Part shown: piece after piece, positions 1-64,000 of the stretch | How the letters are laid out: each line of letters begins with the position of its first letter | Position numbering within the stretch: the first letter of the stretch is position 1 | Assembly: GCA_030699125.1 (NCBI GenBank) | Contig: JAUYKM010000009.1 | Span: forward strand, 6,358 to 70,357 | Source of the DNA: Candidatus Daviesbacteria bacterium | GTDB taxonomy: Bacteria; Patescibacteriota; Microgenomatia; Daviesbacterales; UBA10151 | Direction of reading: 5' to 3' | DNA: 64,000 bases | The notes under the pieces: model-generated | What the model saw: the letters and a program-made list of their open reading frames with translations, nothing else | Database searches by the model: none | Told to the model about the DNA's origin: nothing | Made by a program: the position numbers and the translations under genes

Positions 1-342
1 GCTAAAACGCAAGGTCTGGGAGGAAATTTAATTAAAAATAAAACTAAGCTGGGGAAAATAAAATTTGCTTTTTTATCAACTAGATTTGCTAAGAGTCTTC
101 CCACAACTGCCGATGATGTTGATTTACTGGTGGTAGGAACCATAGTGTTGCCAGAACTTCAATCTATCATTTCTGATGAACAAGCCAAGAGGGAAGCAGA
201 AATTAATTATTCTTTTATGGATGAGGCAGAATTTAAATTTAGGGTGAGAAGAAGGGATGGCTTTATCTTAAAAGTATTAATGCAACCTAAGGTGATGTTG
301 ATTGGAGATGAAGATGAACTTTTAGAAGGGGTAATAATTTAA
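1..342 (+). CDS. C-terminal fragment of a gene that starts upstream of the window (hypothetical protein)
   Basis: Frame 1 is open from base 1 to the stop at 340-342. The track ORF at 130..342 is the tail of this frame. Confidence 0.4.
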   Translation, partial: AKTQGLGGNLIKNKTKLGKIKFAFLSTRFAKSLPTTADDVDLLVVGTIVLPELQSIISDEQAKREAEINYSFMDEAEFKFRVRRRDGFILKVLMQPKVMLIGDEDELLEGVII

Positions 343-347
343 TAAGA

Positions 348-1649
348 ATGTCAAGATTATTACTTTGGATAATAATTGCCGTTACCACAATTTTCTCTCT
401 GCTGATTAATATTCCCAACTTCCCATCAATTGAGATTTTGGGAAAAGAATATGGCATAGACTTTCCTCTTAGATTAGGACTTGATCTTCAGGGAGGAACT
501 CAATTAATTTTGCAAACCCAAATGGATCAAATTGAAGCTTCTCAAAGAGATGATGCTTTGGAAAGTGCCAAAGAAGTGATTGAGAGGAGGGTTAATTTAT
601 TCGGAGTTTCTGAAGCAGTTGTACAAACATCCAAAGTGGGAGAGGATAGAAGAATTTTGGTGGAATTGCCCGGCTTAAAAAATGCCACTGAGGCTGCCCA
701 GTTAGTTGGTAAAACAGCTCAGTTAGATTTCAGAGAACTTCCTGCTACTTCATCTGCATTGGAAGCAACAGGCTCAGCTTATCTTTTGCAGATCATTACG
801 GAATCTGTTTCTACAGAGTTAACTGGTGCGGATTTGCAATCTGCCAGAGTGGTTTTTGGAGCTACCAACCAACCAGGATCTGGACCCCAAGTTGAGATAA
901 TCTTTACTCTGGAGGGGGCCCAAAAATTTGCTGAAATTACCAAAAAGAATACAGGGAAGCCTTTGGCCATTTTTTTGGACGATCTTTTGATTTCTGCACC
1001 AACGGTGCAACAAGAAATTGTGGGAGGTAATGCTGTGATTACAGGGCAGTTTTCTTCCGATGAAGCTAAAAATTTGGCCATTCAACTAAATGCCGGAGCT
1101 TTACCTGTACCGATTAAGATTTTGGAACAAAGGTCAATTGGCCCCACCTTGGGACAGGAATCAATTAACAAAAGTTTGGTAGCAGGCGGCATTGGACTGA
1201 TGGTAATTCTTTTATATATGGGGGTATATTATGGTGTGCTGGGGATAATAGCAGATTTTGCCTTAATAATTTACACACTAATTATTTTGGCAATTTTTAA
1301 GACTGGTTTATTTATTATTCCTCCCATTACTTTAACCTTGGCAGGAATTGCCGCACTTATTTTATCAATCGGGATGGCAGTTGATGCCAATATTTTAATC
1401 TTTGAAAGAATGAAAGAAGAAATTAGATGGGGAAAGAGTAAATCTTTAGCATTGGAGTTAGGATTTAAAAGGGCTTGGTCCTCAATCTGGGCTTCCAATG
1501 TATCGTCACTCATAACGGCAACCATCCTTTATGGGATGGGACAATCAGTTGTTCGCGGATTCGCAATTACCTTAACAATTGGTGTTTTGGTATCGATGTT
1601 TACTGCCGTTGTAGTAACTAGAACTTTTTTAAAACTTTTGATCAAATGA
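348..1649 (+). CDS. secD: Protein translocase subunit SecD
   Basis: 433 aa. N-terminal TM, then the periplasmic domain motif GLDLQGGTQLIL, then a C-terminal 6-TM bundle. Followed by secF in the same orientation. Confidence 0.9.
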   Translation: MSRLLLWIIIAVTTIFSLLINIPNFPSIEILGKEYGIDFPLRLGLDLQGGTQLILQTQMDQIEASQRDDALESAKEVIERRVNLFGVSEAVVQTSKVGEDRRILVELPGLKNATEAAQLVGKTAQLDFRELPATSSALEATGSAYLLQIITESVSTELTGADLQSARVVFGATNQPGSGPQVEIIFTLEGAQKFAEITKKNTGKPLAIFLDDLLISAPTVQQEIVGGNAVITGQFSSDEAKNLAIQLNAGALPVPIKILEQRSIGPTLGQESINKSLVAGGIGLMVILLYMGVYYGVLGIIADFALIIYTLIILAIFKTGLFIIPPITLTLAGIAALILSIGMAVDANILIFERMKEEIRWGKSKSLALELGFKRAWSSIWASNVSSLITATILYGMGQSVVRGFAITLTIGVLVSMFTAVVVTRTFLKLLIK

Positions 1650-2521
1650 CTAAATTTAAAACCAGGAAACCACATTATGAATATTTAAGGAAAAAATGGG
1701 TTGCCAAACATAGAAAGATTCAAGAGGATTTATGGGAGAAACATGGTGAATCTTTGCGGAAAATGGCTATCGGTGGTTTGGGAGGATTATTACTTCTGTC
1801 AGCTCCGCAAAATCAACCTTTGCCGGAAGGTGTTTTAATTGCTACAAGAGATGATGTAGTTAAAGATATTGATCAAAATATATTATTGGCTCAAGATTTA
1901 AATCAGGAGTTACCTCCTGAGGTCAGATCATTAAGTCCTGAGGAGGAGGAAAAGATATTGGATGCATTATCTAAAAATTTTGGGTTCTCTGTTAAGAGTG
2001 AACTAAAGGGGGTAAGGCTTAATAGAAATTATGGACTGATTGGAGGGGAGCAACATCTGTATCGCTATCCAGGGGACAGCTTGCAAGCTCATGCCGATAA
2101 TGCTACAGATTGGGCCATGTATGGTTCATCGGGAATTGCTCCGGGGCTTGGAGCCTGGGGTTACTTTGCTCCCTCTAAGGATGAATTTAGTGAAATCGAT
2201 AAAGAAAGAGAAAGATATTATTTGGCTATTCAAACTTTTTTGGCCCCTGGTTTTTCGGAAAATGTGGGAAAATATAGGGACTTTTTTAAATACAGAAAAA
2301 TGCTGGTGGTGAACTCCAAAACAGGACAAAGTGTAGTTGCAGTAGTAGGAGATGCCGGGCCAGCTGAGTGGACAGGGAAACATCTAGGAGGTTCACCAGA
2401 AGTGATGCATTTTTTAGGTTTGTCAGAAGGACCCAGAAAAGGTCCGGTACTTTATTTTTTTATTGACGATCCGAATGATAAAATTCCCCTAGGTCCTGTT
2501 AGGGTGAAAAGGAGTGCATAG
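1646..2521 (+). CDS. RlpA-like double-psi beta-barrel (DPBB) domain protein, putative septal lytic transglycosylase-like protein
   Basis: The C-terminal segment LVVNSKTGQSVVAVVGDAGP...HLGGSPEVMHFLGL matches the RlpA/3D-domain pattern V.V.N..NG.SVVVRVNDRGP...IDLS. Sits between secD and secF. Confidence 0.45.
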   Translation: MTKFKTRKPHYEYLRKKWVAKHRKIQEDLWEKHGESLRKMAIGGLGGLLLLSAPQNQPLPEGVLIATRDDVVKDIDQNILLAQDLNQELPPEVRSLSPEEEEKILDALSKNFGFSVKSELKGVRLNRNYGLIGGEQHLYRYPGDSLQAHADNATDWAMYGSSGIAPGLGAWGYFAPSKDEFSEIDKERERYYLAIQTFLAPGFSENVGKYRDFFKYRKMLVVNSKTGQSVVAVVGDAGPAEWTGKHLGGSPEVMHFLGLSEGPRKGPVLYFFIDDPNDKIPLGPVRVKRSA

Positions 2522-2864
2522 CAATAAAATTATGAAACAATTTTATTCCCATCTTATTGAAATAGAATCATTAATTGTAGAGCTTGATAAATTGGATTTG
2601 GCTGATGAACAAAAAAAGCATTTAGGTGAATTAATAGATTCCAGTTTGCATCATACTATTTTAGATGCGGTTCTTTCGGAATTATCTGAAGATGATAAAA
2701 GAATATTCATAAAACATTTAGAGGAAGGTGATCATCAAAAAATCTGGCAATTTTTAAATGAAAAAATAGAAAATATTGAAGATAAAATAAAGAAAGCTGG
2801 GGAGAGTCTAAAAGAGGAATTGCATAAAGATCTAAAAAGAGCAAAGAAAGAGAAAAATTCATGA
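2514..2864 (+). CDS. Small charged coiled-coil hypothetical protein
   Basis: 116 aa and rich in K/E. Its start overlaps the previous stop and its stop overlaps the secF start, which is operon-like coupling. Confidence 0.4.
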   Translation: MHSNKIMKQFYSHLIEIESLIVELDKLDLADEQKKHLGELIDSSLHHTILDAVLSELSEDDKRIFIKHLEEGDHQKIWQFLNEKIENIEDKIKKAGESLKEELHKDLKRAKKEKNS

Positions 2865-3745
2865 AATTAATGCGATTTAAACTATGGTATTTTATATTCT
2901 CATTACTGATAATTTTGCCCGGTCTTTATTTTTTAATAACGTCCGGTTTAAGGCTTGGTATTGATTTTACTGGTGGGTCACTTCTTGAATATAAATTTGG
3001 TGAATCAGTTTCAACAAACCAAATAAAAGATGAATTTTCAAAGGGAGGTGTTGAGATTGGACAAATCTCCCAAACCTCAGAGAATTATTTTATTATCCGG
3101 ACTAAACCGGTTGAACAGGAAAATTTGAATAATTTGAAAAAGGAACTCAATGACAAATTTGGCAGTTTGGAAATCAGGAGAGAAGAAAATATTGGTCCAA
3201 CCATTGGTCAAGAAATCACCAATAAGGCAATGATTGCCATTGGGTTGGCCTCACTGGCCATAGTTTTATACATCTCCTTTACCTTTAGAAAAGTACCCAA
3301 ACCCCAATCATCGTATAGATTTGGGATTGCTGCAGTTTTGGCGCTTTTGCATGATATTTTAATTGTGGTGGGAGTTTTTGCCATTTTAGGCAAATTTTTA
3401 TCTGTGGAGGTAGATATTCTTTTTGTGACAGCACTTTTGACCATTATCGGATTTTCAGTTCATGATACTATCGTGGTATTTGACAGAATTAGGGAAAATC
3501 TTTTAAAAAATGTGGGGAAAAAATTTATTGATGTTGCCGATGTATCCATAATACAGACGTTAACCAGATCCTTAAATACCTCGCTTACAGTGATTTTTGT
3601 ATTATTTCCCATGCTTCTTTTTGGAGGTGAATCTTTAAGGTGGTTTACATTTGCCCTTTTGGTGGGAATTATCTCCGGAACTTATTCCTCTATCTTTAAT
3701 GCGACAGCATTACTGGTCTGGTGGGAGGAACGCTTAGGTCATTAA
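2861..3745 (+). CDS. secF: Protein translocase subunit SecF
   Basis: 294 aa. N-terminal TM, GIDFTGGSLLEY motif and a C-terminal SecDF TM bundle. Confidence 0.9.
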   Translation: MKLMRFKLWYFIFSLLIILPGLYFLITSGLRLGIDFTGGSLLEYKFGESVSTNQIKDEFSKGGVEIGQISQTSENYFIIRTKPVEQENLNNLKKELNDKFGSLEIRREENIGPTIGQEITNKAMIAIGLASLAIVLYISFTFRKVPKPQSSYRFGIAAVLALLHDILIVVGVFAILGKFLSVEVDILFVTALLTIIGFSVHDTIVVFDRIRENLLKNVGKKFIDVADVSIIQTLTRSLNTSLTVIFVLFPMLLFGGESLRWFTFALLVGIISGTYSSIFNATALLVWWEERLGH

Positions 3746-4182
3746 ACTTTTAGACGGCTAAGTTTATAAATTGCATAAAAAGTAGGAATCTGTAGTAAGA
3801 AATTAAATAGCGTTTTCATTAATGCTGGATGCCAGTCGGGTTGTATAAAAAATCCACTGAATTGATCTAAAAAATTAAGTATCTGTTTGTCTAGCAGAAA
3901 TCCATATAGAATTATTAGGTTCCAAGATATTAATATATACCAAAATAAAAATAGCCAAAATTTTGGGGATAGAATTTTCTTTTTGAATGTAAAAGAATAC
4001 AAACCTATTATTGATATTACCTCTGATGTATATATCGACCAATCGAAAGCATTGAATTTAGCAAGCCCGATACGAGATCCAATTATCAGAAAAAGTGAGG
4101 CAATTAATAGGCTACCTAATGAAAACCAAAAGTATAGTTTCCAAAATAATAAGTTGCTAATAAGCCTTTTTAAAGTAGCCAT
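3742..4182 (-). CDS. Hypothetical integral membrane protein
   Basis: 146 aa with several hydrophobic helices. No recognisable domain. Confidence 0.35.
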   Translation of the reverse strand: MATLKRLISNLLFWKLYFWFSLGSLLIASLFLIIGSRIGLAKFNAFDWSIYTSEVISIIGLYSFTFKKKILSPKFWLFLFWYILISWNLIILYGFLLDKQILNFLDQFSGFFIQPDWHPALMKTLFNFLLQIPTFYAIYKLSRLKV

Positions 4183-4191
4183 ATTTTAAAT

Positions 4192-5562
4192 TTAATCTAT
4201 ATGCTGAATTTTTTCAAGTAAATAATCTCTCTTATTCTTTGTAGAATCTTCTAAGACTTCCTCAAAAAGTTTTTGGAGGATCTCTCCCACTTTTGGGCCG
4301 GGCTTAATGTTTAAAACTTTCATCACATCATGGCCATCCACTTTTAAATCAGCAATGGAAAATGGTTTTTTCAAAACTTGTTTAATTTTTTCTTTAAATT
4401 TTTCCATCCTCCATGATGTTTCTCTCTGTGTTCCTCCACCTAATCTATCACCAACTCGAAGAGCCATCATATCTTCGATATTTTCCAACCTCACATTTTT
4501 TATAAAACGCCTGATGGCAGAATCTGTTTGATCTTCATTAACAGAAAACATATGCCACCTGATTAATCTATAGAGCTTTTCAGTTTGTTTTTTAGATAGA
4601 TTAAATCTTTTGGCAATCTTCCTAGCTATATTTGCGCCCACCACATCATGTTGATAGAATGTGACATTGCCATCCTCTTGAGTGGAGACTGTATCAGGTT
4701 TACCAACATCATGGAGCAAGGCGGCAAATTTGGTAAGAGGATCATCTGATGGAGCATATTTGAGAGTAAGTAGGGAGTGTTCGCCAATATCATAGACTCT
4801 GTCATGTTTTGGTCCCTCCTGTTTAAGACCAAAACACCCCTCAAGTTCCGGCAAAATAATTTGCAGTATCCCCGCCTCCCTAAGTTTAACTATACCTATG
4901 TATGAACTGCTAGATGCAAGAATCTTGAAAAGTTCATCCCTGACTCTTTCATTGGCGATTTCTTTTAAAAGATGGGCATTTTTTGTGATAGCTGCAAAAG
5001 TTTTTTTCTCTATATCAAAACCCAATTCTGTGGCAAATCGAATGGCACGAATAAGACGTAGGGCATCTTCTTGGAACCTTTTCTGTGGATCACCCACAGC
5101 TCTAATGATTTTGTCTTTAATATCATCTTGACCATGGAATGGATCAGTTAATTGGATCCCCCGATTAAATCGGGGGATGACAGAGGCGGCAATGGCATTA
5201 ATAGTAAAATCCCTGCGAGCTAAATCTTCCTCAATATTATCTGTCCAGGAAAGCTTATCCGGATGACGGTGATCTTTATATATTCCCTCTTTTCTCATGG
5301 TGGTGATTTCAAAAATTCCATCACCACTATCAAACCCAACTGTACCAAACTTATTATCATAAAATCCCTCAGGAATCACTTTTAAAATCTCCTCCGGTTT
5401 TGCATCAGTGGTAAAATCCCAGTCCTTGACCTGCTTTTTCGTTAAAAGATCTCGGACTGCCCCTCCCACTATGTAAATTTGAAAGTTGGCTTTTTGAAAT
5501 TTATCTAAAATATTTTTTACTCTGGAAGGTAGTGTATAATCGTTCATGATTTCATCATTCAC
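4192..5562 (-). CDS. cca: CCA tRNA nucleotidyltransferase (polymerase beta-type head plus HD domain)
   Basis: IVGGAVRDLLTKK..DWDFTT nucleotidyltransferase head, RRDFTINA motif and a downstream HD-domain LHDVGKP. Confidence 0.85.
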   Translation of the reverse strand: MNDEIMNDYTLPSRVKNILDKFQKANFQIYIVGGAVRDLLTKKQVKDWDFTTDAKPEEILKVIPEGFYDNKFGTVGFDSGDGIFEITTMRKEGIYKDHRHPDKLSWTDNIEEDLARRDFTINAIAASVIPRFNRGIQLTDPFHGQDDIKDKIIRAVGDPQKRFQEDALRLIRAIRFATELGFDIEKKTFAAITKNAHLLKEIANERVRDELFKILASSSSYIGIVKLREAGILQIILPELEGCFGLKQEGPKHDRVYDIGEHSLLTLKYAPSDDPLTKFAALLHDVGKPDTVSTQEDGNVTFYQHDVVGANIARKIAKRFNLSKKQTEKLYRLIRWHMFSVNEDQTDSAIRRFIKNVRLENIEDMMALRVGDRLGGGTQRETSWRMEKFKEKIKQVLKKPFSIADLKVDGHDVMKVLNIKPGPKVGEILQKLFEEVLEDSTKNKRDYLLEKIQHID

Positions 5563-5617
5563 TTCTTGTAACGCGTTGCGTTATAATCGTTCATGTTGTA
5601 ATTGTATCTTTAAGTGT

Positions 5618-7222
5618 ATGAAATGGAAAGTATTACCCAAAAAGTCCGATGATTTAGTGGAGCAGTTACTGGCAAACAGGGGAATTAAAACTACTCAAGA
5701 AAAAGAGCAATTTTTTCATCCCAAAATTTCAGATTACGAGAAGGATATTGATATTGCCGGAATAAAAAAGGCACAGGAAAGAATAAAAAAAGCAATAAAA
5801 AATAATGAACTAATTATTGTTTATGGAGATTATGATGTAGATGGAATATGCGGCTGCGCTTGTCTTTATAAAGCACTAACTTCAATTGGAGCAAAAGTTT
5901 TGCCTTATATTCCACATAGAGAAAAAGAAGGATATGGATTATCAAAAATAGGATTGGAGTCGGCTAAAAATTCTGGCGCCCGGTTAATAATAACTGTTGA
6001 TAATGGCATAGTTGCCAATCCTCAAGCAGACTATGCAAAAATTTTAGGCCTGGATTTAATTATTACTGATCACCATATTCCGGCAAAAATTAAACCGGAC
6101 GCTTATGAAATAATTCATTCTACCAAGATGTGTGGAGCCGCTGTTGGTTGGTGTCTTATCCGAGGATTAATAAAAAAGGATTTGGCAACAGAATTGTTGC
6201 AATTTGTTTGCCTTGCCACCATCTGTGATGTGATGCTTCTTTTGGAAGTTAATAGAGCATATGTTTCGGAAGGTTTGAAAATTTTAAACCGGACAACTAA
6301 TTTAGGATTATTATCTTTAATCAATGAATCAGGATTAAGACTTGGGAATATTGGTTCTTATGAGATAGGTCACGTTTTAGGGCCAAGATTGAATGCTATG
6401 GGAAGATTGGAAAATGCCATGGATTCATTAAGACTTCTTTGCACCAAAGATCCTCAAAGGGCCAGAAATTTGGCAAGACTTTTGTGTAAGACTAATACCA
6501 GTCGCCAAAAAATGACCGAAGAAGCAGTTGAAGAAGCACATGTTTTAGTGAATAAAGGAATCAGTGTACAGGTATTACATTCTAAAAAATGGTCCATGGG
6601 AATTGTGGGACTGATTGCTGGAAGAATTGCCGAAAGCTACTCTCGTCCTACCATAGCAATTTCAGTGGGAGAAACTGTTGCTAAGGGATCAGCCAGATCT
6701 GTTAATGGAGTAAATATAGTTGAGTTTATCAGAAATTTTTCCGATATTTTAATTGATGTGGGAGGGCATCCGCAAGCTGCTGGTTTTTCGCTGGAGTCTA
6801 AAAATGTGACAATCTTTAAAAGAAGAGTAGAAGAATATATTTTGGAATTACCTGAAGAAGGAGAAAAAGTTTTAGAAATAGATGCAGAAGTTGAAACTAA
6901 ACAAATTAGTAAGGGTTTAATTGAACAGATATCTAAGTTTGAACCATTTGGTGTTAAAAATCCTAGGCCCATTTTTGCAACTTATAAAATGCAAATTTCA
7001 GATATTAGAACAGTAGGATTGGGGAAACATCTAAAGTTTAAAGCGAATAATATAGACGCTATTGCCTTTGGCATGGGGGAGATGGAATCGCTACTGGCTA
7101 ATGGGCAGCAAATTCACCCTGAGCGAAGTCGAAGGGTAGATTTGGCTTATACACCAGAAATTGATAGTTACAATGATTTTGAAAAACTACAACTAAAAGT
7201 AAAGGATATTCGCATTAGTTAA
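5618..7222 (+). CDS. recJ: Single-stranded-DNA-specific exonuclease RecJ (DHH/DHHA1)
   Basis: DHH motifs YGDYDVDG and ITDHH, plus a DHHA1 GGH motif. The track ORF starts at 5546 and overlaps cca, so I prefer the internal start MKWKVLPKK at 5618. Confidence 0.8.
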   Translation: MKWKVLPKKSDDLVEQLLANRGIKTTQEKEQFFHPKISDYEKDIDIAGIKKAQERIKKAIKNNELIIVYGDYDVDGICGCACLYKALTSIGAKVLPYIPHREKEGYGLSKIGLESAKNSGARLIITVDNGIVANPQADYAKILGLDLIITDHHIPAKIKPDAYEIIHSTKMCGAAVGWCLIRGLIKKDLATELLQFVCLATICDVMLLLEVNRAYVSEGLKILNRTTNLGLLSLINESGLRLGNIGSYEIGHVLGPRLNAMGRLENAMDSLRLLCTKDPQRARNLARLLCKTNTSRQKMTEEAVEEAHVLVNKGISVQVLHSKKWSMGIVGLIAGRIAESYSRPTIAISVGETVAKGSARSVNGVNIVEFIRNFSDILIDVGGHPQAAGFSLESKNVTIFKRRVEEYILELPEEGEKVLEIDAEVETKQISKGLIEQISKFEPFGVKNPRPIFATYKMQISDIRTVGLGKHLKFKANNIDAIAFGMGEMESLLANGQQIHPERSRRVDLAYTPEIDSYNDFEKLQLKVKDIRIS

Positions 7223-7239
7223 TTTCTGTTTCTGGTTGT

Positions 7240-7446
7240 TTATCTATAATTTAATGACTTACCAGTACTGATATCCATAAATCGTCCTGGCGCAACTCGT
7301 ACGACAGATCTAGTCGGATCTAAGTTTATAGGTTGAGTCACTTTTTGAATAACTTGTTGCTTTGTTGCTTCCTCTGGTTTTCTACCAACTTGACTTTTCC
7401 TAGAAACAAATCCCATAACTCCTCCGGTTTGTTCTAACTCTAGCAT
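7240..7446 (-). CDS. Small hypothetical protein (68 aa), island gene P1
   Basis: Strong SD: the reverse complement reads ATGAAAGGAGGTGAATAATA-ATG. Preceded by its own promoter and a leader with two hairpins. Confidence 0.45.
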   Translation of the reverse strand: MLELEQTGGVMGFVSRKSQVGRKPEEATKQQVIQKVTQPINLDPTRSVVRVAPGRFMDISTGKSLNYR

Positions 7447-7478
7447 TATTATTCACCTCCTTTCATATTCTTTCCACT

Positions 7479-7500
7479 AAAAAACCTCCCATTTGGGAGG
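7479..7500 (-). terminator. Hairpin plus U-run (CCUCCCAAAUGGGAGG-UUUUUU on the minus strand) in the leader of P1
   Basis: Perfect 6-bp GC stem followed by six U. Near-identical copy at 8188..8210. Confidence 0.5.
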
Positions 7501-7605
7501 CTTAAATTTTGCAAAAGGTTTTAAATAAACCTTATGACAAAACGCCTCCCTTCCGGGAAGTAATAATTCCAATAATTTGTATACTTTTATTTTTCACGTT
7601 TTTAG

Positions 7606-7635
7606 ATATTAACATGAATAACCAATTGCTGTCAA
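7606..7635 (-). promoter_or_regulatory. Sigma70-like promoter for P1 (TTGACA-17-TAATAT on the minus strand)
   Basis: -35 at 7630-7635 and -10 at 7606-7611 with a 17-nt spacer, just downstream of the P2 stop. Confidence 0.4.
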
Positions 7636-7640
7636 AAAAA

Positions 7641-7982
7641 TTATTTTGTTTTCCTTAGTCTTTGACGATAAGTTTGGATTTCTGTCATTAGAGTTGTAAG
7701 TGTAAGTCTTCCATATTGCTCAGGTTTACTACCCCAACAAACTACTCTTTCTAAAACTTCAGCCATTCTGTCTACAGCATTGAATGGGTTTTCTATATGA
7801 ACAAATCCTTCTGGCTCTGCTCCTTCAGCATGAGGAGTATTTGCCAAAGCACTATACGCTATTCCATTTGCTCTGTTTACAATAATTCCAGCATGGGGTT
7901 CGCCTTTTTTGGCAATAGACTTCATTCTTCTTTTAATCAATTGGATTTCCTCCAATCCTATTCCTTTAATTTCTTCTACCAT
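7641..7982 (-). CDS. Small hypothetical protein (113 aa), island gene P2
   Basis: SD GAAAGGAGGTG lies 7 nt upstream of the ATG. Translationally close to P3, with a 16-nt gap. Confidence 0.5.
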   Translation of the reverse strand: MVEEIKGIGLEEIQLIKRRMKSIAKKGEPHAGIIVNRANGIAYSALANTPHAEGAEPEGFVHIENPFNAVDRMAEVLERVVCWGSKPEQYGRLTLTTLMTEIQTYRQRLRKTK

Positions 7983-7998
7983 TTTTAAACACCTCCTT

Positions 7999-8187
7999 TC
8001 ATTTTTTTCTTATATCTCTCGCATCAAAATCGGGAATCCAACCACGTTGTCCGTTAAGAGATCTTTCCAGTGCATATCTTCCTGCTACAGATCTTGGATC
8101 ATTCCCACATTCTTCTAACATTTGCAAATATCTTTGGCTAGGTTGCTGACAAAATTGTAAACTGGTTTCTAATTCTCTCATTGCCAT
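7999..8187 (-). CDS. Small hypothetical protein (62 aa), island gene P3
   Basis: The ATG sits 3 nt after a terminator-like hairpin whose 3' arm, GGGAGG, is the SD. Confidence 0.45.
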   Translation of the reverse strand: MAMRELETSLQFCQQPSQRYLQMLEECGNDPRSVAGRYALERSLNGQRGWIPDFDARDIRKK

Positions 8188-8210
8188 AAAAAAACCTCCC
8201 GTTTGGGAGG
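8188..8210 (-). terminator. SD-sequestering hairpin plus U7 immediately 5' of the P3 start codon (attenuator-like)
   Basis: Minus strand reads CCTCCCAAACGGGAGG-TTTTTTT-ATG. Copy of the 7479..7500 element. Confidence 0.5.
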
Positions 8211-8361
8211 TCTACTTCCTTTCTCTTTTAGAAGTTTATCTAAAAGGACCTCCCGGAAAGATCTCCCAAAAGGAGATCTAAATTAAGGAGATTAATTAAA
8301 ATATTTGAACTGTTGATCATTTTAATAAAAAACTACAAGCCAGTGCTCATAGAATAAATAA

Positions 8362-8391
8362 ATTATAAGGGCAGTTAAGGCAGTTTGTCAA
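8362..8391 (-). promoter_or_regulatory. Sigma70-like promoter (TTGACA-17-TTATAAT on the minus strand) driving the P3-P2 leader
   Basis: -35 at 8386-8391 and -10 at 8362-8368 with a 17-nt spacer. Overlaps the 3' end of P4. Confidence 0.45.
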
Positions 8392-8581
8392 CTGATTGAT
8401 TATACAGTACTTTATAAGGGCTATACACCTCATTTATTCCATTCCACTGGAAGGTAGCAGTGAAGCCATTTCTTGGATTAGTATAAGTTACAACCTCATT
8501 GTGCTGATGACCTAAAGGACTATTTTTAGGAACTCTTGGTTCTGTATAATTTCCAACATCTTTTATAGCTTCAAGTGTCAT
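8375..8581 (-). CDS. Small hypothetical protein (68 aa), island gene P4
   Basis: SD AGAAAGGAGGAG lies 8 nt upstream of the ATG. Divergent from aspS. Confidence 0.45.
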   Translation of the reverse strand: MTLEAIKDVGNYTEPRVPKNSPLGHQHNEVVTYTNPRNGFTATFQWNGINEVYSPYKVLYNQSVDKLP

Positions 8582-8778
8582 ATTTATCTCCTCCTTTCTT
8601 CAACTAAAAACCCCCGCTTGATATAAGTCGGAGGTCGATATTAAGTTGATTTTTTACCAAAACCAACCTCCGCTTAAGCGAAGGTAAAGAAGAAGTTAAA
8701 ATTTCTTCTTTGGTTTTGCATGAAGAATAATTTATCAGCAAAATCAAGCCTTGTCAAGAGTAAAGTTTTACTGCTATT

Positions 8779-10128
8779 ATGCAAGATATGCAGAATCGCA
8801 CGTTAATTTTGGATTGTAAAGAAAAAATTGGTCAAGATGTAGTCATCTGTGGATTTGTTCAAGTCAGACGTGACCATGGAAAAATTTTATTTCTTGATGT
8901 TGCTGATAGATCTGGAATTATTCAGGTCGTTTTAGGTGGAGGTAAGGGAACTGATTTAAGGCCTCAAGATGTAGTTAAAATTTCTGGCAAGGTTAATAAA
9001 AGACCAGAACATATGGTCAACAAAAATATCCCCACTGGTGAAATAGAAATTTATTCGGAAAAGTTGGAAGTTTTATCAAAAGCGCAGGAATTGCCATTTG
9101 ACATGGGAGGAAAAGATTTAGATCTACAACTCCCAACACTTTTAGATTTCAGGTCCTTAACTTTACGTCACCCAAAAGTTAAAGCAATTTTTAAAGTTCA
9201 AGCTGCAATTTTGGATGGATTCAGAAAAGCCGCAAAAGATTTAGGGTGTACAGAAATTATAGCCCCTACTATTGTGGCCGGGGCCACAGAAGGAGGAGCA
9301 GAGGTTTTCAAAATTGATTATTTTGAACACAAAGCTTATCTTTCCCAGTCCCCTCAACTTTATAAACAAATGTTAGTTCCTGTATATGAGCGGGTTTTCA
9401 CAATAGCCAAAGCTTATAGAGCTGAACCTTCTGTTACAACAAGACATCTAACAGAAGCAACTCAAATGGATGTGGAAATGGGTTTTGTGGAATTTGAAGA
9501 TTTGCTGGATGGTCTGGAGGGAGTTGCTACCAAGATGTTAAAAATAGCAGAAGAAGAGCAATCGGAAGATTTAAAAGAATTCGGTGTTGAAAAAATTGCT
9601 TTTGGCGGAATTCCAAGACTGACATTAAGAGAAGCTCAGGAGGTAATAAAAAAAGAATTTGGACGGGATAATACCAAAGAGAAGGATTTAACTCCGCAAG
9701 ATGAAACAGATCTTTGTAAGTGGGCTTTACTAAAACATAAATCTGACTTTGTAACAGTGACTCATTTTCCAACTTCTGCTAAGCCGTTTTATACAAAACC
9801 AGATCCAAAGGATCCGGAGTATTCGCTTAGTTATGACTTACTTTTTAGAGGAGTGGAAATTTTAAGTGGTAGTCAGCGTATTAATGATTATCAGCAACTT
9901 TTGGATAGTATAAAAAAACGTGGAATGAATCCTGAAAATTTTGAAATGTATCTACAAGCTTTTAAGTATGGTATGCCTCCAGAAGGTGGATTTTCTTTCG
10001 GATTAGAAAGAGTCACCATGCATGTTTTAGGCTTGGCAAATATTAGACAAGCATCTCTTTTTCCCAGAGATATGGAAAGAGTGGATATAAGATTAACTCA
10101 AAACTCAAAACTCAAAACTCAAAAGTGA
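8779..10128 (+). CDS. aspS: Aspartate--tRNA ligase, archaeal/eukaryal type (possibly non-discriminating Asp/Asn)
   Basis: 449 aa class IIb. ATEGGAEVF, QSPQLYKQ, EMYLQAFKYGMPPEGGFSFGLERV and LFPRD match archaeal-type AspRS motifs. Confidence 0.75.
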   Translation: MQDMQNRTLILDCKEKIGQDVVICGFVQVRRDHGKILFLDVADRSGIIQVVLGGGKGTDLRPQDVVKISGKVNKRPEHMVNKNIPTGEIEIYSEKLEVLSKAQELPFDMGGKDLDLQLPTLLDFRSLTLRHPKVKAIFKVQAAILDGFRKAAKDLGCTEIIAPTIVAGATEGGAEVFKIDYFEHKAYLSQSPQLYKQMLVPVYERVFTIAKAYRAEPSVTTRHLTEATQMDVEMGFVEFEDLLDGLEGVATKMLKIAEEEQSEDLKEFGVEKIAFGGIPRLTLREAQEVIKKEFGRDNTKEKDLTPQDETDLCKWALLKHKSDFVTVTHFPTSAKPFYTKPDPKDPEYSLSYDLLFRGVEILSGSQRINDYQQLLDSIKKRGMNPENFEMYLQAFKYGMPPEGGFSFGLERVTMHVLGLANIRQASLFPRDMERVDIRLTQNSKLKTQK

Positions 10129-11045
10129 GAACCTACCTTTATTCTACTGGATTAATTTTGATAGCCATTATTATTATCCTCACCATCCCTGTGGTAGTCA
10201 ATCTGACAGAAGAAACTTTAATCAGTTTTCAGATTCCCAAGAATAATTCTGCAGTTGCCGGCATTCAAAAATTTAATACTCTGCCCGTATCTCAAAATTT
10301 GCCTTTCCCTCAAAGTAGTGCTCGGGCAATTTTGATAAAAGATTTAGCAACAGACAGCATTCTATACCAGAAGGATATCAATATTCCTTTGCCACCTGCT
10401 TCTACTACTAAGGTGATGACAGCCTTGGTGGCTTCTGAATATTTTAAACCTAACTCAGTTTTAACTGTGATGGATGGAGCCCAAATTGATGGTTCTAAGG
10501 TGGGTTTATTTGAAGGAGAAGACTTAAATTTCAGATCGCTTCTTTATGGGATGTTACTTTCTTCAGGTAATGATGCAGCCTTTACCATTGCTGAAAACTA
10601 TCCGGGTGGAATTTTGGGATTTATCTCTTCCATGAATAAAAAAGCAGCTGGCCTTGATTTAAAAAACACTCATTTTGATAATCCGGCAGGTTTTGATAGC
10701 CCCAATCAATATTCCTCAGCTTCGGATTTAGCCAAAATTACCCAAGCTGCCTTGAAAGATTCTCAACTTGCCCGGATTTTTGCCACCAAAGAAACAGAAA
10801 TTGTTTCATTAGATAAAAAATATAATCATACATTGGTTAATTTAAATAGACTGCTGTCTCAAGTAAAAGGGGTATTGGGTGTAAAAACCGGCAAAACTGA
10901 AGCTGCCAAAGAAAATCTGATTACTTTGGTGGAAAGAGAAAAACATCCAATTTTGGTAGTGATATTGGGAAGCGATGATAGATTTGGTGAATCAACAAAT
11001 ATTATTGAATGGACGTATTCTAATTATCTTTGGCCAGATCCTTAA
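10125..11045 (+). CDS. D-alanyl-D-alanine carboxypeptidase (peptidase S11, PBP5-like)
   Basis: SxxK (ASTTKVM), SGN (SSGNDAA) and KTG (VKTGKT) motifs. N-terminal TM. Confidence 0.8.
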   Translation: MRTYLYSTGLILIAIIIILTIPVVVNLTEETLISFQIPKNNSAVAGIQKFNTLPVSQNLPFPQSSARAILIKDLATDSILYQKDINIPLPPASTTKVMTALVASEYFKPNSVLTVMDGAQIDGSKVGLFEGEDLNFRSLLYGMLLSSGNDAAFTIAENYPGGILGFISSMNKKAAGLDLKNTHFDNPAGFDSPNQYSSASDLAKITQAALKDSQLARIFATKETEIVSLDKKYNHTLVNLNRLLSQVKGVLGVKTGKTEAAKENLITLVEREKHPILVVILGSDDRFGESTNIIEWTYSNYLWPDP

Positions 11046-11046
11046 T

Positions 11047-12036
11047 TTAATCTTGGATAGCTGAAACATAAGAAACAAATTGAGGACCCTCAAATATATA
11101 AATCGGCAAAAGATACGCCGAATATTCATCAGTTAAATAATATCCCAATGAGACGGAAGTGATTGAGACTTGCGACTTGTCCGGTTCAATAACCACTACC
11201 CCTCTTCCTAATTTTAAATCTTCAAACGCTTGTTGAGGAAGTTTAGTCGGGTATGTGGCAAAAGTTGTTTCATCAATTTGCCAGGTAATTAAGTTTATAG
11301 AAAGATAATTTGCCAGTTCCCGGGCAGATCCTTTGACAGTAGCATTTACCAAGGATTTATTAAAATCCGGAGTATAAATTGTTCTTCCATCAATAGCGTT
11401 AGGCCATAAAGAGATTTGGGCATGGTCGGCCTCATTTTTTAAAGCAATTACTTTTGCCTCCTCTCCAATATTTTGGTTGGGAGTATCAAGACTATTAAGC
11501 ATTTTTTTAAAATCGTTTATTAGTTGTTCATCCGGATCCAATCCCTCACTATCTTCAGGCAAGATATTATTGGTAAATTTAAAATTTCCGCTATCCAGAT
11601 CAACTGTTAATGTTTTCCCCAAATCCTCAAAACGATACTGAGTTTCAGATAAAATTTGAGGCTCAGAGACAATATTTAATTTTTGAGCCAAAAATTTGCT
11701 TTTATCCGGAGCAAGCAAAGTGGCATAAGGCTTGGGAATAAAAAAAACCTTAATCAGTTTATCAAATCCTGGATCCTCTCCTAGAGTGGGTAAGTTGCCG
11801 GTGACAGTATCTATGGAATAGCTAAAATTGGAACTGGAAACTGAGGCTTTAGGAAAATTTGGCTCTGGTAGTTTCCCAAAAAGCAGATCTGCTTTTTCTT
11901 CTGGTGGGAGAATTTGGGAAATATTATAATTGGTCCAAATTCGGTAACCTAAAAAGCCTGAAATGGCCAGGATTAAAAAGATAATAGAAAAAAATATCAG
12001 CTGTTTAACTATAATGGCAGTTTGAGTTAGAGTCAC
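11047..12036 (-). CDS. Hypothetical membrane-anchored or secreted protein
   Basis: 329 aa. N-terminal TM (IFFSIIFLILAISGFLGY). No recognisable domain. Confidence 0.45.
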   Translation of the reverse strand: MTLTQTAIIVKQLIFFSIIFLILAISGFLGYRIWTNYNISQILPPEEKADLLFGKLPEPNFPKASVSSSNFSYSIDTVTGNLPTLGEDPGFDKLIKVFFIPKPYATLLAPDKSKFLAQKLNIVSEPQILSETQYRFEDLGKTLTVDLDSGNFKFTNNILPEDSEGLDPDEQLINDFKKMLNSLDTPNQNIGEEAKVIALKNEADHAQISLWPNAIDGRTIYTPDFNKSLVNATVKGSARELANYLSINLITWQIDETTFATYPTKLPQQAFEDLKLGRGVVVIEPDKSQVSITSVSLGYYLTDEYSAYLLPIYIFEGPQFVSYVSAIQD

Positions 12037-12061
12037 ACATCAATTATACTATTCCCATCAT

Positions 12062-13369
12062 ATGGAAGTTAGAGTCAGATTGGCGCCATCACCAACCGGT
12101 TCACCTCACATTGGCACTGCCTGGCAGGCGCTTTTTGATTATGTCTTTGCCAAAAAAATGAGTGGTAAGTTTATTTTAAGGCTTGAGGATACTGATCAGG
12201 CAAGATATGTTCCCGAGTCTGAAAAAGAAATTTATGAAACCTTAAAATGGTTAGGCTTTGAATATGATGAAGGACCGAATATAGGAGGACAATTTGGACC
12301 TTATAAACAATCGGAAAGATTAGAAATTTATAAAAAATATGCAGAAGAATTAAAGGAGAAAAATTTAACCTTAGAAGATGAAGGAGCCATCAGGTTTAAA
12401 ACTAAAAAGATAGGAGAAACTAAATGGCATGATCTGGTGGGGGATAAAGATATTATTTTTCCCAATAACACCCAGGAAGATTTTGTGATTATAAAATCAG
12501 ATAGTTACCCCACCTATAATTTTGCCAATGTAGTAGATGATCATCTAATGGAAATAACTCACGTTATTCGCGGCAATGAATTTATATCTTCCACCCCCAA
12601 ACATCTGATGTTATATCAAGCTTTTGGTTGGACTCCACCCCAGTTTGCCCACTTACCTGTCTTGGTGGGAGCCGATCGGGCCAAACTTTCCAAAAGACAT
12701 GGGGCTAAAGGAGCTTTGGAGTATAAAAAAGATGGATATCTAAAAGAGGCCATTATCAATTTTTTAGCCCTGTTGGGTTGGTCTCATCCTGAGGAAAAAG
12801 AAATTTTTTCTTTGGAGGAAATGATTAAAGTATTTGATTTTAAACAATTTAACCCATCCTCTGCTTTCTTTGATGAAACAAAATTGGAATGGCTTAATGG
12901 TGAATACATTAGGAATATGTCTAATGAGGAACTAGAGAAGAGATTGGATGATTTTTTAGTAGACCATCCTGCCAAAGGAAAATTAAAATCGGTTATTCCT
13001 CTTGTTAAAGATAGAATAAAAAAATTATCAGATTTCGTACCCTTAACTGACTTTTTGTGGGAGAGTCCTGAATATGATAGAGAAATATTTGAAAGTTTAA
13101 AAATTCAAGATTTAAGATTAATGATGGATAAAGTTATTCAAGAGCTGGAAAATATGCAAAAACCTTGGAATGCCAAAAATTTTGAGCAAGTTTTCAGAAA
13201 ACTGGCAGAGCAAGAAAAAATCTCAGTAACTCAGATGTTTCAACTGCTCCGGGTGGCCATTTCTGGCCAATTGGTTACTCCGCCCCTTTTTGAAAGTATC
13301 CAAATTCTAAAGGAAGAAGAGACTATAAACAGGGTAAAAGAAGCTATAGGGTTTGTTACTTCTTCCTAA
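12062..13369 (+). CDS. gltX: Glutamate--tRNA ligase
   Basis: HIGH variant PSPTGSPHIGTA and KMSKS variant KLSKRHGA. 435 aa. Confidence 0.85.
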   Translation: MEVRVRLAPSPTGSPHIGTAWQALFDYVFAKKMSGKFILRLEDTDQARYVPESEKEIYETLKWLGFEYDEGPNIGGQFGPYKQSERLEIYKKYAEELKEKNLTLEDEGAIRFKTKKIGETKWHDLVGDKDIIFPNNTQEDFVIIKSDSYPTYNFANVVDDHLMEITHVIRGNEFISSTPKHLMLYQAFGWTPPQFAHLPVLVGADRAKLSKRHGAKGALEYKKDGYLKEAIINFLALLGWSHPEEKEIFSLEEMIKVFDFKQFNPSSAFFDETKLEWLNGEYIRNMSNEELEKRLDDFLVDHPAKGKLKSVIPLVKDRIKKLSDFVPLTDFLWESPEYDREIFESLKIQDLRLMMDKVIQELENMQKPWNAKNFEQVFRKLAEQEKISVTQMFQLLRVAISGQLVTPPLFESIQILKEEETINRVKEAIGFVTSS

Positions 13370-13400
13370 ATTTGCTATTTTGTGGTAGAATTGTTCCAAT

Positions 13401-13754
13401 ATGGAAGACGGACGTTGGCTTAGATTTTTAACTATCGGTCTTGTACTGACAGCCCTGGTAGTGGGGTATTTTATTGTCACCGGCAGATTTTCTGCCAGAC
13501 AGGAGAACGTGGTTGAGGAGCAGCAACAAACAGAAGTCGCTCAAACTGAAAATGCTGAAGAAGAGGTTTTGGGAGAGGATGCGCAAGTGTCTCAAGCATC
13601 TCCTACTCCCAAATCTGCATATGATGCAATTGCCCAAAGATCCAAAGGCGGGGTGGAGGAATTGCCAAAAACAGGATTCCCTCTATATCTTTGGAGCGTA
13701 ATTTCCGTATCAGCCCTCATTGCCGGCTGGGGCCTCCGCAAATTCCCTAATTAA
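13401..13754 (+). CDS. Small cell-surface protein with a C-terminal LPXTG-like sorting signal
   Basis: N-terminal TM, an acidic Gln/Glu-rich middle, and a C-terminal LPKTG followed by a hydrophobic stretch and an RKFPN tail. Confidence 0.5.
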   Translation: MEDGRWLRFLTIGLVLTALVVGYFIVTGRFSARQENVVEEQQQTEVAQTENAEEEVLGEDAQVSQASPTPKSAYDAIAQRSKGGVEELPKTGFPLYLWSVISVSALIAGWGLRKFPN

Positions 13755-14072
13755 AATATCAGTTAGTTCTGGTCGATTATATTGGAAATTATTATTTAGG
13801 GATTATTTAAGATATTTCCAGTAACTGAATAAATTAACTTAATTTGGATAATCAATAAAACTACAGTAACTACAAGAAAAATTAAAGCATATTTTGACCA
13901 GTGAAACTTTTTCTTAAAAATATCAATTACTATACTTATTATTAACATAATTACACTCAAAGGTATTGCCCAAGGTGTTATATGGGAAAGTATTATGGTA
14001 ACTGATAATGGAATATCTATTTGAATTTATTATACCAGAAGTTCTAAATTTTTTGTGCTAAAATTGACACAT

Positions 14073-14146
14073 TGCGGGATCGTCTAATGGTAGGACAACA
14101 GGCTCTGAACCTGTTTATCTTGGTCCGAATCCAAGTCCCGCAGCCA
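14073..14146 (+). tRNA. tRNA-Gln (anticodon CUG)
   Basis: Folded by hand. Acceptor TGCGGGA/TCCCGCA with U1-A72, D-stem GTCT/GGAC, anticodon stem ACAGG/CCTGT, loop CTCTGAA, T-stem CTTGG/CCAAG, discriminator G and an encoded CCA. Confidence 0.85.
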
Positions 14147-14327
14147 AGATTACGAAATCCTGATGTTTCAAGCTAACCAACACCCGGTGTTGACAAAAGT
14201 GTTGACAAAATCATCTTATGACACACATGGTATGTAATTTTAATGGTGTGGGTTAATATACCCAGTAATTTTTGCAAAAGGATTGAATTTGCCACCTGAA
14301 ATTATGAAGTTATGATACACTGGACAA

Positions 14328-14642
14328 GTGATAAATCCAGAAATAGCTAATAAGTGGATTTTGAGAACAAGAAAAGGATTTGATGTGACTATAGACTCTA
14401 GGGATAGTATGGAAGGCCTATCTTGGGATATATTACGAAAATGGCAAAAAGAATTTCAAGAGGATTTTTGCAAAGATTGCATAAATTTCGACTTAGATAG
14501 ACAATATTTTATTAACAAAGACCACCCAAATAATCTACAGGATTGTATTTCTCATTGGACAGATATTGTTGGGGTATGTTGGAATTTTAAACACCGGGTA
14601 ACCGGGGAAAGCATTGATCAACTATTACGGAGTTTTAAATAA
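14328..14642 (+). CDS. Hypothetical protein (104 aa, Cys/His/Trp-rich)
   Basis: ORF followed by a GC hairpin terminator. Confidence 0.35.
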   Translation: MINPEIANKWILRTRKGFDVTIDSRDSMEGLSWDILRKWQKEFQEDFCKDCINFDLDRQYFINKDHPNNLQDCISHWTDIVGVCWNFKHRVTGESIDQLLRSFK

Positions 14643-14668
14643 TCTAAATCTATCAACCCACAAAAAAA

Positions 14669-14690
14669 CTCGCGCGAGGCGAGTTTTCTT
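14669..14690 (+). terminator. Intrinsic terminator built from a GC-rich CGAGGCGAG-family palindrome (CTCGCGCGAGGCGAG followed by TTTTCTT)
   Basis: Stem CTCGC/GCGAG, then a T-run. The same motif is inserted inside two CDSs elsewhere in the window. Confidence 0.5.
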
Positions 14691-14805
14691 GCAAACTTGC
14701 TATTATACAAGCAACAAAATTTATAACAGAATGAAATTTTCCCGTCAAGTATAACAAACCGGATCATCTATTTACTATTGGGTTTTTACTATTTAAAATG
14801 AGTCT

Positions 14806-15261
14806 ATGGTGGTTTATCTGGCAACAGATCATGCAGGGCTTGAATTAAAAGAAAAAGTTAAAAAATTTCTGCAAGATTCAGGGTATGAAGTGGTAGATTG
14901 TGGTGCACATCAGCTTGATCCAGAAGATGATTACCCTGATTTTATCTCCAAAGCTGCCGAAGCCGTTTCTAAAAATCCGGATTCTAAGGCCATAATCTTG
15001 GGAGGTTCAGGCCAGGGAGAAGCAATGGTTGCCAATAAATTCTCAGAAGTGAGGGCTGTTGTTTATTATGGTGGACAACTGGAGATGCCAGAATTAACCC
15101 GTCAACATAATGATGCCAATATTTTATCATTGGGAGCCAGATTTGTTACGGAAGAAGATGCCCTGAAAGCTGTTAAATTATTTTTGGATACTTCTTTTAC
15201 CAATGAAGAAAGACACATCAGAAGAATTAAGAAGATTAAAAAAATAGAAGAGTCTCACTAA
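14806..15261 (+). CDS. rpiB: Ribose-5-phosphate isomerase B
   Basis: 151 aa LacAB/RpiB fold. VVYLATDHAGLELKEK N-terminus. Confidence 0.85.
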   Translation: MVVYLATDHAGLELKEKVKKFLQDSGYEVVDCGAHQLDPEDDYPDFISKAAEAVSKNPDSKAIILGGSGQGEAMVANKFSEVRAVVYYGGQLEMPELTRQHNDANILSLGARFVTEEDALKAVKLFLDTSFTNEERHIRRIKKIKKIEESH

Positions 15262-15908
15262 TGGTTCAAATCTTACCCACGATATTTGCTAAAACTGAAG
15301 AAGATTACAAGAAACAAATCCATCAGGTAGAATTAAGCGGTGCCTTTAAAGATGGATGGGTTCAAATTGACCTGATGGACAATAAATTTGTTCCCAACTT
15401 AAGTATTGATCTTGATATAGTGGCAAAATACCCTATTAATTCACGAAAGGAAGCACAACTTATGGTGGCAGAGCCCCAAAATTGGATTGACAGATTAGCT
15501 ATATTAGGATTTGTGAGAATTATTTTTCCAATTGAAATAGGAAATACTGACCAACTGATAGAAAAAATAACAGTTCATCAAATTCAGGTAGGCTTATCAA
15601 TTAATCCTGATACTGATGTTGATAAACTGTTTGAGTTTCTTGATAAAATAAACTTAGTGTTGGTAATGGGAGTTCACCCGGGTTTTCAAGGCCAGAAGTT
15701 CATACCGGAAACTTTAGATAAAATTAGAAAGCTGGCAGATTTAAAATCAAAATATAATTTTCTAATTGGAGAAGATGGGGGAATCAACCCTGAGACAGTG
15801 AAGGGTTTAGTAGAAGCAGGAGTGGATAATTTAGCAGTGGGCTCGTATCTTTTTAAAGGGGACATTAATGAAAATTTAGAGAATTTATGGGGAGTAATTA
15901 ATGGATAA
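15261..15908 (+). CDS. rpe: Ribulose-phosphate 3-epimerase
   Basis: QIDLMDNKFVPNLSI, a VMGVHPGFQGQKF-like segment and EDGGINPETV. 215 aa. Confidence 0.8.
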   Translation: MVQILPTIFAKTEEDYKKQIHQVELSGAFKDGWVQIDLMDNKFVPNLSIDLDIVAKYPINSRKEAQLMVAEPQNWIDRLAILGFVRIIFPIEIGNTDQLIEKITVHQIQVGLSINPDTDVDKLFEFLDKINLVLVMGVHPGFQGQKFIPETLDKIRKLADLKSKYNFLIGEDGGINPETVKGLVEAGVDNLAVGSYLFKGDINENLENLWGVING

Positions 15909-16548
15909 TCAAAATAGTTTGAAAGCAGAAAGTATAAGTAGAGTGGCTATTTTTGGCTATGCTGATGCCAAAGAAGGAGATGAACTTTTTACTTCGGTGG
16001 TGGAGGTGACCAAAGCGCTGGCTCAGACCGGCTATATCGTGGTGGACGGAGGAGGACCGGGAGTAATGATGGCTGCCTCAAGAGGAGCAAAACTGGGCGG
16101 AGGAAAGGTGATTGGGGTGACTTTTTATCCCAAAACCGCTATGAATTTTGAAGGTAGAGATCCCAAAAATGAAATTGATGAGGAGGTAATAACCCACTCT
16201 TATGTTGAAAGAACCTTGCGGCTTTTAGAAAGAGGACAAACTTTTGTTATTTTTAATGGAGGCACCGGGACCATTTCGGAATTTGGTATGGCCTGGGGAT
16301 TGGCCAGATTATATTTTGGTCATCATAAACCGCTAATTTTATATGGACAATTTTGGCCCCAGGTTATAGAAACTCTTAAGAAAAATATGAAAATCAGAGA
16401 AGAGGAACTCATGGTTTTTAAATATGCCAATTCCCCTCAGGAAGTGCTAAGTGCTATAGTAGAATTTGAAAGAGAAATTAAACAGGGAATTCATAAACAT
16501 TTAAGAATTGTGGGGGATACCCAAGGGGAAGGGTCCTTTACCCTGTAA
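15901..16548 (+). CDS. LOG family (TIGR00730) Rossmann-fold nucleotide-binding protein
   Basis: VVDGGGPGVMMAASRGA and GGTGTISEF motifs. Confidence 0.7.
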   Translation: MDNQNSLKAESISRVAIFGYADAKEGDELFTSVVEVTKALAQTGYIVVDGGGPGVMMAASRGAKLGGGKVIGVTFYPKTAMNFEGRDPKNEIDEEVITHSYVERTLRLLERGQTFVIFNGGTGTISEFGMAWGLARLYFGHHKPLILYGQFWPQVIETLKKNMKIREEELMVFKYANSPQEVLSAIVEFEREIKQGIHKHLRIVGDTQGEGSFTL

Positions 16549-16551
16549 CTT

Positions 16552-17409
16552 ATGTCAATTACTGCCCAAGATATTCATAAATTAGAAGAGAAGGCCGTTT
16601 TAATCCGGGAGGATATCATCAGGATGCTTCTGGAAGCTGGATCAGGTCATAGCGCCGGACCTTTAGGCATGGCTGATGTTTTCACTGCTTTATATTTTAA
16701 TATCTTAAAACATGACTCGGCCAAGCCGGATTGGGAGGAGCGGGATATGCTGGTATTATCCAACGGCCATATTTGTCCGGTTTGGTATGCCACCCTGGCT
16801 CACGCCGGTTATTTCCCTATTACGGAACTAAAAACATTGAGAAAGCTGGGTACTAGGCTGCAAGGACATCCTCACAGAGGGGCTTTACCTGGAGTAGAAA
16901 CAACTTCAGGTCCTCTCGGCAGTGGATTATCTCAAGCTTGCGGAATGGCTCTGGGACTGAGGATGGATAACTCCAGAAGATGGGTTTATTGTTTAATGTC
17001 TGACGGAGAGCAGGATGCCGGAAATACCTGGGAAGCAGTTTTATTTGCAGGAAAATATAAACTAAATAATTTAACTGCCATTATGGATAGAAATAATATC
17101 CAAATAGATGGGTTTACAGAGGATATTATGCCTTTGGAACCGATTAAAGAAAAATATGAGGCCTTTGGCTGGCATGTTCTGGAAATAGACGGACACAATA
17201 TGGAGGCTATTATTAATGCCTGCAATGAAGCCAAAGCTATTGTGGAAAAGCCGGTTTTAATCATTGCCCACACCATCCCAGGTAAAGGAGTTGATTTTAT
17301 GGAATATAAATTTGAATGGCATGGTAAACCACCGAATGCAGAAGAGGCCAAAAAAGCTTTATCAGAGTTAAGAACCCTGCAAGGTAAGATTAGGAGCGAG
17401 CATGAGTGA
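16552..17409 (+). CDS. Transketolase, N-terminal (TPP-binding) subunit
   Basis: GSGHSAGPLGMADV, GHPHRG and MSDGEQDAGNTWEA motifs. Split-transketolase architecture. Confidence 0.85.
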   Translation: MSITAQDIHKLEEKAVLIREDIIRMLLEAGSGHSAGPLGMADVFTALYFNILKHDSAKPDWEERDMLVLSNGHICPVWYATLAHAGYFPITELKTLRKLGTRLQGHPHRGALPGVETTSGPLGSGLSQACGMALGLRMDNSRRWVYCLMSDGEQDAGNTWEAVLFAGKYKLNNLTAIMDRNNIQIDGFTEDIMPLEPIKEKYEAFGWHVLEIDGHNMEAIINACNEAKAIVEKPVLIIAHTIPGKGVDFMEYKFEWHGKPPNAEEAKKALSELRTLQGKIRSEHE

Positions 17410-18385
17410 TCCACATCTTAATCCAAAATTGTTTGATGAGGATTGCGAACAAGTACCCTCCAGGAATGGTTATGGGGAAGGATTGGTTTTGGCTGGGGAG
17501 GAAAATAAAAATGTAGTGGCACTTTGTGCAGATTTAACTGAAAGTACAAGAACTCAAGCTTTTAAGGATAAATTTCCCGATAGATTTGTGGAAATGGGGG
17601 TAGCTGAACAAAATTTAGCCACCATTGCCTCTGGTATGGCTGCTGTTGGTAAAATCCCTTTTATTACCTCCTATGCCATGTTTTCTCCCGGCAGGAATTG
17701 GGAACAAATTAGAACCACCATCTGTTATAACAACCAGCCGGTTAAAATTATCGGTTCCCATGCCGGAATTTCTGTAGGTCCGGATGGAGCCACCCATCAA
17801 GCCCTGGAAGATATGGCTATTACCCGAGCACTTCCCAATATGGTAGTAATTTGTCCTGCTGATACAATTGAGGCCAGAAAAGCCACACTAGCAATTGCTC
17901 ACCTTGCCAAACCCTGTTATATTAGACTTTCCAGAGAGAAAGTGCCGGTAATTACCACAGAGCAGACTCCTTTTGAAATTGGCAAAGCTGAAATTTATCA
18001 CGAGGGTAAAGATGTAGCCATCATTGCTTGTGGCCAAATGGTATATAGAGCCTTAATAGCTGCGAAGGCATTAGAATCGCACAAAATTAGTGTTCGAGTA
18101 ATAAATTGCCACACTATTAAGCCTTTAGATAAAGATACTATACTAAAAGCTGCAGAAGAATGTGGGGCAATTGTAACTGTGGAAGAACATCAAATCCATG
18201 GAGGTTTAGGTTCAGCTGTGGCTGAGGTGGTATCACAAAATTTCCCGGTGCCTATAAAAATTATCGGAGTGGAAGATAGATTTGGTGAGTCTGGTGAACC
18301 AAATGAACTATTGGAAAAATTTGGACTAACTAAAGAAGCAATTGTCAAGGGTGTAACTTATGTTTTAAGAATGAAAGGAAAATAA
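17402..18385 (+). CDS. Transketolase, C-terminal (pyrimidine-binding) subunit
   Basis: FVEMGVAEQNL and SHAGISVGPDGATHQALEDMA motifs. 4-nt overlap with the upstream half. Confidence 0.85.
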   Translation: MSDPHLNPKLFDEDCEQVPSRNGYGEGLVLAGEENKNVVALCADLTESTRTQAFKDKFPDRFVEMGVAEQNLATIASGMAAVGKIPFITSYAMFSPGRNWEQIRTTICYNNQPVKIIGSHAGISVGPDGATHQALEDMAITRALPNMVVICPADTIEARKATLAIAHLAKPCYIRLSREKVPVITTEQTPFEIGKAEIYHEGKDVAIIACGQMVYRALIAAKALESHKISVRVINCHTIKPLDKDTILKAAEECGAIVTVEEHQIHGGLGSAVAEVVSQNFPVPIKIIGVEDRFGESGEPNELLEKFGLTKEAIVKGVTYVLRMKGK

Positions 18386-18523
18386 ATGGGCTGTGGATTA
18401 TGTAGTGAAACAATAGCCTCTTTGGCAACTGGCTTTATTTTTTTATTTTCTTTTATCTTCTCTATATTAACTCAACTCTTGGCAGCATCTATTGTTTGGT
18501 TAAAAGAAAAAATGTTACACTGA
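18386..18523 (+). CDS. Possible 45-aa hydrophobic mini-protein
   Basis: The ATG directly abuts the transketolase stop. One predicted TM (FIFLFSFIFSILTQLLAASIVW). Below the ORF-track length cutoff. Confidence 0.2.
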   Translation: MGCGLCSETIASLATGFIFLFSFIFSILTQLLAASIVWLKEKMLH

Positions 18524-18533
18524 ATTTATAGAC

Positions 18534-19202
18534 ATGGAGACAAATTTTAAGATTCTAATTTTATTCTATTCATTTACAGGGAATACTGCCAAACTTGCCA
18601 AATATATAGCTGAGGGAGCAAAAGAAATTGATGGGGCGGAAGTTGTTATTAAACAGGTGCCGGAACTCGTGCCAAGTGAAGTGATTGAAAAAAATCCTGA
18701 TCTAAAAAAAGCCAGAGAATCTTTTGCCGATATTCCTATTGCTGAATTGGATGATTTAATTTCAGCTGATGGGGTGGCTTTTGGCACACCAGTTCATTTT
18801 GGCTCTTTTGCATCGCAACTTAAACAATTTATAGACCAACTTTCTCCCATTTTTGTTAAAGGTACCGTGGTAGGTAAACCTGCTGCTTTTTTTACATCTG
18901 CCGGCAGTATGCATGGAGGAGAAGAAGCAGCATTACTTTCTTTAATGATCCCGCTTCTTAATTTAGGAATGTTGCCGATTGGTGTACCTTATCCTATTCA
19001 GGGTGAGGGGTCGGACTTTGATGCAGGTTCTCCATATGGAGCAATTTATGTATCAGGACATAAAGGTGAGAAGGAGATTTCAGAGGCAGATAAAAAAATT
19101 GCCAGAATTTTAGGTAAAAGGTTATCTGCCATGTCAAAGGTGATTAAATATGGTTGTGTCTCTTTCCCCGAATGCCAGATTTTATCCACTAAATACGATT
19201 AA
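18534..19202 (+). CDS. Flavodoxin-like NAD(P)H:quinone oxidoreductase (WrbA family)
   Basis: KILILFYSFTGNTAKLA flavodoxin signature. 222 aa. Confidence 0.7.
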   Translation: METNFKILILFYSFTGNTAKLAKYIAEGAKEIDGAEVVIKQVPELVPSEVIEKNPDLKKARESFADIPIAELDDLISADGVAFGTPVHFGSFASQLKQFIDQLSPIFVKGTVVGKPAAFFTSAGSMHGGEEAALLSLMIPLLNLGMLPIGVPYPIQGEGSDFDAGSPYGAIYVSGHKGEKEISEADKKIARILGKRLSAMSKVIKYGCVSFPECQILSTKYD

Positions 19203-19230
19203 GGAAAAATTAACTTTCCTAATAACCCAT

Positions 19231-19258
19231 TTGACAAATTCCCCCAGGGGGATATAAT
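19231..19258 (+). promoter_or_regulatory. Sigma70 promoter (TTGACA-16-TATAAT) with an embedded GC palindrome TCCCCCAGGGGGA, a CsoR-type operator candidate
   Basis: Perfect -35 and -10 hexamers. The 13-bp palindrome fills the spacer. ATG at 19270 gives a near-leaderless transcript. Near-identical architecture at 20732..20760. Confidence 0.55.
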
Positions 19259-19269
19259 CCCTTCAGATT

Positions 19270-20022
19270 ATGTCGTTAGTCTTAACTGAGTTTGAACACT
19301 CTCGAGTTATTCTTCCTGTTATTCATCCTCAATCAGTGGATCATGCGGCTGAAAATATAGAAGTTGCACAAAAATCTGGCAGTGATGGTATATTTTTATT
19401 TTGTGGGAATGGTAGTACGGAGCAGTCACTGGAAGATTTTTTGGCCGTATATGCAAAGATCCACAGGCAATATCCAGGTTATTTTATAGGTGTTAATTTA
19501 CTTGATTGGCCAGTAAGATGGAACGATCAAAATCCAGCGTCAAGTTTGCCTGCTTTGAGTGATTTTTTCAGTAGGCTACTCTATTTAAGGGTACCAGCCG
19601 TTTTCGTTGAAAATTCTAAATTTATAGAAAATAGTATAGAACAACCCTATATAGAGGTGATAAATCAAGCTCGTCAATACTCAGGCGTCCTGTTGTTTGG
19701 AGGAGTTGCTTTCCATGACCCAGGAACTCATGGATATAATCTTGCTTCAGTTAATGCAAAACATTCAATGGATGTAGTAATGACAGGTGGAGTTGAGAGA
19801 GGAACTCCGCCGACTCTGAGTAAGATGTATTCTCTAAGCGAACCGCTTGGTGATCATCCACTGGGGATATCAAGCGGCATATCACCTCTTAATATCTTAG
19901 ATTATCCAATGGCTAAATTTTTTTCGGCTAATACTCATATAGTAACTCCCGGTACAGAAGATCTTAATCCACACTTGCTGGGTACGATGGTGGGATTAGT
20001 TCGAAAATATCTGGATCGTTAA
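19270..20022 (+). CDS. Hypothetical TIM-barrel-like protein, weak BtpA/SgcQ-family resemblance
   Basis: Only loose pattern similarity (ILPVIH, GSDGIF, YFIGVNLL). Sits under the operator-containing promoter. Confidence 0.3.
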   Translation: MSLVLTEFEHSRVILPVIHPQSVDHAAENIEVAQKSGSDGIFLFCGNGSTEQSLEDFLAVYAKIHRQYPGYFIGVNLLDWPVRWNDQNPASSLPALSDFFSRLLYLRVPAVFVENSKFIENSIEQPYIEVINQARQYSGVLLFGGVAFHDPGTHGYNLASVNAKHSMDVVMTGGVERGTPPTLSKMYSLSEPLGDHPLGISSGISPLNILDYPMAKFFSANTHIVTPGTEDLNPHLLGTMVGLVRKYLDR

Positions 20023-20039
20023 TTTAACCAAGCTACGCC

Positions 20040-20678
20040 TTATTTTTTACTTGGAAAAAACGCTACAATAAGTCTTAGTAAAACCACAAGCGCCGTAAAA
20101 CCAAAGGTAATTTGTCCAACTATTCTTTTGATAACTAAAACTCCATTTTGTGATTCAACTAAGTAAAAATGTAAAACTGCCAAAATTAATGCCAAATATG
20201 CTGTTGATTGGATAATCTTCCAAATCTTTGGACTTAAAGAATTCAAAGCCAGCTTGTTAGAGGTTAAAGTAACTGCCAAAAGTATTACTAAAGAAGCCAG
20301 TCCAGCCAGTAAGCCAAAATATTTGGGACTGGTTGGATCAAATAATTTGGCTAAGTCATAATTAACATAGAAAATATAAATTAGTATGGTATGAGCTAGG
20401 GCAATAAAAAAGCTTAAGATCCCCCAAAATTTGCGGTTGGCTTTTAAAGCATTTAGGGCAGGAAAAAATCTGCTGGCAGGCCCAATAAGTAATGTGAGAG
20501 ACAAAAGAGCAATCGCCAAAAGTCCAGTGGTTTTCACCATTTCCTTTGGATTGAACTGGCCAAAGTTATAAAATTGGAAATACAGCCAGAAAAGAAGAAA
20601 CGGTACCCCGAAATCAATTAATCTTTGAGTCATATTTTTATCTTCAGAGTAATTATAAGGATGAGCTTTATTTTTCAT
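20040..20678 (-). CDS. Ferric-reductase-like (MsrQ/YedZ-type) heme-binding membrane protein
   Basis: Six hydrophobic helices with conserved His in TM (LAHTILIY, LAVLHFYLV). The track ORF extends to 20738, where it would overlap the csoR promoter, so the internal start at 20678 is preferred. Confidence 0.45.
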   Translation of the reverse strand: MKNKAHPYNYSEDKNMTQRLIDFGVPFLLFWLYFQFYNFGQFNPKEMVKTTGLLAIALLSLTLLIGPASRFFPALNALKANRKFWGILSFFIALAHTILIYIFYVNYDLAKLFDPTSPKYFGLLAGLASLVILLAVTLTSNKLALNSLSPKIWKIIQSTAYLALILAVLHFYLVESQNGVLVIKRIVGQITFGFTALVVLLRLIVAFFPSKK

Positions 20679-20731
20679 TTTTATAACTAATCTCAAGGTA
20701 ACATATATGGGCGAATTAATCAAAAACATGC

Positions 20732-20760
20732 TTGACATATCCCCTATGGGGGGATATAAT
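20732..20760 (+). promoter_or_regulatory. Sigma70 promoter (TTGACA-17-TATAAT) with an embedded palindrome ATATCCCCTATGGGGGGATAT, a CsoR operator candidate, leaderless csoR
   Basis: Perfect hexamers. The GC palindrome sits in the spacer. csoR ATG at 20770 is about 9 nt after the -10. Confidence 0.6.
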
Positions 20761-20769
20761 GTATTGGTT

Positions 20770-21039
20770 ATGTATAGACCAAAAAATACACAAGAACGAA
20801 TTACTCATCGGTTACAGATTGCCCAGGGACATCTTAAAAAGGTTCTTAATATGGTGGAAAACGGGGAATATTGTATTGATGTAATCCATCAATCCCAGGC
20901 AGTCCAGGCAGCTTTGAAGGAGGCAGATTCTTTGGTTTTGGAAAACCACCTGAAAGGTTGTGTGGTTGACCATATTAAAAAAGGTGAATCAGATGCGTCT
21001 ATTGCAGAAATCATGAATGTTTTTAAGAAAAACAAATAA
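20770..21039 (+). CDS. csoR: CsoR/RcnR-family metal-sensing transcriptional repressor
   Basis: RLQIAQGHLKKVLNMVENGEYCIDVIHQSQAVQAALKEA...HLKGCV matches the DUF156 CsoR helix bundle, with the Cys-His-Cys ligand positions present. Confidence 0.75.
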   Translation: MYRPKNTQERITHRLQIAQGHLKKVLNMVENGEYCIDVIHQSQAVQAALKEADSLVLENHLKGCVVDHIKKGESDASIAEIMNVFKKNK

Positions 21040-21042
21040 TTT

Positions 21043-21543
21043 ATGAGTGACAAAAAAATTATTATTGGCTTTGTGGTCTTAACCCTTTTAATACTGGGGG
21101 GTGGAGTTTATGTGTTAAGCGCCATCTCTACCAGTCCTACTCAAGTTACTTCCTCACAAAACGCCAAAGTATCTTTAGATGAAAAGACTTATGATTGGGG
21201 TGAAATTCCCTATAGTGGTCCGGATGCCACCAAAACATTTATTATTAAAAATACCGGCACTGATGTATTGAAACTTACCAATGTTAAAACTTCCTGTGCC
21301 TGTACTAATGCCAGAGTCACTATTGATGGCGAGGTGAGTCCCAGCTTTGATATGCATACCACCTCTTCCTGGGTAGGTGAAGTTCCTCCAGGTAAAGAGG
21401 CGCAACTGACTGTTATTTTTGACCAGGATTTTCATGGACCCACCGGAGTGGGAGCGGTAGAGCGTTTGATATCAATTGAGACTAATGATGCAGCCAACCC
21501 AAAATTGGAATTTTTATTGAAAGGAACGGTAGTTAAACAATGA
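21043..21543 (+). CDS. DUF1573-like membrane-anchored protein with a CxC motif
   Basis: N-terminal TM and a beta-rich domain with TSCACTNA. Confidence 0.5.
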   Translation: MSDKKIIIGFVVLTLLILGGGVYVLSAISTSPTQVTSSQNAKVSLDEKTYDWGEIPYSGPDATKTFIIKNTGTDVLKLTNVKTSCACTNARVTIDGEVSPSFDMHTTSSWVGEVPPGKEAQLTVIFDQDFHGPTGVGAVERLISIETNDAANPKLEFLLKGTVVKQ

Positions 21544-22472
21544 AGACAAAGAAGATAAAAGGGATTCTATCTAAAGCCGTGCCTTTGTGGATGGTGTTAC
21601 TGGTAGTTTTAAATTCCACCCTGGTGATGGGTGTAGCTCAATATTATCTGATTAAACAGCAACTTCAGAAAGATATCAAAGAACTTTCTAAGAGTCTAGA
21701 TCCTGCTCAAATGGCGGCTGCATTAAAGCAGGAAGTTTTACCCCAGAAAGGTTATATGACTTCTTTAAAATGGAAGGATTTGGGTAAACAATTGGTGGAG
21801 GCCGGGGCAATTGACAAACAAAAGTATGAACAAATCTTTACCTATCAATCAGATGGGGCAGATCATATGAAATATATGGATGGATCTTGGGATGAGAATA
21901 TCATAATCAACGAGGCAAATGGCCGTTTTTTAGTTAATACTTTTTGGGCCTTGGGGTTGGTTAACAAATCCAAGGTGCTGGATGAGGGACCAATGAGGCA
22001 ACAGGGTATGGATACTGCCAATTTAGCCTCCACTGCCGGCTGGACTTTAGGCTCTAAGGGAGCCATGGAGCTTTACTCCTCAGTCTCCATTATTCCCTTG
22101 ACTGATGAACAGCAGGATTTAGTTAAAAGGATTGCCGAAAACGTTTTCCGTCCTTGTTGCGGCAATTCCACTTACTTTCCCGATTGCAATCACGGCATGG
22201 CAGCTTTAGGTTATATTGAACTGGCAGTTTCAAGCGAGCTTTCGGAAAATCAAATTTATAAAGATCTTTTAGCATTTAATTCCTTTTGGTTTCCGCAAAA
22301 TTATGTGGATATGGCTGTTTATTTTGACAAGCAAGGGACTAAATGGAAAGATGTTGATCCAAAACTGGCTTTGTCCTCTGCTTATTCATCATCTCAAGGC
22401 GCGCAAAGAATAAAACAATCCGTTCAATCTGTTCCCGGGGTTGGTGGAAGCACAGGAGGTTGTGGAACATAA
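21540..22472 (+). CDS. Membrane-anchored Cys-rich hypothetical protein
   Basis: N-terminal TM. CCGNSTYFPDCNHG cluster and a C-terminal GGSTGGCGT tail. Overlapping start and stop with its neighbours. Confidence 0.45.
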   Translation: MKTKKIKGILSKAVPLWMVLLVVLNSTLVMGVAQYYLIKQQLQKDIKELSKSLDPAQMAAALKQEVLPQKGYMTSLKWKDLGKQLVEAGAIDKQKYEQIFTYQSDGADHMKYMDGSWDENIIINEANGRFLVNTFWALGLVNKSKVLDEGPMRQQGMDTANLASTAGWTLGSKGAMELYSSVSIIPLTDEQQDLVKRIAENVFRPCCGNSTYFPDCNHGMAALGYIELAVSSELSENQIYKDLLAFNSFWFPQNYVDMAVYFDKQGTKWKDVDPKLALSSAYSSSQGAQRIKQSVQSVPGVGGSTGGCGT

Positions 22473-23309
22473 ATGGAAAATATCTTTTTTCAAACCTCGC
22501 TGATTGCCGCATTTGTGGCAGGGATGGTAGCCTTATTTGCCCCCTGTTGTATTACCTTTTTATTACCCGCGTATCTTGGCAGCGTTTTTAAGGAAAAAGA
22601 AAAAGTGATTTTAATGACTTTAGTTTTCGGTGCGGGAATTTTTGTCACACTTATGCCGGCAGTTTTAGGAGTGGCTTTGATCTCTAAAGCGCTTTTCCGC
22701 TACCATGATTTTATTTATATTCTGGGTGGGGTAGTTATGATTGGAGTTGCCGTAACCACTTTTTTGGGTATAAAGCTGCCAATGCCAAATCTGCCCGGGA
22801 CAAATATCGGGAGCAGGACAGATGTTTTGTCAATTTTTATATTAGGGATTTTTTCCGGTATCACCAGCGCCTGTTGCGCTCCGGTTTTGATCGGGATTTT
22901 AACTTTGACTTTTCTCTCGCCCAGTTTTTTTGGGGCCATTTTGATAGGAGGAATGTATGTTTTAGGTATGGTAATACCGCTTCTGATTATCTCCATTTTC
23001 CTGTCCGGAAAGATGTCAAAAATGGCTCTTTTAAGGAAACCGTTTGCTGATTTAAATTTTTTTGGAAAAACTTATGTAGTGGTAGTAAGTAATCTTGTGG
23101 CCTCAATAGTATTTTTAGTCACAGGTTTGGCGGCCCTGGGGTTGACAGTTTCGGGCAGGCTTTCTGCTGAAAATATGGATATATTCACCAAAACAATTAC
23201 AAACACATTAAATAATGTAAATGGTATTTTTGGCACAAATCCTCTGCTTAATGTTTTGTTCCTGATTACAGTAATCGCTCTTATTTATTGGGCTGCCAAA
23301 AAGCTGTAA
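22473..23309 (+). CDS. DsbD/CcdA-like polytopic thiol-disulfide membrane protein
   Basis: Two intramembrane Cys pairs (FAPCCITF and SACCAPV) across about 8 TM segments. Confidence 0.45.
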   Translation: MENIFFQTSLIAAFVAGMVALFAPCCITFLLPAYLGSVFKEKEKVILMTLVFGAGIFVTLMPAVLGVALISKALFRYHDFIYILGGVVMIGVAVTTFLGIKLPMPNLPGTNIGSRTDVLSIFILGIFSGITSACCAPVLIGILTLTFLSPSFFGAILIGGMYVLGMVIPLLIISIFLSGKMSKMALLRKPFADLNFFGKTYVVVVSNLVASIVFLVTGLAALGLTVSGRLSAENMDIFTKTITNTLNNVNGIFGTNPLLNVLFLITVIALIYWAAKKL

Positions 23310-23333
23310 GATTAAGTTAAGGGGGTGATAAAA

Positions 23334-23480
23334 ATGATGGGTTATGGAAACTGGGGATATGGCTATAGTGGAATGATGGGTGCAGGTTTTGGGATTTTAG
23401 CAACAGTTTTTTGGCTGGTGATTTTAATTGACCTGATTCTTTTGGGCGTTTGGCTTTGGAAGCAGATTCAGAAGAAATAA
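23334..23480 (+). CDS. 48-aa Gly/Trp/Tyr-rich single-TM mini-protein
   Basis: SD GGGGGTGA lies 6 nt upstream. MMGYGNWGYGYSGMMGAGFG followed by one TM. Not in the ORF track. Confidence 0.3.
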   Translation: MMGYGNWGYGYSGMMGAGFGILATVFWLVILIDLILLGVWLWKQIQKK

Positions 23481-23490
23481 TTAAGGTTTT

Positions 23491-23850
23491 ATGAGTATAG
23501 ATAAAGTTTTAGTTATTATTTTTGGGCTTATCGGAGTAATTTTTACCTATTGGTTCTTTTTGATGAAAAAAGAAAAGGAGGTGGAAGCAGTGGGTGAAGT
23601 GGATATTAAAGTAAGCGGTGGATATTCGCCGGAGGTAATCTCCGTACCTTTGGGTAAAACTACCAGGATAAATTTTTTAAGGACTGATCCAACTGACTGT
23701 TTATCAGAGGTGGTTTTGGGTGATTTTAAAATTAAAAGGCAGTTGCCTTTAAATGAGAAAGTAACAGTAGAAATTACCCCGCAAAAGGCGGGGGCGTTTG
23801 GATATTCATGCGCTATGAACATGTATCATGGCAAGATAATTGTTAAATAA
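23491..23850 (+). CDS. Membrane-anchored cupredoxin-like small protein
   Basis: N-terminal TM. C-terminal motif [16 protein letters not shown], which also recurs at the C-terminus of the 26162..27181 ORF. Confidence 0.5.
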
Positions 23851-23867
23851 GCAGAGCTTGCGATGCT

Positions 23868-26165
23868 TTGCATCTAAATATGGCAGAAATAAAGAAAACA
23901 TTTCCCATAAAGGGTATGTACTGTGCATCATGTGTACGGGTTTTGGAGAAATCCTTAAGTAGAGTTGAGGGTATTTCTAATTGTGTAGTAAATCTGACAA
24001 CAGAGACAGCAAGTGTTACATATGATCCAAAAAAAGTGACAGATAATGATTTGGTATCTGCTGTGGCGAATGTTGGCTACAAAGCAGGGTTGGAGAGTGA
24101 GTTAAAAACAGAAGATCAGCAAAAAATAGAGAAGGAAAAAGAACTAAAAGATTTACGAAATAAAGTTATTATCAGTTTATTTTTGGGGGCATTAATTCTT
24201 TGGGGAAGCTTTCCGGGTCTTATGAATATTGCCCCACTTTTTTTAATAAACTCATGGGTACAACTGCTTTTAGCGATACCGGTTCAATTTTGGGCAGGCT
24301 GGGAATTTTACAGGGCTACAATTCCTGCCCTGCGACACAGAACTGCCAATATGGACACACTGGTGGCCATAGGTACTACCGTTGCTTTTTCCTATTCCGC
24401 TGTCGTGACTATTTTTCCTCAACTGGTGGAAAGTATTGGAGTAAAACCAGAGCCCTACTTTGATGTTTCCACTATTATTATCGGATTAATTTTACTAGGA
24501 AGATATTTTGAAGCCAAAGCTAAAGCAGGTACTTCAGAGGCTATTAAAAAGTTAATAGGTCTGCAGGCTAAAACTGCCAGGGTGGTAAGGAATGGCTCGG
24601 AAGTAGATATCCCGATAGATCAGGTAGTGATTGGAGATACTATCAGGGTCAGGCCAGGTGAAAAAATTTCGGTTGACGGAGAAATTTTAGAGGGTCAGTC
24701 ATCTATTGATGAGTCCATGGTAACAGGAGAAAGTATCCCGGTTGATAAGGTTAAAGGCGATTTGGTAATTGGTGCCACTATCAACAAAACAGGAACCTTT
24801 TTATATAAAGCCACCAAAGTGGGAGCAGATACAATGCTTTCACAAATTATTAAATTGGTACAAGAGGCTCAAGCCAGCAAAGCCCCGATACAAAGATTGG
24901 CTGATTTAATTTCTTCATATTTTGTACCGGTAGTTTTAATTTTGGCCATTGCTACATTTGTAGTTTGGTATGTAATTGGTCCTGCCCCTTCATTTTTGTA
25001 TGGTTTGCTTAATATGGTGGCTGTTTTAATAATTGCCTGTCCTTGTGCCATGGGCTTGGCAACTCCAACAGCTATTATGGTGGGTACAGGAATTGGGGCG
25101 AACAAAGGAATATTGATTAAGGATGCTCAAAGTTTGGAAACTGCTCATAAAATAAACACTGTTATTTTTGATAAAACAGGGACATTAACTAAGGGAAAGC
25201 CGGAGGTGACCGACGTTGTTCCATTCGTCATTGCGAGGAGGAACGCGACGAAGCAATCTTCCAAATCAAGATTGCCACGCGAACTAAAGTTCGCTCGCAA
25301 TGATGTTTTGGTATTAGCAGCATCTTTGGAAAAGGGATCAGAACATTCTTTAGCAGAGGCAATTGTTAATAAAGCCGAGCAAGAAGCACTTAACTTCAGC
25401 AAAGTCGAAGCATTTAAAGCCATTCCAGGGCATGGGGTAGAAGGTATTGTTGATGGGAGAAAAGTGGTTCTGGGAAATAGAAAGTTGCTGGAAAAGAATG
25501 ATGTTGACTTTACTCCGATTATTCGAATAATTGAACAACTGGAAAATGAAGGCAAGACAGTGATGATGTTGACCGTGGATGGGAAATTAGCAGGCCTTAT
25601 TGCTGTGGCTGATACTATTAAAGAGACTGCCAAAGAAGGAGTGGAAGCGCTCTATAAAAAAGGGATAGAGGTAGTTATGATTACCGGAGACAACCAGAGA
25701 ACTGCCAATGCTATTGCTAAAAAGCTGGGTATAAAAAGAGTTTTGGCAGAAGTTTTGCCTGATCAAAAAGAGGCGGAAGTAAAAAAGATTCAGACAGAAG
25801 GAAAGAAAGTAGCTATGGTGGGAGATGGAATAAATGATGCTCCGGCTTTGGCTGCTGCAGATGTTGGGATTGCCATGGGTACTGGAACTGATGTGGCCAT
25901 AGAGTCGGCAGGAATTACCTTGATAAATAAAGATTTAACATCTGTGGTATCAGCAATAGAGCTTTCCAAAAAAACCATGAGAACAATAAAACTAAACCTT
26001 TTTTGGGCTTTTGGTTATAATATTATATTAATACCGGTTGCTATGGGAGCGCTCTATCCATTTTTCCATATACTTTTAAATCCAATCTTTGCTTCAGTTG
26101 CTATGGCATCCAGTTCTATATCTGTAGTTTCAAATTCACTGCTTTTAAAAAGGGTTAAACTATGA
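23868..26165 (+). CDS. copA: Copper-translocating P1B-type ATPase
   Basis: N-terminal [16 protein letters not shown] motif [18 protein letters not shown] and [10 protein letters not shown]. Carries a 78-bp in-frame GC-rich palindromic insertion at 25227-25304. Confidence 0.9.
25227..25304 (+). repeat. Two inverted copies of palindromic mini-element family A inserted in frame in copA
   Basis: GTCATTGCGAGGAGGAACGCGACGAAGCAATC and, inverted, GATTGCCACGCGAACTAAAGTTCGCTCGCAATGAT. Matches 55996-56028 and 56173-56198. Confidence 0.7.
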
Positions 26166-27181
26166 TTAATTTGTGGCTCATATTTATAACCGGTTTAACT
26201 GTTGGGGGCTTAACTTGTCTGGCAGTGCAGGGAGGACTTTTGGCCTCAATTATTGCGGCCAGGGAAGAAGATGATATCGAACGCGGTAACAGGCGTAAAC
26301 ACACACTCTGGGCAACAATTGCCTTTCTAGTAACTAAGTTGATTGTTTATACTTTTTTAGGTTTTATCCTGGGGGCTTTTGGAGGGGCATTAAATATTTC
26401 TCCCAAAGTCCAGATTGCCATGCAATTTTTAGCAGGACTATATATGGCTTTCATTGCGCTAGATTTGTTAAAAGTCCACCCTATCTTTAGATACGTAGTC
26501 ATCCAGCCCCCCAGATTTTTAACCAGGATAGTAAGGAATCAATCCAGGAGTAAGGATCTTTTTGCCCCGGCCGCTTTAGGTGCTATGACAATTTTTATTC
26601 CTTGTGGTACAACTTTGGCAATGGAGGCTTTGGCAATCTCATCCGGTAATGCAATTTTGGGTGCAGCAGTTATGTTTTTCTTTGTTTTGGGCACTATACC
26701 TGTATTTTTTGGGGTGGGTTTTTTAACCACAATATTGGGTGATAATTTTCAGGGCAGATTTTTAAAAATTGCAGGGCTGACTGTACTTTATTTAGGTGTT
26801 ATCTCAGCAAATGGCGCTTTAGTTGCAGCAGGATCACCTGTTAGCTTGCCATCTATAACAATTGACCTAAGTGGCAATGGTAGATATTCAGCGCAGAACC
26901 AGATTGATATTTCCGTTGCACAAAACCCCCAAATTACTATTACATCTTCCGGCTACAGCCCAAACTATATCAGAGTAAGGCAAGGTAAAACAGTCAACTT
27001 AACGCTTAAAAGTATCAATGCTTTCAGCTGTGCTTTAGCTTTTAGGATTCCCTCTTTGGGCATCAGTAAGAATCTGCAGCCAAATGATGTGCAGCAAATC
27101 AGCTTTGTTCCCACTCAACCAGGCCAAATCCCATTTAGCTGCTCTATGGGGATGTATCGGGGGGTGATTGAGGTAATATGA
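26162..27181 (+). CDS. Polytopic membrane protein fused to a C-terminal cupredoxin-like domain
   Basis: About 6 TM with a conserved Cys in TM1 ([11 protein letters not shown]). The C-terminal soluble domain ends in [12 protein letters not shown]. Confidence 0.45.
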
Positions 27182-27396
27182 GGAAGAGAAAATTCAAAAT
27201 TACGGATATGCACTGTAGCTCTTGTGCTTTAACCATAGATTTGGATTTGGAAGATTTGGAGGGAGTGAAATTTGCCAGGACCAGTTATGCAAAAGGAGAA
27301 ACTGAAATAGAATTTGATTCTGAAAAAATTACTGATCAAGTTATTTCAGAAACTATCAAAAAATCAGGCTATTCTGCAATTCCTCTTGAAACTTAA
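27178..27396 (+). CDS. copZ: Heavy-metal-associated (HMA) copper chaperone
   Basis: 72 aa with a ferredoxin-like HMA fold. Metal-binding loop MHCSSC. Confidence 0.75.
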   Translation: MRKRKFKITDMHCSSCALTIDLDLEDLEGVKFARTSYAKGETEIEFDSEKITDQVISETIKKSGYSAIPLET

Positions 27397-27424
27397 TAGT
27401 AAAATAGCCGATACTTAAATAGTT

Positions 27425-28414
27425 ATGTCTTTTGATTTAATTTCCATTGGTGACACAGTAGTTGATACATTTATTCCATTAGAGGATGCCAAAGTTTTAA
27501 GTGATGATGGACAGCGGATGTTGGCAATGCGTTATGGGGATAAAATTCCAGTAGGACCCTCCACATCTTTGGTAGCAGGAAATGCTGCTAATAATGCAGT
27601 TGGAGGGGCCAGATTAAATCTTAAAACTGCCATCTATACTCATGTGGGTGATAAAGATGATGAAGAATATGATCAAAGAATTGTTTTAAAATTTAAACAA
27701 GAAAAGATCGAAACCAAATATATTACCCATGATAAAAATTTACCTTCTAATCATCACATAGTTTTAAATTTTAAAGGGGAGAGAACCATTTTAATTTATC
27801 ATCAACCTTGGCAATACTCTCTGCCGGATTTTGATTCGGCCAAAAGAGTTTATTTTACTTCCCTAGGTCCAACATTTACTAAATCAAATATTGTAGGGGA
27901 GCTAATAAATTACTTGGAAAGAACTGGAGCCAAACTTCACTACAATCCGGGTACGTTTCAAATTAAAGCAGTGGTAAAAAAATATCCCAGGCTTCTTTTT
28001 TTAACAGAAGTATTTATTGTAAATGCGGAGGAGGCAAAAATAATTTTAGGATTTGATGAATCTGCCAAAATTGATATTAAAAAATTACTAAAAGGGTTGT
28101 TGGGATTAGGTCCCAAAAGAGTAGTTATTACAGATGGGGGAGAAGGGTCATATGGGTATGAAGGAGAACAGTATTATCATTTGGAAGTTTTTCCAGCTAA
28201 ACTTTTAGAAATGACAGGGGCAGGGGACGCTTATGCCACAGGAGTTTTAGCTGGATTTTTTTATGGAAAAGATTTAGTTGAGGCGATGAGATGGGGAGCA
28301 GCCAATGGAGCCTCAGTGGTGGAACAAATCGGTCCCCAGGCAGGATTGTTAACCTATGAGGGTATGCAGGAAAAACTAAAAGAAAATTCTCAAATTGTGG
28401 CAAAAGAAATTTAG
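27425..28414 (+). CDS. PfkB-family carbohydrate/nucleoside kinase
   Basis: GG dipeptide region and a C-terminal GAGDAYATGVLAG anion-hole motif. Confidence 0.75.
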   Translation: MSFDLISIGDTVVDTFIPLEDAKVLSDDGQRMLAMRYGDKIPVGPSTSLVAGNAANNAVGGARLNLKTAIYTHVGDKDDEEYDQRIVLKFKQEKIETKYITHDKNLPSNHHIVLNFKGERTILIYHQPWQYSLPDFDSAKRVYFTSLGPTFTKSNIVGELINYLERTGAKLHYNPGTFQIKAVVKKYPRLLFLTEVFIVNAEEAKIILGFDESAKIDIKKLLKGLLGLGPKRVVITDGGEGSYGYEGEQYYHLEVFPAKLLEMTGAGDAYATGVLAGFFYGKDLVEAMRWGAANGASVVEQIGPQAGLLTYEGMQEKLKENSQIVAKEI

Positions 28415-29115
28415 CTTGAAGGTAGAGGTATAAAAGATAATTCATTTTGAACATCAATTCCTGAATCATTTCCCGAGAAAAATCTTCTTACTACATAAGA
28501 AAAGTTTGATGCCAGTCTTTTTATTCCATCAGGAATACGGGTAGGACAGAAAGCAGATACTTTAGCCATATCCAACAGACTTGTTTGACTGTCAATGCTA
28601 CTATGTGAGGGCGAGATCATTCGCATCATTCTATCCATTACATCTCTTTTTTTCAAATAATCCATATAATCAGGATTATATTGGGTGATTGTGCTCAGAA
28701 CTGATGTCGAATAATTACCAAGTTTAGATTCATTAATTCGTATATCAACTTTTTTAGCAATACCGGTTTGTTCAAATGTTTTAAGATCATAAATCTCACT
28801 TTGTTTCCAATCTGCCACTTTTACCATTACAGCCGGCATCCTTTCCTTGAGACCTGAGGTATATGCAGTAATTGGGCTACTAATGAAGAGCTCATCATTT
28901 ATAATATCTCGTGCAGTTAACACTTCAGTTTGATTTGGCGGGTTACATATTATAAAAATCTCCATTACCCCAGTTCTACTTATAAGTTGAGGTTTTTGAG
29001 CCTCCCGTTCAGCATGAGCCCAGCCTAGTCCAACCCCACCTAAAAGTAAAAGCGCTGCGCCTGTTTCTACAAATTTTCTTACTGGGATTCTCTCCATAGA
29101 ACTATTATATAACAT
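28411..29115 (-). CDS. Hypothetical exported protein
   Basis: N-terminal hydrophobic signal (AALLLLGGVGLGWAHA). Confidence 0.4.
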   Translation of the reverse strand: MLYNSSMERIPVRKFVETGAALLLLGGVGLGWAHAEREAQKPQLISRTGVMEIFIICNPPNQTEVLTARDIINDELFISSPITAYTSGLKERMPAVMVKVADWKQSEIYDLKTFEQTGIAKKVDIRINESKLGNYSTSVLSTITQYNPDYMDYLKKRDVMDRMMRMISPSHSSIDSQTSLLDMAKVSAFCPTRIPDGIKRLASNFSYVVRRFFSGNDSGIDVQNELSFIPLPSS

Positions 29116-29196
29116 ATATTTAATTAATTCTCAATATTTCTAGATTAAATAGTTAAAAATGTAGCAAGAGTGAATAAATAATGGTAATGTAAAAGT

Positions 29197-30165
29197 ATGA
29201 CTAAAGTTGTTGTTACCAGGAAAATTCCGGGGAATGGAGTAAAAATGCTTCAGGATGCAGGGTATGATGTGGTAGTTTCACCTCATGATAGACCACTGGA
29301 GCGGCAAGAACTTTTAAATTTTATTCAAGGAGCAGATGGGGTACTATCTCAGCTGACGGATAAAGTTGATGAGGAGTTTATTAATGCCTGCGGCCCAAAT
29401 TTAAAAATTGTGGCCAATTTTGCAGTGGGTTTTGATAATTTAGACACCCCTACCCTAACGTCGCACAATATTGTTGCTACCAATACCCCGGATGTGTTAA
29501 CTGAGGCTGTAGCTGAACATACTTTTGCTTTAATTTTGGCAATCGTGAGGAGAATACCTGAAGCTGATAAATTATCCCGTTCCGGTTCACCTCCAGCATT
29601 TGGCCCGGAAGTGCTATTGGGGACGGAACTTAAGGGAAAGGATTTAGGTGTATTGGGACTGGGCAGAATTGGTTCCAGGGTGGCAGAGCTGGGATATGCC
29701 ATCGGTATGAATGTTATTTATTTTGATAATAATAAACAAAACCAGGAATTGGAGCAGAAAGTTGGTGCGAAGGCAAGAGAATCTGCGGAAGCAGTTCTAA
29801 AAGAAGCAGATGTAGTTTCTATCCATGTACCCCTTTTGGATTCTACCAGACACCTGATTAATGCTGAGAAGCTGCAAATGATGAAACCGACAGCTTATTT
29901 AATAAATACCTCCCGTGGACCGGTGGTGGATGAGGCAGCTTTAGTGGAAGCCCTAAAATCTGGAACTCTTAAGGGAGCAGCCTTGGATGTATATGAAAAA
30001 GAACCTCAGCATGCCCCGGGATTGGATGCATTAAACAACGTAGTACTAACCCCTCATATTGCCTCAGCCACAAATGAGGCCCGCTCCGCCATGGGAGAGC
30101 TGGCAGCCAAAAATATTATAGCCGTCCTTTCTGGACAGCCCCCCTTAACCCCTGTTAAAGTGTAG
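29197..30165 (+). CDS. D-isomer-specific 2-hydroxyacid dehydrogenase (glyoxylate/hydroxypyruvate reductase-like)
   Basis: NAD-binding GLGRIGSRVA and a catalytic R..E..H arrangement (TPHIASAT). Confidence 0.8.
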   Translation: MTKVVVTRKIPGNGVKMLQDAGYDVVVSPHDRPLERQELLNFIQGADGVLSQLTDKVDEEFINACGPNLKIVANFAVGFDNLDTPTLTSHNIVATNTPDVLTEAVAEHTFALILAIVRRIPEADKLSRSGSPPAFGPEVLLGTELKGKDLGVLGLGRIGSRVAELGYAIGMNVIYFDNNKQNQELEQKVGAKARESAEAVLKEADVVSIHVPLLDSTRHLINAEKLQMMKPTAYLINTSRGPVVDEAALVEALKSGTLKGAALDVYEKEPQHAPGLDALNNVVLTPHIASATNEARSAMGELAAKNIIAVLSGQPPLTPVKV

Positions 30166-30170
30166 TTAAG

Positions 30171-30722
30171 ATGGATTTTTGGAAAAAATGGAAATATCCG
30201 TACCTGACTGCTGTCCTAATAAGCATTTTCGTGGCCATTATTTTGGCACAGAATCAAGCTTTTAAAGATTGGTTGCTTAACTTGGGCTCCTTGGAATATA
30301 TTGGTGCAATTATTGCCGGTATGCTGTTTGTATCTTCCTTTACTGTGGCAATATCAACAGTGGTCATTGCCATCATGACCCAAAATATTCACCCTATGGC
30401 TTTGGCGTTAATTGGTGGGGTGGGAGCTGTGATGGGCGACTATTTGGTTTTTAAACTTGTTAGAAGTCATTTGCAGGAAGAGTTGGCCATGCTTTTTGGA
30501 AAGCAAGAGACATCGCACATAAAACATCTGCTTCATTCAAAATACATTGCCTGGACGCTACCGATCATTGGTGTTTTTATTATTGCCTCCCCCTTACCTG
30601 ATGAGATGGGGGTTTCCTTACTAGGTATCTCTAAAATCTCAGAGGCAAGATTCATTCTGATCTCTTATATTTCAAATGCTGTGGGAATTTTAATGATTGC
30701 CTCAGTTGCTAAGGTGATATGA
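30171..30722 (+). CDS. Hypothetical integral membrane protein
   Basis: 183 aa with 4-5 TM. Confidence 0.4.
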   Translation: MDFWKKWKYPYLTAVLISIFVAIILAQNQAFKDWLLNLGSLEYIGAIIAGMLFVSSFTVAISTVVIAIMTQNIHPMALALIGGVGAVMGDYLVFKLVRSHLQEELAMLFGKQETSHIKHLLHSKYIAWTLPIIGVFIIASPLPDEMGVSLLGISKISEARFILISYISNAVGILMIASVAKVI

Positions 30723-30729
30723 TGAGAAT

Positions 30730-30945
30730 ATGTTAAATAGATTTTTAGAGTTTTTTATTGTCGGACTTATCTTAGGGGTTCTAGAGGATTTGATTGCCAT
30801 TTCACTGGCCACAGAGAAAGAGATTGATTTAAGAGTGTTCGTGATCGCCTTTTTTGTGGCATTTCCTTTCGCTGTTTTTTCAGAATTAATTGTAGATCAT
30901 GATAAATTTAGAAAATTAATGAGTAGGTGGTTTAAACGATCTTAA
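30730..30945 (+). CDS. Small hypothetical membrane protein
   Basis: 71 aa with two hydrophobic helices. Confidence 0.3.
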   Translation: MLNRFLEFFIVGLILGVLEDLIAISLATEKEIDLRVFVIAFFVAFPFAVFSELIVDHDKFRKLMSRWFKRS

Positions 30946-31091
30946 CAGAATTCACAGGCCGCTTTTGGTTGGTCTTTTCTGTTACAACAGGTTGAGCAGC
31001 AATATTCATTTCCTTCTTTAGTATATGACTGACCCGGCTTGATAACTTTGCCGCACCTGTGACATCTATGTTCTTTGGTGTCTTTGGCCAT
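30942..31091 (-). CDS. 49-aa Cys-rich YHS/TRASH-like metal-binding mini-protein
   Basis: MAKDTKEHRCHRCGKVIKPGQSYTKEGNEYCCSTCCNRK... follows the CxxCG..I...Y..G..Y.FCS..C pattern of YHS/TRASH domains. Lies directly downstream of the P-type ATPase on the same strand. Not in the ORF track. Confidence 0.45.
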   Translation of the reverse strand: MAKDTKEHRCHRCGKVIKPGQSYTKEGNEYCCSTCCNRKDQPKAACEFC

Positions 31092-31153
31092 ACTTTTGAT
31101 AGTAAACTAAATAAATAATTTCTGTCAACCACGTTCATGTAAACTGAACGTGG

Positions 31154-33721
31154 TCAACTTTTTCTAAATAGATTAAAGATAGGTGTGACAACGAGCATAC
31201 GCATAATAAATAGTAAGAATATACCTACTCCCAAAAGTAGTCCCCAATCCATAAGAGTTAATGGATGGACTTTAAAAAGTTGCTGTAAAGTTACCCCGGC
31301 GAAGGAGATTGGCAGATACAAAATTAAAAGTTGTAAGATCAGGGAACCTGTTATTGCCAAGACTAGAAATGGATTGGAGAAAAAGGGTAGTTTGTACTCT
31401 GAGCGGATGGCTACAATCCTTAACATTTCATAAAAAACAATGGCGGTAAAAACCATAGTTTGTTCATAAATGGGATCTTTTTGATAGATAAAGAAGATCA
31501 AAAGAATCGCAATGGTCAAAAGAACACTAACCGCCATTAATGGTCCTAAAAATCTGCCTCCGGCAATTTCTTCCCTGAATTTTTGCGGGGGAAGATCCAT
31601 AATATTTTTTCTGGGTGGATCAACCCCCAAAGCTATGGCTGGTAAACCATCAGTGACTAAATTAATCCATAAAAGGTGAATTGGCAAAAGCGGTAGATGT
31701 CCTCCTCCTAAAATAACTGCCAAAGATATGACCAAAACTTCCATGATATTTGAAGAGAGTAAATAATTAACAAATTTTCTGATGTTATCAAAAATGGCCC
31801 TACCCTCTTTGATAGCCTCAACAATTGTCGAGAAATGATCATCCAGTAAGACCATATCAGAGGCTTCTTTGGCCACATCTGTCCCGGTAATACCCATGGC
31901 TACCCCAATATCAGCAGCCTTTAGGGCTGGAGCATCATTAACCCCATCTCCTGTCATGGCCACCTGGTGCCCGTGTGCTTTCAAAGCTTTAATAATTCTG
32001 ATTTTGTGTTCCGGGTTAACTCTGGCATAAATTGCAATTTGCTCCACCTGCTCTTTTAATGCTTCATCGGATAATTTATCCAAGTCTTGACCGGTGATAT
32101 TTTTACCCTCAATGCCAATTTGGCTGGCAATAGCCTGCGCAGTTAAGAGATGATCACCTGTGATCATAACCACCCTGATTTGCGCCTGTTTCTGACAAAC
32201 CTCGATTGCCTGTTTCACCCCTTCTCTTGGTGGATCAATCATCCCGACAAGCCCTAAGAATGTGAGGTTTTCTTCTTTTTCGGAAGAACCATAAGCAATA
32301 GCCAATACTCTTAAAGCTTTCCTGGCCATTTCATCATTTGCTTTAAGAATCTTCATCTTTTGCTCCTCAGTCAAATTTGAACACTTTCCCAAAATAACTT
32401 CAGTGGCCCCCTTACTAATTAATATTTGCCCTTCTTTGTTTTTTACTATTACTGACATCATCTTTCTGTCAGAAGAAAAAGGGATCTCAGAAATTCTTTG
32501 ATAAGTTTTTAAAATTGTTTCTTGGTTTAAACCCGAATCTACGGCTGCCTGAATTAAGGCAGCCTCTGTTGAATCACCAATTATTTGGCCCGCTTCGCCG
32601 CGAGGCGAGCCCCCATTTATTCTGGCATTAGAGGCAAGTAAACCAAAGGTTAAGATTTTTTCTTTATTCTCCCCGAAGATCTCTGTTACCTTCATTACCC
32701 CTTCAGTTAAAGTTCCTGTTTTATCAACGCAAATTACATCTGTTGATCCCAGTGTTTCTGCAGCTGCCAAATGTCTAATCAGAGATTTTTGTTTAAGTAG
32801 TCTCCTGGTTCCTAAGGCTAGGGAAATAGTCACCACCACCGGTAATCCTTCCGGAATAGCTGCTACAGCTAAAGCTATAGCCGAAATTAAAGAATCGAGT
32901 ACATTTTGTCCAAACCCAGTCTGACTGGGTCCAAACAAAAATTGTTCAATTCCAATTAAAGCTGCAATAACAAGTACAATCCTGCCAATTAATTTGCCCA
33001 GATTGTTAAGTTTAAGCTGTAAAGGAGTGGGTGGTTCTATCTCTTGGGAAACCAAATGGGCAATTTTACCAATCTCAGTGCTCATACCTGTGGATATGAC
33101 AATGCCGATACCTCGACCCGCAGCAATGTTGGTACCTGAAAAAAGCATATTTTTCCGCTCAGCCAAAATTACATCTTCAGCTAAAGTGTCAGGATCTTTA
33201 GTCACCGGAGTCGACTCCCCGGTGAGTGAGGCTTCATTAGTTTCCAGACTAAAGGCTTGAATAATTCTAATATCAGCAGGAATTTTTTGTCCTTCCTCTA
33301 AAACAATCAAATCGCCGGGTACTAAATTGGAACTGGCAACCTGCTGGATCACTCCGTCTCTGTAAATACTGGCTTGAACCGTCACCAGTTTTTTAAGCTG
33401 TTTGATAGTTTTTTCAACCCTGTATTCCTGGATAAAACCGACAATGCCGTTTAAAATAACAATTGCCAAAATCAAGGCTGCATCTAAAGTTTCGCCCAAA
33501 ATAAGAGATACTGAAGAGGCTATTAGCAGAATAATAATAAGAAAGCTTCTAAATTGAGAAAAGAAAATCTGAAAAGCACTTTTACCTTTTTCCTCTTGTA
33601 AAATATTTAGACCATATTTTGTAAGTCTTTTTTCTGCCTCTTGAGCTGTTAAGCCTTTTTGTTGATCAGTTTGTAGTTCTTGTATGGTCTGCTCAACTGA
33701 TTTCAGATATGCCTTTTCCAC
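31154..33721 (-). CDS. P2-type cation-transporting ATPase (Ca2+/Mg2+-type)
   Basis: TGES, ICVDKTGTLT, PEGLP (type II hallmark) and MTGDGVNDAPALK. Contains a 29-bp GC-rich in-frame insertion encoding GGSPRGEAGQ. Confidence 0.85.
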   Translation of the reverse strand: MEKAYLKSVEQTIQELQTDQQKGLTAQEAEKRLTKYGLNILQEEKGKSAFQIFFSQFRSFLIIILLIASSVSLILGETLDAALILAIVILNGIVGFIQEYRVEKTIKQLKKLVTVQASIYRDGVIQQVASSNLVPGDLIVLEEGQKIPADIRIIQAFSLETNEASLTGESTPVTKDPDTLAEDVILAERKNMLFSGTNIAAGRGIGIVISTGMSTEIGKIAHLVSQEIEPPTPLQLKLNNLGKLIGRIVLVIAALIGIEQFLFGPSQTGFGQNVLDSLISAIALAVAAIPEGLPVVVTISLALGTRRLLKQKSLIRHLAAAETLGSTDVICVDKTGTLTEGVMKVTEIFGENKEKILTFGLLASNARINGGSPRGEAGQIIGDSTEAALIQAAVDSGLNQETILKTYQRISEIPFSSDRKMMSVIVKNKEGQILISKGATEVILGKCSNLTEEQKMKILKANDEMARKALRVLAIAYGSSEKEENLTFLGLVGMIDPPREGVKQAIEVCQKQAQIRVVMITGDHLLTAQAIASQIGIEGKNITGQDLDKLSDEALKEQVEQIAIYARVNPEHKIRIIKALKAHGHQVAMTGDGVNDAPALKAADIGVAMGITGTDVAKEASDMVLLDDHFSTIVEAIKEGRAIFDNIRKFVNYLLSSNIMEVLVISLAVILGGGHLPLLPIHLLWINLVTDGLPAIALGVDPPRKNIMDLPPQKFREEIAGGRFLGPLMAVSVLLTIAILLIFFIYQKDPIYEQTMVFTAIVFYEMLRIVAIRSEYKLPFFSNPFLVLAITGSLILQLLILYLPISFAGVTLQQLFKVHPLTLMDWGLLLGVGIFLLFIMRMLVVTPIFNLFRKS
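32587..32615 (+). repeat. GC-rich mini-element (CGAGGCGAG family) inserted in frame in the P-type ATPase
   Basis: GGCCCGCTTCGCCGCGAGGCGAGCCCCC within AT-rich coding sequence. The same core appears at 14669-14683 and 52861-52890. Confidence 0.6.
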
Positions 33722-33784
33722 TGTACATCCATTGTAAACAACTCTTCAATTGTTAAATAGATGGAAAATGTGTACCATTAAGTT

Positions 33785-34060
33785 ATGGAAGAAGAAGTAC
33801 AACCCAAGCCAATTTTTCTGCCGGTTATTTCTGATGAGACCAGGCAATATCTTTTAGAAGAACTCGGATTGGATAAAGATGAAAAGACCCGACAGATAGT
33901 CTCCAGTCTAACCGGCGAAAGAGGTGTAAACCCTTATATGGCCATAGATGATTGGATGATGTCGGTATTCAGTAGACTGGCTGATTACAATAAAGCATTT
34001 GTGGAGATTCTAAGTTCAGTATTAGAAAAAAGATATGTGAATGTTAATGGGGGGGGGTGA
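33785..34060 (+). CDS. Hypothetical protein; may be the 5' part of a gene split at a G9 tract
   Basis: Ends VNGGG* inside GGGGGGGGG (34049-34057). Confidence 0.35.
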   Translation: MEEEVQPKPIFLPVISDETRQYLLEELGLDKDEKTRQIVSSLTGERGVNPYMAIDDWMMSVFSRLADYNKAFVEILSSVLEKRYVNVNGGG

Positions 34061-34458
34061 TAGGTGATTATGCAGACGCAGCTTCAAAAGGGATGGCAGT
34101 TGTCGTACAAGCTTATCAGATTGACAGCGGCAGAAACTTATTTTCCCGAGTACAAGATTTAAGTGAGGAAGATCTGTCTGAAATGGGAAAAATTATGGAA
34201 GAGGTTATCCTACCAACTAACACAGATGTATCTCTTCTGAGGCGTGTCCTAAGCACTCCCAGAATTCCTGAACAGCATCTAAATTTGATATATTGTGTTA
34301 ATAAAACTGCAGAAGGAGCAATAGCCTTAGATGATAGAGAATTCAAAGAGGGAGCAGCGGCTATGTTCAGAATACTTTCTTACTTAGCCCCAAAACTATA
34401 CCCAAATCCTTCACAAACTCCGGAGCAACCTCTACCGCCTCCCTCAACAAATCCATAA
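34057..34458 (+). CDS. Hypothetical protein; may be the 3' part of a gene split at a G9 tract
   Basis: GTG start inside the G-run. Frame offset relative to the upstream ORF. Confidence 0.35.
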   Translation: MIGDYADAASKGMAVVVQAYQIDSGRNLFSRVQDLSEEDLSEMGKIMEEVILPTNTDVSLLRRVLSTPRIPEQHLNLIYCVNKTAEGAIALDDREFKEGAAAMFRILSYLAPKLYPNPSQTPEQPLPPPSTNP

Positions 34459-34561
34459 AACGAACTATCCAACATGGGAGGTTGATTAGGTTGACACCTA
34501 GGGAAAATTTTACTACCATTTTCTTATTGACTCTTGAAGGGGACGGTCCTGAGGTTTATTG

Positions 34562-35236
34562 TTATATCAATCTAAACTTAGCATTCTTTTTATATCTTCT
34601 TCTCAAATATTTCTTTTGGGCTCTGGTTGAAAATTTATTCGTTCCCAAAACCGCCTCTTCCTTTTCAAATAATTTTTCAATTTCTGAGAAATCTTGTTTA
34701 AGCCCATCATAAATAAATTTTTCATATTGTTTTTGCGACTTTTTTGTTTCTCCAACCAGACGGATGATATCTTCATCAAGGAAATAAAGCGATTCTTGAC
34801 CCACAGCCTCTCTGATACTGCTATATGGATATTTCATTGGGTCCTTAATTAGCCCTGCTTTGACTGGATTGAGATAAATGTATTGAGAAAGCTGGATAAA
34901 ATAAGGATCGCTTTCAATTAGAATACTTTTAAACCTATTTTGAAAAACAGGACCATAGTGATTATAAGTACGGTTAAAATACATGGAATAACTGGTTGTT
35001 AGGGAGGACATAATTTTTGAGATGGGGATTTTACGAGTATGGATAGAGATATGAAAGTGGTTTGGTATCAGACAAAAAGCGTATATGGAATGGTCATATT
35101 TACTTTTTAAACGATAAAGCTTATTTAAGAAAAAATGATAATCTGCCTCTTTTAGAAATACAGGCTGCTTATTAATACCCCTATTAAAAACATGATAAAA
35201 AGCATTTTCAAAAACAAATCTTGGCCCTCTAGGCAT
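34562..35236 (-). CDS. Y1 HUH tyrosine transposase, IS200/IS605 TnpA-like or REP-associated (RAYT)
   Basis: HUH motif NHFHISI and catalytic Tyr in YIYLNP. Flanked by inverted GGGACGGTCC hairpin repeats at 34529-34553 and 35283-35300. Confidence 0.7.
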   Translation of the reverse strand: MPRGPRFVFENAFYHVFNRGINKQPVFLKEADYHFFLNKLYRLKSKYDHSIYAFCLIPNHFHISIHTRKIPISKIMSSLTTSYSMYFNRTYNHYGPVFQNRFKSILIESDPYFIQLSQYIYLNPVKAGLIKDPMKYPYSSIREAVGQESLYFLDEDIIRLVGETKKSQKQYEKFIYDGLKQDFSEIEKLFEKEEAVLGTNKFSTRAQKKYLRRRYKKNAKFRLI

Positions 35237-35337
35237 TAAATAAACTATGACATTTTTAGGTTGCTATGCCAAGCTTTATGAGGACCGTCCCTAAGCGATA
35301 TTGCGCTCAGTATGTATGATATGTGTAGAATGGTATA

Positions 35338-36108
35338 GTGAATATTTTTGAAGTGCTGGCTCATGAAGGGGAAGAAGTTGTCGAGGTAGTTGTTCTCAGA
35401 CTGGATGAGGTTATCCGTACTAACTCCATCAACTATACTATCTGGGCTTTTGTGGCTCTGGCTGCTTTGACTTTTTTATCAATTATCTTAAAAAGATGGC
35501 CCTCTTTGAGGATTTTTTTATTTTTAGGCTTTATTCTGGTAATTCTTGGCAATACTCTTTACTTAATTGGTTCCACTCTTTATTTAAATAAGGAGTCTCA
35601 GAGCGGCGGTCCTGTTCACTATCATGCAGATTTTGAAATATATAGATGTGGACAGAAAATTGATTTGAAGGATCCTGAAGGATTATCCAATAAAGTAGGT
35701 ACCAATGTTATTCATGAGCATGGAGATGACAGGATTCACATAGAAGGAGTGCTTTTGGATAAACATGATGCCTCTTTAGGTCATTTTTTTGCAGAATTGG
35801 GGGGGAGTATGGATGGGAATCATCTTACTGTATCAACTAACAAAAGTCTTCTGACTTTACAAAATGGAGACTTATGCAACGGCCGGCCGGCGCTCTTCCA
35901 AGTTTTTGTTTATCAAACCAAAGGTGAACGTTATTTCCAGCAAAAAATAACTGAAAACCCGGAAGATTATATTATTTCTCCTGAGGGTAACATTCCACCG
36001 GGTGATTGTGTAATTTTAGAATTAGATGCTCTTAAAGACAGAACAGATAAATTGTGTGAACAATACTTATTAAAGAAGGAGACTGGAGAAATTAACAATG
36101 GGAATTGA
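35338..36108 (+). CDS. His-rich membrane-anchored protein, possible metal-binding protein
   Basis: Two TM, then HYHADFEIYRCG...HEHGDDRIHIEG. Confidence 0.4.
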   Translation: MNIFEVLAHEGEEVVEVVVLRLDEVIRTNSINYTIWAFVALAALTFLSIILKRWPSLRIFLFLGFILVILGNTLYLIGSTLYLNKESQSGGPVHYHADFEIYRCGQKIDLKDPEGLSNKVGTNVIHEHGDDRIHIEGVLLDKHDASLGHFFAELGGSMDGNHLTVSTNKSLLTLQNGDLCNGRPALFQVFVYQTKGERYFQQKITENPEDYIISPEGNIPPGDCVILELDALKDRTDKLCEQYLLKKETGEINNGN

Positions 36109-36808
36109 AATACATTTGCCAACTCTGGGACTGGTGGCAGGATCTGCTGCCATTGATTCAATAAACCCTTGTGCCATAGGGGTGTTGATTTTGATGATTT
36201 CTGTAATTATGGCCGGAAAAAAATCTTTGCAGAGAATGCTATTTTTGGGAAGTTTGTATATTTTTTCTATTTTTATTACCTATCTTCTGGCAGGCCTAGG
36301 AATACTTTATTTTTTGGCATCAATCCCTCTTTTTGTAACAGAATATTTATCGATCGGAGTAGGAGGATTAATAATCCTTTTTGGATTGGTGGAAATCAAA
36401 GATTTTTTCTGGTACCAAAAAGGTTTTTCTCTGGGGGTTCCCACAGTTTTTACAGATAAGATTCACAGACTTGCTTATAATACTACTGTTCCCGGAGTAA
36501 TGCTTTTGGGGGCATTTGTGGCAGGAGTAGAACTGCCTTGTACCGGAGCACCGTATCTGGCTATCATCACGGTTTTATCGCTTAATTTTAATATGGCAGC
36601 CTTTTTGATGCTGATTTTATACAATATTATTTTTGTTCTACCGCTTATTGTCATCCTACTTCTTGTGGCTGGCGGATTAAAACTTCATATAGTAAAGAAA
36701 TGGAAACAGGAAGCAAGAGGGTTAATGAGACTGGCCATAGGGTTACTGTTGGTTGGTTTAGGCTGGTTGCTAATTTTGATTGCCAATGGGACAATTAATT
36801 TTGGATAA
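36098..36808 (+). CDS. CcdA/DsbD-family thiol-disulfide transmembrane protein
   Basis: SINPCAIGV and LPCTGAPYL intramembrane Cys motifs in a 6-TM protein. Confidence 0.55.
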   Translation: MGIEIHLPTLGLVAGSAAIDSINPCAIGVLILMISVIMAGKKSLQRMLFLGSLYIFSIFITYLLAGLGILYFLASIPLFVTEYLSIGVGGLIILFGLVEIKDFFWYQKGFSLGVPTVFTDKIHRLAYNTTVPGVMLLGAFVAGVELPCTGAPYLAIITVLSLNFNMAAFLMLILYNIIFVLPLIVILLLVAGGLKLHIVKKWKQEARGLMRLAIGLLLVGLGWLLILIANGTINFG

Positions 36809-36810
36809 AC

Positions 36811-37080
36811 ATGACACATATTGTTAAGAGAAAAGGACATCTGCAGGAGTTTGATGATAGAAAAATATACGGTTCGGTTTATGCTGCTTGTTTAGCATCT
36901 CATACAGATGAGGAGATGGCAGAAGCCACAGCCAATTTGGTAACTAAAGAAGTAAAACAGTGGATGGGAGATAAGAATCAAGTCACTAGCCACGAAATTT
37001 TTAATAAAGTAACTGATGAGTTGGAACACTTAAATAAAGAAGCTGCCTTTATGTATAAAACCCACCGGGATTTGTCTTAG
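36811..37080 (+). CDS. Stand-alone ATP-cone domain protein
   Basis: VKRKGHLQEFDDRKI...EEMAEATANLVTKEV matches the ATP-cone (NrdR/RNR N-terminal) fold. 89 aa. Confidence 0.55.
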   Translation: MTHIVKRKGHLQEFDDRKIYGSVYAACLASHTDEEMAEATANLVTKEVKQWMGDKNQVTSHEIFNKVTDELEHLNKEAAFMYKTHRDLS

Positions 37081-37808
37081 TGAACGTAAACTCTGGTGCC
37101 GGGATTTTCGGCTGTAGCGCGGATTACATTTTGTCCCGCAGGTACTACCGGACCTGCCCATTCAAAAATTTGAGCAGCATAATTTAGCGGTTCATTAACA
37201 CAACCGTGGCTCATGGGTTGACCAAAATTGTTGTGCCAATAAGCTCCATGTATGGCGTAGCCTTTATAGAAAAACATGCTGTGGGGTACATTGGGCAGAT
37301 AATAGTAGGTTCCCAGATCCTTTGATCCACCTGACATTACTTGTGAGCGGGTTTTATACCAAATATAAAAAGTACCCTTAGGGGTGGGAGCCCATTTACC
37401 TCCTGAAATGGGATATTCCATCACCACCACATTGCCTTCCCAAGCTCTTAATCTTTGTTCATCCAAAGAAACTTCGATCCATTTTTCTTGACCAGAAGTA
37501 TTAGTAGTCCCCAAAACTACCTGGTCCTGAGGTTGATTTATTGATTGATAATAGCTGTATGCTAAAGAAGTCTTGGGATAATCAATAGGCTCGTTATTAA
37601 AAATAGCCGTGCCTTCTTTTTCATCAAAACTTCCATCTGAAGATAGAATCTGATCTTCTGTACAACAAGAACTGGTGGGATCATTGGCAATCCCTAATTT
37701 ATAAACCAGATCACGCCTGATTGTTTGAAAATTGAAAAGGATATATGAAAGTACGGTAACTATTAAAAGTAATGGCAGTAGTCTGTGAAGCATAAGTCTT
37801 CCGCCCAA
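37077..37808 (-). CDS. L,D-transpeptidase (YkuD family)
   Basis: Catalytic SHGCVN motif and conserved HGAYW upstream. N-terminal TM. Confidence 0.75.
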   Translation of the reverse strand: MGGRLMLHRLLPLLLIVTVLSYILFNFQTIRRDLVYKLGIANDPTSSCCTEDQILSSDGSFDEKEGTAIFNNEPIDYPKTSLAYSYYQSINQPQDQVVLGTTNTSGQEKWIEVSLDEQRLRAWEGNVVVMEYPISGGKWAPTPKGTFYIWYKTRSQVMSGGSKDLGTYYYLPNVPHSMFFYKGYAIHGAYWHNNFGQPMSHGCVNEPLNYAAQIFEWAGPVVPAGQNVIRATAENPGTRVYVH

Positions 37809-37888
37809 TTAGCGGATCATGCTTCCGTCTTAAGCACAATAATATTGTGAGCCAAATTTGATATGGACGTCAAGAGGCATTTTTTATT

Positions 37889-38863
37889 ATGATGAAAAGC
37901 CCTATGAAAAAATACCTTATTCTTGCGATACTACTGATAATATTTGATTCACTATTGATTTTTGATACTATTCATAAGTTTAACTCTGAGTTAGCTTCCC
38001 CTCTAACAAAAAGAGGGAAAATTCTAGGAACTAATATTTGGATACCAAATATGAATTTGGTGGTTCAGGCCTCTGATATGGAGATTAACGCCAAAGGAGT
38101 CCTTTTTATAGATAGTATAAATGGCAAAGTATTCTTCTCTAAAAATCCACACCAAAAACTACCTATTGCCTCTTTGGTGAAAGTGATGACAGTTTTGGTG
38201 GCTTTGGAATACAAAGATTGGGAAGATGAGTATTTAGTGAGTGATGGTGCTGCCGGGATGGAGCCGGATAAGATGCTTCTTATTCCCGGGGAAAAACTGA
38301 CGCTTGAGGAGTTGTTATACGGAATATTTTTAATCTCTGCCAATGATGCGGCAGAGGTGATAGCTGAGGGAACCCTTCGACCCATTCGAATGACTCAGGG
38401 CAAGCAAGCTCAGGGCAAGCAAGGGGATAGAGAGGAATTCATTCAACTGATGAATGCCAAAGCTAAACAATTAGGTATGCAAAATACTTATTTTGTTAAT
38501 CCCACCGGACTGGATGAAGATAGCGGAAATTCATATTCCACAGCTTATGATCTGGCAGTTTTGACCAGATATTTAGTTAAAAATTATCCTGAAGTGGTGG
38601 AAATTTCTCAAACAGAGCACATTATTTTACCGGCAACAGCCACCCATCAGGATTATGATATGTATTCCGGGATAAATTTATTAACTACCTATCCGGGGGT
38701 AGTGGGATTTAAAACAGGATATACCCCGGAGGCAGGATTAACATTAATTACTTTGGCCAGAAAGAATGGGCAGGAAGTTTTGGGGGTACTTCTGGGCTCG
38801 GAAAACAGAAGAGAAGAAGCCAAAGAACTTTTGGATTATAGTTTTAAAAAGCTGGGAAGTTAA
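37889..38863 (+). CDS. D-alanyl-D-alanine carboxypeptidase (peptidase S11), second paralog
   Basis: ASLVKVMT (SxxK), SANDAA (SxN) and KTGYT. Contains a 12-bp tandem duplication (QGKQAQGKQG). Confidence 0.8.
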   Translation: MMKSPMKKYLILAILLIIFDSLLIFDTIHKFNSELASPLTKRGKILGTNIWIPNMNLVVQASDMEINAKGVLFIDSINGKVFFSKNPHQKLPIASLVKVMTVLVALEYKDWEDEYLVSDGAAGMEPDKMLLIPGEKLTLEELLYGIFLISANDAAEVIAEGTLRPIRMTQGKQAQGKQGDREEFIQLMNAKAKQLGMQNTYFVNPTGLDEDSGNSYSTAYDLAVLTRYLVKNYPEVVEISQTEHIILPATATHQDYDMYSGINLLTTYPGVVGFKTGYTPEAGLTLITLARKNGQEVLGVLLGSENRREEAKELLDYSFKKLGS

Positions 38864-39507
38864 TTATTTAAAATTGCTGATAATTTTTGGACTCCATTGT
38901 AAGCACAATCCGGTATTATTTTTTTATCTGGACCACCCCAACCAAACCAACCTCCCCTTAAAATATGATATGTAAATGCGCTAAATTCAGGTAATGAAAT
39001 CTCATACATATGCTCAATTTCAATATTTACACCCTTTCGTCTGAATGGATTTTCCGAATAATTATGGATAGATACTCCAAGAGCCTCACTATAAGAGGCA
39101 GTTAAATTTCTGGCAAGCTCATCAGATAATTGTTTCTCTTCCAGGGCTTTCTTAAGATCATCCGCGATTTGTGGCGCATATGATAATCTTCTGATATGGA
39201 TATCTTCAGATGATTCCTGAACTTCTTCAGTAGTTGTTAATTCGGTTTCAGAAGAGGGATCCTGGTAATGAATTACCCTTAAGCCAGCAGTTTCAGATCT
39301 CAATAGCCTTGCAAGATTTTGGACAGTAGATTTTTGGGTAGCATCCACATAATTATAAGTTTGTATTATGGCACCAGTGGAAAATTCACAGAACTGTGGG
39401 ACAGATATAGCAGGTAAATCATCACTAAGACGGATTCTGGTATTGTCAAAGACAAAGCCAAAATTTTCCACATGACCTCTATTGAGAGTTTCCAAAATAA
39501 GACTCAT
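38860..39507 (-). CDS. Hypothetical protein
   Basis: 215 aa. No recognisable domain. Confidence 0.4.
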   Translation of the reverse strand: MSLILETLNRGHVENFGFVFDNTRIRLSDDLPAISVPQFCEFSTGAIIQTYNYVDATQKSTVQNLARLLRSETAGLRVIHYQDPSSETELTTTEEVQESSEDIHIRRLSYAPQIADDLKKALEEKQLSDELARNLTASYSEALGVSIHNYSENPFRRKGVNIEIEHMYEISLPEFSAFTYHILRGGWFGWGGPDKKIIPDCAYNGVQKLSAILNN

Positions 39508-39546
39508 AGTAGTATTTTAACACATTTAAAGGAATTTGCAAGTTAT

Positions 39547-39575
39547 TGTGAATTTGTAAAGATGATGGTTTATAA
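39547..39575 (+). promoter_or_regulatory. Candidate sigma70 promoter (TTGTGA-17-TATAAT) preceding a structured region
   Basis: Hexamers at 39547-52 and 39570-75. Confidence 0.35.
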
Positions 39576-39741
39576 TCGTAGCAGAAAACCCCGCTTTCTT
39601 AAAGCGGGGTTGAATGCGTAGCGATTACAGCCTTCCGCGGATGGGCACGGTGGTATATCAAATTAAGGTTTTCTGCTACTTCTTGTAAACTTATTAAAGA
39701 AAACCGCGGACTTACAAATCGCGGAAGTTTATACTGGTAGT

Positions 39742-39879
39742 ATGATCAGAAAAGTTAAAGAAGGGTATAGGGTGGTGGCGGAAAGTGGACGTAACATGGG
39801 GACATATCCAACAAAAGAGCAGGCGGAAAAAAGATTAAGGCAGATTGAAATGTTTAAACATATGAGGAAAAGGAAATAA
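39742..39879 (+). CDS. Possible 45-aa highly basic mini-protein
   Basis: MIRKVKEGYRVVAESGRNMGTYPTKEQAEKRLRQIEMFKHMRKRK. Not in the ORF track. Confidence 0.2.
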   Translation: MIRKVKEGYRVVAESGRNMGTYPTKEQAEKRLRQIEMFKHMRKRK

Positions 39880-39940
39880 GAGATGGACATCCATCAGTAG
39901 AAATACCGTTGGAGGATGTAATAGAGGTTAAACCTTTAAG

Positions 39941-41368
39941 CTAAATTATCAACTTACATGAACTGATCCAGGGTGAGATACCTTCTTGAGTTGGGAAAAC
40001 AAGTAGGTTATAGTTATTTTGGTTCGGTGGAATAATCAATAAATTAACTTTGACCTTTTCTCCTGATTTAATAACACGAGGCAATGCAGACGTAATTGGT
40101 GAGTCAAATAATTTTCCCTCGCGTGTAAAAACCTCCCTGAGGTTTAAATTTAGATACCCTCGTGTACCGGTAGTAAGCCAATCAACTTGAGAATTATTCA
40201 TAAAATACAACTCCAGTACTTCATAACCAAGGAGATTTTTTTTGCCAATATACTCAAGTGAACATTTTCTTTCCGAGAATATATACTCTCTATTCTTGAG
40301 ACCTTTGGAAAAATTAATAAAATTGTATACCCCTTCAAGTTGCGGTCCCGCTACAAGCTGTCTGATAATCGGGTTATCCTTAAAATCCCACAATTTCTCA
40401 GTAGAGCCATTTACATCCTTGGGATAAAAATCCCAAAAAGCCCTGGGGTAATAAAATATACCAATTGCTTGTACAATAACAGAGTATATGACGATAATTG
40501 TCAAAATTACTTTAAATAGAATACTTTTATTAAAAATATATAAAAAGTAAACCAGAATTATGGCAGATACAGTAGCATCAGCCAAAAGTCTGCTACCCCA
40601 GGAATGTCCTCCCCACCATTCTCCCCAGAATGAATTTAATAATATAACCCCCAGAAGATTGAAGAAATTCAGATAATAGATATTTTTCTGAAGAGTAGGT
40701 AATTGACCAATTTTTTTATAAAATAGAGGTGTAAGACAAGCGAGAATAAAAAGAGGTGTATAAAAAACCACCCCCCTTGCAGGTGATAAGAATAAGCCAA
40801 TCGCATTTTTTATAAAGGTTGTTTTTCCGTATACGCTGACATGGTCAAAATAACCCCCAAAAGGTGAACCATAAAGATATATATTGAATGAAGCTAACAA
40901 TATTAACCCGCCAACTAGAATGGTTAAATATGATACAAATTTTTTCTTATCTAGCTGATAAAGCAACCGAAGCAGTAATCCTCCATATATAAGAAAATGA
41001 GGTCTGGTCCAGATACTTAATAACGAGGCAAGAGAGGAGATAATGAAAATTTTGGAGATTAGAAAAAGCTGACTTACGGTCATAAATAAATTGGCAATTC
41101 CATGTTGCCATAAATATTGGCTGCTTATGGAAAATGTTTGCGTAGCAAATGCAAATATAAAAGCGAAAGCTATACCTGTTTTAATGCTTTGAGAGAGTTT
41201 AAAAATTAATAAAAAGAACAAAACTACATTTAAAGAGGCAAAAGTTGACGCGCTAATTTTCTCTAAAGTAAAAGACAGGTTAAAAAGATATCCTGGCTGC
41301 ATTCTTTCATTTGAATTTAATAATGCATAAAATGGCAGATAAATAGGTGCTGAAATTAAACCAGGCAA
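39941..41368 (-). CDS. Polytopic membrane protein, putative GT-C glycosyltransferase (ArnT/PMT-like); possibly frameshifted at the 5' end
   Basis: More than 10 TM helices. A 55-aa TM-containing ORF (41446..41613, minus strand) lies just upstream in another frame. Confidence 0.4.
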   Translation of the reverse strand: MPGLISAPIYLPFYALLNSNERMQPGYLFNLSFTLEKISASTFASLNVVLFFLLIFKLSQSIKTGIAFAFIFAFATQTFSISSQYLWQHGIANLFMTVSQLFLISKIFIISSLASLLSIWTRPHFLIYGGLLLRLLYQLDKKKFVSYLTILVGGLILLASFNIYLYGSPFGGYFDHVSVYGKTTFIKNAIGLFLSPARGVVFYTPLFILACLTPLFYKKIGQLPTLQKNIYYLNFFNLLGVILLNSFWGEWWGGHSWGSRLLADATVSAIILVYFLYIFNKSILFKVILTIIVIYSVIVQAIGIFYYPRAFWDFYPKDVNGSTEKLWDFKDNPIIRQLVAGPQLEGVYNFINFSKGLKNREYIFSERKCSLEYIGKKNLLGYEVLELYFMNNSQVDWLTTGTRGYLNLNLREVFTREGKLFDSPITSALPRVIKSGEKVKVNLLIIPPNQNNYNLLVFPTQEGISPWISSCKLII

Positions 41369-41445
41369 ATAAGGGTAAGTTGATATATAGTGACCTTTTG
41401 GTTTTTGGAAGAAATAAATTGAGTTAGGCTCTTGAGCATATAGTT

Positions 41446-41613
41446 TTATAACTCATCAAAATAAAATCCATGACCTAAAAATAAATTAAATGGTAAAAGC
41501 CTTGACGGTGTGGTATCTCCTTTGCCAGTTGTATATAAAGGACTAAAATTTAAATTATAGATAATAAAACTAAGCAAAAATAAAGCTAAACAAATTTTTA
41601 AAGTTTTCCCCAT
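41446..41613 (-). pseudogene. Detached N-terminal fragment (55 aa, signal/TM) of the downstream GT-C membrane protein
   Basis: MGKTLKICLALFLLSFIIYNL... ends 77 nt before the main ORF start, in a different frame. Confidence 0.3.
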
Positions 41614-41695
41614 AATTTAAGCGTGGCGAGAATTACTCAGCGAAGCGCTAATTTAAGTAGTCTATCATAAGAAAATCCATTTAATAACTTCGGGA

Positions 41696-42178
41696 TTAAA
41701 ATAAAGGAGGATTGGCAGGCGTGAACCGTCCTTTACAGATTTTCTTCCCCTCAACAATCAAATTATCAAAAGCCATTTTCACCTCCTGATCCCCAAAAAG
41801 ATCATTAATAGAGAAGGCATATAGATACAGATGGACATCACTAACAGTATATCCACTAGAAGATAATGGAATCCAACTACTTATTACCGAATCATAATAA
41901 TAACCAGTTTCTACATTCTCAATTCTTGTTAAACGTAGTTTTCCAGAAAGGTCATTTGTGCCAATTACTGCGCGATTTGGATTGGTAAGATAGACTTCGG
42001 GTATAGCTGGATCAAAGCTGGGACTCGATTCATTTTGTCCCCAACTCATTCTTATAATTTCTGCAAACTCATCTGGTCCAGTAGCTATACCCATTCTAAC
42101 GCCATTCCTAGCCGGCCACTCAAGTAGTTGATAATCAACTTGTATATCAAAATCTCCATTTAATACACAGGCACTCAC
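41696..42178 (-). CDS. Hypothetical protein
   Basis: 160 aa with a GTG start per the track. No signal peptide. Confidence 0.35.
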   Translation of the reverse strand: MSACVLNGDFDIQVDYQLLEWPARNGVRMGIATGPDEFAEIIRMSWGQNESSPSFDPAIPEVYLTNPNRAVIGTNDLSGKLRLTRIENVETGYYYDSVISSWIPLSSSGYTVSDVHLYLYAFSINDLFGDQEVKMAFDNLIVEGKKICKGRFTPANPPLF

Positions 42179-42529
42179 ATATTCTCCTATAAAACCAAAA
42201 GGATCCGTGGAATCTGCTGGGATATTAATTTCTAGCCTGTTATTAACCTCAGTGATTGTTGGGCCACCAAGTTCAAAACTAAACTATTTGGATGGATCTA
42301 ATTTGTTATCGTCAAAGTTGTCAGATAAAGTTGCATTGGCTATCGCTAAGCCAGGGATAAGTAAATATACAGCTGTTAGTAATACTAGAGTAGCATATAT
42401 TTTGTATAACATTGTTAATTATTTACTAAATAATTATTCACATAATCTAAGTCCATTTTGCAACCCCCTAGAATTTTTATTATCTAAAAGCATGACAACG
42501 TGTAGTGTTTATATAAGGTTGCTGAGATC

Positions 42530-42811
42530 TTGTGGGTCAGACGAAACTTGTGGTACTTTAGGAATATGCCCAAAAAAGTTTTTGTAATGACTTTGATTTT
42601 AAGTGTGGTAGTAACTTATGGAGTAGCAGTAATGGATGCGATACAAAGAAACAGTCTTTTGGCTGGCAAAATAGGTTTTCCTTTAAGATTCAGTTCATCG
42701 TATTTCTTTAAAGAGAGTACAGATTTTCTGATGCTTTTCATAGATATAGCTTTTTGGTTTGCGGTTATCTTGGTGATCTGGTTTGGCATAAGAAGACTGC
42801 TTAATAAATAA
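42530..42811 (+). CDS. Small hypothetical membrane protein (likely start MPKK at 42566)
   Basis: Two hydrophobic helices. Confidence 0.3.
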   Translation: MWVRRNLWYFRNMPKKVFVMTLILSVVVTYGVAVMDAIQRNSLLAGKIGFPLRFSSSYFFKESTDFLMLFIDIAFWFAVILVIWFGIRRLLNK

Positions 42812-42818
42812 TTATTCG

Positions 42819-45227
42819 CTATCTTAGATCGTGGGGTATAATTACCTCGAATTGTTGGTAAGTAGAATTGCCGGCTAAATCTTGGACAAATATTCTAATA
42901 ATATATTTTCTGCCATCTTTATCTTCATCATTTCTGGCAGCTGGTAATTTGATGATTTGATTATATTCCCTTTGGTAATAAGTAGTGATTAATGGTTCCG
43001 CTAAATCATACTCATCGTCAACTACAATAGTTGTTAAATAAGGATTCTCGTCTACAACATTTCCGATCACATTAACATCAACCATTTTTCCATTTGGCGG
43101 CCAGATAGTTTTTGGATTGACATCAAAAGAAATTTGGGGAGAAGTATGATCATAATTAGCTTCGTCCTCTAAGATACTGAAATGTGTTATCTCAGCATCA
43201 GTTGTACCATCGCCGTTTTCATCAACATGAATGACAGGAGGTTGGATAGCCTGCGTGTCAAAGACAGTATTTGCAGTGGTGTCAACAGAAATTGGTATAT
43301 CCTCATAAAGAATAGTTTGCGTGTTTATATCATCCTCAAATCTTCTGATTTTAAAATCAAAACTGCCCTGATTCATGGCCTCAAAATTGATGGTGTATAC
43401 TCCTTCATCTGGCAGAAAAATAAATTTAGCATCATCCAAACTGTTATAACTTGAGCCCGGGATATTGATTTCAAAATGTCCATCAGAAGTGGGTCCCGTA
43501 TGATTATGATTTGCATTATAGACATGGATATTAACTGGGGAGTGTACCGATAAAGAAGTGCCTCTAAATTTATAAGGTTGGTTGGAAACTCCCTCAGGAA
43601 TCTCATCATTATCTTCCAAAATATTTTTAATTAAATTTAATGCTGGACCATCTATCACTAAATCTCCATGTCTTTGAGAAGTATAATAAAGTTTTGCCGA
43701 ACCAAGGTATGAGAAATTTTTAAATGGGTCGTTTAAAGAGGCGCTATATAACGGTACTGTATCATCTCCATTTATACTAATTACATCTTTCTTAATGCTT
43801 TGAATTCCTAGGAGAGAGGTTGTTTTTTCCTCGATAATTTGTCCCAAAGTGCTTTGACCTGAACCTGCGATATTGATTACCTCAACGCCATTAGTATTGG
43901 AAAGATTAGAATCTATAAAATGAAAAATTTCACTAGGATCAAATAAGGTAGCATTATGACCGAAAAGTGTTAAGAGGTTTTTAATTTGAAAATAACCTAG
44001 TGTTCCATTCTCTGTTCTGTAGGGATAGAGATGCTGATTATCCTCTCCGGAGTAAAAATCAAAGTAAGATTGGGATGGAGCTAATTCAAAACCGCCTATC
44101 ATATTTTGAAGTACATCATTTACTTCCGAAGGGGCAAGCGTTAAACAAAATGGACCAATCTCAAATCTAAGACATCCGCCATATCTTAAGATTTTCAAAA
44201 ACTCCACCGCCCCCAGATGTGGAACACCTAAGGTGAATAATTTGCTGACATTTTGGGCACGGGTTGGATCAGCTATATAATTTCTGGCCACCAGGCCTCC
44301 CATGGAATGGGTCACAATATCTACTTTTTCACTGCCTGTCTGACTTTTTATATCCTCAATCTTTTGATCCAATAAGGGGGCGGTATGAGTTATATCTTTT
44401 CTCCAGTCATATGGAAAAACAAAGAAATCCTGATTTAGGGTATATCCATCATCTATAAAGAAGTTGATAGCTTCCTGATATGCTCCGGCATATAACTGAT
44501 CTGTTAATCCAATATTTGCCTCAGATATTATCCCATCTTCCTTCATCTTTAACACATCAAAATAATCATCTTCTCCCGGCTTGGCAGCCTCCCCCTCATT
44601 TACCCAAACCTTTTCATCTTTTAAGTATGTATGCTCAAAGATTCCTCCGTGTCCGTTATCCTCAGACCAGACAGTATTCTCCATTACTTTTAATTCAGAT
44701 CCTCCAATTCCCGGAATTAAAATTAGAGGAGTTTTAGAAGGAGCAGGAGTTGGGGTGGGTGTAGGTGTGGGAGTAGGTGTTGGATCCGGGGTATTAATAT
44801 TTACCAAATATAACGGGGTGCTGCTACCAAAAGCCCCACAGCCGTCACTTAAGTTTACAGTGATCCTATTTTCTCCCGCTCTGAATAAATTGGTTACATC
44901 AATGGGTATATGTTCAGTTAGAGATTGGCAAAGAGGAGCTGCATAAAAGTGACTAAAGGTTCTGGTTCTACCATCAGGTCCCAGGACTGAGAGATGCACT
45001 ATATCATCAACTAAAGTATTCCCTGATCCATCTGGATTAGAACTTAACAGAATATTCCCTGATTGGTAATTGATAATAAACTCAGTTGTAAAAAAAGTTT
45101 CAAACAAAGAGACCGGAATGGCAGGAATTCCGGTGGTGATGGTATAAGGGATGGTGGATGCAAAGATTGGAGGAGGATTAGTTACTAGCAAAAAAGATAG
45201 TATAAAAAATACTAGAAGTTTTTTCAC
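42819..45227 (-). CDS. Secreted alpha/beta-hydrolase (lipase/esterase-like, GHSMGG nucleophile elbow) with a Thr-Pro repeat linker
   Basis: Signal peptide. PDPTPTPTPTPTPTPAPS linker. IVTHSMGGLVARNYI GxSxG motif. 802 aa. Confidence 0.55.
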   Translation of the reverse strand: MKKLLVFFILSFLLVTNPPPIFASTIPYTITTGIPAIPVSLFETFFTTEFIINYQSGNILLSSNPDGSGNTLVDDIVHLSVLGPDGRTRTFSHFYAAPLCQSLTEHIPIDVTNLFRAGENRITVNLSDGCGAFGSSTPLYLVNINTPDPTPTPTPTPTPTPAPSKTPLILIPGIGGSELKVMENTVWSEDNGHGGIFEHTYLKDEKVWVNEGEAAKPGEDDYFDVLKMKEDGIISEANIGLTDQLYAGAYQEAINFFIDDGYTLNQDFFVFPYDWRKDITHTAPLLDQKIEDIKSQTGSEKVDIVTHSMGGLVARNYIADPTRAQNVSKLFTLGVPHLGAVEFLKILRYGGCLRFEIGPFCLTLAPSEVNDVLQNMIGGFELAPSQSYFDFYSGEDNQHLYPYRTENGTLGYFQIKNLLTLFGHNATLFDPSEIFHFIDSNLSNTNGVEVINIAGSGQSTLGQIIEEKTTSLLGIQSIKKDVISINGDDTVPLYSASLNDPFKNFSYLGSAKLYYTSQRHGDLVIDGPALNLIKNILEDNDEIPEGVSNQPYKFRGTSLSVHSPVNIHVYNANHNHTGPTSDGHFEINIPGSSYNSLDDAKFIFLPDEGVYTINFEAMNQGSFDFKIRRFEDDINTQTILYEDIPISVDTTANTVFDTQAIQPPVIHVDENGDGTTDAEITHFSILEDEANYDHTSPQISFDVNPKTIWPPNGKMVDVNVIGNVVDENPYLTTIVVDDEYDLAEPLITTYYQREYNQIIKLPAARNDEDKDGRKYIIRIFVQDLAGNSTYQQFEVIIPHDLR

Positions 45228-45288
45228 TAATTTTTATTATCCTTAAGCCTTCTTTCCAAATCAACCTCCTTATGATATAACAGGCAAG

Positions 45289-46008
45289 ATGTTTACCAAT
45301 CAGAAAGTTTTAACTTTTGTTTTTATTACTCTCGTTTTTGGTTCTGCCATTTATTTTACCTTTCTAAAATTCAGATATGATGTTATTAGTCCTCCTGCTA
45401 CACCCAGCCCCACTCCCGAAATAAAATTTGTCTTAACTCCCTCTCCCACTGCTTCCTCCCAACCTCAAACTCAAAGGGCTGGTCCACAAGTATCCAGCTT
45501 ACCCCAAGCTTCCCAGCTACCCCTGGCAAATAAAAAATATTTAGGTCAATTCCCTGGCAATTTATCCGAGGAAGAGCTTAAAAATAAAGCTGTAACTCTG
45601 GTCACCACTAAAGGCAATATAGTCATGGAAATTTTTCCTGAGGTCCCTTTGACAGCTTCCAATTTTCTAATTCTGGCCTCCAATGGTTTTTATGATAATT
45701 TAACTTTTCACAGAGTGGAACCAGGAGTTTTAATACAGGGTGGAGATCCTAAAGGAGACGGAACTGGAGACGCGGGGTATACCTTCAAAGATGAACCTGT
45801 CACTCGGGAATATACCAAGGGAATTGTAGCTATGGCCAATAGGGGTCCGGATACCAACTCCACTCAGTTTTTTATTGTGATTTCAGATAACATAGAAATT
45901 TCTAAAAACTATACAATATTTGGAACTGTGCTTTTGGGTATGGATGTGGTGGAAAGGATAACTCCGGGGGATATAATCAAAACCGCGGTGGTCCAACCCC
46001 TTAACTGA
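45289..46008 (+). CDS. Membrane-anchored cyclophilin-type peptidyl-prolyl cis-trans isomerase
   Basis: N-terminal TM and a Pro/Ser/Thr linker, then FHRVEPGVLIQGGDP and MANRGPDTNSTQFFI. Confidence 0.8.
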   Translation: MFTNQKVLTFVFITLVFGSAIYFTFLKFRYDVISPPATPSPTPEIKFVLTPSPTASSQPQTQRAGPQVSSLPQASQLPLANKKYLGQFPGNLSEEELKNKAVTLVTTKGNIVMEIFPEVPLTASNFLILASNGFYDNLTFHRVEPGVLIQGGDPKGDGTGDAGYTFKDEPVTREYTKGIVAMANRGPDTNSTQFFIVISDNIEISKNYTIFGTVLLGMDVVERITPGDIIKTAVVQPLN

Positions 46009-46083
46009 ACTACTCAATATCTTGTATATTGACACAATAGAATACCAATATGTTATGTTGATTATGTTTCGACTTTAATATCA

Positions 46084-46527
46084 ATGCATTGTCCTTTTTG
46101 TGCAAGTGTCCTATCTAAGGTGGTTGATAAACGGGGAGTCGAGGGTCGTGGGGAAATCAGAAGAAGGAGAGAGTGTTTAAAATGTGGTAGACGATTTACC
46201 ACTTATGAAGCTCTGGCTAGTTTAGAGATGATGGTTATTAAAAAGGATGGTAAAAGAGAACTGTTTGTGGCAGATAAGTTAAGGTTGGGACTGATTAAAG
46301 CATTAGAAAAGAGACCAGGTATTGAAAAAACTTCACAAATTGTAAATAAAATAGAGGTGAGAATTAGGACTAGAGGTTTGAAGGAAATTCAATCACAAGT
46401 TTTGGGTAGATGGGTTTTGGCGGAGTTGAGAAAAATAGATCAGGTGGCTTATTTGCGTTTTGCCTCGGTTTACAGAACATTTTCCGGACCGGGGGATTTC
46501 AGAAAAGAACTGGAGGCATTAAGTTAA
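46084..46527 (+). CDS. nrdR: Transcriptional repressor NrdR
   Basis: MHCPFCAS...CLKCGRRF zinc ribbon followed by an ATP-cone. Directly upstream of the RNR. Confidence 0.8.
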   Translation: MHCPFCASVLSKVVDKRGVEGRGEIRRRRECLKCGRRFTTYEALASLEMMVIKKDGKRELFVADKLRLGLIKALEKRPGIEKTSQIVNKIEVRIRTRGLKEIQSQVLGRWVLAELRKIDQVAYLRFASVYRTFSGPGDFRKELEALS

Positions 46528-46532
46528 ATCTT

Positions 46533-49199
46533 ATGAAAAAAACAAAAACCAGACAAAACAAACCAATCTTACAAATTATGGCCATGCCAAAAAGGTTTGG
46601 CAGGAAAAAAACTAATGGTGAACATAAAACTAATGGTCACGGGGTAGACGGCAGAGGATTTGAAGACAGATTCATTCCCAGGTATAAAAAAATGCCCCCA
46701 GTGCCCAAAGATTTGCCTGTTCCTACTTTTTCCGAATCATCCAATAAAATTTTACAGGAGAGATATCTTCTTAAAGGCGGGGATCTTAAGGTGGTAGAGA
46801 GTATCTCTGATCGGTTTTGGCATATTGCCTATGATATTGCCTCGGGAGATTTTGATTTTGGCTATAGTGAGAGTGAAGTTTATAAAAATGCTTTGGAATT
46901 TTATACCATGATGGTCAGGCAACAGTTCCTGCCCAATTCCCCCACCATTATGAATGCAGGTAAACAAAATGGTCTGCAGTATTCTGCCTGTTTTGTACTT
47001 CCGGTGGGAGATTCTTTACCGGAAATTTTCGATTCAGTAAAGTACGCAGCATTAATCCACCAGACAGGCGGTGGAACCGGATTTGCCTTTTCCCGCCTTA
47101 GACCTGCTGGCTCAGTAGTCCGCACCACCGGCGGAGTGGCTTCCGGGCCGGTATCTTTTTTACGGGTCTTTAATGCTGCCACTGAATCTATCAAACAGGG
47201 CGGTACCAGGAGAGGTGCTAATATGGGGATTTTAAGAATTGATCATCCTGATATTCTGGAATTTATCAGATGCAAAGCAGAGTTGGATGATATGAATAGG
47301 CCGGTTTTTGAAAAAATTGCTCCGCTTTTGCCTGATGATAAGGCCAAAAAATATTTTAAAACCATGCTTTTAGATAAGCAGATCTCCAACTTTAATATCT
47401 CCTGTGCAGTTACAGAAAAATTTATGGAGGCTTTGGAGGCAGGCGAAAATTATGACTTGATCGATCCTCACTCAGGCGAGGTGGTGGGGCAATTAAATGC
47501 CAAAGAGGTTTTTGATGAAATAGTGGAGAGAGCCTGGTCTACCGGTGATCCGGGATTAATTTTTATAGACAGAATTAATGATTCTCCGGCCAATCCGGTG
47601 CCCAAATTAGAAACTATTGAGAGTACCAATCCTTGTGGCGAGCAGCCTTTGGCTCCCTGGGATGCCTGTAATTTGGGTTCCGTTAATTTAGGTAAGTTTG
47701 TCCGCCAGCTGGCGGATGGCAGCTCTGATGTGGACTGGGAGGGATTGAAAGAGGTAACTCGCAAAGCAGTTCACTTTTTAGATAATGTAGTTCAGACCAA
47801 CCCTTATACTTTAAAACAAATTTATGATGAAGTTCACCAAAATAGGAGGATTGGTTTGGGGGTGATGGGTTGGGCAGATATGCTTTTCAAGCTGAAAATT
47901 CCCTATAATTCTGATCAGGCTTTGGAGTTGGCAGAAAAGGTGATGAGTTTTATCAACAATGAGGGTCACAAAATGTCAGAGGAGCTTTCGAAAGAAAAAG
48001 GATCTTTCCCTAGTTGGGCCAACTCAATTTATGCAGATTCTAAATCTTCTGCCTTTAAAAATAGAGCTTCTGTGTATGCTTATCAGGGGGGAAAACCGAT
48101 TAGAAATTCCACTGTCACCACCATTGCTCCTACCGGTACTATCTCCATTATCGGAGATTGTTCATCCGGAATTGAGCCTGTTTTTGCTCTTGCCTATATT
48201 CATAGGGCAAAATCAGTGGGGGATCAGTACAGGGTTTTGACCATTGCCAATGAGACTTTTGAGGAGATTGCCAAAGAAAAGGGTTTTTATTCTCCAGATT
48301 TGGCCCAAAAAGTTTTAGAACACGGTTCTGTAACAGGGTTATCGGAGGTGCCGGATGAGTGGCAAAAAGTTTTTATTACTGCACCGGAGATTGACCCGAT
48401 CACACATGTTAAAATGCAAGCCATCTTTCAAAAACATACAGATAATGGAGTCTCTAAAACTATTAATCTGCCTAACTCTTCTACGGTTGATGACGTGAGA
48501 ACTGCTTATTTGATGTCTTATCAGACCGGCTGTAATGGTATCACCATCTATAGGGATGGTTCCAAAAGTACCCAAGTTTTAAATGTCTCATCTACTTTGG
48601 AAAAGAAACAGACGGAGGAGTCAGCAGAAGCGGCACCAATTGCCCAAAGGCCCATGATACTTCGGGGCAGAACTTATAAAGTGGCAACACCTGTGGGTGA
48701 GGCGTATATTACCATTAACAGAGATGAAAACGAACAGCCCTTTGAAGTCTTTGTGACTGTGGGTAAGGGCGGGATGCATACTATGGCAGATGCGGAAGCC
48801 ATGGGAAGACTGGTTTCTCTTTCTTTAAGGCTAGGTAGAAATGGCGGATCAACTGATCCTCGGGAGGTGGCTCAAAAGATTGCTTCTCAGCTGAAAGGAA
48901 TTGGCGGAGCTTCATCTGTAGGATTTGGGAAAAATAGGGTGATGAGTTTGGCTGATGCTATTGCTAAGGTGTTGGCTGAGGATTTGGCAGTTTCTGCTGA
49001 TGTAGAAGTGGTGGAACAAGTGCCCTTAAATCTGACTAATGGAGAAGCCAAAGAGGTTAATTCTGAGTCTGTTTCTGATCCGGCTACCAATTACCAACTA
49101 GCTACTAATGTAGATTTATGTCCGGAGTGCGGTTCAGCCTCATTTGTGATGGAAGAAGGCTGTAAAAAATGCCACTCCTGCGGATATTCCATGTGTTAG
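46533..49199 (+). CDS. nrdJ: Class II (adenosylcobalamin-dependent) ribonucleoside-triphosphate/diphosphate reductase
   Basis: TNPCGEQPL active-site motif and a C-terminal Cys-rich zinc ribbon. The track ORF starts at 46410 inside nrdR, so the ATG at 46533 is preferred. Confidence 0.85.
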   Translation: MKKTKTRQNKPILQIMAMPKRFGRKKTNGEHKTNGHGVDGRGFEDRFIPRYKKMPPVPKDLPVPTFSESSNKILQERYLLKGGDLKVVESISDRFWHIAYDIASGDFDFGYSESEVYKNALEFYTMMVRQQFLPNSPTIMNAGKQNGLQYSACFVLPVGDSLPEIFDSVKYAALIHQTGGGTGFAFSRLRPAGSVVRTTGGVASGPVSFLRVFNAATESIKQGGTRRGANMGILRIDHPDILEFIRCKAELDDMNRPVFEKIAPLLPDDKAKKYFKTMLLDKQISNFNISCAVTEKFMEALEAGENYDLIDPHSGEVVGQLNAKEVFDEIVERAWSTGDPGLIFIDRINDSPANPVPKLETIESTNPCGEQPLAPWDACNLGSVNLGKFVRQLADGSSDVDWEGLKEVTRKAVHFLDNVVQTNPYTLKQIYDEVHQNRRIGLGVMGWADMLFKLKIPYNSDQALELAEKVMSFINNEGHKMSEELSKEKGSFPSWANSIYADSKSSAFKNRASVYAYQGGKPIRNSTVTTIAPTGTISIIGDCSSGIEPVFALAYIHRAKSVGDQYRVLTIANETFEEIAKEKGFYSPDLAQKVLEHGSVTGLSEVPDEWQKVFITAPEIDPITHVKMQAIFQKHTDNGVSKTINLPNSSTVDDVRTAYLMSYQTGCNGITIYRDGSKSTQVLNVSSTLEKKQTEESAEAAPIAQRPMILRGRTYKVATPVGEAYITINRDENEQPFEVFVTVGKGGMHTMADAEAMGRLVSLSLRLGRNGGSTDPREVAQKIASQLKGIGGASSVGFGKNRVMSLADAIAKVLAEDLAVSADVEVVEQVPLNLTNGEAKEVNSESVSDPATNYQLATNVDLCPECGSASFVMEEGCKKCHSCGYSMC

Positions 49200-49288
49200 T
49201 TTCTCTTATATCATTCAAAATATGAAAAAAAATAATTACCTGTTATGAATTTCAAAATAATGTAAGTGATTCTATATGGAAGTTCTCA

Positions 49289-49618
49289 ATGAGTTCCCCA
49301 ATCCCAGAAATCTCAACCCCTGAAGCTACGGTTTTTTACGCATGGAAAGGAAATTCAGATACATCTCAAACTGATGTTACAGATGTTACTGTAGTTCGTT
49401 GTAGGGTCGATAATGATCCAAAACCACTTAACTTTGATATGTGGACGGTTAGCTCAACGGGGACAGTATCCGTTCTTGAAATCAAAGAGATAGAAAAATC
49501 AGAAATCCCGTATCATTGGATTAATAAAATTCCAGATGTATTGGAAAACGATGCTCCTCAATGGGTTAAAGATGTGATAGAAGAAAAACTTAATTTATTG
49601 AGAAAGATTAAAAAATAA
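49289..49618 (+). CDS. Hypothetical protein
   Basis: 109 aa. No recognisable domain. Confidence 0.35.
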   Translation: MSSPIPEISTPEATVFYAWKGNSDTSQTDVTDVTVVRCRVDNDPKPLNFDMWTVSSTGTVSVLEIKEIEKSEIPYHWINKIPDVLENDAPQWVKDVIEEKLNLLRKIKK

Positions 49619-49737
49619 AAATACCTGCTGATTTATATGTTAAAATCTTCTCGTGGATTCTAAAAAAGGATTAATGATTATATCTATTGATGAAGAGAAG
49701 AGGAAGATAACGGTTGTTTGAGCCTTAAGAAAACCAA

Positions 49738-50508
49738 ATATCCGCAGGTGTCAATACAGATACACCCCAAGGGTGTACATACAATATAAACTTTACTCCT
49801 CCTCCAACAACTGATGTTTTATTAGTTCTAACTTTTGGGCGTATTCCACACGTTCAAGAACAAATTCCTTATAATCTTCGGGGGATTTAAAAAAATTTAG
49901 GATTTCTTCTTTAGCGCAAAAGCCATCTTTTACCAGTCCAACATATTCCGGATATGAAGACCAACGATAATCTTTTAAATCCTTCACTAGAAGTGATGCA
50001 ATCGGGTTTAAGTGAATATAACGTGAGACATGAATTAACTGTTCATCAGATTCAATTAAAACAGCTTTGAATTCCCCCTGTAATAAAGGCCCAACTCTTC
50101 TGTACTTAACATTGTAGTATTTGGTATAGCTATTGCTAAGTTTACTGATAAATTCAGTAATTCCGCCATCTTTAAGTTGTCTAATAAGAAGATGGAAATG
50201 GTTTGGCATTAGACAATAGCAGATAATGTCCACGATTTTTTTGTTTGAATCGGGTTTAATAATAGAATTTGGTGAGAATCTGGAGAATCTTGGCTTGGGT
50301 CCTAATAATTGGTAATAGGTGATCGTCTTAATAAATCTTGAATAATCCCAATTTTTTTCAAATATTCTTCTTTTCTCTACACCTCGGTTATAAATATGGT
50401 AAAAATGACCGTTAACAAATGGAAAAATTCTGGAAGGCATTTGAACCTATCGTACTCTCAATATCCGCAGGTGTCAATACAAAAACACCCCAAGGGTGTA
50501 CATACAAT
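49738..50508 (-). mobile_element. IS200/IS605-like element: a Y1 transposase flanked by 48-bp near-identical direct subterminal repeats carrying a GTACACCC-AA-GGGTGTAC hairpin
   Basis: Repeats at 49738-49785 and 50461-50508 differ at 3 positions. Same-strand hairpins at both ends fit the IS200/IS605 LE/RE architecture. Confidence 0.6.
49793..50440 (-). CDS. Y1 HUH tyrosine transposase (IS200/IS605 TnpA or RAYT-like)
   Basis: HUH motif NHFHLLI and catalytic Tyr in YIHLNP. Paralog of the 34562..35236 gene. Confidence 0.7.
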   Translation of the reverse strand: MPSRIFPFVNGHFYHIYNRGVEKRRIFEKNWDYSRFIKTITYYQLLGPKPRFSRFSPNSIIKPDSNKKIVDIICYCLMPNHFHLLIRQLKDGGITEFISKLSNSYTKYYNVKYRRVGPLLQGEFKAVLIESDEQLIHVSRYIHLNPIASLLVKDLKDYRWSSYPEYVGLVKDGFCAKEEILNFFKSPEDYKEFVLERVEYAQKLELIKHQLLEEE

Positions 50509-50536
50509 GTCAGATAAGGTTTGTTAGAATGGGCAC

Positions 50537-51079
50537 ATGAGTGACATCAATGAAGATCAGGGGTTGGTTATTTTATATACCGGGGAAGGGAAGGGGAAGA
50601 CTACGGCGGCGTTGGGTTTGGTTTTGCGGGCCACCGGATACGGCAGGAAGTGTTTAATTATCCAGTTTGGCAAGATTTGGTTTACGGGGGAAATCTCTGG
50701 AATAAAAAAATTAGAGCCTTTGGTAAAAATAATTCAGGGAGGTAAGGGATTTGTTAAGATTTTAGGGGATAAATTACCTCTTTCTGAGCACAAAAAAGCT
50801 GCCAAAGAAACCTTTGAACTGCTGCAAAAAGAAATGACATCAGGTAAGTGGGATGTGATAGTGGCAGATGAAATTGTGGGAGCTGTTTCCTCTGGTTTAC
50901 TGCCAATTAGCAAAGTGATAAGATTAATTAAGGAAAGATTGGAAGGATTAGATCTGGTTTTAACCGGTCACCATGCTCCTAAAAAATTAATTGATCTAGC
51001 TGACTTGGTTACTGAGATGAAACCGATCAAACACCCTTTTGAGAAGGGAATTTTAGCAAAACAGGGTATTGACTTTTAG
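50537..51079 (+). CDS. cobO: Cob(I)alamin adenosyltransferase (CobA/CobO/BtuR family)
   Basis: P-loop GEGKGKTTAALG and ADEIV. 180 aa. Confidence 0.8.
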   Translation: MSDINEDQGLVILYTGEGKGKTTAALGLVLRATGYGRKCLIIQFGKIWFTGEISGIKKLEPLVKIIQGGKGFVKILGDKLPLSEHKKAAKETFELLQKEMTSGKWDVIVADEIVGAVSSGLLPISKVIRLIKERLEGLDLVLTGHHAPKKLIDLADLVTEMKPIKHPFEKGILAKQGIDF

Positions 51080-51108
51080 CACTCGCTGTGATACTCTGCT
51101 AAATTATA

Positions 51109-53577
51109 ATGACTGATTTTATTAAACCATCATTATCTTCACAATCGCCGATTAAGCTCAAACCAACCATGGCCGTGGGGCCTTTAAGGGATACAGTAAT
51201 TTTTCCTGGCAATTCCGTACCAATTATTTCCGGCAGACCTAAGTCCAAAGCTGCCCTGGATGCTTCTTGGAATTCTGATAAATTGATTGTTTTTGTCACT
51301 CAAAAAAATTCCAAAATTGAGGATCCCAGCGAAAAAGATTTATATAAAGTAGGCACAGTCTGTTTGATCAGGAGAGTGGTAAAAAATCCGGAGGGTGAAT
51401 ATACCCTTCAGGCAGAAGGATTATCCCGAGTTTATTTAAAATCCTTTACCCAGACCCAAGCCTATCTTGAGGCAGAAATTGAGGAGATCCCCGAGCTTTA
51501 CGAAAGATCAGAACAAACAGAGGCCCAGGTTCGAACAGTCAAAGAACAAGTTAAAAGATATCTGGAGCTTGGCGGCAATCCCTTCTTTGATCAGAGTGCT
51601 TTTACCAACTGGTCCATCTTTACCTACACAGATGATCCCAACCAGCTGGTTAACTCAGTTGCGCAAGTAATTGATTTTAAAACCATAGATAAGCAGCAGA
51701 TTTTGGAAATGGTATCTGCGCAGGAGAGACTACAAAGATTATCCGAGCTTTTAGCCAAAGAAATTAGAGTGATGGAGATTTCCCAAAAAATTTCTTCTCA
51801 AACTAACGAGAGAGTTTCCCGTATGACCAAAGAGGCTATTTTGAGAGAACAGATGAAAAGCATTGAAGAAGAGTTAGGGGAAGGATCAGAAAATCAGGAG
51901 ATTCACGAATTTGAGTCAAAAATTAAAAAGAGCGGCATGCCAAAAGAGGTGGCGGAACGGGCCAAGAAAGAGCTATCCAGATTAGCCAAGATGTCATCTT
52001 ATAATCCTGAGGCAGGCTACATTAGAAATTATCTGGAATGGTTGACTGATTTAGTTTGGAAAATGGGGAAAAAGGCCAAAATTAATCTTAAAATTGCTGA
52101 AAATATCTTAGATGAAGACCATTATGGATTAAAAAAAGTTAAGGAAAGGATTCTGGAGTATCTGGCTGTTCATAAACTGGCAGGCAAAATGAGAGGACCA
52201 ATCCTTTGTTTTGTGGGACCCCCAGGAACAGGGAAAACATCCATTGGTAAATCCATTGCCAGAGCCTTGGGAAGGAAGTTTGTCAAAGTTTCTTTGGGAG
52301 GCATTAGGGATGAGGCGGAAATCCGCGGCCATAGGAGAACTTATGTGGGATCCATGCCAGGCAGAATTATTCAGGGAATAAAACAGGCAGGGGCAGTTAA
52401 TCCGGTTTTTATGCTGGATGAGATTGACAAATTAGGTTTGGATTATCGGGGTGATCCATCAGCCGCATTACTCGAAGCATTGGATCCGGAGCAAAACGAG
52501 GGTTTCTCTGATCACTACCTGGAAGTGCCTTTTGATCTGTCTAACGCCATGTTTATTACCACTGCCAATATTTTAGACACCATCCCTCCAGCTCTAAGAG
52601 ATAGACTTGAGGTAATCAGATATCCGGGTTATACAGAAGACGAGAAATTCCATATTGCTAAAAAGTTTTTAATTCCCAAACAGATTGACAATCATGGATT
52701 AAAAACTAACCAGATTGAGTTTAGCGACGAAGCGATATATTCTGTAATTAGAGAATATACTAGGGAGGCAGGGGTGAGAAATCTGGAAAGAGAGCTTTCT
52801 GCGGTGATGAGAAAAGTGGCCAGAAAAATAGCTGAAGGTAATGGAGAGGCCCGCCTGCCCGCTTCGCCGGAGCTTCAGCGAGGCGAGCCGGACGGGCAGG
52901 TGAAAAAGTTTAATCCGGATGATATTCATAAATTCCTAGGTCCTGTTAAATTCTTACCACAGCTGGCTGAGATTGAAGATACAGTGGGTATGACTACTGG
53001 TTTATCTGTGACAGAAGCAGGGGGAGAGATTTTATTTATTGAGGTGACTCTGATGCCAGGAAAAGGTATCTTGCTTTTAACCGGACAATTAGGTGAGGTT
53101 ATGAAAGAGTCAGGACAGGCTGCTATGTCGTATGTCAGAGCTCACTGGAGAGAGTTGGGATTGTCTGAGAGATTTTTCCATAAGGTAGATGTTCATGTGC
53201 ATGTACCTGAGGGAGCCATCCCCAAAGACGGCCCATCAGCTGGTATTGCTTTAACTACAGCCATTGTTTCTGCTTTCAGTAGAATTCCGGTTCATAAAGA
53301 AGTGGCTATGACCGGGGAAGTGACTTTGCGCGGCAGAGTTTTGGAAATAGGCGGATTTAAAGAGAAAGTTTTGGCTGCTCACAGAGCCGGGGTAAGGGTT
53401 ATCATTGCACCTTCAGATAACCAGAAGGATCTGGAAGATATTCCTGACTTTATACAAAAAGATCTAAGATTTGTTTTTGTTAAACACATGGATGATGTTT
53501 TAAAAGTAGCCTTAATTCATTCTCCCAAGCCAGTCCAGCATAAAACAGTCCCCATCACTCCGGCATACCTGGCCTAA
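51109..53577 (+). CDS. lon: ATP-dependent Lon protease
   Basis: N-terminal LON domain, AAA+ GPPGTGKTS and protease PKDGPSAG with catalytic Ser. Contains a 52-bp GC-rich in-frame insertion. Confidence 0.9.
52849..52900 (+). repeat. GC-rich palindromic mini-element (CGAGGCGAG family, with outer CCTGCCCG/CGGGCAGG arms) inserted in frame in lon
   Basis: GCCCGCCTGCCCGCTTCGCCGGAGCTTCAGCGAGGCGAGCCGGACGGGCAGG encodes [17 protein letters not shown]. Confidence 0.6.
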
Positions 53578-53640
53578 AGCCGCTCTTGACTAAGTGAGGG
53601 AGGGTATTGTAAATTCTAATGAGCTGCCGCCAATTTTTTC

Positions 53641-55653
53641 ATGGATTTTATTATAAGTAACACATTAAATATTATCTGGGCCTCTGTTTTGGCAGCTATT
53701 GTTTATGGAGTCTGGTTAATTGTCAATGTTTTAAACAAAGATGCCGGAGATGAAAAAATGCAGGAGATTGCCTCCGCCATCCAGATTGGGGCAGCAGCCT
53801 ATTTAAGAAGACAATATCTGGTGGTTTCAGTGGTGGCGGCAGTCATGGCAGGTTTAATTTATTACACTCTGGGTCAAAATACAGCCTTAGGTTTTTTAAT
53901 TGGGGCTGTCTTTTCAGCTTTAGCTGGTTTTATCGGCATGAGTATCGCTGTCAGAGCAAATGTGCGGGTGGCTGAGGAGGCAAAAAAAGGGTTATCAGAA
54001 GCTTTTGATCTAGCTTACAAAGGTGGAGCAGTGACAGGATTTTTAGTGGTGGGATTGGCTTTGGCCTCTGTTGTTGGTTTTTACCAATGGAGTGGTGGGG
54101 ATGTTAAAGCTTTGGTGGGATTAGGCTTTGGCGGATCTTTAATTTCTGTTTTTGCCAGACTTGGCGGAGGAATATTTACCAAGGGGGCTGATGTGGGAGC
54201 AGATTTAGTGGGGAAGCTCGAAGCAGGAATACCGGAAGATGATCCCAGAAATCCGGCAGTGATTGCCGATAATGTCGGTGATAATGTGGGCGATGATGCT
54301 GGTATGGCCGCTGATATCTTTGAAACTTATGTGGTGACAGCCATTGCCGCCATTATCCTGGGCCAATTACTTTTTCCGGCGTATGAGAAGATTCTGACTT
54401 TTCCACTCATGATTATGTCAGCAGGCATTTTTGCTTCAATTGGAGGTTCTTTTTTCGTCAAGCTGTCGCTCTCCAATAAAAATATCATGTCTGCCCTTTA
54501 TAAAGGTTTAATTGCCACGGCCATATTTTGCGCTATACTTTTCTACCCCATTACCCAATATATAGTGGGTGATAACGGACTTTATGGGGTAATTAATCTA
54601 TATCTTGCTCAATTGGTGGGGGTAGTGGTGACAGCTGGGATGGTTTTAATTACTGAATACTATACTGGTACTAAATATGCGCCTGTTGTCAATTTGGCTA
54701 TTTCCTCCAAAACCGGTCATGCTACCAATATAATTTCCGGTTTGGCACTTTCCATGCGCTCCACTTTTTGGCCGGTGCTGCTGATTGCTGCAGCAATACT
54801 GATTAGTTTTGCATTGGCCCAGCTTTATGGAGTGGCACTGGCTGTAGTGACTATGCTTTCTTTGGCAGGGATGGTAGTGGCAATTGATGCGTTTGGACCG
54901 ATCACTGATAATGCCGGCGGGATTGCCGAGATGGCAAATTTGCCTGCTAAAGTTCGTGCCGTTACTGATCCTTTGGATGCTGTAGGAAATACCACCAAAG
55001 CTGTAACCAAAGGATATGCCATTGCCTCAGCAGCTCTGGCTGCGATAGTATTATTTGCTGTATACGCTCAGGAGTTCTCTGCATTTGGACGACCACTGCA
55101 ATTTTCTTTATCGGATCCAATGGTTTTGGTGGGGCTATTTATTGGAGGAGCTTTACCTTACCTTTTTGGCTCTTTTGCCATGGAGGCTGTGGGAAGAGCA
55201 GGCGGAGCAGTGGTAGAGGAGGTAAGGCGTCAGTTTAAAACAATCAAAGGAATTATGGAGGGAACAGCCAAGCCGGATTATGCCAAATGTGTGGAAATTG
55301 TTACAGCCTCCGCTCAAAAAGAGATGTTTATTCCTGCTTTAATTCCGGTTTTGGCTCCAATTCTGGTGGGATTTTTATTGGGACCGGTGGCACTGGGTGG
55401 AATGCTGGTTGGTTCTATTGTGACAGGAATATTTGTGGCCATTTCCATGACCACCGGAGGAGCAGCCTGGGATAATGCCAAAAAGTATATTGAGAGCGGT
55501 AAGTTTGGCGGTAAAGGTTCTGAGGCTCACAAAGCGGCAGTAACCGGAGATACTGTGGGAGATCCGTACAAAGATACTGTTGGTCCCGCCATTAATCCCA
55601 TGATTAAAGTAGTTAATATTGTTGCTTTACTTTTAGTGCCTTTTTTAAGATAA
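53641..55653 (+). CDS. hppA: Membrane-bound proton (or Na+)-translocating pyrophosphatase
   Basis: [18 protein letters not shown] and [21 protein letters not shown] motifs. 670 aa with about 16 TM. Confidence 0.9.
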
Positions 55654-55662
55654 TACCTAACT

Positions 55663-56031
55663 ATGGGTGAGCGTTTGCATGATTTTTATCAACAACCAGA
55701 ATATCGGGCATATATGTTAAGGGATGAAAGATTTTTCACAGGTGAGGTTGGGTCAGTAGATCTTGAAGGATTAGATTTGAGAAGTCCTTGGGAAAAAGAT
55801 TGGGAGGAATATAACAAGCCAGTAAGACAGTCGGTAGAAGAATTGTTGGATGATGGGCAAGATTTGATGACTATGACTGAAGCAGAAGTTGATCAAGTTT
55901 ATGAGCAAGTCTTAGCTAGAAGATTAGAAATTGGTCATAGACTCTTTCCTTTTGCAAGTCCAGAAGATTTAGGAAGAAGAGCTACTACTCCTGGTGTCAT
56001 TGCGAGGAACTTTAGTTCCGAAGCAATCTAG
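55663..56031 (+). CDS. Hypothetical protein whose C-terminal 12 codons and stop are supplied by a palindromic mini-element
   Basis: The ...GVIARNFSSEAI* tail is encoded by the family-A element at 55996-56031. Confidence 0.4.
   Translation: MGERLHDFYQQPEYRAYMLRDERFFTGEVGSVDLEGLDLRSPWEKDWEEYNKPVRQSVEELLDDGQDLMTMTEAEVDQVYEQVLARRLEIGHRLFPFASPEDLGRRATTPGVIARNFSSEAI
55996..56028 (+). repeat. Palindromic mini-element family A (GTCATTGCGAG-GAACTTTAGTTC-CGAAGCAATC)
   Basis: Inner perfect palindrome GGAACTTTAGTTCC, outer ATTGC/GCAAT arms. Copies at 25227-25304 and 56173-56198. Confidence 0.65.
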
Positions 56032-56047
56032 AGCCTATTTCAAAACT

Positions 56048-56119
56048 GTCATTCCCGCGTATGCGGGAATCCAATTAACAGATTTTATTAAATGGATCCC
56101 TGCCTTCGCAGGGATGACA
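56048..56119 (+). mobile_element. Cargo-less MITE-like element: two family-B hairpins in inverted orientation (GTCATTCCCGCGTATGCGGGAATCCAATTAA ... GGATCCCTGCCTTCGCAGGGATGAC)
   Basis: Same terminal inverted repeats as those flanking the GIY-YIG gene at 63108-63463. Confidence 0.55.
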
Positions 56120-56172
56120 AAAGAGGTTTTGAAATGACTCCTAGATAATGGAGTGATATATTACATGAAATA

Positions 56173-56198
56173 GATTGCTTCGCTACGCTCGCAATGAC
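56173..56198 (-). repeat. Family A palindromic element, inverted copy
   Basis: GATTGCTTCGCTACGCTCGCAATGAC, just downstream of the response-regulator stop. Confidence 0.55.
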
Positions 56199-56205
56199 AA
56201 AAAGA

Positions 56206-56619
56206 TTATTGTGCTGGATTCTGAGGAGGAATGGGTTGGCCGCCGGAGAGGGCGGTTTTTACCTCTGCTACTACTTGTTCCGGGGTATAGGATGCTTTTA
56301 TTAGATAAGCTTGGGCTCCTAACTCAAACCCTTCTTTAATAACCTCTTCCTGTCCTAAATTGGTTAAAAGTATAGTAATCATACGGGAGTTAGGATTTTG
56401 AGTTTTAAATTCCCTAAGAACCTGTAATCCATTCATGCCGGGAAGCATAATATCCAAAAGCAAAAGATCAAAGATTTGATTTTTCAGCTGATTAATCCCT
56501 TCCTGACCATCTGCTGCCACCGCTACTTCATATCCCTCTCTGGTAAGTTGTCTTTGATATAAATCTCTGATGAACGCTTCATCCTCTACCAATAAGATTT
56601 TCTTTTTCTGTGGATTCAT
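56206..56619 (-). CDS. Single-domain response regulator (CheY-like receiver)
   Basis: KKILLVEDE, phospho-acceptor D in LLLLDIMLPGMNG, and a conserved K in the C-terminal AYLIK segment. Confidence 0.8.
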   Translation of the reverse strand: MNPQKKKILLVEDEAFIRDLYQRQLTREGYEVAVAADGQEGINQLKNQIFDLLLLDIMLPGMNGLQVLREFKTQNPNSRMITILLTNLGQEEVIKEGFELGAQAYLIKASYTPEQVVAEVKTALSGGQPIPPQNPAQ

Positions 56620-56653
56620 TTGTTTTTAAATTGTAACAGAAAGTTTTCATCTT

Positions 56654-58126
56654 TCAATAGTTTAAATAGCCTTGTTGGATAGATTGACCAATAAATTTTT
56701 CCCTATCTAGATTTTGCAAAGTCTCCTGCGGTGCAATTGGTAAACTGAAATAGAATTTAGAACCCTGATTGACCTCCGACTCCACCCAGATTCTGCCGCC
56801 CAACTTATCAATAATTGATTTAGAAATATATAAGCCCAATCCAGTACCTTTACTGGCCTGTTGAGACTTATTGGAAACCCGGAAAAATTTGGTAAAAAGA
56901 TGTGGAATGGCCTCTTTTGGAATACCAACGCCGGTATCCTCAACTGCTGTGACTACTTCAGTGGGCATAACTTTGATAGAGACATTGATCTTTCCACCAG
57001 CATTTGTATAGTTAATAGCATTAGCAATAAGATTATTGATAACCTCAGTAATCCTAATCTGGTCTGCAAATACTTTTGGCAGAGATTCTCGCGGCAGATT
57101 TAAAGTTAAAGAGATGTTTTTCTGTTTGGCCTGATTTTGTAAATCCTCTACTCCTTTTTGAATAATAGGGGTATAGTCAACAATTTCTTTAGAGACAAAA
57201 GTTTGCTCTCGTTCGATCTTATTAACGCTCAATAAATTTTCCACCAATGTATGTAACTGGCGCGCTGAGATAAGCGATCTCTCCAAAAGCTCCAATTCCT
57301 CCCGTAAAACTTTATTTTTATTTTCGTCTATAAAAACTGATAAATAACCGATAATATTGGTCAAGGGAGTTTTAAGCTCATGAGAAGCCATGGAAACAAA
57401 ATCAAATTTCATCTGCTCTAGCTCTTGTTCGCGGCTCAAATCATGCATAATTAATATGCAGTTTAGATTGGTTTGTATACCTTCTGCAATGGGCGCAGCA
57501 ATTAGATTAACTTTAACTTTATTTCCATCACTCCTGATCAGATTAAGGGTTTGGATGGTGTTTGTTTTACAGTAGAGACTGGGTGGTACCTCTTCAGTAT
57601 CAGAGAAAAGGTGAATAAATTGCTCAAGTGGTTTTCCCACCATCTGATCTTGAGATGCCCCAATCATATTTTCAGCCGCTTTATTTACCATAACGATATT
57701 TCTTGACATATCAATTGCTATAATGCCGTCAATAATTGAGGATAAGATGGTAATTAATTTACTCTTGTCAAAAGAAATAATATTTTTATCGTTTTCTAGG
57801 CTTTGGATGGCGTGAGATAGTTTTTCCGCCATTAAATTATAGGAGCGCGCCATCTCTTCAAATTCGTCTCCAGAACGCAAATCAATCCGCATATTTAAAT
57901 TGCCGCTGCTGAAGCTTTCTACTCCCTTCAATAAAGTATCCAATGGGCTTAGTAAAATGAAAAGACTGATAGCAGAAATTAAGGCCACCAGTGTTGCCAC
58001 TCCCACAGAGATAAGGGGATTTGTGGAAGCTGTCAAAATGGCCAAACCACTAGGCAGAAAAATTGCCATCAGAATAATTAAGATCAGTTTTATATGCAGA
58101 ATTCGGTTGTGTTTTTTTTCGGGCAT
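56654..58126 (-). CDS. Sensor histidine kinase (2 TM, HAMP-like linker, PAS, HisKA, HATPase_c)
   Basis: H-box MASHELKTPL, N-box, and G-boxes GTGLGLYISK. Confidence 0.8.
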   Translation of the reverse strand: MPEKKHNRILHIKLILIILMAIFLPSGLAILTASTNPLISVGVATLVALISAISLFILLSPLDTLLKGVESFSSGNLNMRIDLRSGDEFEEMARSYNLMAEKLSHAIQSLENDKNIISFDKSKLITILSSIIDGIIAIDMSRNIVMVNKAAENMIGASQDQMVGKPLEQFIHLFSDTEEVPPSLYCKTNTIQTLNLIRSDGNKVKVNLIAAPIAEGIQTNLNCILIMHDLSREQELEQMKFDFVSMASHELKTPLTNIIGYLSVFIDENKNKVLREELELLERSLISARQLHTLVENLLSVNKIEREQTFVSKEIVDYTPIIQKGVEDLQNQAKQKNISLTLNLPRESLPKVFADQIRITEVINNLIANAINYTNAGGKINVSIKVMPTEVVTAVEDTGVGIPKEAIPHLFTKFFRVSNKSQQASKGTGLGLYISKSIIDKLGGRIWVESEVNQGSKFYFSLPIAPQETLQNLDREKFIGQSIQQGYLNY

Positions 58127-58186
58127 TAGATCTAGCGTACCAGAAGCTTTATATCAGGGTCAAGAAATGTTAGAATTTAGCTTCAA

Positions 58187-58260
58187 GGCGCCATCGTCTA
58201 GTGGTCCAGGACATCAGGTTCTCATCCTGAAAATCGCGGGTTCAAGTCCCGCTGGCGCCG
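58187..58260 (+). tRNA. tRNA-Glu (anticodon CUC)
   Basis: Folded by hand. Acceptor GGCGCCA/TGGCGCC, GTCTAGTGGTCCAGGAC D-arm typical of tRNA-Glu, anticodon stem TCAGG/CCTGA, loop TTCTCAT, T-stem GCGGG/CCCGC. No encoded CCA. Confidence 0.85.
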
Positions 58261-58313
58261 CAATTGACATGATGGATAATTTGAAATAGAATTGCTCAAC
58301 CCTGCTCAAGGAA

Positions 58314-58799
58314 ATGGTCAAACAAATAAAAAGAGCAAGTGCTAAAAGCGAATATTTAACTTCTAAAGGGCTATCTGAAGCCAGAACTGAGCTGGAGCAT
58401 TTAAAGAAAGTCAAAAGAGCGGAAATTGCTCAGAGAATCCAGACAGCCAGAGAATATGGGGATTTAACAGAAAATTCAGAATATGATGCGGCCATGGAAG
58501 AGCAAGCTTTGGTGGAAAACAGAATCTCCGAGCTTGAAGATATTTTAAAAAGTGTTAAAGTAATCTCGGAAAAACATGAGGCTGATTTTGTGGTGATTGG
58601 ATCAACAGTAAAGGTGGAAATGGATGGAGAGGTAGATGAATTTACCATTGTGGGAAGGGTGGAGGCAGATCCTTCCAAAAAGAGGATTTCCAATGAATCA
58701 CCGTTGGGTTCAGCTATATTGGGAGCTAGAAAAGGGGAAGAAGTTGAGGTAACAACACCAATTGTCAGGTATAAATGTAAAGTATTGGAAATAAAATAA
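58314..58799 (+). CDS. greA: Transcription elongation factor GreA
   Basis: N-terminal coiled-coil with the acidic tip REYGDLTENSEYDAA, and a C-terminal FKBP-like domain. Confidence 0.85.
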   Translation: MVKQIKRASAKSEYLTSKGLSEARTELEHLKKVKRAEIAQRIQTAREYGDLTENSEYDAAMEEQALVENRISELEDILKSVKVISEKHEADFVVIGSTVKVEMDGEVDEFTIVGRVEADPSKKRISNESPLGSAILGARKGEEVEVTTPIVRYKCKVLEIK

Positions 58800-58801
58800 A
58801 T

Positions 58802-60154
58802 ATGACATACAGAAAATTTATAATTGAGAAGAAATATTATCAAGAGCTTTCCATCTCGGAAAGACAAATCTTAAAGATTTTAGAAGAGGTAGTCAAGGAG
58901 GTAGGCGAGATATATAGACTTCAACTTAAAGATGGTTTTTATCCAAAAGATATTACCAAACAAGAGTTAGAGAAGGCTAATAAAAATAATCCAGAAATCC
59001 TATCCCCCTTCACCTATGTTAAAAGAGAAAATGGACAGCTTAAAGCGATCCCATACCATAAATTATATGAAGCAAAACTTAAACCCTTAGCAAGTAAAAT
59101 AGAAAAAGCTGCTGCATTTTGTGAAAATAGATTTTTCAAGAACTATCTTCTTGCAAGAGCGAAATCTTTACTTGATGGTAGTTATAGAGAAGCAGATATT
59201 ACTTGGCTAGATGTTAAAAATTCGAAGATAGATTTCAGTATTGGGCCGTTTGAAAGATATCTAGATAAAATACTTTTCATAAAGCGAGTATTCCAAGGAC
59301 ACGTTGGAATTATTAATAAAAATCTAACGATACAGGCGGAAAAGATCAAGGAAACTTTATATAGTAGTGCTAAATTAAGCTATGAAAAATATCATTCCAC
59401 CGATATTCCCAAAAAGGGAGTGAATGTTTTTGTTGAGCAGACGCCGGTAACAGCAGGATACATGTCTGATGTTGTCTTTTCGGGTGAACATTTCCCTTCT
59501 GATTTAGAGATCATGCAACAATATGGCTCCAGAATTTTAATTTATGAGTCACAATTAAAATATAAATTCGATAAACTTCACTATCCAATTTTTAAGATAC
59601 TTTTTGAGAGACGGTTTGCCTCAAAATATTCTAAGGAACTGCTTTATAAAGCCACTGGTTGGACCATTTTACTCTACGAATTGGGCAGGCAACTCCATAA
59701 ATTTTCCAGTGCCAGAGAAAGATTAAAGGAATTATATGGTCCAATTGATGAGGCCAATGGTTTTGCCTCGGGAATTCAACATGCGAAACACCTAGTCGTT
59801 AAAGGATTAATTTTACAAGATGAACTTGAGGCTATCATGATTATCCAAATAACTTGGATGTTTGTCGACTGGTTGCTTAATCTTAAGCAACAAAAAATGT
59901 TTAATTATGTTGCAGGTGATACCATTCTTCTTAATGCTTATCTTAAATCTGGTGCATTGAGAGAGTATGGTGGTATATCCTGGCCTAATTTCTCTAAAAT
60001 ATTCTTTGAAATCGAAGCAGTGGCGGATCAACTGGTTTATCTTCTTCAAAAGGGCAGCTTTAAAGAGGCAGAAAGATTCATTAAGAAACATACAACATTG
60101 GAAAATTTCGAAAGTTTGGGCAGAAATTTAAAATTGATAACCCCAAATATTTAA
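58802..60154 (+). CDS. Large hypothetical protein, zincin-like with a degenerate motif (YELGRQLH)
   Basis: 450 aa. Local similarity to the neighbouring 60210..61574 ORF around the metal-site motif. Confidence 0.4.
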   Translation: MTYRKFIIEKKYYQELSISERQILKILEEVVKEVGEIYRLQLKDGFYPKDITKQELEKANKNNPEILSPFTYVKRENGQLKAIPYHKLYEAKLKPLASKIEKAAAFCENRFFKNYLLARAKSLLDGSYREADITWLDVKNSKIDFSIGPFERYLDKILFIKRVFQGHVGIINKNLTIQAEKIKETLYSSAKLSYEKYHSTDIPKKGVNVFVEQTPVTAGYMSDVVFSGEHFPSDLEIMQQYGSRILIYESQLKYKFDKLHYPIFKILFERRFASKYSKELLYKATGWTILLYELGRQLHKFSSARERLKELYGPIDEANGFASGIQHAKHLVVKGLILQDELEAIMIIQITWMFVDWLLNLKQQKMFNYVAGDTILLNAYLKSGALREYGGISWPNFSKIFFEIEAVADQLVYLLQKGSFKEAERFIKKHTTLENFESLGRNLKLITPNI

Positions 60155-60209
60155 ATTCTTTTCAGTTTATGCTAAAATAGACCTTTCCAAATAGGATAAG
60201 AGGAAAACT

Positions 60210-61574
60210 ATGATACAAGAACTATGTAGATCCTGCCCAGAAAAAACCTCAAGCGGGGTAGTTTTTTTTCCTGGAGTGCTGGAAGAGTTTCCGGGTGATT
60301 TAGGGGAAAAACATATGGCGGTACTGGAAAGTGTCCAGGCAGGTTTCCGAAGACAAAAACAAGTTGGATTTTATCCTCCTCAGATGAGCGAGGAAGAATG
60401 GCAGCGATCAGTTAGAGAAAATACTGATTTGGCTAAGAATAATACCTTAGTTAGAAGAAGCCTTTTAGGTAACAGCTTAACTGCAGTTTCCTATAGAGAT
60501 TTATTGAGAGAAAGTAGTTTTAGAGGAATATTTGATGAAATTGCCGAAGGATTGGTAGATGTAGGCAGAACAGCCCAATCCCTAAGCTTGCCTGATCATA
60601 GTTTGATTGCTAGAGAAGTTAGGGTACTGGCCGATGGTTTTAGGAGTGGGGATACTGATAAGGCAATGGAAGACTATTTAAACTTAAGGCGTCATCCAAA
60701 ATATGGAATTTGGGGTGGATTTTTGGACAGATTGAGTGATAGGGAACGGGCTTTAAAATTTGATTTACAAGCTTGGAGTACAGTTCAAAAGGATTCTTTA
60801 TCGCAAGATTTTAATACATGGATGAGGATAGTCCTTAGAGGTATGGGCAGATATCCAAATAGTGATATTATGATTGTTGATGCAGCCGGTTTTGCAGGGC
60901 TGGGAGCGGTAATGGAGTGGCAGGCTAATACTCAACCGTCACAGCCGGAAATAGGAGAAAGAGTTGGGTATCTGTTAAACTTTTTTGATAATGTTTCAGC
61001 CTACAAGACAAACAAAGATGTAAAGCCTAAATTAGAACAGATTGCTCCTGAGGAGGTTTTTGACAGATTTTCCCGAAACGGTCTTTTAGACAGAGTTAGA
61101 AGAGCAATTACAGCAGGTCACGAGGTGGGACATGCCGCTCATATGATTCCAGAAGGTGCTGATCTTAGGTTAGGTCGTTGGTATCAAGTTTTGAAGGAGA
61201 TGTATTCGGATGCATTTGAACTGTGGTCTGTGCTTAAATATCCAGAGATCGTTATATCAAGAACTCAACTACCATCAGCAGTTTATTTTGATTTGGCCTT
61301 TGACGAATCATCAATTGATAAACGTAGAAAAGAAGATGATATAACTGATCCATATCCATATGCTGCAGCCGCTAAAATTAATACCCTACTTAATGAGAGG
61401 GCAATTACAAGAAGCAGTGATGGTAAATACACCATAAGTGATTTAAATCAAATCCGGGAGGTGATGGATGCCTATCTTAAAGGCTTAGTTGAATTGACAA
61501 ATTATGCAAGTCAATCAGAGCTAGAAAATTTTATTTTGGAACACTCATCTTACCCGGTTGATTTCCTGCATTGA
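60210..61574 (+). CDS. Putative zinc metallopeptidase (zincin, HEVGH motif)
   Basis: HExxH in ITAGHEVGHAAHM with downstream Glu candidates. Amino-acid composition richer in R/A/G than its neighbours. Confidence 0.4.
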   Translation: MIQELCRSCPEKTSSGVVFFPGVLEEFPGDLGEKHMAVLESVQAGFRRQKQVGFYPPQMSEEEWQRSVRENTDLAKNNTLVRRSLLGNSLTAVSYRDLLRESSFRGIFDEIAEGLVDVGRTAQSLSLPDHSLIAREVRVLADGFRSGDTDKAMEDYLNLRRHPKYGIWGGFLDRLSDRERALKFDLQAWSTVQKDSLSQDFNTWMRIVLRGMGRYPNSDIMIVDAAGFAGLGAVMEWQANTQPSQPEIGERVGYLLNFFDNVSAYKTNKDVKPKLEQIAPEEVFDRFSRNGLLDRVRRAITAGHEVGHAAHMIPEGADLRLGRWYQVLKEMYSDAFELWSVLKYPEIVISRTQLPSAVYFDLAFDESSIDKRRKEDDITDPYPYAAAAKINTLLNERAITRSSDGKYTISDLNQIREVMDAYLKGLVELTNYASQSELENFILEHSSYPVDFLH

Positions 61575-61605
61575 ACAATTTAGCTGATTCTCATATACTT
61601 TACCC

Positions 61606-63081
61606 ATGGCTTTGGAGAATTTACAAAAGGAAAGAATTAAGAAGTTAAGAAATATTAAGCGTTTGGGGATAAATCCGTATCCTGCTAAATCCAACCGCAA
61701 GCATACTATTTCCATTGCCCGGAAAATGATGGGTAAGAAAGTGGCTGTGGCCGGAAGGATTAGATCTTTAAGACCTCATGGCAAGATTACCTTTGCCGAC
61801 ATTGAAGATGCCTCAGGCAAAATCCAACTGCTTTTTAGACAAGATTCGTTAAAAGGCGAGAAATATGATTTTTTGTCGAATTTGGATCTTGGGGATTTTA
61901 TTGAATGTGGTGGGGAAATTATTAAGACTCAAGCTGGAGAGATTACGGTTGATATTGATAATTTTTCTCTTCTGAGTAAGTCTTTACGTCCCCTTCCTTC
62001 TTCCTGGTATGGACTAAAAGATGTTGAGGAAAGATACCGCAGAAGGTATGTAGACATGATTATGAATCCTGAGGTCCCCGGTATTTTGGAAAAAAGATCA
62101 AAAATTATTGCCGCCATCCGTGATTTCTTAATTAATAAAAAAAGTTACATAGAAGTTGAATCTCCTGTTTTGCAGCCAATTTACGGTGGGACTCGCGCCC
62201 GTCCTTTTAAAACTCATCACAACAGCCTAGATACTACCTTTTATTTAAGAATATCCAACGAACTTTATTTAAAAAGGTTAATTGTGGGGGGATTTGAGAA
62301 AGTTTTTGAAATTGGACATACCTTTAGAAATGAAGGGATGGATCGGATGCACAATCCGGAATTTACAATGCTCGAAACCATGGAAGCTTATGCGGATTAT
62401 ATGGATAATATGAATTTAATTGAAGAGATGTTTGAGTATGTGGCAAGAGAGGTTTTTAGAACAACTAAGTTAAACTATCAGGGAAAAAGTTTGGAATTTA
62501 AAAGGCCCTGGATTAGAGTCACTTTGACTGATTTGTTTAAAAAATATACCGGCGTTCATTTCTCTGAAATAGATACTTTGGAAAAAGCCACCTCCTTAGC
62601 TAAAAAATTAGGAGTGGAAATAAAGGATTATATGACTGATGGGGAAATCTTACTGGAAATATTTGAAAAAAAATGTACTGATCAGTTAATCCAACCGACA
62701 TTTATTTATGATTATCCGGCAGATTTTTATCCTTTGGCCAAAAGAAAGGAAGATAATTCAAAGTTGGTAGAGAGCTTTGATATATATGTGGCTGGGATGG
62801 AAATGGGAACTAATTATTCTGAGCAGAATGACCCTGAGGAATTAAGGAAAGCTTGGTTGGCAGAGAAAAAGAAAGCCAAAAAGGGCAATCCGGAAGCACA
62901 AAAACTGGATGAGGATTTTTTGCAGGCTTTAGAATATGGTATGCCGCCAACTTCCGGTATTGGTCCGGGGATAGATAGATGGATAATGGTCATGACAGAT
63001 TCTCCCACAATTTATGATGTGATAGCATTTCCTATGCTAAAACCCGAAAAGAAACCGCTTAGAATAAAGGTAAAAAATTAA
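61606..63081 (+). CDS. lysS: Lysine--tRNA ligase, class II
   Basis: N-terminal OB anticodon-binding domain and class II motifs (FRNEGMDRMHNPEFTMLE, GGIGIDR). Confidence 0.9.
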   Translation: MALENLQKERIKKLRNIKRLGINPYPAKSNRKHTISIARKMMGKKVAVAGRIRSLRPHGKITFADIEDASGKIQLLFRQDSLKGEKYDFLSNLDLGDFIECGGEIIKTQAGEITVDIDNFSLLSKSLRPLPSSWYGLKDVEERYRRRYVDMIMNPEVPGILEKRSKIIAAIRDFLINKKSYIEVESPVLQPIYGGTRARPFKTHHNSLDTTFYLRISNELYLKRLIVGGFEKVFEIGHTFRNEGMDRMHNPEFTMLETMEAYADYMDNMNLIEEMFEYVAREVFRTTKLNYQGKSLEFKRPWIRVTLTDLFKKYTGVHFSEIDTLEKATSLAKKLGVEIKDYMTDGEILLEIFEKKCTDQLIQPTFIYDYPADFYPLAKRKEDNSKLVESFDIYVAGMEMGTNYSEQNDPEELRKAWLAEKKKAKKGNPEAQKLDEDFLQALEYGMPPTSGIGPGIDRWIMVMTDSPTIYDVIAFPMLKPEKKPLRIKVKN

Positions 63082-63107
63082 TGACTAAGGATGAAGCATA
63101 TAAATTA

Positions 63108-63463
63108 ATTAGATTATGTCATTCCTGCGAATGCAGGAATCCAATTAACAGATGTATTATTATGTCTATATTTTGGCAAGTGGAATAAATGGCACTTTGT
63201 ATATAGGTGTTACAGATAATTTAGTCAGAAGGGTTTGGGAACATAAACATGATTTGGTAGAAGGATTTACCAAAAAGTACGATATACATGATCTTGTATA
63301 TTATGGGCAACACCAAGACATTAATGAGGCCATTTTAAGAGAAAAACAAATGAAGAAGTGGAAAAGATATTGGAAAATAAAACTGATTAATAAGATGAAT
63401 CCAAAATGGAAAGATTTATATATTTCTATTGTTTAATTGGATCCCCGCCTACGCGGGGATGAC
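63108..63463 (+). mobile_element. 356-bp element with terminal inverted repeats carrying a GIY-YIG nuclease gene as cargo
   Basis: Left end GTCATTCCTGCGAATGCAGGAATCCAATTAA. Right end TTAATTGGATCCCCGCCTACGCGGGGATGAC. Each end is itself a hairpin. A cargo-less copy lies at 56048-56119. Confidence 0.55.
63152..63436 (+). CDS. GIY-YIG nuclease family protein (YhbQ/UPF0213-like)
   Basis: YYVYILASGINGTLYIGVTDNLVRRVWEHK is a GIY-YIG core. 94 aa. Confidence 0.75.
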   Translation: MYYYVYILASGINGTLYIGVTDNLVRRVWEHKHDLVEGFTKKYDIHDLVYYGQHQDINEAILREKQMKKWKRYWKIKLINKMNPKWKDLYISIV

Positions 63464-63469
63464 AGAAAT

Positions 63470-64000
63470 ATGAAGATTAATGATCTTAAAAAGATTTTAA
63501 AGGTATTTCTTACCTTGCAATGGGCCAAGGAGTTGCCCAGGCAGGGATTTATTGCCATGGGGTTTAAAAGAAATGAGGCGGATTCTGTGGCTGCCCATTC
63601 TTTTTCCACTGCCCTCCTAGCTTATTTTTTGGCCAAACAACTACAAAAAGAAGGAAAAAAAATAGATGCAGATAAAGTTCTAAAAATGGGACTTGTTCAC
63701 GATATTGGAGAAACAATAGTGGGGGATGTGGGCACTTTTGTTAAAGGGATGGCAGGAGGAGTATTTAAAAATATAGAAGAAGAGGGGGTAAAAGCTTTAG
63801 TGGATGAATTAGATTCCAAGGATGAGATTATCTCTTTAGTTTCAGAATATAACAGCAGAAAAACTTTAGAGGCAAGGGTGGTTAAGGTTGCAGATAATCT
63901 GGATGCTTTGGCTCAAGCCAAAGGTGTACCTGGGGCAAAAGATGCGTTAAAATATTTTAAGGAGGTCTATCACATTACCCGCTTTGACTGGCACAAAAGG
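63470..64000 (+). CDS. HD-domain phosphohydrolase (YfbR-like 5'-deoxynucleotidase), 3' end beyond the window
   Basis: AAHSFSTALLAYFLA...VHDIGETIVGD H..HD motif. Open to the window end, so not in the ORF track. Confidence 0.6.
   Translation, partial: MKINDLKKILKVFLTLQWAKELPRQGFIAMGFKRNEADSVAAHSFSTALLAYFLAKQLQKEGKKIDADKVLKMGLVHDIGETIVGDVGTFVKGMAGGVFKNIEEEGVKALVDELDSKDEIISLVSEYNSRKTLEARVVKVADNLDALAQAKGVPGAKDALKYFKEVYHITRFDWHKR

Follow-up and report, generated by a model that had tools for sequence, protein, structure and literature searches.

Homopolymer switches are well known in host-associated pathogens. In Campylobacter jejuni, a low-GC organism, poly-G/C tracts of at least 7 nt serve as the phase-variation device (PMC4965091, PMC8355987), and strain NCTC11168 carries 29 poly-G/poly-C tracts of that length (PMC4965091, PMC8355987, PMC3025981). 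The tracts lie mostly in genes for surface structures, glycosylation and restriction, and their switching has been measured. Poly-G phase variation has also been described for hmbR of Neisseria meningitidis (PMC3786947). Intragenic G/C tracts switch the reading frame by slipped-strand mispairing in the poly-G tracts of Neisseria hmbR/hpuAB and in homopolymer switches of Mycobacterium tuberculosis such as the 7C tract of glpK (PMC3786947, PMC10334774, bioRxiv 10.1101/717272). The functions of these genes are known, ON and OFF alleles are both present among isolates and reversibility is documented by isolate collections. In the HSV thymidine kinase gene a +/-1 G indel in a G7 run inactivates the gene (the 'savior indel' case), and slippage on that run can still yield a trace of full-length product (PMC5009743). 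At the -1 sites of dnaX and IS3/IS911 an in-phase heptamer (A_AAA_AAG) with stimulators yields a short 0-frame and a longer transframe product (PMC4066793).

The locus described here was found in a 64,000-nt stretch of DNA from a Candidatus Daviesbacteria bacterium, referred to below as the window. It resembles the C. jejuni contingency loci in its low GC content and in its uninterrupted intragenic tract of the G7-9 class, in which changes of +/-1 toggle between a full-length and a truncated product; tract lengths likewise differ between related strains, and the tracts are conserved though the genome disfavours them. Unlike the C. jejuni genes, it encodes an uncharacterised, cytoplasmic-looking protein of the Candidate Phyla Radiation (CPR), and it is comparison between lineages that points to switching. 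As in Neisseria and M. tuberculosis, the frame would be switched through an intragenic G/C run by slipped-strand mispairing and both ON and OFF alleles occur, here among relatives; in contrast to those isolate collections, the organisms are uncultivated and each lineage was sampled once. As in the HSV thymidine kinase, a viral and drug-selected case, a +/-1 indel within a run of G puts the gene out of action. The in-phase heptamer and the short 0-frame and longer transframe products recall dnaX and IS3/IS911; unlike those sites, the locus has an all-G, poorly shifting heptamer and no stimulator, and neither site nor frame relation is conserved. The kind of feature is well known, and what is new is the CPR host and an uncharacterised family that attracts poly-G at several loops. 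In the literature searched there was no report of homopolymer phase variation in CPR/Patescibacteria.

The G9 tract and the break in the reading frame

The features of the locus are listed in Table 1. Direct reading of the sequence gave nine G residues, and the ORF map placed them at the junction of two ORFs in different frames, the second with a GTG start, in agreement with the preliminary description of this DNA. The 3' end of ORF1 reads ...AAT GGG GGG GGG TGA. Since the 0 frame is closed by this TGA and the -1 frame is open from 34048 only, just downstream of a TAA, the overlap of the two ORFs is the G9 tract itself. The tetranucleotide GTGA holds both the ORF1 stop and the ORF2 GTG.

Table 1. 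Features of the poly-G locus and its neighbours, in window coordinates
Feature	Position	Strand	Remarks
P-type cation ATPase, divergent neighbour	31154..33721	-	syntenic in L001 and L003; context, not part of the switch
Whole gene	33785..34458	+	with G10, a 224-aa member of an uncharacterised all-alpha family of ∼210 aa
ORF1, N-terminal 91 codons (helices 1-4), NCBI Q8P92_01330	33785..34060	+	stop TGA at 34058-34060
TAA closing the -1 frame just 5' of the G9 tract	34045..34047	+	not conserved in L001 or L002
Uninterrupted G9 tract, site of the frame break	34049..34057	+	read from sequence; in-frame lengths 7, 10 or 13
ORF2, C-terminal 133 codons, -1 frame, GTG start, NCBI Q8P92_01335	34057..34458	+	
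Y1_Tnp (IS200-like) protein, convergent neighbour	34562..35236	-	syntenic in L001 and L002; context only

The run had been called exceptional for a GC content of ∼36%. The GC content was 38.1% over the window and 36.8% locally around the tract, and the G9 was the sole G/C run of at least 8 nt in the window. Markov models of order 2-5 trained on the window gave an expectation of 0.08-0.17 G runs of at least 9 nt per 64 kb. The run is therefore unusual for the window, yet a genome of megabase size may be expected to hold a few by chance, and its rarity is moderate rather than extreme. What distinguishes the tract is its coincidence with a frame break. Nine homopolymers in the window were checked (A/T of at least 8 nt, G/C of at least 7 nt), and the G9 alone coincides with a break; the other eight (seven A8/T8 runs and one G7 at 35799-35805) leave their ORFs intact. 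The search for further homopolymers of at least 8 nt that had been proposed was run on the 64-kb window and returned seven A8/T8 runs, no other G/C run of that length and no other broken ORF. In the ORFs of the window GGG accounts for 17.9% of Gly codons, and GGG-GGG for 1 of 108 Gly-Gly pairs.

Different tract lengths were translated in silico. Tracts of G7, G10 and G13 gave products of 223-225 aa (223 aa for G7, 224 aa for G10); tracts of G8, G9, G11 and G12 gave products of 91-94 aa (93 aa for G8). The earlier statement that a one-nucleotide change fuses the ORFs holds for the addition of one G and fails for the removal of one. The OFF product ends in ...YVNVNGGG, and a full-length product, from an ON allele or from recoding, would be recognisable by the junction peptide ...YVNVNGGGVIGDYADAASK. 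Two marks of contingency loci were found: an uninterrupted mononucleotide G/C tract of at least 7 nt lies inside a reading frame (G9 in a gene of 224 codons), and a change in its length toggles between full-length and truncated product on in-silico translation.

One gene rather than two

The fused protein was used as a query and retrieved a 215-aa ortholog (P0001, lineage L001) that is 70% identical over 92% of the length; it also matched P0003, a 131-aa ortholog of the C half. ORF1 alone matched nothing but itself. An exhaustive profile search gave 88 family representatives (representatives at 50% identity), mostly of 200-220 aa, in which the profile was matched from about position 5 to 215. 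The 224-aa product obtained by adding one G aligns end to end with this family. The structure of the fused protein was predicted with AlphaFold2 from a 54-sequence alignment as one compact all-alpha domain of 11 helices (pLDDT 93.8, pTM 0.88). In the model, the residues encoded by the tract fall in a Gly-rich surface loop (84-93), a gap-rich, variable stretch of the family alignment, and the 91-aa OFF product covers 4 of the 11 helices.

Against the P0001 gene of L001, dN/dS was 0.23 in the N-terminal half and 0.27 in the C-terminal half at equal dS (∼0.77); both halves are under the same purifying selection. The GTG 'start' of ORF2 is a conserved internal Val codon of the family, in the context GTG AT(A/G). 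The TGA that ends ORF1 is contained in the GTGA of these conserved codons, read one base off frame. Standalone homologs and separate start signals, by which independent overlapping genes are recognised, were not found. ORF1 and ORF2 are the two halves of a single gene broken by one base in the poly-G tract. A comparison with orthologs had been proposed in the preliminary description, with two separate overlapping genes as the outcome that would speak against its reading; the closest ortholog proved to be fused and the wider family to consist of single-chain proteins of ∼210 aa. Q8P92_01330 and Q8P92_01335 should be merged as one frameshifted or phase-variable gene, and several 'short' family members in public protein sets are halves of the same kind of gene.

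The homologous site in close relatives

Each lineage was represented by a single contig. At the site homologous to the tract of the window (site B), L001 reads CAT GGG AGG GTG, in which GGGAGGG is interrupted by A, in frame, and the gene is fused. L002 carries an uninterrupted G8 that places the C half in the +1 frame relative to the N half and would need to lose one G. The G9 of the window would need to gain one G and is OFF in the direction opposite to the G8 of L002. With the G9 of the window, the G8 of L002 and the interrupted 7 of L001, three lineages thus show three states and two OFF frames. The order of P-type ATPase, family gene and Y1_Tnp-like gene is kept in L001, and in L002 within its short contig.

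Exact look-up of 10 predicted alternative alleles (G10, G7 and G8 products of the window; ON forms of L010, L011 and L013) found none of them in the sequence collection searched. The contig of L002 starts 20 nt before its G8, and this start was considered as proof of a population bubble and rejected: the k-mer arithmetic misfits a simple G8/G9 bubble, and the contig start is therefore only a hint.

Poly-G tracts at other sites of the family

Contigs were looked up for seemingly half-length family members, a choice that enriches for breaks and not for a poly-G cause. A second site (site A) was located at the junction of helix 3 and helix 4, ∼20 codons upstream of the site in the window. One-base frameshifts were found there in the G7 of L010 (GAG GGG GGG AAT), the G7 of L011 (ATG GGG GGG AAC) and the G8 of L013 (CTG GGG GGG GAC), and the called C-halves of these three are without helix 4. 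In L009 a one-base frameshift lies at a third loop, in a G5 within the codon of the invariant Gly of the GMA motif. Addition of one G in L010, L011 and L013, and removal of one in L009, restored a full-length family alignment with no further lesion.

Intact genes were found with comparable runs. In L012 an uninterrupted G8 at site A is in frame and the product is 220 aa long. The protein P0091 is 90% identical (196/217, no gaps) to that of L013 after addition of one G; it is intact and carries exactly the predicted repaired junction, SLGGGQFVQ. ON and OFF alleles are thus both present among relatives at sites A and B, in different species or strains and not within one clone. Further runs lie in frame in intact family genes: a G7 in L008 (1203-1209) and a C7 in L007 (6029-6035), both in full-length members, and a G6 in L011 (2560-2565); the places that these runs take are the DGGVAMY motif, the N-terminal Pro-Pro and the LVGGV loop.

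A single common split site for all members known as C-halves only was also considered and was rejected, as P0026 is cut by an IS200/IS605-type insertion with no homopolymer. The other truncated members looked up (L009, L010, L011 and L013) are one-base frameshifts in G runs in 4 of 4 cases. The interruption of the P0026 gene is the end of an IS200/IS605-type element, with a tnpA-like C-terminus and the hairpin GTGCCACGGCTTTAGCCGTGGGT (L004 1-130, L005 1-140, L006 1-85). These three independent assemblies break within ∼100 nt of the element end.

G/C runs of at least 7 nt were counted in family genes and their flanks. The family genes had 8 within 6.5 kb and the flanking sequence 2 within 92 kb (Poisson P ∼3e-12), a ∼57-fold higher density; shared ancestry, which the statistic ignores, reduces the 8 to ∼4 independent origins. 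The family as a whole is unusually rich in G/C homopolymers. The site-A tract has been kept across lineages at pS 0.62-0.72 and 42-44% amino-acid identity, where synonymous sites are saturated, and dN/dS was 0.2-0.45 throughout the family genes compared. The residue preceding the tract varies (Glu, Met, Leu) and its codon always ends in G. That the residue changes while the codon-final G is kept, together with the low use of GGG in the genes of the window, points to selection on the nucleotide run and not on the peptide. Maintenance beyond neutral expectation is seen in the persistence at site A, the 57-fold excess and the low use of GGG (17.9%); at site B taken alone it is suggestive.

Character of the protein and its family

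No significant match to the fused protein or to family members was found in Pfam, NCBIfam, PADLOC or PHROGs, and a sequence-profile search of the PDB gave no match. Foldseek returned no fold relative (best E-values 0.66 in the PDB and 0.5 in BFVD, TM ∼0.15). With a confident model that has no counterpart in any of these collections, the family may represent an undescribed fold or family. Its conserved motifs are LPxISEET...LEELGLD, GMAxVLRAF, PRIPEQQxxLN and GAxAMYxxLxxxWPKL, followed by a Pro-rich tail. No signal peptide was evident from the sequence, and no surface, restriction-modification or glycosyltransferase character, as in the usual classes of phase-variable gene, was recognisable; the product looks like a cytoplasmic all-alpha protein of ∼224 aa.

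Genomic context is not conserved across the family, all known members of which so far come from uncultivated bacteria of the Daviesbacteria/CPR type. Protein- and DNA-pattern scans of genome and metagenome contigs found no relatives, and a word-index protein search started from the 54-sequence alignment yielded too many candidates to contribute anything. A scan for promoters and terminators around the gene gave results at chance level, and Rfam gave no match at the locus.

Proposed mechanism and alternative explanations

The locus is probably a hypermutable poly-G contingency tract, here in its OFF state, within one gene of ∼224 aa. The tract would gain or lose single G residues by slipped-strand mispairing during replication. 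Lengths of 7, 10 and 13 would be ON and give the full protein, and lengths of 8 or 9 would be OFF and give an N-terminal fragment of 91-93 aa. The G9 of the window would be an OFF allele one G insertion away from ON, and the GGGAGGG of L001 an interrupted, 'locked' ON allele. Comparison of the sequences documents a single gene with a one-base lesion, a tract that is polymorphic between lineages in both frame directions, and persistence over saturating synonymous divergence. Intragenic runs of G7-9 with one lesion per broken gene, both OFF frames, ON relatives and such persistence form a signature of slipped-strand phase variation. Length change would then be frequent and reversible within a population (true phase variation), and the tract would have been kept because switching is useful. 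The preliminary description had offered a phase-variable locus, a programmed frameshift site and an assembly error. The first of these gains support from the G9, G8 and GGGAGGG states and from the poly-G variants across the family.

A sequencing or assembly error, with a true tract of G10 and an intact gene, is a fairly unlikely source of the break. Indel errors classically arise at homopolymers, the gene shows no other damage, and the L002 contig starts just upstream of its G8, so that assembly is fragile at the tract. Since unpolished Logan assemblies of a single sequencing project (SRR22387889-SRR22388331) supplied most of the related loci, a poly-G artefact peculiar to that project is possible. 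The runs are SRR22388331 for L002, SRR22388256 for L010, SRR22387896 for L011 and L013, and SRR22388048 for L009 and L012. However, the NCBI MAG and the Logan assembly of SRR13727534, made with different assemblers, both contain G9 within 7,551 nt of identical sequence; among the homopolymers checked in the 64 kb the G9 is the only one to break an ORF, and the genes on either side of the locus are undamaged. Breaks in both directions are moreover found beside in-frame G7 and G8 tracts in the same project, and consensus errors at G5-G9 would be rare if the platform was of the Illumina type; a literature search for the SRA run numbers, aimed at platform and environment, gave no hits. The suggestion of an assembly error is weakened by the second assembler and by the intact ORFs at the other homopolymers of the window. 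A recent, irreversible pseudogene, in which a chance frameshift has struck a run of no switching role in a gene that is being lost, is distinctly unlikely. It would fit a G9 that is off frame, a 91-aa product with only 4 of the 11 helices, a gene of no known function and a genomic context that is not conserved across the family. Against it stand the exactly one lesion per broken gene in five to six lineages, always in a G run and with no second stop or indel, dN/dS of 0.2-0.45 throughout, the survival of tracts over saturated synonymous distance and the intact state of a 90% identical relative (P0091 against corrected L013).

Recoding at the level of expression would leave the DNA stably at G9 and produce the full-length protein by -1 ribosomal slippage on G_GGG_GGG or by RNA-polymerase stuttering that adds a G to some transcripts; at a low level either may occur, but as the main expression route either is unlikely. 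The tract reaches the 9-nt length mark of transcriptional slippage, but its base is G rather than A/T; to our knowledge, bacterial transcriptional slippage is documented for A/T runs of at least 9 nt and not for G runs. For ribosomal slippage, the last seven G residues form an in-phase X_XXY_YYZ heptamer (ending at 34057) with UGA directly after it, and in 4 of the 6 broken alleles (window, L010, L011 and L013) the frame would be restored by one and the same -1 shift, in each case on an in-phase G heptamer. Recoding would also agree with the purifying selection that persists on both halves, and for herpesvirus thymidine kinase there is a known case of low-level compensatory frameshifting on a G7 run that carries a +/-1 indel (PMC5009743). 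In contrast, the shift required is the reverse in L002 (G8) and L009 (G5), and none is required in L001, L012 and P0091, whose genes are in frame. A stimulatory RNA structure downstream was rejected on fold z-scores: positions 34040-34140 gave 0.38, and stretches of 70 nt gave -0.5 to -0.9 in the window (-0.91), L002, L010, L011 and L013. In E. coli GGN codons in the A site shift poorly, and frameshifting on G_GG.G_GG.U was 0.018% when no stimulator was present (PMC4066793). The heptamer of a programmed -1 site is thus present here, a stimulator or SD-like element is not, and neither the site nor the -1 relation is conserved; given these points and the poor shifting of GGN heptamers, the programmed frameshift site proposed earlier is not supported. 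Two genuine genes, or a functional split protein in which ORF2 is translated by termination-reinitiation at GUGA with the G run acting as an SD-like element and the pieces assemble, are highly improbable. A GTGA stop/start overlap is a typical coupling arrangement, the split lies within a variable loop, NCBI annotates two CDS, and in E. coli a G-rich motif can support initiation close by at a low level (PMC4066793). No designed two-gene pair was found in the family, however, where the apparent pairs of L010, L011 and L013 are one-base frameshifts; ORF2 'starts' at what is a conserved internal Val codon, there is no normal spacer between the G run and this GTG, and L002 with its G8 is arranged differently.

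Beyond the single locus, the contingency reading may extend to the family, and we put this forward tentatively: an all-alpha family with selectively maintained poly-G tracts at no fewer than three loop positions, acting as contingency switches, would be, as far as the literature searched shows, the first case of simple-sequence phase variation in CPR. CPR/Patescibacteria have tiny genomes and are thought to live attached to hosts, and they would gain from cheap stochastic switches. If the reading is true, presence or absence of the family protein would matter to the (epi)symbiotic lifestyle of CPR. The repeated association of poly-G with one family of unrecognised fold marks the family for functional study.

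Other observations in the window

The ORF of NrdR (Zn-ribbon and ATP-cone, 46084-46527) and the longest ORF for ribonucleotide reductase (46410-49199) overlap by 118 nt in different frames. The real start of the ribonucleotide reductase most likely lies further downstream, and there is no homopolymer at this overlap. The second-longest G run of the window, the G7 at 35799-35805, is in frame in ORF 35338-36108 (256 aa, no significant Pfam match) and is a possible candidate for a second switch.

The Y1_Tnp gene is bracketed by inverted copies of GGGACGGTCC at 34540-34549 (+) and 35282-35291 (-), and in L001 and L002 a conserved copy of the GGGACGGTCC motif likewise lies downstream of the family gene. 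The synteny of the Y1_Tnp gene in three diverged lineages is more in keeping with a REP/RAYT-like or domesticated element than with an IS that has moved recently.

Follow-up and report, generated by a model that had tools for sequence, protein, structure and literature searches.

Enzymes with the HUH fold cut single-stranded DNA by means of an HUH-held metal ion and a tyrosine nucleophile, become linked to it through a 5'-phosphotyrosine, and are able to reseal the strands. The TIRYTs, which are also classified as TnpAY1 subclass 2.1 and as RAYT Group 1, are the largest group related to the RAYTs. To our knowledge, no activity or role has been demonstrated for TIRYTs, and cleavage and joining of their terminal inverted repeats (TIRs) have been shown for none. 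They were described as RAYT-like genes located between TIRs, often with the motif GGGGWSAS, in genomes that contain moderately abundant TIR families, some of them as dimers (Di Nocera et al., 2013, PMC3733652). TnpAY1 subclass 2.1, which Quentin et al. (2018, PMC6006769) equated with the TIRYTs of that study, carries the signature NH[YF]H, FQ, Y[IV]HLNP, and a proximal SS (their Table 1), and is reported to lack an association with REPs. RAYT Group 1 (Bertels et al., 2017, PMC5581495) corresponds to the same TIRYT/subclass 2.1 genes.

The locus described here lies in a 64-kb window from a Candidatus Daviesbacteria genome, meaning the whole stretch of DNA that was analyzed. Judged from its sequence, with a probability of roughly 0.75, it is a TIRtron: a 752-bp unit (34540..35291, minus strand) that encodes a RAYT-related Y1 HUH nuclease of subclass 2.1, has its own promoter, and is bounded by imperfect TIRs of ~55 bp with an 11-bp recognition core. 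We favor this reading because of the motifs of the protein, its profile and fold matches, its position in the tree, and the TIRs that distant homologs possess in their own right. A TIRtron is a kind of element already described; the CPR lineage and the short form of the protein are new here. The host belongs to the Microgenomates, and this CPR group is absent from the surveys of PMC3733652, PMC6006769, and PMC5581495.

The sole long ORF between positions 34200 and 35700 was found at 34562..35236 on the minus strand; it is intact and encodes a protein of 224 aa. The original prediction, that this ORF encodes a Y1 transposase with an HUH motif and a catalytic tyrosine, held up: the Pfam model Y1_Tnp (PF01797, 'Transposase IS200 like') matched with 44.2 bits (cutoff 23), the NHFH motif occupies residues 59-62 with H60/H62 as predicted metal-binding residues, and the predicted catalytic residue Y119 is located in YIYLNP. 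Together with GPVFQ and the pair S139-S140, these motifs match those of subclass 2.1, with one substitution in YIYLNP relative to Y[IV]HLNP. The C-terminus is helical and ends in a conserved basic helix (KKYLRRRxKK). A database entry named 'transposase [Candidatus Daviesbacteria bacterium]' was 100% identical to the window protein. Searching among 1.84 billion representatives retrieved 31,383 relatives. Daviesbacteria, Levybacteria, Curtissbacteria, and other Microgenomates contain, across orders, hundreds of relatives with 72-81% aa identity.

The nearest long relatives (35-39% identity, ~320 aa) combine Y1_Tnp with a C-terminal Bac_DnaA_C/HTH region at residues 222-298, and the window protein aligned with just their first ~210 residues. 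No Pfam match to the C-terminal HTH domains Bac_DnaA_C, HTH_23, or HTH_28 was obtained at E<=1 in 68 family members. The window protein differs from typical subclass 2.1 proteins, in which these domains are usual, by its basic helix in their place and by its length (224 aa versus a median of 238 and versus ~320 for the nearest long relatives). It shares with the TIRYTs a RAYT-like Y1 gene set between TIRs in place of REP hairpins, as well as profile and tree affinity to the HTH-bearing members.

The AlphaFold2 model of the protein (pLDDT 82.5) was compared with known structures using Foldseek. The best match was the E. coli TnpA-REP protein 4ER8 (E 1.4e-7, TM 0.74 on the target), followed by the IS608, IS200, and ISDra2 TnpAs at ~1e-4, all with a probability of 1.00; a sequence search of the PDB also returned 4ER8 as the single match. 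The window protein thus has the HUH/Tyr fold of the IS200/IS605 TnpAs and presumably the same chemistry. At the level of sequence profiles, the only NCBIfam match was REP_Tyr_transpos (NF047646) with 68.6 bits, below the 80-bit equivalog cutoff, and none of the IS200 NCBIfam models matched even at E<=10.

A second Y1 gene of the same subclass, paralog 2, is located at 49793..50440 on the minus strand, and its product is 35% identical to the window protein. A neighbor-joining tree was built with both window paralogs, four annotated IS200/IS605 TnpAs, E. coli RayT, two plasmid genes carrying YIELNP, and HTH-bearing relatives. The IS200/IS605 TnpAs formed a clade of their own with a bootstrap value of 1.0, and both paralogs were placed with the HTH-bearing relatives and the plasmid YIELNP genes, split from IS200 and E. 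coli RayT at 0.99. The phylogeny thus sets both proteins apart from the IS200 TnpAs, as the original prediction had anticipated, but groups them with TIRYT-type genes and not with E. coli RayT. From its motifs, tree position, profile matches, and predicted fold, we assign the window protein as a short member of TnpAY1 subclass 2.1.

These comparisons bear on the alternative that the locus is an ordinary IS200/IS605 insertion sequence moving by single-strand peel-and-paste transposition. Apart from the name of the Pfam family and the intact HUH and tyrosine motifs, it could draw on the finding, detailed below, that the site is occupied in some relatives and empty in others. We nevertheless regard it as very improbable. 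Members of the IS200/IS605 family, including the four annotated TnpAs of the tree, carry DH[IV]H and Y...Q where the window protein has NHFH and Y...NP, and their ends bear same-strand subterminal hairpins and not inverted repeats. Many members come with tnpB and occur in multiple near-identical copies, neither of which was found in the window, where the only other Y1 gene is the 35% identical paralog. IS copies are usually near-identical, whereas the orthologs of the window gene are saturated at synonymous sites and yet under purifying selection. In plasmid records, the IS608 TnpA query retrieved 2,780 entries and the window protein 43 (E<=1), with none of the 2,780 annotated among the 43.

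The candidate ends of the unit were defined by an 11-nt sequence, GGGACGGTCCT, which forms a perfect inverted repeat and occurs exactly twice in the 64-kb window, bracketing the ORF. The left-end (upstream) copy lies at 35281..35291 on the minus strand, and the right-end (downstream) copy at 34540..34550 on the plus strand, where it reads GGGACGGTCCT, that is, AGGACCGTCCC on the gene strand. The coordinates and the sequence given for these motifs in the original prediction proved right. Shuffles yielded a perfect 11-nt inverted repeat between the flanks in only 0.1-0.65% of cases. The similarity between the ends extends past this repeat: the left-end arm of ~56 nt (35236..35291, minus strand), which comprises the core and the promoter region up to the ATG, matched an nhmmer left-end profile with 45.3 bits, and the right-end arm of ~56 nt (34540..34595, plus strand), which shares 34 nt with the 3' end of the CDS, matched the same left-end profile with 36.6 bits. 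Both arms were identical at 36 of 56 positions. By these sequence comparisons, the 11-nt repeat is assigned as the core of imperfect TIRs of ~55 bp, whose outermost 11 bp are RGGGACGGTCCT. The right end, GGGGACGG, fits the TIRYT motif GGGGWSAS at 7 of 8 positions, and the left end of the window copy begins with AGGGACGG. Distant homologs mostly have their own TIRs of 13-36 nt with cores of the GGGGAC(N)GTCCCC type, and GGGGACAG, GGGGTCAG, and GGGGACTG were seen in distant homologs.

Within the left end, a sigma-70-like promoter was identified at 35244..35272 on the minus strand, composed of TTGGCA, a 17-nt spacer, and TG-CATAGT, with the -10 box ending 7 nt before the ATG. Across orthologs the arrangement TTGACA, 17 nt, TG-CATAGT was kept, ending 6-10 nt before the ATG. 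Because the -10 box ends so near the ATG, the Y1 mRNA is probably leaderless.

Orthologous loci were drawn from metagenomes and from contigs encoding named homologs, and ~20 kb was inspected per related genome. All of these loci have the same layout of right TIR, gene, promoter, and left TIR. In every ortholog locus with intact flanks, the ATG was preceded by the same 11-mer at a distance of 51-57 nt, and the stop codon was followed after 13-42 nt by the reverse complement of the 11-mer; the core was invariant in 20 of 20 aligned left ends and present at every ortholog right end. This invariance at both ends spans Daviesbacteria, Levybacteria, Curtissbacteria, and other Microgenomates, and the 11-mer is also found at both ends of a locus (L003) whose protein is only 50% identical at the amino acid level. 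Outside the 11-mers the compared loci have nothing in common, and identity ends at the outer edges of the TIRs. Since the 11-mer is invariant at both ends despite saturated synonymous sites, it is functional and under selection. Of the evidence that the flanking repeat is real, this comparison of orthologs is the strongest. An 11-bp core that is invariant across the clade of the window element is a further point in which the locus differs from the TIRYTs already described.

It had been proposed that the flanks are inverted copies of a self-complementary hairpin motif. The inverted copies are genuine, and the 11-mer is a quasi-palindrome with the dyad GGAC-G-GTCC, but the hairpin was not recovered: when both flanks were folded as single-stranded DNA on both strands, energies of -0.5 to -2.7 kcal/mol were obtained, with z scores near 0 (-0.03 to +0.5) relative to shuffles. 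RNAalifold applied to 20 left ends gave a consensus consisting of a 4-pair mini-stem alone (GGGA/TCCT around CGG). This mini-stem is invariant and showed no covariation in the 20 left ends; covariation is therefore no test of it. REP hairpins are imperfect palindromes of 20-40 nt that bear a GTAG tag, and this tag was absent from the flanking repeats. The flanks are terminal inverted repeats and not REP-type hairpins. A resemblance to the CGTC-tagged REPs (PMC3733652) was considered and rejected as a coincidence: the core has CGTC on one strand, but without the 8-9-bp stem that defines these REPs.

Besides the flanks of the Y1 genes, the window contains REP-like palindromes with the consensus ATYCCYGC-N4-GCRGGRAT. 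They are unlike the flanks of either paralog and adjoin neither gene, and the four that were checked are all intergenic. Direct repeats of 48 nt flank paralog 2, and each contains a genuine 7-bp hairpin; the orthologs of paralog 2 keep these repeats and show a compensatory change within the stem. Within the window, the flank motif of each paralog is unique to its own gene. The suggestion that the two paralogs mobilize the window palindromes is therefore unsupported by sequence comparison, because the repeat of the Y1 gene has no other copy in the window and is unrelated to the palindromes.

A true REP/RAYT system (REPtron) would have REPs as its flanks and an enzyme that maintains a dispersed REP/REPIN population, including the palindromes of the window. 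The single NCBIfam match and the best fold match both belong to REP-type proteins, the flanking repeats are inverted, and related genomes contain gene-less derivatives, among them a REPIN-like inverted-pair mini element described below. The locus also shares with the E. coli TnpA-REP/RayT system (4ER8, subclass 2.2) the Y...NP motif and a single-copy, slowly evolving gene. This reading is unlikely all the same: the profile score remains below the equivalog cutoff, both the stable hairpin and the GTAG tag are missing, only the two flanking copies of the repeat occur in the window, and the palindromes differ from it in sequence and flank neither Y1 gene. Unlike the E. coli system, the unit has no high-copy REP/BIME population in the window, and its protein carries an extra C-terminal region of ~80 aa and branches separately in the tree; subclass 2.1, moreover, is reported not to be one of the REP-associated groups (PMC6006769). 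The description of the locus as more REP/RAYT-like than IS-like can thus be kept insofar as the protein is RAYT-related and not a canonical IS200 TnpA; it does not extend to the REP hairpins, the tag, or the profile score.

Additional copies of the ends were searched for with the TIR core and with left-end and right-end profiles. In the 64-kb window none was found beyond the two flanking the gene. In the ~250 kb of related loci inspected, four solo left ends and one mini element were found. The solo left ends, of 50-62 nt, consist of TIR core and promoter (L003:507, L084:3773, L108:8727, and L108:17861), and all four share the orientation of the resident gene. The mini element (L131:444-593) is 150 bp long and joins a left and a right end with no gene between them. 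The idea that the flank motif would be present in more than one genomic copy accordingly fails in the window and passes weakly in the related genomes. These derivatives fit the TIR families of Di Nocera et al., some of which are dimers, and follow a REP/REPIN-like logic at very low copy number.

Low copy number and small TIR-only families, some as dimers, are likewise features of the TIRYTs. The mini element and the solo left ends resemble REPINs and MITEs in being apparently non-autonomous derivatives dependent on a single-copy gene, and differ from them in that they are very few (none in the window) and that the solos are left ends only. We also considered that solo left ends could serve as mobile promoters for host genes. 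This was rejected as a general explanation because only one of the four, that of L084, is directed into a gene lying downstream of it; the other three, one in L003 and two in L108, run antisense into the 3' ends of genes. A viral origin was rejected as well: a protein search of IMG/VR found no relative, and the lone DNA-pattern match, in a coding region of 51% GC, is a chance match.

The evolutionary rate of the gene was examined relative to its orthologs. Synonymous sites were saturated (pS 0.73-0.89), dN was 0.12-0.19, and dN/dS was <0.06 where estimable, which indicates that the Y1 gene is under strong purifying selection. Such values, the 72-81% aa identity across orders, and the single copy per locus would agree with a fully domesticated, immobile host gene, whose 11-mers would be operator or insulator sites for a regulator, possibly the protein itself, and whose flank variability would be ordinary turnover. 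The dyad-symmetric GGAC-N-GTCC core beside the promoter and the chromosomal site shared by the window and the distant locus L131 are also compatible with this scenario. We consider it improbable, as an operator leaves unexplained both the equally conserved copy of the 11-mer past the stop codon and the similarity of the 55-bp arms, and as it does not account for the solo and mini derivatives found elsewhere. In other lineages the chromosomal contexts of the element differ, and the duplications described below are concentrated exactly at the outer edges of the TIRs. Within the TIRtron reading, we infer that the gene behaves as a long-lived, low-copy, mostly vertically inherited, and largely domesticated nuclease, and not as a proliferating insertion sequence.

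Relatives with and without the element allowed a comparison of filled and empty sites. At three empty sites (L123, L124, and L125), a P-type ATPase gene and a gene for a 256-aa protein are just 38-50 bp apart; in one of these three relatives the neighboring protein is 96% identical to that of the window. Compared with them, the window has ~1.6 kb of extra DNA that consists of two orphan ORFs and the TIRtron, with one edge within 13-27 nt of the outer end of the left TIR and the other at the start of the ATPase gene. The segment from the right TIR to the ATPase gene (33722..34539, plus strand) is a variable block, which is missing together with the element at the empty sites and which contains the orphan ORFs of 91 aa (33785-34060) and 133 aa (34057-34458). 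In the more distant L131, the TIRtron occupies the same site as in the window and shows host-like divergence (~75%), and the pair of small ORFs beside its right end is unrelated to the 91-aa and 133-aa pair. The filled and empty sites and the differing ORF pairs imply gain or loss of the block and an exchange of the DNA adjacent to the right end. For L131, ancient vertical descent followed by loss fits as well as insertion does, and the history of the site may have been either an old insertion with repeated loss or repeated site-specific insertion. The two small ORFs were rejected as conserved cargo or as a toxin-antitoxin pair: they belong to no Pfam family, have no copies elsewhere, and are unlike the L131 pair.

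Inspection of the DNA just outside the TIRs revealed perfect tandem duplications with units of 6-17 nt in 2-3 copies, which abut or overlap the first 0-7 nt of the 11-mer. They were present at 19 of 39 distinct junctions, or at 17 of 37 after merging three junctions that derive from one event, versus 3.4% of random positions and 5.6% of intergenic positions (p ~3e-14), corresponding to a 9- to 14-fold enrichment at the outer edges of the TIRs. Examples are the L092 junction, in which CCCAAAAGGGGA occurs twice and is followed by CGGTCC, and the right end of L098, with two copies of GTCCCCAGGAGCCCCCC. Solo ends and the mini element bear duplications too; the window copy has no flanking tandem duplication. 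A larger rearrangement was observed between L089 and L091, which differ by an 800-bp gene indel adjoining the left end. An attempt to read a precise cleavage position from the end points of the duplications was abandoned: because these scatter over 0-7 nt, no single cleavage position can be defined. Where the flanks of metagenome contigs differ, some of the differences may stem from chimeric assembly at a conserved repeat. The duplications may represent a scar, left by damage or slippage that bound protein or nicks at the ends brought about. Flank duplications, promoter-bearing solo left ends, and empty and filled sites were not found described in PMC3733652, PMC6006769, or PMC5581495.

If the locus is a TIRtron, the enzyme would bind the TIR core RGGGACGGTCCT and act through H60/H62 with a metal ion and through the nucleophile Y119. 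Owing to their inverted orientation, the two ends carry the core on different strands, and the same holds for the REPs around RAYT genes. The DNA would be nicked and rejoined at or just inside the outer edge of the TIR, and the unit or its ends would occasionally be mobilized in trans, in the manner that has been suggested for RAYTs and their REPs. The flanking duplications and rearrangements could be a side effect of nicking, or of stalled replication forks, at the bound ends. A more far-reaching proposal is that the enzyme, a long-domesticated HUH nuclease, still acts on the TIR ends in vivo: it would repeatedly nick DNA or stall forks at its own 11-bp ends and thereby produce the solo and mini derivatives, the scar of 6-17-bp duplications, and a hotspot for the swapping of orphan genes. 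We put this forward tentatively, since we judge it rather doubtful. The window and L131 illustrate such a gene-swap hotspot, with the element at the same site and unrelated ORF pairs alongside.

For annotation, the analysis corrects two easy mistakes, the IS200 label and the presumption that the gene drives the REP-like palindromes of the window. The CPR clade provides a clean handle on the TIRYTs: a protein of 224 aa, an invariant 11-bp candidate target, and a built-in promoter, complemented by natural derivatives, empty and filled sites, and a statistically strong duplication scar, so that cleavage and mobilization experiments are feasible. If the proposal of ongoing action at the ends were true, TIRYT activity would have its first footprint from nature, and the element would be dedicated to generating plasticity at the local level in the small genomes of CPR bacteria.

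The second Y1 gene of the window, paralog 2 (49793-50440, minus strand), encodes a product of 215 aa that falls in the same subclass 2.1-like group as the protein of the TIRtron, the 752-bp unit with a Y1 gene between terminal inverted repeats (TIRs). The whole paralog 2 region spans 49717-50508, and the gene is flanked by two 48-nt repeats (49738-49785 and 50461-50508) that are direct rather than inverted. Within each repeat, a hairpin with a 7-bp stem (TACACCC-CAA-GGGTGTA; z -2.3) precedes TTGACACCTGCGGAT. This layout of direct repeats and hairpins is kept in orthologs of paralog 2, with a compensatory stem change (TCCACCC/GGGTGGA), and the gene order RNR, paralog 2, CobO, and Lon is syntenic in another Daviesbacteria genome. 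In the related locus L131, no gene was present between CobO and RNR, the place of paralog 2 in the window; the gap carried one paralog-2-type hairpin repeat (CCACCC-CGG-GGGTGG...TTGACAC; L131:600-660), which resembles a scar left by excision or recombination. A 150-bp mini TIR element, a gene-less pair of left and right TIRtron ends, directly adjoins this lone repeat. The neighboring ribonucleotide reductase gene of the window (46410-49199) encodes 929 aa, whereas its counterpart in another Daviesbacteria genome (L116:10678-14484) encodes 1268 aa and has intein and LAGLIDADG Pfam matches, so that the two genes differ in the presence of an intein.

A REP-like palindrome family with the pattern (AATTGG)-ATYCCYGC-N4-GCRGGRAT-(GACAG) was located at 5156-5178, 56051-56070, 56096-56115, 63121-63140, and 63441-63460. 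The window contains four exact-pattern copies, against 0.09 expected, and one variant. Two of the copies lie 45 nt from each other as an inverted pair, all four palindromes examined were intergenic, and no Y1 gene lies beside the palindromes of the window.

The -10 box of the TIRtron gene ends 7 nt 5' of the ATG (35236-35249; 6-10 nt in orthologs), and the gene lacks a Shine-Dalgarno sequence; its mRNA is probably leaderless. Two overlapping orphan ORFs of 91 and 133 aa (33785-34458), located in the stretch from the right TIR to the ATPase gene, had no Pfam match and no homolog among the fetched loci. They are missing from close relatives, and L131 has an unrelated 132- and 88-aa pair in their place.

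Across related loci (L082-L131), the outer edges of the TIRs carried perfect tandem duplications of 6-17-nt units in two to three copies (e.g., L092:5920-5957 and 6703-6745; L098:10688-10735), which were absent from the window copy. At 19 of 39 junctions, compared to about 5% in controls, these duplications touched the TIR or overlapped its first 0-7 nt. Comparison of otherwise identical strains (L089:5141-5935 with L091:5803-5935, and L117 with L118 around 5050-5915) showed that they differ by a gene-sized segment that immediately adjoins the Y1 gene at its upstream end, and such differences were found in both paralog families. L084 (3773-6704) and L108 (8727-10692) each have a solo, gene-less left end that points the same way as the full element and sits 1.2-2.2 kb upstream of it, which leaves host genes between two left-end copies: a cell-wall hydrolase-like gene and one more gene in L084, and a Mur ligase gene in L108.

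Follow-up and report, generated by a model that had tools for sequence, protein, structure and literature searches.

An IS200-style unit of probably low mobility, with a RAYT/TIRYT-like enzyme, between nrdJ and cobO in Candidatus Daviesbacteria

Introduction

Between nrdJ and cobO in Candidatus Daviesbacteria lies a gene for a Y1/HUH protein that is bracketed by two copies of a short repeat, each carrying a hairpin. The locus raises the question of what this arrangement represents: a transposon that has recently landed between two genes, a former transposase gene that moves nothing, or a unit that still carries its ends and moves only rarely. The original prediction, made from the DNA alone, took it for an IS200/IS605-like insertion. 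Here, we analysed the 64-kb stretch of DNA that contains the locus (the window) together with homologous loci from genomes and metagenomes. With a probability of roughly 0.6, we favour an IS200-style unit that has low mobility, is inherited mostly vertically, encodes a RAYT/TIRYT-like enzyme and carries cognate same-strand hairpin ends.

Anatomy of the locus

On the + strand, the gene order is nrdR, nrdJ (ending at 49199), a small ORF (orf109), a repeat copy, the Y1 gene, a second repeat copy, a 28-nt spacer and cobO (PF02572), whose start lies at 50537. The Y1 gene itself (49793–50440) is encoded on the − strand as an ORF of 215 aa. Its flanks form a direct repeat of 49 nt with 2 mismatches (49737–49785 and 50460–50508); the pair had been described in the same orientation, as it is, and as 48 bp long with three differences, figures that our alignment corrects. 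A search for more copies of this repeat end, as had been suggested, found no third copy within the 64-kb window, where the chance expectation is 0 matches.

The upstream, or left-end, copy (50460–50508, − strand) reads ATTGTATGT-[ACACCC TTG GGGTGT]-TTTTGTATTGACACCTGCGGATATT in gene orientation, a layout that is the same in positional orthologs. Its hairpin (50485–50499, − strand; ACACCC-CAA-GGGTGT on the + strand) has a stem of 6 bp and a loop of 3 nt and is followed by TTTTTG, which makes it terminator-like. The downstream, or right-end, copy (49737–49785, − strand) begins 8 nt past the stop codon and holds a hairpin with a 7-bp stem and a 3-nt loop (49761–49777, − strand; TACACCC-CAA-GGGTGTA on the + strand) and no T-run. 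The perfect 8-bp hairpin GTACACCC-AA-GGGTGTAC that had been reported is absent from the sequence, the real stem being 6–7 bp with the loop CAA. When 63-nt DNA segments are folded alone, the energies lie between −5.8 and −6.5 kcal/mol and the z-scores between −1.6 and −2.3. With z near −2, the single-sequence hairpin signal is modest, and the strong support is comparative. So short a hairpin, with a fold z of only about −2, counts against our preferred reading.

The duplication continues in weaker form over 69 nt at 84% identity (49717–49785 versus 50440–50508). Its additional part, a decayed continuation of the downstream copy (49717–49736, − strand; AGGCTCAAA versus AGGTTCAAA), matches the −10 box of the upstream copy and the stretch to the ATG, and this tail is kept in the ortholog L007. 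Since the extension spans everything between the repeat and the start codon, the downstream copy represents the entire 5′ non-coding end of the gene in decayed form. The repeats do not belong to a larger duplicated segment unrelated to the transposase gene. On its 3′ side the hairpin is followed by a second element (TTGACACCTGCGG in the window), which is a half-copy of it; this element changes along with the hairpin in L009, L010 and L086, and in L033 it forms a complete second hairpin. The 5′ foot of the window hairpin reads ...GTATGT, without the GTAG tag, and no shared 4-nt tag was seen at this foot family-wide. Rfam gave no match over 49000–51200.

An enzyme of the RAYT/TIRYT type

The protein is the 215-aa Y1/HUH enzyme with an HFH motif and a catalytic tyrosine that had been predicted. 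It matches Pfam Y1_Tnp (PF01797) at 31.8 bits against a cut-off of 23, and its motifs comprise the HuH pair H81-F-H83, Q121, the catalytic-tyrosine motif Y141-IHLNP and W160-SS-Y. In an alignment of 37 homologs, H81, H83 and Y141 are invariant, and Y14-H15, N18-R19-G20, N80-H81-F82-H83, Q121, Y141-I-H-L-N145-P146 and S161-S162 are invariant or near-invariant. At E ≤ 0.001, a protein search gave 7,927 matches, the named ones mostly from Candidatus Daviesbacteria, and there were no relatives of the gene in viral contigs. By our computation the gene is under purifying selection; relative to the locus L096 (96.4% identical), it has synonymous changes in 14 codons and 4 non-synonymous changes, which are conservative, with the hairpin unchanged.

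In the classification of Quentin et al. (2018, PMC6006769), enzymes of the IS200 type are recognised by Y---Q and those of class 2 by Y---NP. The signature found here (NHFH, LQ, YIHLNP, WSSY) carries the class-2 form Y---NP. At E ≤ 0.01, REP_Tyr_transpos is the sole NCBIfam match of the protein, and consequently no IS200-type model was matched; its score of 52.5 bits does not reach the equivalog cut-off of 80. A family-profile search of the PDB placed the E. coli RAYT/TnpAREP structure 4ER8 (E = 5e-4) ahead of ISDra2 TnpA (0.08); the same search with the single sequence was uninformative. The AlphaFold2 (AF2) model, with a pLDDT of 85.8, likewise has 4ER8 as its top fold match (E = 3e-7, TM 0.66), followed by IS608, ISDra2 and IS200 TnpA, of which IS608 and ISDra2 TnpA lie at E of about 1e-4. 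The model shows a helical tail over residues 163–213; Pfam detected neither an HTH nor a Bac_DnaA_C-like C-terminal domain of the kind associated with subclass 2.1 and the TIRYTs. Judged by its motifs, the enzyme resembles TnpAY1 subclass 2.1; it falls in the RAYT/TIRYT branch rather than among the IS200-type TnpA enzymes.

These features bear on the view that the locus is an ordinary active IS200/IS605 element, recently inserted between nrdJ and cobO. The size and layout of an IS200, the one-strand hairpins at both ends and the match to Pfam Y1_Tnp all fit it, and the layout and Y1 fold are the part of the IS200/IS605-like assignment that stands. The enzyme signature and the NCBIfam model do not agree with it: the tyrosine motif is Y---NP instead of Y---Q, REP_Tyr_transpos is the only NCBIfam model matched, and the protein has 215 aa in place of the roughly 150 aa that Table 1 of PMC6006769 gives for the core-only IS200-type TnpA (subclass 1.1, Y[IV]ENQ).

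Cognate hairpins across the family

To place the repeats in a wider context, we fetched 80 genome loci with homologs 42–80% identical to the query. The 120 nt upstream and the 120 nt downstream of each gene were then matched with each other at 78 loci, ignoring base pairing. The cognate direct match scored at least 13 in 62 of the 78, and direct matches had a median score of 17, compared with 7 for non-cognate upstream/downstream pairs. Of these 62 repeats, 53 include a perfect stem-loop with 5 bp or more. Hairpins start about 55–63 nt or about 32–36 nt before the start codon upstream, and at most about 45 nt past the stop downstream. Same-strand hairpins that bracket the gene, the IS200 design recognised in the original prediction, are thus conserved across the family. 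The direct match exceeds the inverted one in 60 loci and falls below it in 17. Because the flanking elements are mutually inverted in about one fifth of the loci, a same-strand requirement is not universal.

Stem sequences diverge together with the enzymes. Clade-specific stems have arisen by two-sided changes (CACCC/GGGTG, CACCT/AGGTG, AACCT/AGGTT, CACAC/GTGTG), and the variants track the protein tree. Among 90 distinct hairpins with 3-nt loops, 80.9% of cells are paired versus 67.4% in shuffles, and the covariation score of 0.391 (0.164 shuffled) was matched by 0 of 500 shuffles, figures that carry an ascertainment bias since the inner five pairs were chosen as paired; the fourth stem pair, which lies outside this selection, is CG in 27 and AU in 24. 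At L086, two newer variants have a window-type hairpin preserved outside them as a third copy, which shows hairpin turnover with both ends updated together.

A functionless origin of the repeats, as a chance or neutral remnant of a local tandem duplication, is hard to reconcile with these results. Such a history would leave the entire 5′ region duplicated downstream in decaying form, as is seen in the window. The pairing of upstream and downstream flanks in 62 of 78 loci, the lineage-specific compensated stems and the absence of any match expected by chance in the window speak against it. The comparative data already contradict this explanation, which we regard as scarcely tenable.

The left end also appears to hold the promoter of the gene. 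A sigma-70-like promoter is predicted at 50449–50477 (− strand; TTGACA-17-TACGAT, 10/12 matches), with the −35 box and the spacer within the repeat and the end of the −10 box 8 nt upstream of the ATG. The hairpin with its TTTTTG, just ahead of it, is the sole terminator-like site found in the scanned region. A promoter match of at least 9/12 occurs at the equivalent place in 40 of 76 family loci, where shuffles expect 2.5, and 35 of those 40 have a perfect TTGACA. Across the family the −10 box ends 5–10 nt before the start codon, and Shine-Dalgarno-like motifs are found in only 7 of the 76 loci. From this spacing and the rarity of such motifs, leaderless mRNAs are predicted, also for the Y1 promoter in the window.

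An old insertion at the nrdJ|cobO junction

We then considered how long the unit has occupied its present place. The closest genome homologs (L001–L005, L007–L010 and L038; 68–80% identity) all lie between cobO and nrdJ, with Lon and PPase beyond the junction in these same loci. P0020, P0010, P0056 and P0103 are at the cobO/nrdJ junction as well, and metagenome junctions are occupied in L086–L088, L090 and L092 and also in L096, where the contig is too short to include nrdJ. All close homologs examined but one (P0015) are located at cobO/nrdJ. Across positional orthologs, identity is 68–80% for the Y1 protein and 65–75% for CobO.

A scan with cobO identified junctions without a Y1 gene. In two of them the junction is empty: nrdJ stops 9 nt from the cobO ATG in L084 (TGTTAG-AATGAGCTC-ATG), and the gap is likewise 9 nt wide in L089 (TGTTAA-AATTCCCTC-ATG). 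The unit therefore does interrupt nrdJ–cobO, as had been proposed, and relatives without it do exist. L091 has a 72-nt gap and no Y1 gene, and L081–L083 and L094 contain other DNA. In a neighbour-joining tree of Lon, occupied loci are spread throughout the ingroup, with L084 and L089 nested among them, and the outgroups L091 and L094 are without a Y1 gene. This pattern is consistent with a single old insertion and several later losses. The insertion predates the divergence of a Daviesbacteria species group; it is old, not recent or strain-level, and the separation of nrdJ from cobO is an old clade-wide feature rather than a recent disruption.

The edges of the inserted segment can still be recognised. 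The stop region of nrdJ, TGTTAG (49194–49199, + strand), is one half of a 6-bp duplication (TGTTAG/TTAACA) found on both sides of the segment. The second TGTTAG is in TGTTAGAATGGGCAC, immediately 5′ of the cobO ATG (50522–50536, + strand) and 22 nt from the left-end hairpin, and this motif marks the old nrdJ|cobO junction. All occupied loci retain TGTTAGAATG.GC.CATG just ahead of cobO, with an extended −10-like TGnTAGAAT, represented in the window by TGTTAGAAT within TGTTAGAATGGGCAC; the motif may serve as a promoter before cobO. Its distance to the hairpin core is 21–22 nt in all orthologs, and the sequence between is unconserved. For the target motif sought 5′ of the left end, TTAAC[A/C] is a candidate, since it is present there in two independent contexts, 21–24 nt from the hairpin core. 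Classical members of the IS200/IS605 family insert without duplicating their target, and the 6-bp duplication would in that respect count against the unit that we favour.

The box CACCTGCGGATATT of the repeat has a 15-nt inverted match to the 3′ end of nrdJ (49174–49188), which we considered as a mimic of the end or target. We treat the match as a coincidence, because the nrdJ codons drift among orthologs (CTCCTGTGGATAC and others) and the box is fixed; conserved coding for CxxCGY helps to explain it. Between the right end and nrdJ, outside the Y1 unit, lies orf109 (49289–49618, + strand), a lineage-specific ORF with no Pfam or NCBIfam match and no tblastn hit in orthologous loci. In compact relatives (L003, L090, L169, L170, L172) merely 30–95 nt separate the Y1 stop from the nrdJ stop, and other relatives have unrelated ORFs at the orf109 position. 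A paralog next to the PPase gene in four relatives (L019, L028, L033, L042), at a place where the window has none, was explored as a second boundary site and gave no clean empty site, because gene content there varies among genomes.

The same-junction pattern of close homologs also fits a domesticated, immobile gene, which is the main rival to our reading. Under full domestication the protein would move nothing; the upstream palindrome would be a promoter and insulator and the downstream one a terminator or mRNA-stability element, and the two would be kept alike by gene conversion or by autoregulatory binding of both. The clade-wide positional orthologs agree with this, the Y1 gene being about as conserved as cobO, as do the purifying selection on the gene and the promoter inside the repeat in 40 of 76 loci. 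A downstream copy that is a decayed version of the entire 5′ region fits conversion or duplication, and RAYTs generally behave as housekeeping genes (PMC5581495). The lack of a T-run would make the downstream hairpin a poor terminator, and the clean losses in nested lineages also count against this reading.

Relocation and copy number

The exception among the close homologs, P0015 (76% identical), is flanked by an EamA gene and an F420-ligase-like gene, places that were read from many samples. It nests within the nrdJ|cobO clade, beside L001 and L004, and has the same hairpin-plus-box arrangement at both ends. Its homology to the nrdJ|cobO copies is confined to the stretch between about −62/−77, upstream of the ATG, and about +56, downstream of the stop, and its left flank again reads TTAAC(C). 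As the whole unit occurs at another locus here, it has moved at least once. From these limits of homology we estimate that the unit in the window runs from about 49737 to 50509–50517, or about 770–780 bp, in essence the interval given in the original prediction. An apparent strain polymorphism next to P0015 (L161/L162) proved to be a gene-calling difference only, the DNA being 99.99% identical.

This complete unit at another site, with homology that stops just beyond the repeats, counts mildly against full domestication, as do the nested losses and the few cognate solo hairpins in nearby intergenic regions. We judge full domestication to be a real possibility, yet an unlikely one.

Movement has evidently been rare, for no near-identical second copy of the unit was seen in any DNA searched, and no sign of recent transposition was observed. 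Y1 copies inside one genome are 55–70% identical to the query, and the only other Y1 paralog in the 64-kb window is 38% identical. This second paralog is flanked by an inverted pair of GGGACGGTCCT. An ordinary active IS200/IS605 element would be expected to look different: there is no second copy in 64 kb, same-site orthologs are merely 68–80% identical, and within-genome copies diverge far more than those of IS200, which are about 99% identical in the account of PMC6006769. The tests of synteny and motifs already contradict a recent, active insertion, which we consider very improbable, and the near-identical copies that the IS200/IS605-like assignment would imply are missing from the DNA searched.

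Cognate hairpins also occur on their own: a scan of 765 kb of related DNA gave 11 additional copies, and the window has none; they are found in nearby intergenic regions of L040, L020, L054, L071, L075 and L034. These solo copies suggest activity at the DNA level. In L040, L020, L071 and L054, direct hairpins bracket neighbouring genes, which invites an integron-like reading; the genes concerned (a methyltransferase, a DDE integrase, an ABC1 kinase and a Mur ligase) are ordinary, so local REP-like scatter is the simpler explanation and we set the integron-like reading aside.

A further reading is a strict REPtron, in which a RAYT spreads its flanking palindromes (REPs/REPINs) genome-wide. A class-2 enzyme with 4ER8 as its nearest solved structure is in line with this, as are the cognate hairpins in the neighbouring intergenic regions listed above and the ordinary genes between them. 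The number of extra copies is small, the flanking copies of the window are direct and not inverted, the GT[AG]G tag is absent from the 5′ foot of the hairpin, and the score falls short of the NCBIfam RAYT equivalog cut-off; a strict REPtron thus seems improbable to us.

Discussion

Taken together, the low-mobility, mostly vertically inherited unit offers the best explanation of the locus. The anatomy with its conservation and covariation across the family, the parallel divergence of hairpin and protein, the positional orthology, the empty sites, one relocation and the purifying selection are all computed results. For its binding and cleavage chemistry, active strand, cut sites and target, we infer the following scheme. 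The gene would encode a class-2 HUH/Y1 single-stranded DNA endonuclease, carried by a minimal single-gene, transposon-like unit. Both hairpins may fold in single-stranded DNA, such as that of the lagging-strand template, and would be bound by the enzyme. Tyr141 would then cut beside the hairpins with a metal held by H81 and H83, and excision and reinsertion (‘peel and paste’) would follow, probably beside a TTAAC-like site. The putative circle junction would join ...CCTGCGGATATT to the sequence 5′ of ATTGTATGTACACCC, and in the putative donor joint the nrdJ TGTTAG would be followed directly by AATGGGCACATG. Because the enzyme must recognise both ends, the two would be kept matched. Such events would be rare. 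On this reading, an ancestor of this Daviesbacteria clade acquired the unit at the nrdJ|cobO junction, and vertical inheritance, loss in some lineages and at least one relocation followed. Its left end may have a second job, as a terminator-like hairpin followed by the gene's own promoter and a predicted leaderless mRNA.

A related and more speculative proposal, to which we assign a low probability, is that the clade represents a transitional form, alive today, that links autonomous IS200-type transposons to ‘domesticated’ RAYT/TIRYT genes, one that has kept its ends, remains mobile and has had its left-end palindrome co-opted as a promoter. It would combine a class-2 enzyme and IS200-style same-strand ends with movement of the unit and a few solo hairpins seeded nearby. 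If this were true, the enzyme could regulate itself by binding its own transposon end, the left-end palindrome being the promoter, and the several diverged paralogs of each genome, with their private hairpins, would form an orthogonal set for single-stranded DNA recognition, with a host function, in very small genomes.

Several consequences follow from the low-mobility unit. The label of an active IS200 transposase is unsuitable for annotating the Y1 gene. Even candidate-phyla-radiation (CPR) bacteria, with their very small genomes, retain several such units over long periods, and the dozens of natural enzyme/hairpin pairs with compensated stems in this clade lend themselves to studies of specificity in DNA-hairpin recognition. 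A large and well-conserved clade that pairs a subclass-2.1-like enzyme with IS200-style ends also supplies a concrete model for the origin of RAYTs from IS200-like elements.

The unit shares features with three known systems. It resembles IS200 in its single Y1/HUH gene, its size of about 0.7–0.8 kb, the same-strand subterminal hairpins at both ends, a left-end terminator-like hairpin ahead of the transposase promoter, and the fold that the enzymes have in common. It differs from IS200 in the Y---NP motif in place of Y---Q, in its length of 215 aa, of which about 65 aa form a helical extension at the C-terminus, in being low-copy and mostly vertical, in the apparent 6-bp duplication and in having no tnpB. 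With RAYT/TnpAREP it shares the best profile and fold match (4ER8), the Y---NP motif, low copy number, vertical inheritance and the co-evolution of enzyme and palindrome. Unlike those of RAYTs, the palindromes of this family are mostly direct, lack the GT[AG]G tag and have few additional copies in the related DNA scanned, and the NCBIfam RAYT model scores 52.5 against its cut-off of 80.

By motif comparison with Table 1 of PMC6006769, the enzyme fits subclass 2.1, the equivalent of Bertels group 1 and, for the most part, of the TIRYTs. According to that study, it is defined by NH[YF]H, FQ, Y[IV]HLNP and post-core serines at a median length of 238 aa; NHFH, L/FQ, YIHLNP and WSSY, the length class (215 versus a median of 238 aa) and several diverged copies per genome agree with it. 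The same source describes subclass 2.1 as having no associated hairpins or REPs, found either automatically or manually, and TIRYTs have terminal inverted repeats (GGGGWSAS) on either side, as reported by Di Nocera (2013, PMC3733652). In contrast, the Microgenomates clade described here has short, GC-rich, mostly direct hairpins. The survey passages of PMC6006769 and PMC3733652 make no mention of CPR bacteria. The locus has an IS200 anatomy, but its enzyme and its population behaviour (few copies, divergent paralogs and descent by vertical inheritance) resemble those of class-2 RAYT/TIRYT genes (PMC5581495, PMC6006769 and PMC3733652), and we read it as a long-resident IS200-style unit of low activity.

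Surroundings of the Y1 unit between nrdJ and cobO

On the cobO side of the Y1 unit (215-aa Y1/HUH gene, 49793-50440, minus strand), cobO and the Y1 gene diverge, and from their upstream sequences both look leaderless. TGTTAGAAT (within 50522-50539) ends 6 nt ahead of the cobO ATG and TACGAT (within 50449-50440) ends 8 nt ahead of the Y1 ATG, with no clear Shine-Dalgarno sequence at either start. In insertion-free genomes, the -10 box predicted for cobO and the stop codon of nrdJ overlap.

The cobO side of the unit is constant, with 21-22 nt between the hairpin core and the motif ahead of cobO, whereas the nrdJ side is variable. Between the right-end hairpin and nrdJ lies a small ORF that differs in almost every genome compared (the window and the related loci L001, L002, L004, L005, L007, L010 and L038); that of the window, orf109 (49289-49618, plus strand), has no family match. 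This space looks like a one-sided hotspot of gene gain.

The nrdJ gene itself varies among relatives. Its body carries an intein in L004, L010 and L172, that of L172 comprising Intein_splicing and LAGLIDADG domains, and in L010 and L038 an extra, displaced copy of the stretch coding for the C-terminal CHSCGYSMC is situated about 130 nt away from the true end. Both the intein and the displaced copy are absent from the window's nrdJ. Its 3′ end (49174-49188, ACTCCTGCGGATATT) is complementary at 14 of 15 positions to the box of the unit's direct repeat (AATATCCGCAGGTGT, 49737-49751 and 50460-50474). This complementarity is not retained in orthologs, in which the nrdJ codons drift, and the match is probably due to chance, aided by the coding of CxxCGY.

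A separate family of palindromic repeats of about 35 nt, unrelated to the Y1 hairpins, is present in the window in at least five copies and in both orientations (about 5148-5190, 56043-56125 and 63113-63470), as exemplified by GTCATTCCCGC-gtat-GCGGGAATCCAATTAAC and TTAATTGGATCCCCGC-ctac-GCGGGGATGACAG. A similar GTCATTGCGAGG...GAAGCAATC element fills the nrdJ-cobO gap of L094, an outgroup junction that lacks the Y1 gene.

Direct and inverted ends

Ends of some family members form long composite palindromes (L088 and the flanks of L015, L027 and L061-L065), including a 16-bp doublet stem upstream of Y1 in L088. In others the box, CCGCAGGTGT, stands inverted and 5′ of the downstream hairpin, so that the two ends are inverted instead of direct, as found in 17 of the 78 loci whose flanks were compared.

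The window also encodes another Y1/HUH protein, a 224-aa paralog (34562-35236, minus strand; Pfam Y1_Tnp, 44 bits) that is 38% identical to the 215-aa protein. It is flanked by an inverted repeat of 11-12 nt, AGGGACGGTCCT upstream (35281-35292) and AGGACCGTCCCC downstream (34539-34550), which agrees with the TIRYT consensus GGGGWSAS at 7 of 8 positions. By these flanks the unit of the 224-aa paralog is TIRtron-like, so that the window contains one unit of this type and one, the 215-aa unit, of the direct-hairpin type.

Follow-up and report, generated by a model that had tools for sequence, protein, structure and literature searches.

Hairpin units of 21-27 nt, the SDR1-8 repeats of heterocystous cyanobacteria described by Elhai et al. 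in 2008 (Genome Res), have reportedly been proposed as the smallest mobile elements. Short GC-rich palindromes have also invaded the AT-rich genomes of fungal mitochondria, coding regions included, in the form of GC clusters, double-hairpin elements and byp elements. MITEs and PATEs are non-autonomous and hairpin-forming, typically extend over 100-400 bp and have two distinct ends, and derivatives of IS200/IS605 are excised precisely and inserted without target duplication. We know of no substrate shown to transpose that is as small as a single 21-nt hairpin. REPs are short (20-40 nt) imperfect palindromes with a GTAG or CGTC tetranucleotide at one end, and are mainly extragenic (PMC3733652, PMC3116915). 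Di Nocera et al. described REPs inside genes, among them Xanthomonas recB, in which different REPs occupy about the same site (PMC3733652, PMC3116915). The Rickettsia palindromic elements (RPEs) of Ogata et al. 2000 are, in the outline given by PMC10969869, ~100-150 bp in length, confined to Rickettsia, and read in a single frame as a conserved peptide.

The locus described here is an insertion in the Lon protease gene of a Candidatus Daviesbacteria bacterium, within a 64-kb stretch of DNA (64,000 nt) that was analysed as a whole, hereafter the window. The insert consists of one unit nested in another, both from a family of ultra-small GC-rich repeats, imperfect palindromes of 21, 27 or 30 nt. 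Such units are dispersed over many genomes and phyla. Each is gained whole, or precisely lost, with no duplication of the target site, and insertions have occurred into protein-coding genes, into other kinds of small hairpin repeat and into existing copies of the family. A literature search returned the arm sequences only as chance primer matches and found no prior description of the family, nor any paper connecting CPR bacteria with palindromic or REP-like intragenic repeats.

Two nested repeat units in the Lon gene

The gene and the parts of its insertion are as follows.

51109-53577, forward strand: Lon protease (endopeptidase La), 822 aa, an intact ORF with Pfam matches
52850-52900, forward strand: whole insertion of 51 nt (52849-52899 in codon phase), encoding A581-Q597, 17 codons
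52850-52857, forward strand: left part of the outer 21-nt unit, CCCGCCTG; this outer unit is found alone in L037
52858-52887, forward strand: inner 30-nt unit, CCCGCTTCGCC-GGAGCTTCA-GCGAGGCGAG, absent from L001 at an otherwise identical site
52888-52900, forward strand: right part of the outer 21-nt unit, CCGGACGGGCAGG, from ortholog comparison

The protein has a 100% identical counterpart among the NCBI proteins of Candidatus Daviesbacteria, matches the Pfam families LON_substr_bdg, AAA, Lon_lid (528-578) and Lon_C (603-803), and contains S710 and K753, catalytic columns that are invariant across the ortholog alignment. The first-pass annotation, made from the letters of the window alone, had reported a GC-rich insertion of 52 nt and 18 residues in an open Lon frame. 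The sequence is exactly as it was quoted, and the frame is open throughout, but the insertion measures 51 nt and 17 aa, the 52nd base being an extra G assignable to either junction. The boundary of the inner unit is ambiguous by 2 nt (CC), the match to the covariance model of the family spanning 52858-52889 (57 bits, E=1e-14). The outer 8-bp inverted arms that it had noted, CCTGCCCG (52854-52861) and CGGGCAGG (52893-52900), are indeed mutually complementary. GC content is 78% across the 50 nt at 52850-52899, against 38.1% over 64 kb, and the insert is one of only three stretches of at least 70% GC (40 nt) within the window; at the three codon positions it has a GC of 0.94/0.59/0.82, against 0.51/0.36/0.38 in the remainder of Lon. 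The segment folds stably as RNA (-32.7 kcal/mol, z=-2.0), and the minus strand folds as DNA at -17.8 kcal/mol (z=-2.4).

The insert lies between the AAA+ module and the protease domain, as had been supposed, separating Lon_lid from Lon_C at the lid/protease domain boundary. Residues 580-597 are coil in an AlphaFold model, with pLDDT <50, and the position is that of a short loop in the solved Lon structures 3m6a and 6v11. The insertion would be expected to form a 17-residue disordered loop joining the AAA+ lid to the protease domain, leaving function unaffected.

An equivalent linker is missing from 118 of the 119 Lon orthologs that were compared (77-86% identity), which is clearly contrary to the universal linker that would have overturned the annotation; in the remaining one, the nearest relative (L001), the outer 21 nt occupy this very site and the inner 30 nt are missing. 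The window therefore holds a further, inner unit, and a single Lon site exists in three allele states: empty (L247 and L248, reading GAG|GTT), with the outer 21 nt (L001), and with outer and inner units combined (the window). The Lon DNA of the window and of L001 shares 77% identity, and 42% at third positions, with the outer unit identical at 21/21 nucleotides (P ~0.005). These alleles fit equally well two successive gains and one composite insertion from which L001 later lost the inner unit precisely.

A dispersed family of ultra-small palindromes

The family consensus is CCCGCTTCGCC joined to GCGAGGCGAG through a loop of 0, 6 or 9 nt, with an 8-bp stem (CGCTTCGC/GCGAGGCG) that includes one G-T pair; the outer Lon unit is a related variant, CCCGCCTGCC..GGCAGG. 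Exact matches to the arms occur at at least 119 loci in species-representative genomes and at least 120 loci in metagenome contigs. The earlier proposal of a dispersed family was supported: in other genomes, members stand in frame within numerous housekeeping genes. CPR classes predominate among the matches listed, and the non-CPR hosts among them are Nitrospira, Planctomycetota, Elusimicrobia, Ignavibacteria, Bacteroidota, Omnitrophota and one Woesearchaeota contig. Of the copies listed in the two scans, 105/121 and 100/124 had a unit length of 30, 27 or 21 nt. Several genomes contain 2-4 of the sampled loci, and copy density is low, at 2 per 64 kb in the window. Carriage of the family by phages was considered and rejected, with one match in 2.9 million viral contigs. 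In both scans the arms were fixed by the search pattern, so their invariance, and with it that of the main stem, is built in; covariation of a mini-stem in the loop (columns 12-19 and 13-18) was no better than in shuffles.

Within the window, the covariance model identified two members only, in Lon and in a P-type ATPase gene, and hence the annotation's count of Lon as a third invaded essential gene was not reproduced. The 9-mer CGAGGCGAG has three matches in the window, against 0.05 expected, the third of which (at 14675) is an intergenic terminator-like hairpin; a GC island at 47101-47157 corresponds to a conserved motif of class II ribonucleotide reductase, not to an insert. Neither matches the covariance model. 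A search of 52750-53000 against Rfam gave no match even at E<=1, and at gathering score the whole window yielded two tRNAs only.

It is extremely improbable that the Lon insertion is just an ordinary indel of the linker in one lineage, or that misassembly or a chimera in a metagenome-assembled genome produced it. The linker after the lid helix does vary by 1-4 residues among Lon orthologs, as an indel would have it, but the identical 30-nt unit recurs in unrelated genes of many independently assembled genomes, long-read chromosomes included, the outer unit is present at the same Lon site in an independent SRA assembly, and the reading frame is preserved.

One site occupied in four ATPase lineages

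The second member in the window lies in a gene on the opposite strand to Lon.

31154-33721, reverse strand: ORF for a PMCA-type P-type Ca-ATPase, 855 aa
32589-32609, forward strand: second family member, a 21-nt unit, CCCGCTTCGCCGCGAGGCGAG, with the in-frame minus-strand reading (G)SPRGEAG

This copy matches the covariance model across 32589-32611 (37 bits, E=8e-9) and adds seven residues relative to 46 of 50 orthologs. The 21-nt unit is at the identical nucleotide position in four non-sister orthologs, scattered on the tree, and is missing from the other 46, among them a sister that is 88% identical. Across the four filled lineages, fourfold-degenerate third positions are identical at 4/6 sites in the unit, against 33/254 (13%) elsewhere in the gene, and GC3 is 0.71 within the unit and 0.37 outside it. 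Units are conserved at the nucleotide level well beyond their host genes, which could alternatively reflect a selected function of the hairpin.

When filled and empty ATPase alleles are set side by side at the DNA level, and likewise those of Lon, the junctions show no target duplication (three empty/filled comparisons) and an ambiguity of 1-2 nt only, with junction bases G^CC or G^TC. Across copies, G is found at -1 in 63% and C or T at +1 in 83%. Eight composites share the plan of the Lon insert, one copy is nested within its own family (L033), and others sit inside CCTGCCTGCCGG^CAGGCAGG and GTCATTCCCG^CGAAAGCGGGAAT hairpins; tandem head-to-tail arrays of 30-nt units are present, and inverted pairs are not. 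Overall, insertion at the apex of a surrounding palindrome was not favoured: stems of 5 bp or more flank 13% of copies and 13.5% of random sites. Particular hairpin families nonetheless recur as hosts of copies.

Copies within reading frames

Approximately 55-75% of the copies among the matches listed are within long ORFs. ORFs of at least 120 codons hold 90 of the 121 copies listed, compared with 86% of random positions, and in the metagenome sample 47 of the 74 multiple-of-three units listed are in ORFs. In low-GC loci, ORFs contain 47/62 of the copies whose length is a multiple of three and 4/11 of those with another length (Fisher p=0.014); the use of reading frames by copies in such loci is non-uniform (p=2e-5). 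All six frames are occupied among the matches listed, and the ratio of sense to antisense orientation relative to the host gene is 45:45. The 20 longest host ORFs, a choice by length that favours large proteins, encode IleRS/LeuRS/ValRS-type synthetases, ThrRS, SecA, GyrB, FtsK, DnaG, PNPase, UvrD and P-type ATPases. The host genes are unrelated, some copies fall within protein domains, and others are in non-coding DNA. Insertion into tRNA genes, prompted by T-loop-like flanks in L056, L070 and L110, was ruled out: ARAGORN detected no interrupted tRNA with the element either kept or removed, and these copies lie in spacers adjoining tRNA genes.

The first-pass annotation had suggested that the elements may be selected for translatability. 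This stands as a pattern, in that units are multiples of three, the consensus lacks stop codons in five of six frames, and frame use is biased. However, survivorship after insertion could alone yield the pattern, and nothing in the data shows selection on the element itself.

GC-rich hairpin inserts in the coding genes of AT-rich genomes are also, reportedly, the hallmark of the mitochondrial byp elements of Lang et al. 2014. Ribosomes could bypass the insert, as with byp or T4 gene 60, or the insert could be removed from the RNA or protein, leaving it absent from the mature protein. This is very improbable, as copies within ORFs are nearly always stop-free multiples of three, whereas 31- and 33-nt copies are all non-coding; the single frame that would read a TGA in the loop of the consensus is occupied solely by copies without that TGA (0/16); frame usage is skewed toward benign peptides; and the 51 nt contain no intein or intron features.

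Another reading has the hairpin selected by the host, whether as an mRNA structure that makes ribosomes pause where two domains meet, for the binding of an RNase or a protein, or as a structural signal in the DNA. Nucleotide conservation far above the synonymous background, the stability of the structure, the placement of the Lon copy exactly at a domain boundary and the conservation of the arms across phyla would all fit such a role. Yet this too is improbable, albeit less so than bypass, given the evenly divided orientations and the use of every frame, the variety of host genes and the copies inside domains, the 118/119 Lon and 46/50 ATPase orthologs that function without a unit, the lack of loop covariation or any Rfam match at E<=1, and the copies nested in other repeats and non-coding DNA.

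How the units may be copied

It is instead very probable that the units are an ultra-small palindromic mobile repeat of the REP, SDR or RPE kind, copied at the DNA level in trans and surviving where in frame in permissive loops. As selfish non-autonomous DNA, rather than a host-encoded feature, they would be copied by a trans-acting activity, and would persist in essential genes only if the unit length preserves the frame, the frame is stop-free and the site is a permissive surface loop; the tolerated frame would yield a hydrophilic peptide rich in Pro, Ser, Gly, Glu and Arg.

The leading candidates for the chemistry are 'peel-and-paste' of single-strand hairpins, as in IS200/IS605/RAYT (HUH) systems, and the action of another structure-specific nuclease. 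They are proposed on the grounds that systems of this sort cut out their units precisely and leave no duplication on insertion, although the assignment of the mobilising step to either activity is doubtful. The window contains an IS200-like gene and a GIY-YIG gene.

49793-50440: Y1_Tnp (IS200-like) ORF, flanked by unrelated 69-nt direct repeats
63152-63436: GIY-YIG protein

By tblastn, Y1_Tnp homologs were found at 2 of about 120 element-bearing loci (L001, where the gene is syntenic, and L012), and GIY-YIG homologs at another 2 of about 120 (L052 and L043), and a local association with a transposase or nuclease was therefore rejected. The orientation of copies relative to GC skew showed no significant bias (28:40, p=0.18), which gives little support to a mechanism acting on lagging-strand ssDNA. 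The smallness of a single 21-nt hairpin and the low copy density likewise weigh against a mobile repeat.

The repeats could also be real without any dedicated enzyme, having been copied between loci by replication template switching or microhomology-mediated gene conversion from other genomic copies, with new phyla seeded by horizontal transfer of the genes in which they lie. The junction ambiguity of 1-2 nt and the flank preferences are consistent with microhomology, and the searches brought no associated enzyme to light; the nucleotide conservation of copies would follow from their concerted evolution, and head-to-tail arrays and insertions in similar GC hairpins fit slippage. Such an origin is possible but doubtful: 1-2 nt of microhomology would hardly place the same 21-nt block at the exact nucleotide in four diverged ATPase lineages, identical arms across phyla are difficult to derive from microhomology alone, and block boundaries are clean, with no partial copies among 50 ATPase and 120 Lon orthologs.

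A bolder form of the preferred reading, copying in trans of a mobile repeat, is that the units constitute a previously undescribed, cross-phylum 'nano-transposon' class, the smallest autonomous-looking mobile DNA, which returns time and again to the same permissive sites of essential genes, excises precisely and is driven by a widely shared hairpin-specific activity. This is speculative; the driver might be a nuclease of the HUH or GIY-YIG kind, or else one of the host's own enzymes for replication or repair. If correct, these units would be an overlooked and significant source of the lineage-specific insertions typical of CPR housekeeping proteins.

Discussion

The family stands in frame in housekeeping genes across many uncultivated bacteria, where it is most likely passenger DNA that surface loops tolerate. 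If so, part of the insertion-rich character of CPR/Patescibacteria housekeeping proteins would stem from invasion by tiny GC-rich hairpins, rather than from the adaptive evolution of domains. Such inserts distort marker-gene alignments and phylogenies, their GC-rich hairpins can break assemblies, and they flag permissive loop positions in essential enzymes. The family supplies a natural series of empty, half-filled and filled alleles in several phyla, and this series, together with the spread across phyla, makes a tractable system for studying how 21 nt of DNA are copied between sites and lineages.

Among the described systems, the fungal GC clusters and byp elements are organellar, and byp elements are skipped by the ribosome, such that the frame need not hold, whereas here both frame and openness are kept. 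MITEs have terminal inverted repeats and a target-site duplication and span 50-500 bp; the present units and composites span 21-51 nt without duplication in three comparisons, and no parent IS with ends matching the units was found. The absence of duplication and the clean gain or loss of blocks recall IS200/IS605, but here there is a single hairpin, and orientation relative to skew is 28:40 (p=0.18).

RPEs, as outlined in the source cited above, are likewise in-frame palindromic repeats in unrelated housekeeping genes, where they add tolerated surface peptides. Compared by description, they are ~100-150 bp long, use one frame and belong to Rickettsia, whereas the present family has units of 21-30 nt (51 nt in the composite), six frames and many phyla. 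SDRs share with it hairpin units of 21-27 nt nested in themselves or in other short repeats, as in L033, the composites and the two other hairpin families. Compared again by description, SDRs would differ in sequence, occur in one cyanobacterial subgroup and are not known as mainly in-frame inserts of essential proteins. As no cyanobacterium was among the titled genome records with family matches listed, the likeness to SDRs is therefore one of analogy, not membership.

REPs differ in that their GTAG/CGTC tag, or its complement, is missing from the consensus CCCGCTTCGCC...GCGAGGCGAG, GACG being present only in the Lon/L001 outer variant and missing from other outer copies. They are mainly extragenic, whereas 55-75% of copies here, among the matches listed, are in ORFs; their families are usually specific to a species or genus, whereas identical arms are found here across many phyla. 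In REPIN/RAYT systems the repeats flank the RAYT (Y1 transposase) gene and move as inverted doublets (REPINs), whereas copies of the present family are few, are arrayed head to tail or nested, and do not flank the local Y1 transposase. Nevertheless, this family is likewise a short imperfect palindrome repeated within the genome, the window containing two copies and several other genomes 2-4 of the sampled loci, and the different REPs at one site of Xanthomonas recB parallel the repeated occupation of a single site in the ATPase gene.

Nested repeat units within the Lon protease gene

The GC-rich segment at 52849-52900 of the window (GCCCGCCTGCCCGCTTCGCCGGAGCTTCAGCGAGGCGAGCCGGACGGGCAGG) lies within a Lon reading frame that stays open, as the first-pass annotation had stated:

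51109..53577: Lon ORF, 822 aa, enclosing 52849-52900

The ORF is 100% identical to the NCBI 'Candidatus Daviesbacteria' endopeptidase La encoded on a 360-kb contig. GC reaches 78% at 52850-52899 (50-nt window), relative to a window mean of 38.1%, and by codon position is 0.94/0.59/0.82 in the segment versus 0.51/0.36/0.38 in the remainder of Lon. The complementary outer arms described previously were recovered as CCTGCCCG and CGGGCAGG, and the segment folded at -32.7 kcal/mol as RNA (z=-2.0) and -17.8 kcal/mol as minus-strand DNA (z=-2.4), with these z-scores being modest because any equally GC-rich sequence folds well.

Judged by alignment with the 120 top-ranking Lon homologs (77-100% identity), the segment is an insertion, as first proposed: in 118 of them GNGE is joined directly to VKKF-like residues, relative to which the window's Lon has 17 additional residues, and the nearest relative (protein P0002, 86-87% identical) has seven, ARLPDGQ. 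At the DNA level, the site exists in three allele states: empty in locus L247 (GGC GAG^GTT AAG), filled by 21 nt in locus L001 (GAGG[CCCGCCTGCCGGACGGGCAGG]TAAAA), and filled in the window by the same 21 nt, interrupted after CCCGCCTG by 30 nt more (CCCGCTTCGCCGGAGCTTCAGCGAGGCGAG). Therefore the insert comprises 51 nt and 17 codons (21+30), rather than the 52 nt and 18 codons originally counted. Comparing filled and empty alleles revealed no target duplication, and a junction ambiguity of only 1-2 nt. The outer unit is identical at 21/21 positions between the window and L001 (P ~0.005), in genes 77% identical overall.

The inserted residues, 581-597, are flanked by Pfam Lon_lid (528-578) and Lon_C (603-803); the catalytic residues are intact. 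In alignments with the solved structures 3m6a and 6v11, a gap at a short loop falls opposite the insert. The AlphaFold model, whose overall confidence is moderate (mean pLDDT 63), predicts a helix at 557-576, coil with pLDDT <50 at exactly 580-597, and a strand at 599-601.

The short intergenic stretch that separates lon from the H+-pyrophosphatase gene is itself variable, being empty in the window (53578-53640) and containing a HicA/HicB toxin-antitoxin pair in L001 (3353-3834); in locus L248, a GIY-YIG ORF (2855-3024) follows the spacer, at the place of the window's H+-pyrophosphatase gene.

A second unit in a P-type ATPase gene

The Lon insert has GCCCGCTTCGCCG and GCGAGGCGAGCC in common with a GC island at 32587-32615 (k-mer sharing), inside a gene for a PMCA-type P-type ATPase encoded by the other strand, in whose frame it reads GSPRGEAG. 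A covariance model trained on 54 distinct 32-nt copies from outside the window detected exactly two sites within it, the Lon insert and this island, with nothing further above noise. The 9-mer CGAGGCGAG occurs three times in the window (0.05 expected), and its third occurrence was rejected as a family member, being a hairpin that the model does not recognise:

14660-14690: terminator-like hairpin AAAAAACTCGCGCGAGGCGAGTTTTCTT, intergenic, bidirectional, after ORF 14328..14642, containing CGAGGCGAG

The third GC island, 47101-47157, was likewise rejected as an insert, being native sequence that encodes the FSRLRPAGSVVRTTGGVASGPVSF motif conserved in class II ribonucleotide reductase. As the model identified two sites only, and the other candidates were explained otherwise, the earlier description of Lon as a 'third essential gene' invaded was not reproduced. 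The sequence GAGGCCCGCTCCGCC at 30076-30092, within ORF 29197..30165, is similar to the Lon insert at its left margin (GAGGCCCGCCTGCC / CCCGCTTCGCC), either as a possible unit remnant or by chance.

The 21-nt ATPase unit is present in 4/50 orthologs, each time at one and the same nucleotide (TTGG^[unit]^TCTCC, in the element's orientation), and is missing from an 88%-identical sister. These four carriers are dispersed across a neighbour-joining tree, which calls for repeated gain at this one site, numerous precise losses, or exchange of alleles. All four carriers agree at 4/6 fourfold-degenerate third positions in the unit versus 13% elsewhere in the gene, and GC3 is 0.71 in the unit versus 0.37 outside. 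Hence, given their conservation in both ATPase and Lon, the units are either much younger than their carrier lineages, or constrained at the DNA level.

A dispersed family of hairpin units

The arms CGCTTCGC and GCGAGGCG pair as an 8-bp stem including one G-T pair, and the three loop variants (none, CGCGAA-like, or nnAGCTyCA) result in units of 21, 27 or 30 nt, lengths that account for 105/121 and 100/124 copies among the matches listed. No covariation was found in the loop, to which this result is confined, as the arm sequences were set by the search pattern itself. Scanning one genome per species with the exact pattern CCCGCTTCGCC-N(0-12)-GCGAGGCGAGCC identified at least 119 loci, and scanning metagenomes with this pattern minus the last CC at least 120; 2.9 million viral contigs contained a single match. 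Among the matches listed, most records were CPR by depositors' labels (Davies-, Levy-, Gottesman-, Woese-, Roizman-, Curtiss-, Moran-, Falkow-, Kuenen-, Giovannoni-, Nealson-, Yanofsky-, Wildermuth-, Jorgensen-, Buchanan-, Vogel- and Berkelbacteria, and Saccharibacteria), alongside labels of Nitrospira, Pirellulales, Phycisphaerales, Sedimentisphaerales, Elusimicrobia, Ignavibacteria, Bacteroidia, Omnitrophota and Thermodesulfobacteriota, one Woesearchaeota contig, and ~20 MAGs labelled Gammaproteobacteria. The few matches in genomes of >65% GC, which are of odd lengths, are probably chance.

The Lon plan, CCGCCTG[inner unit]CCGG..GGCAGG, is present at 8 loci, and the outer unit without the inner at L001 and L037. 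Searching the loci with a looser model added a few diverged copies and one self-nested copy, a 27-nt unit within the loop of another (L033); 30-nt units also form head-to-tail arrays. Many copies of the unbiased metagenome sample lie within CCTGCCTGCCGG^CAGGCAGG palindromes or GTCATTCCCG^CGAAAGCGGGAAT hairpins. The flanking base is most often G at -1 (63%) and a pyrimidine, C or T, at +1 (83%). Palindromic flanks are not favoured in general. A 32-nt sub-family with loop TC(T/G)CGGCTTTA, repeated in metagenome loci L192, L195 and L187, has three copies within a single 9-kb contig, embedded in ..GGCAAGGCGGG.. repeats, a pattern indicative of local amplification of variants.

Open frames of at least 120 codons hold 90/121 copies, versus 86% of positions drawn at random from those loci. 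Copies of 31 and 33 nt are all non-coding, and in low-GC loci coding copies make up 47/62 of those with multiple-of-three lengths versus 4/11 of the others (p=0.014). The possibility that stop codons are avoided in every frame held for 5/6 frames of the 30-nt consensus, the sixth being interrupted by a TGA where the loop ends in TCA; this TCA is found in 0/16 coding copies in that frame versus 47% of non-coding copies. Frame usage is non-uniform (p=2e-5), with PASP..RGE and SPR..GEA preferred, and sense:antisense orientation relative to the host gene is 45:45. The 20 longest host ORFs, a sample picked by length and therefore biased toward large proteins, encode seven class I aminoacyl-tRNA synthetases, ThrRS, SecA, GyrB, FtsK, DnaG, PNPase, two UvrD-type helicases, a MiaB-MiaA fusion, a heavy-metal P-type ATPase, a VirD4-like ATPase, a sensor kinase and a glycosyltransferase, with approximately half the inserts between Pfam domain matches. 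A hairpin kept for a host-selected function is an unlikely explanation, given that both orientations and all frames are used, the host genes are unrelated, and nearly all orthologs are without the unit.

The DnaG ORF (locus L155, 2287-5241) has a 30-nt unit downstream of Toprim and a LAGLIDADG-domain intein near the zinc finger, and therefore one essential gene contains two kinds of selfish insert.

Other mobile-looking features

Apart from the units, the window has these mobile-looking features:

49793..50440 (-): IS200-like Y1 transposase ORF, 215 aa (Pfam Y1_Tnp, E=2e-7)
49717-49785 and 50440-50508: 69-nt direct repeats around this ORF, 84% identical
63152..63436: GIY-YIG nuclease ORF, 94 aa, between inverted 35-nt repeats (63114-63467)
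56046-56122: the same two 35-nt repeats as an inverted doublet without an ORF

The 69-nt repeats, which are unrelated to the Lon element, have small hairpins of their own, and a homolog of the transposase is syntenic in L001, upstream of cobA-lon. Each 35-nt repeat contains a hairpin, GTCATTCC[CT]GCGnATGC[GA]GGAATCC; the GIY-YIG ORF and its repeats look like a small mobile cassette, and the doublet like its miniature derivative. Lon-type units occur within this hairpin family in other genomes (e.g. loci L035, L102, L112, L156, L173 and L211). In an Elusimicrobia MAG (L052, 4330-4700), an 82-aa GIY-YIG ORF has inserted at a tRNA gene, the 5' part of which is duplicated, the duplicated fragment having a 30-nt Lon-family unit in the D-loop region.

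Origin of the units and comparison with known systems

The units fit a family of ultra-small palindromic repeats that is dispersed and non-autonomous, whose members come and go as clean blocks, leaving no target duplication, and would persist in essential genes where length, frame and site render them harmless. The precision of block gain and loss, without duplication, points to HUH-type hairpin-specific single-strand chemistry as the candidate mobilising step. Counting against such chemistry, no association with Y1 transposase or GIY-YIG enzymes was found among element-bearing loci, and the strand bias of units was not significant; copying of units by template switching or gene conversion is a serious alternative.

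No prior description of the family was found in the literature or Rfam. A family of palindromic repeats surviving where harmless in essential genes follows the same logic as the Rickettsia RPEs, and the units are of the same size as cyanobacterial SDRs and REPs. REPs within genes, including same-site REPs in orthologous genes, are on record (PMC3733652). However, unlike the REP superfamilies, the Lon-type family is without the GTAG/CGTC tag, is mostly intragenic, and has no copies flanking the local Y1 transposase gene. Hence its behaviour is REP-like, and its place is outside the GTAG/CGTC superfamilies.
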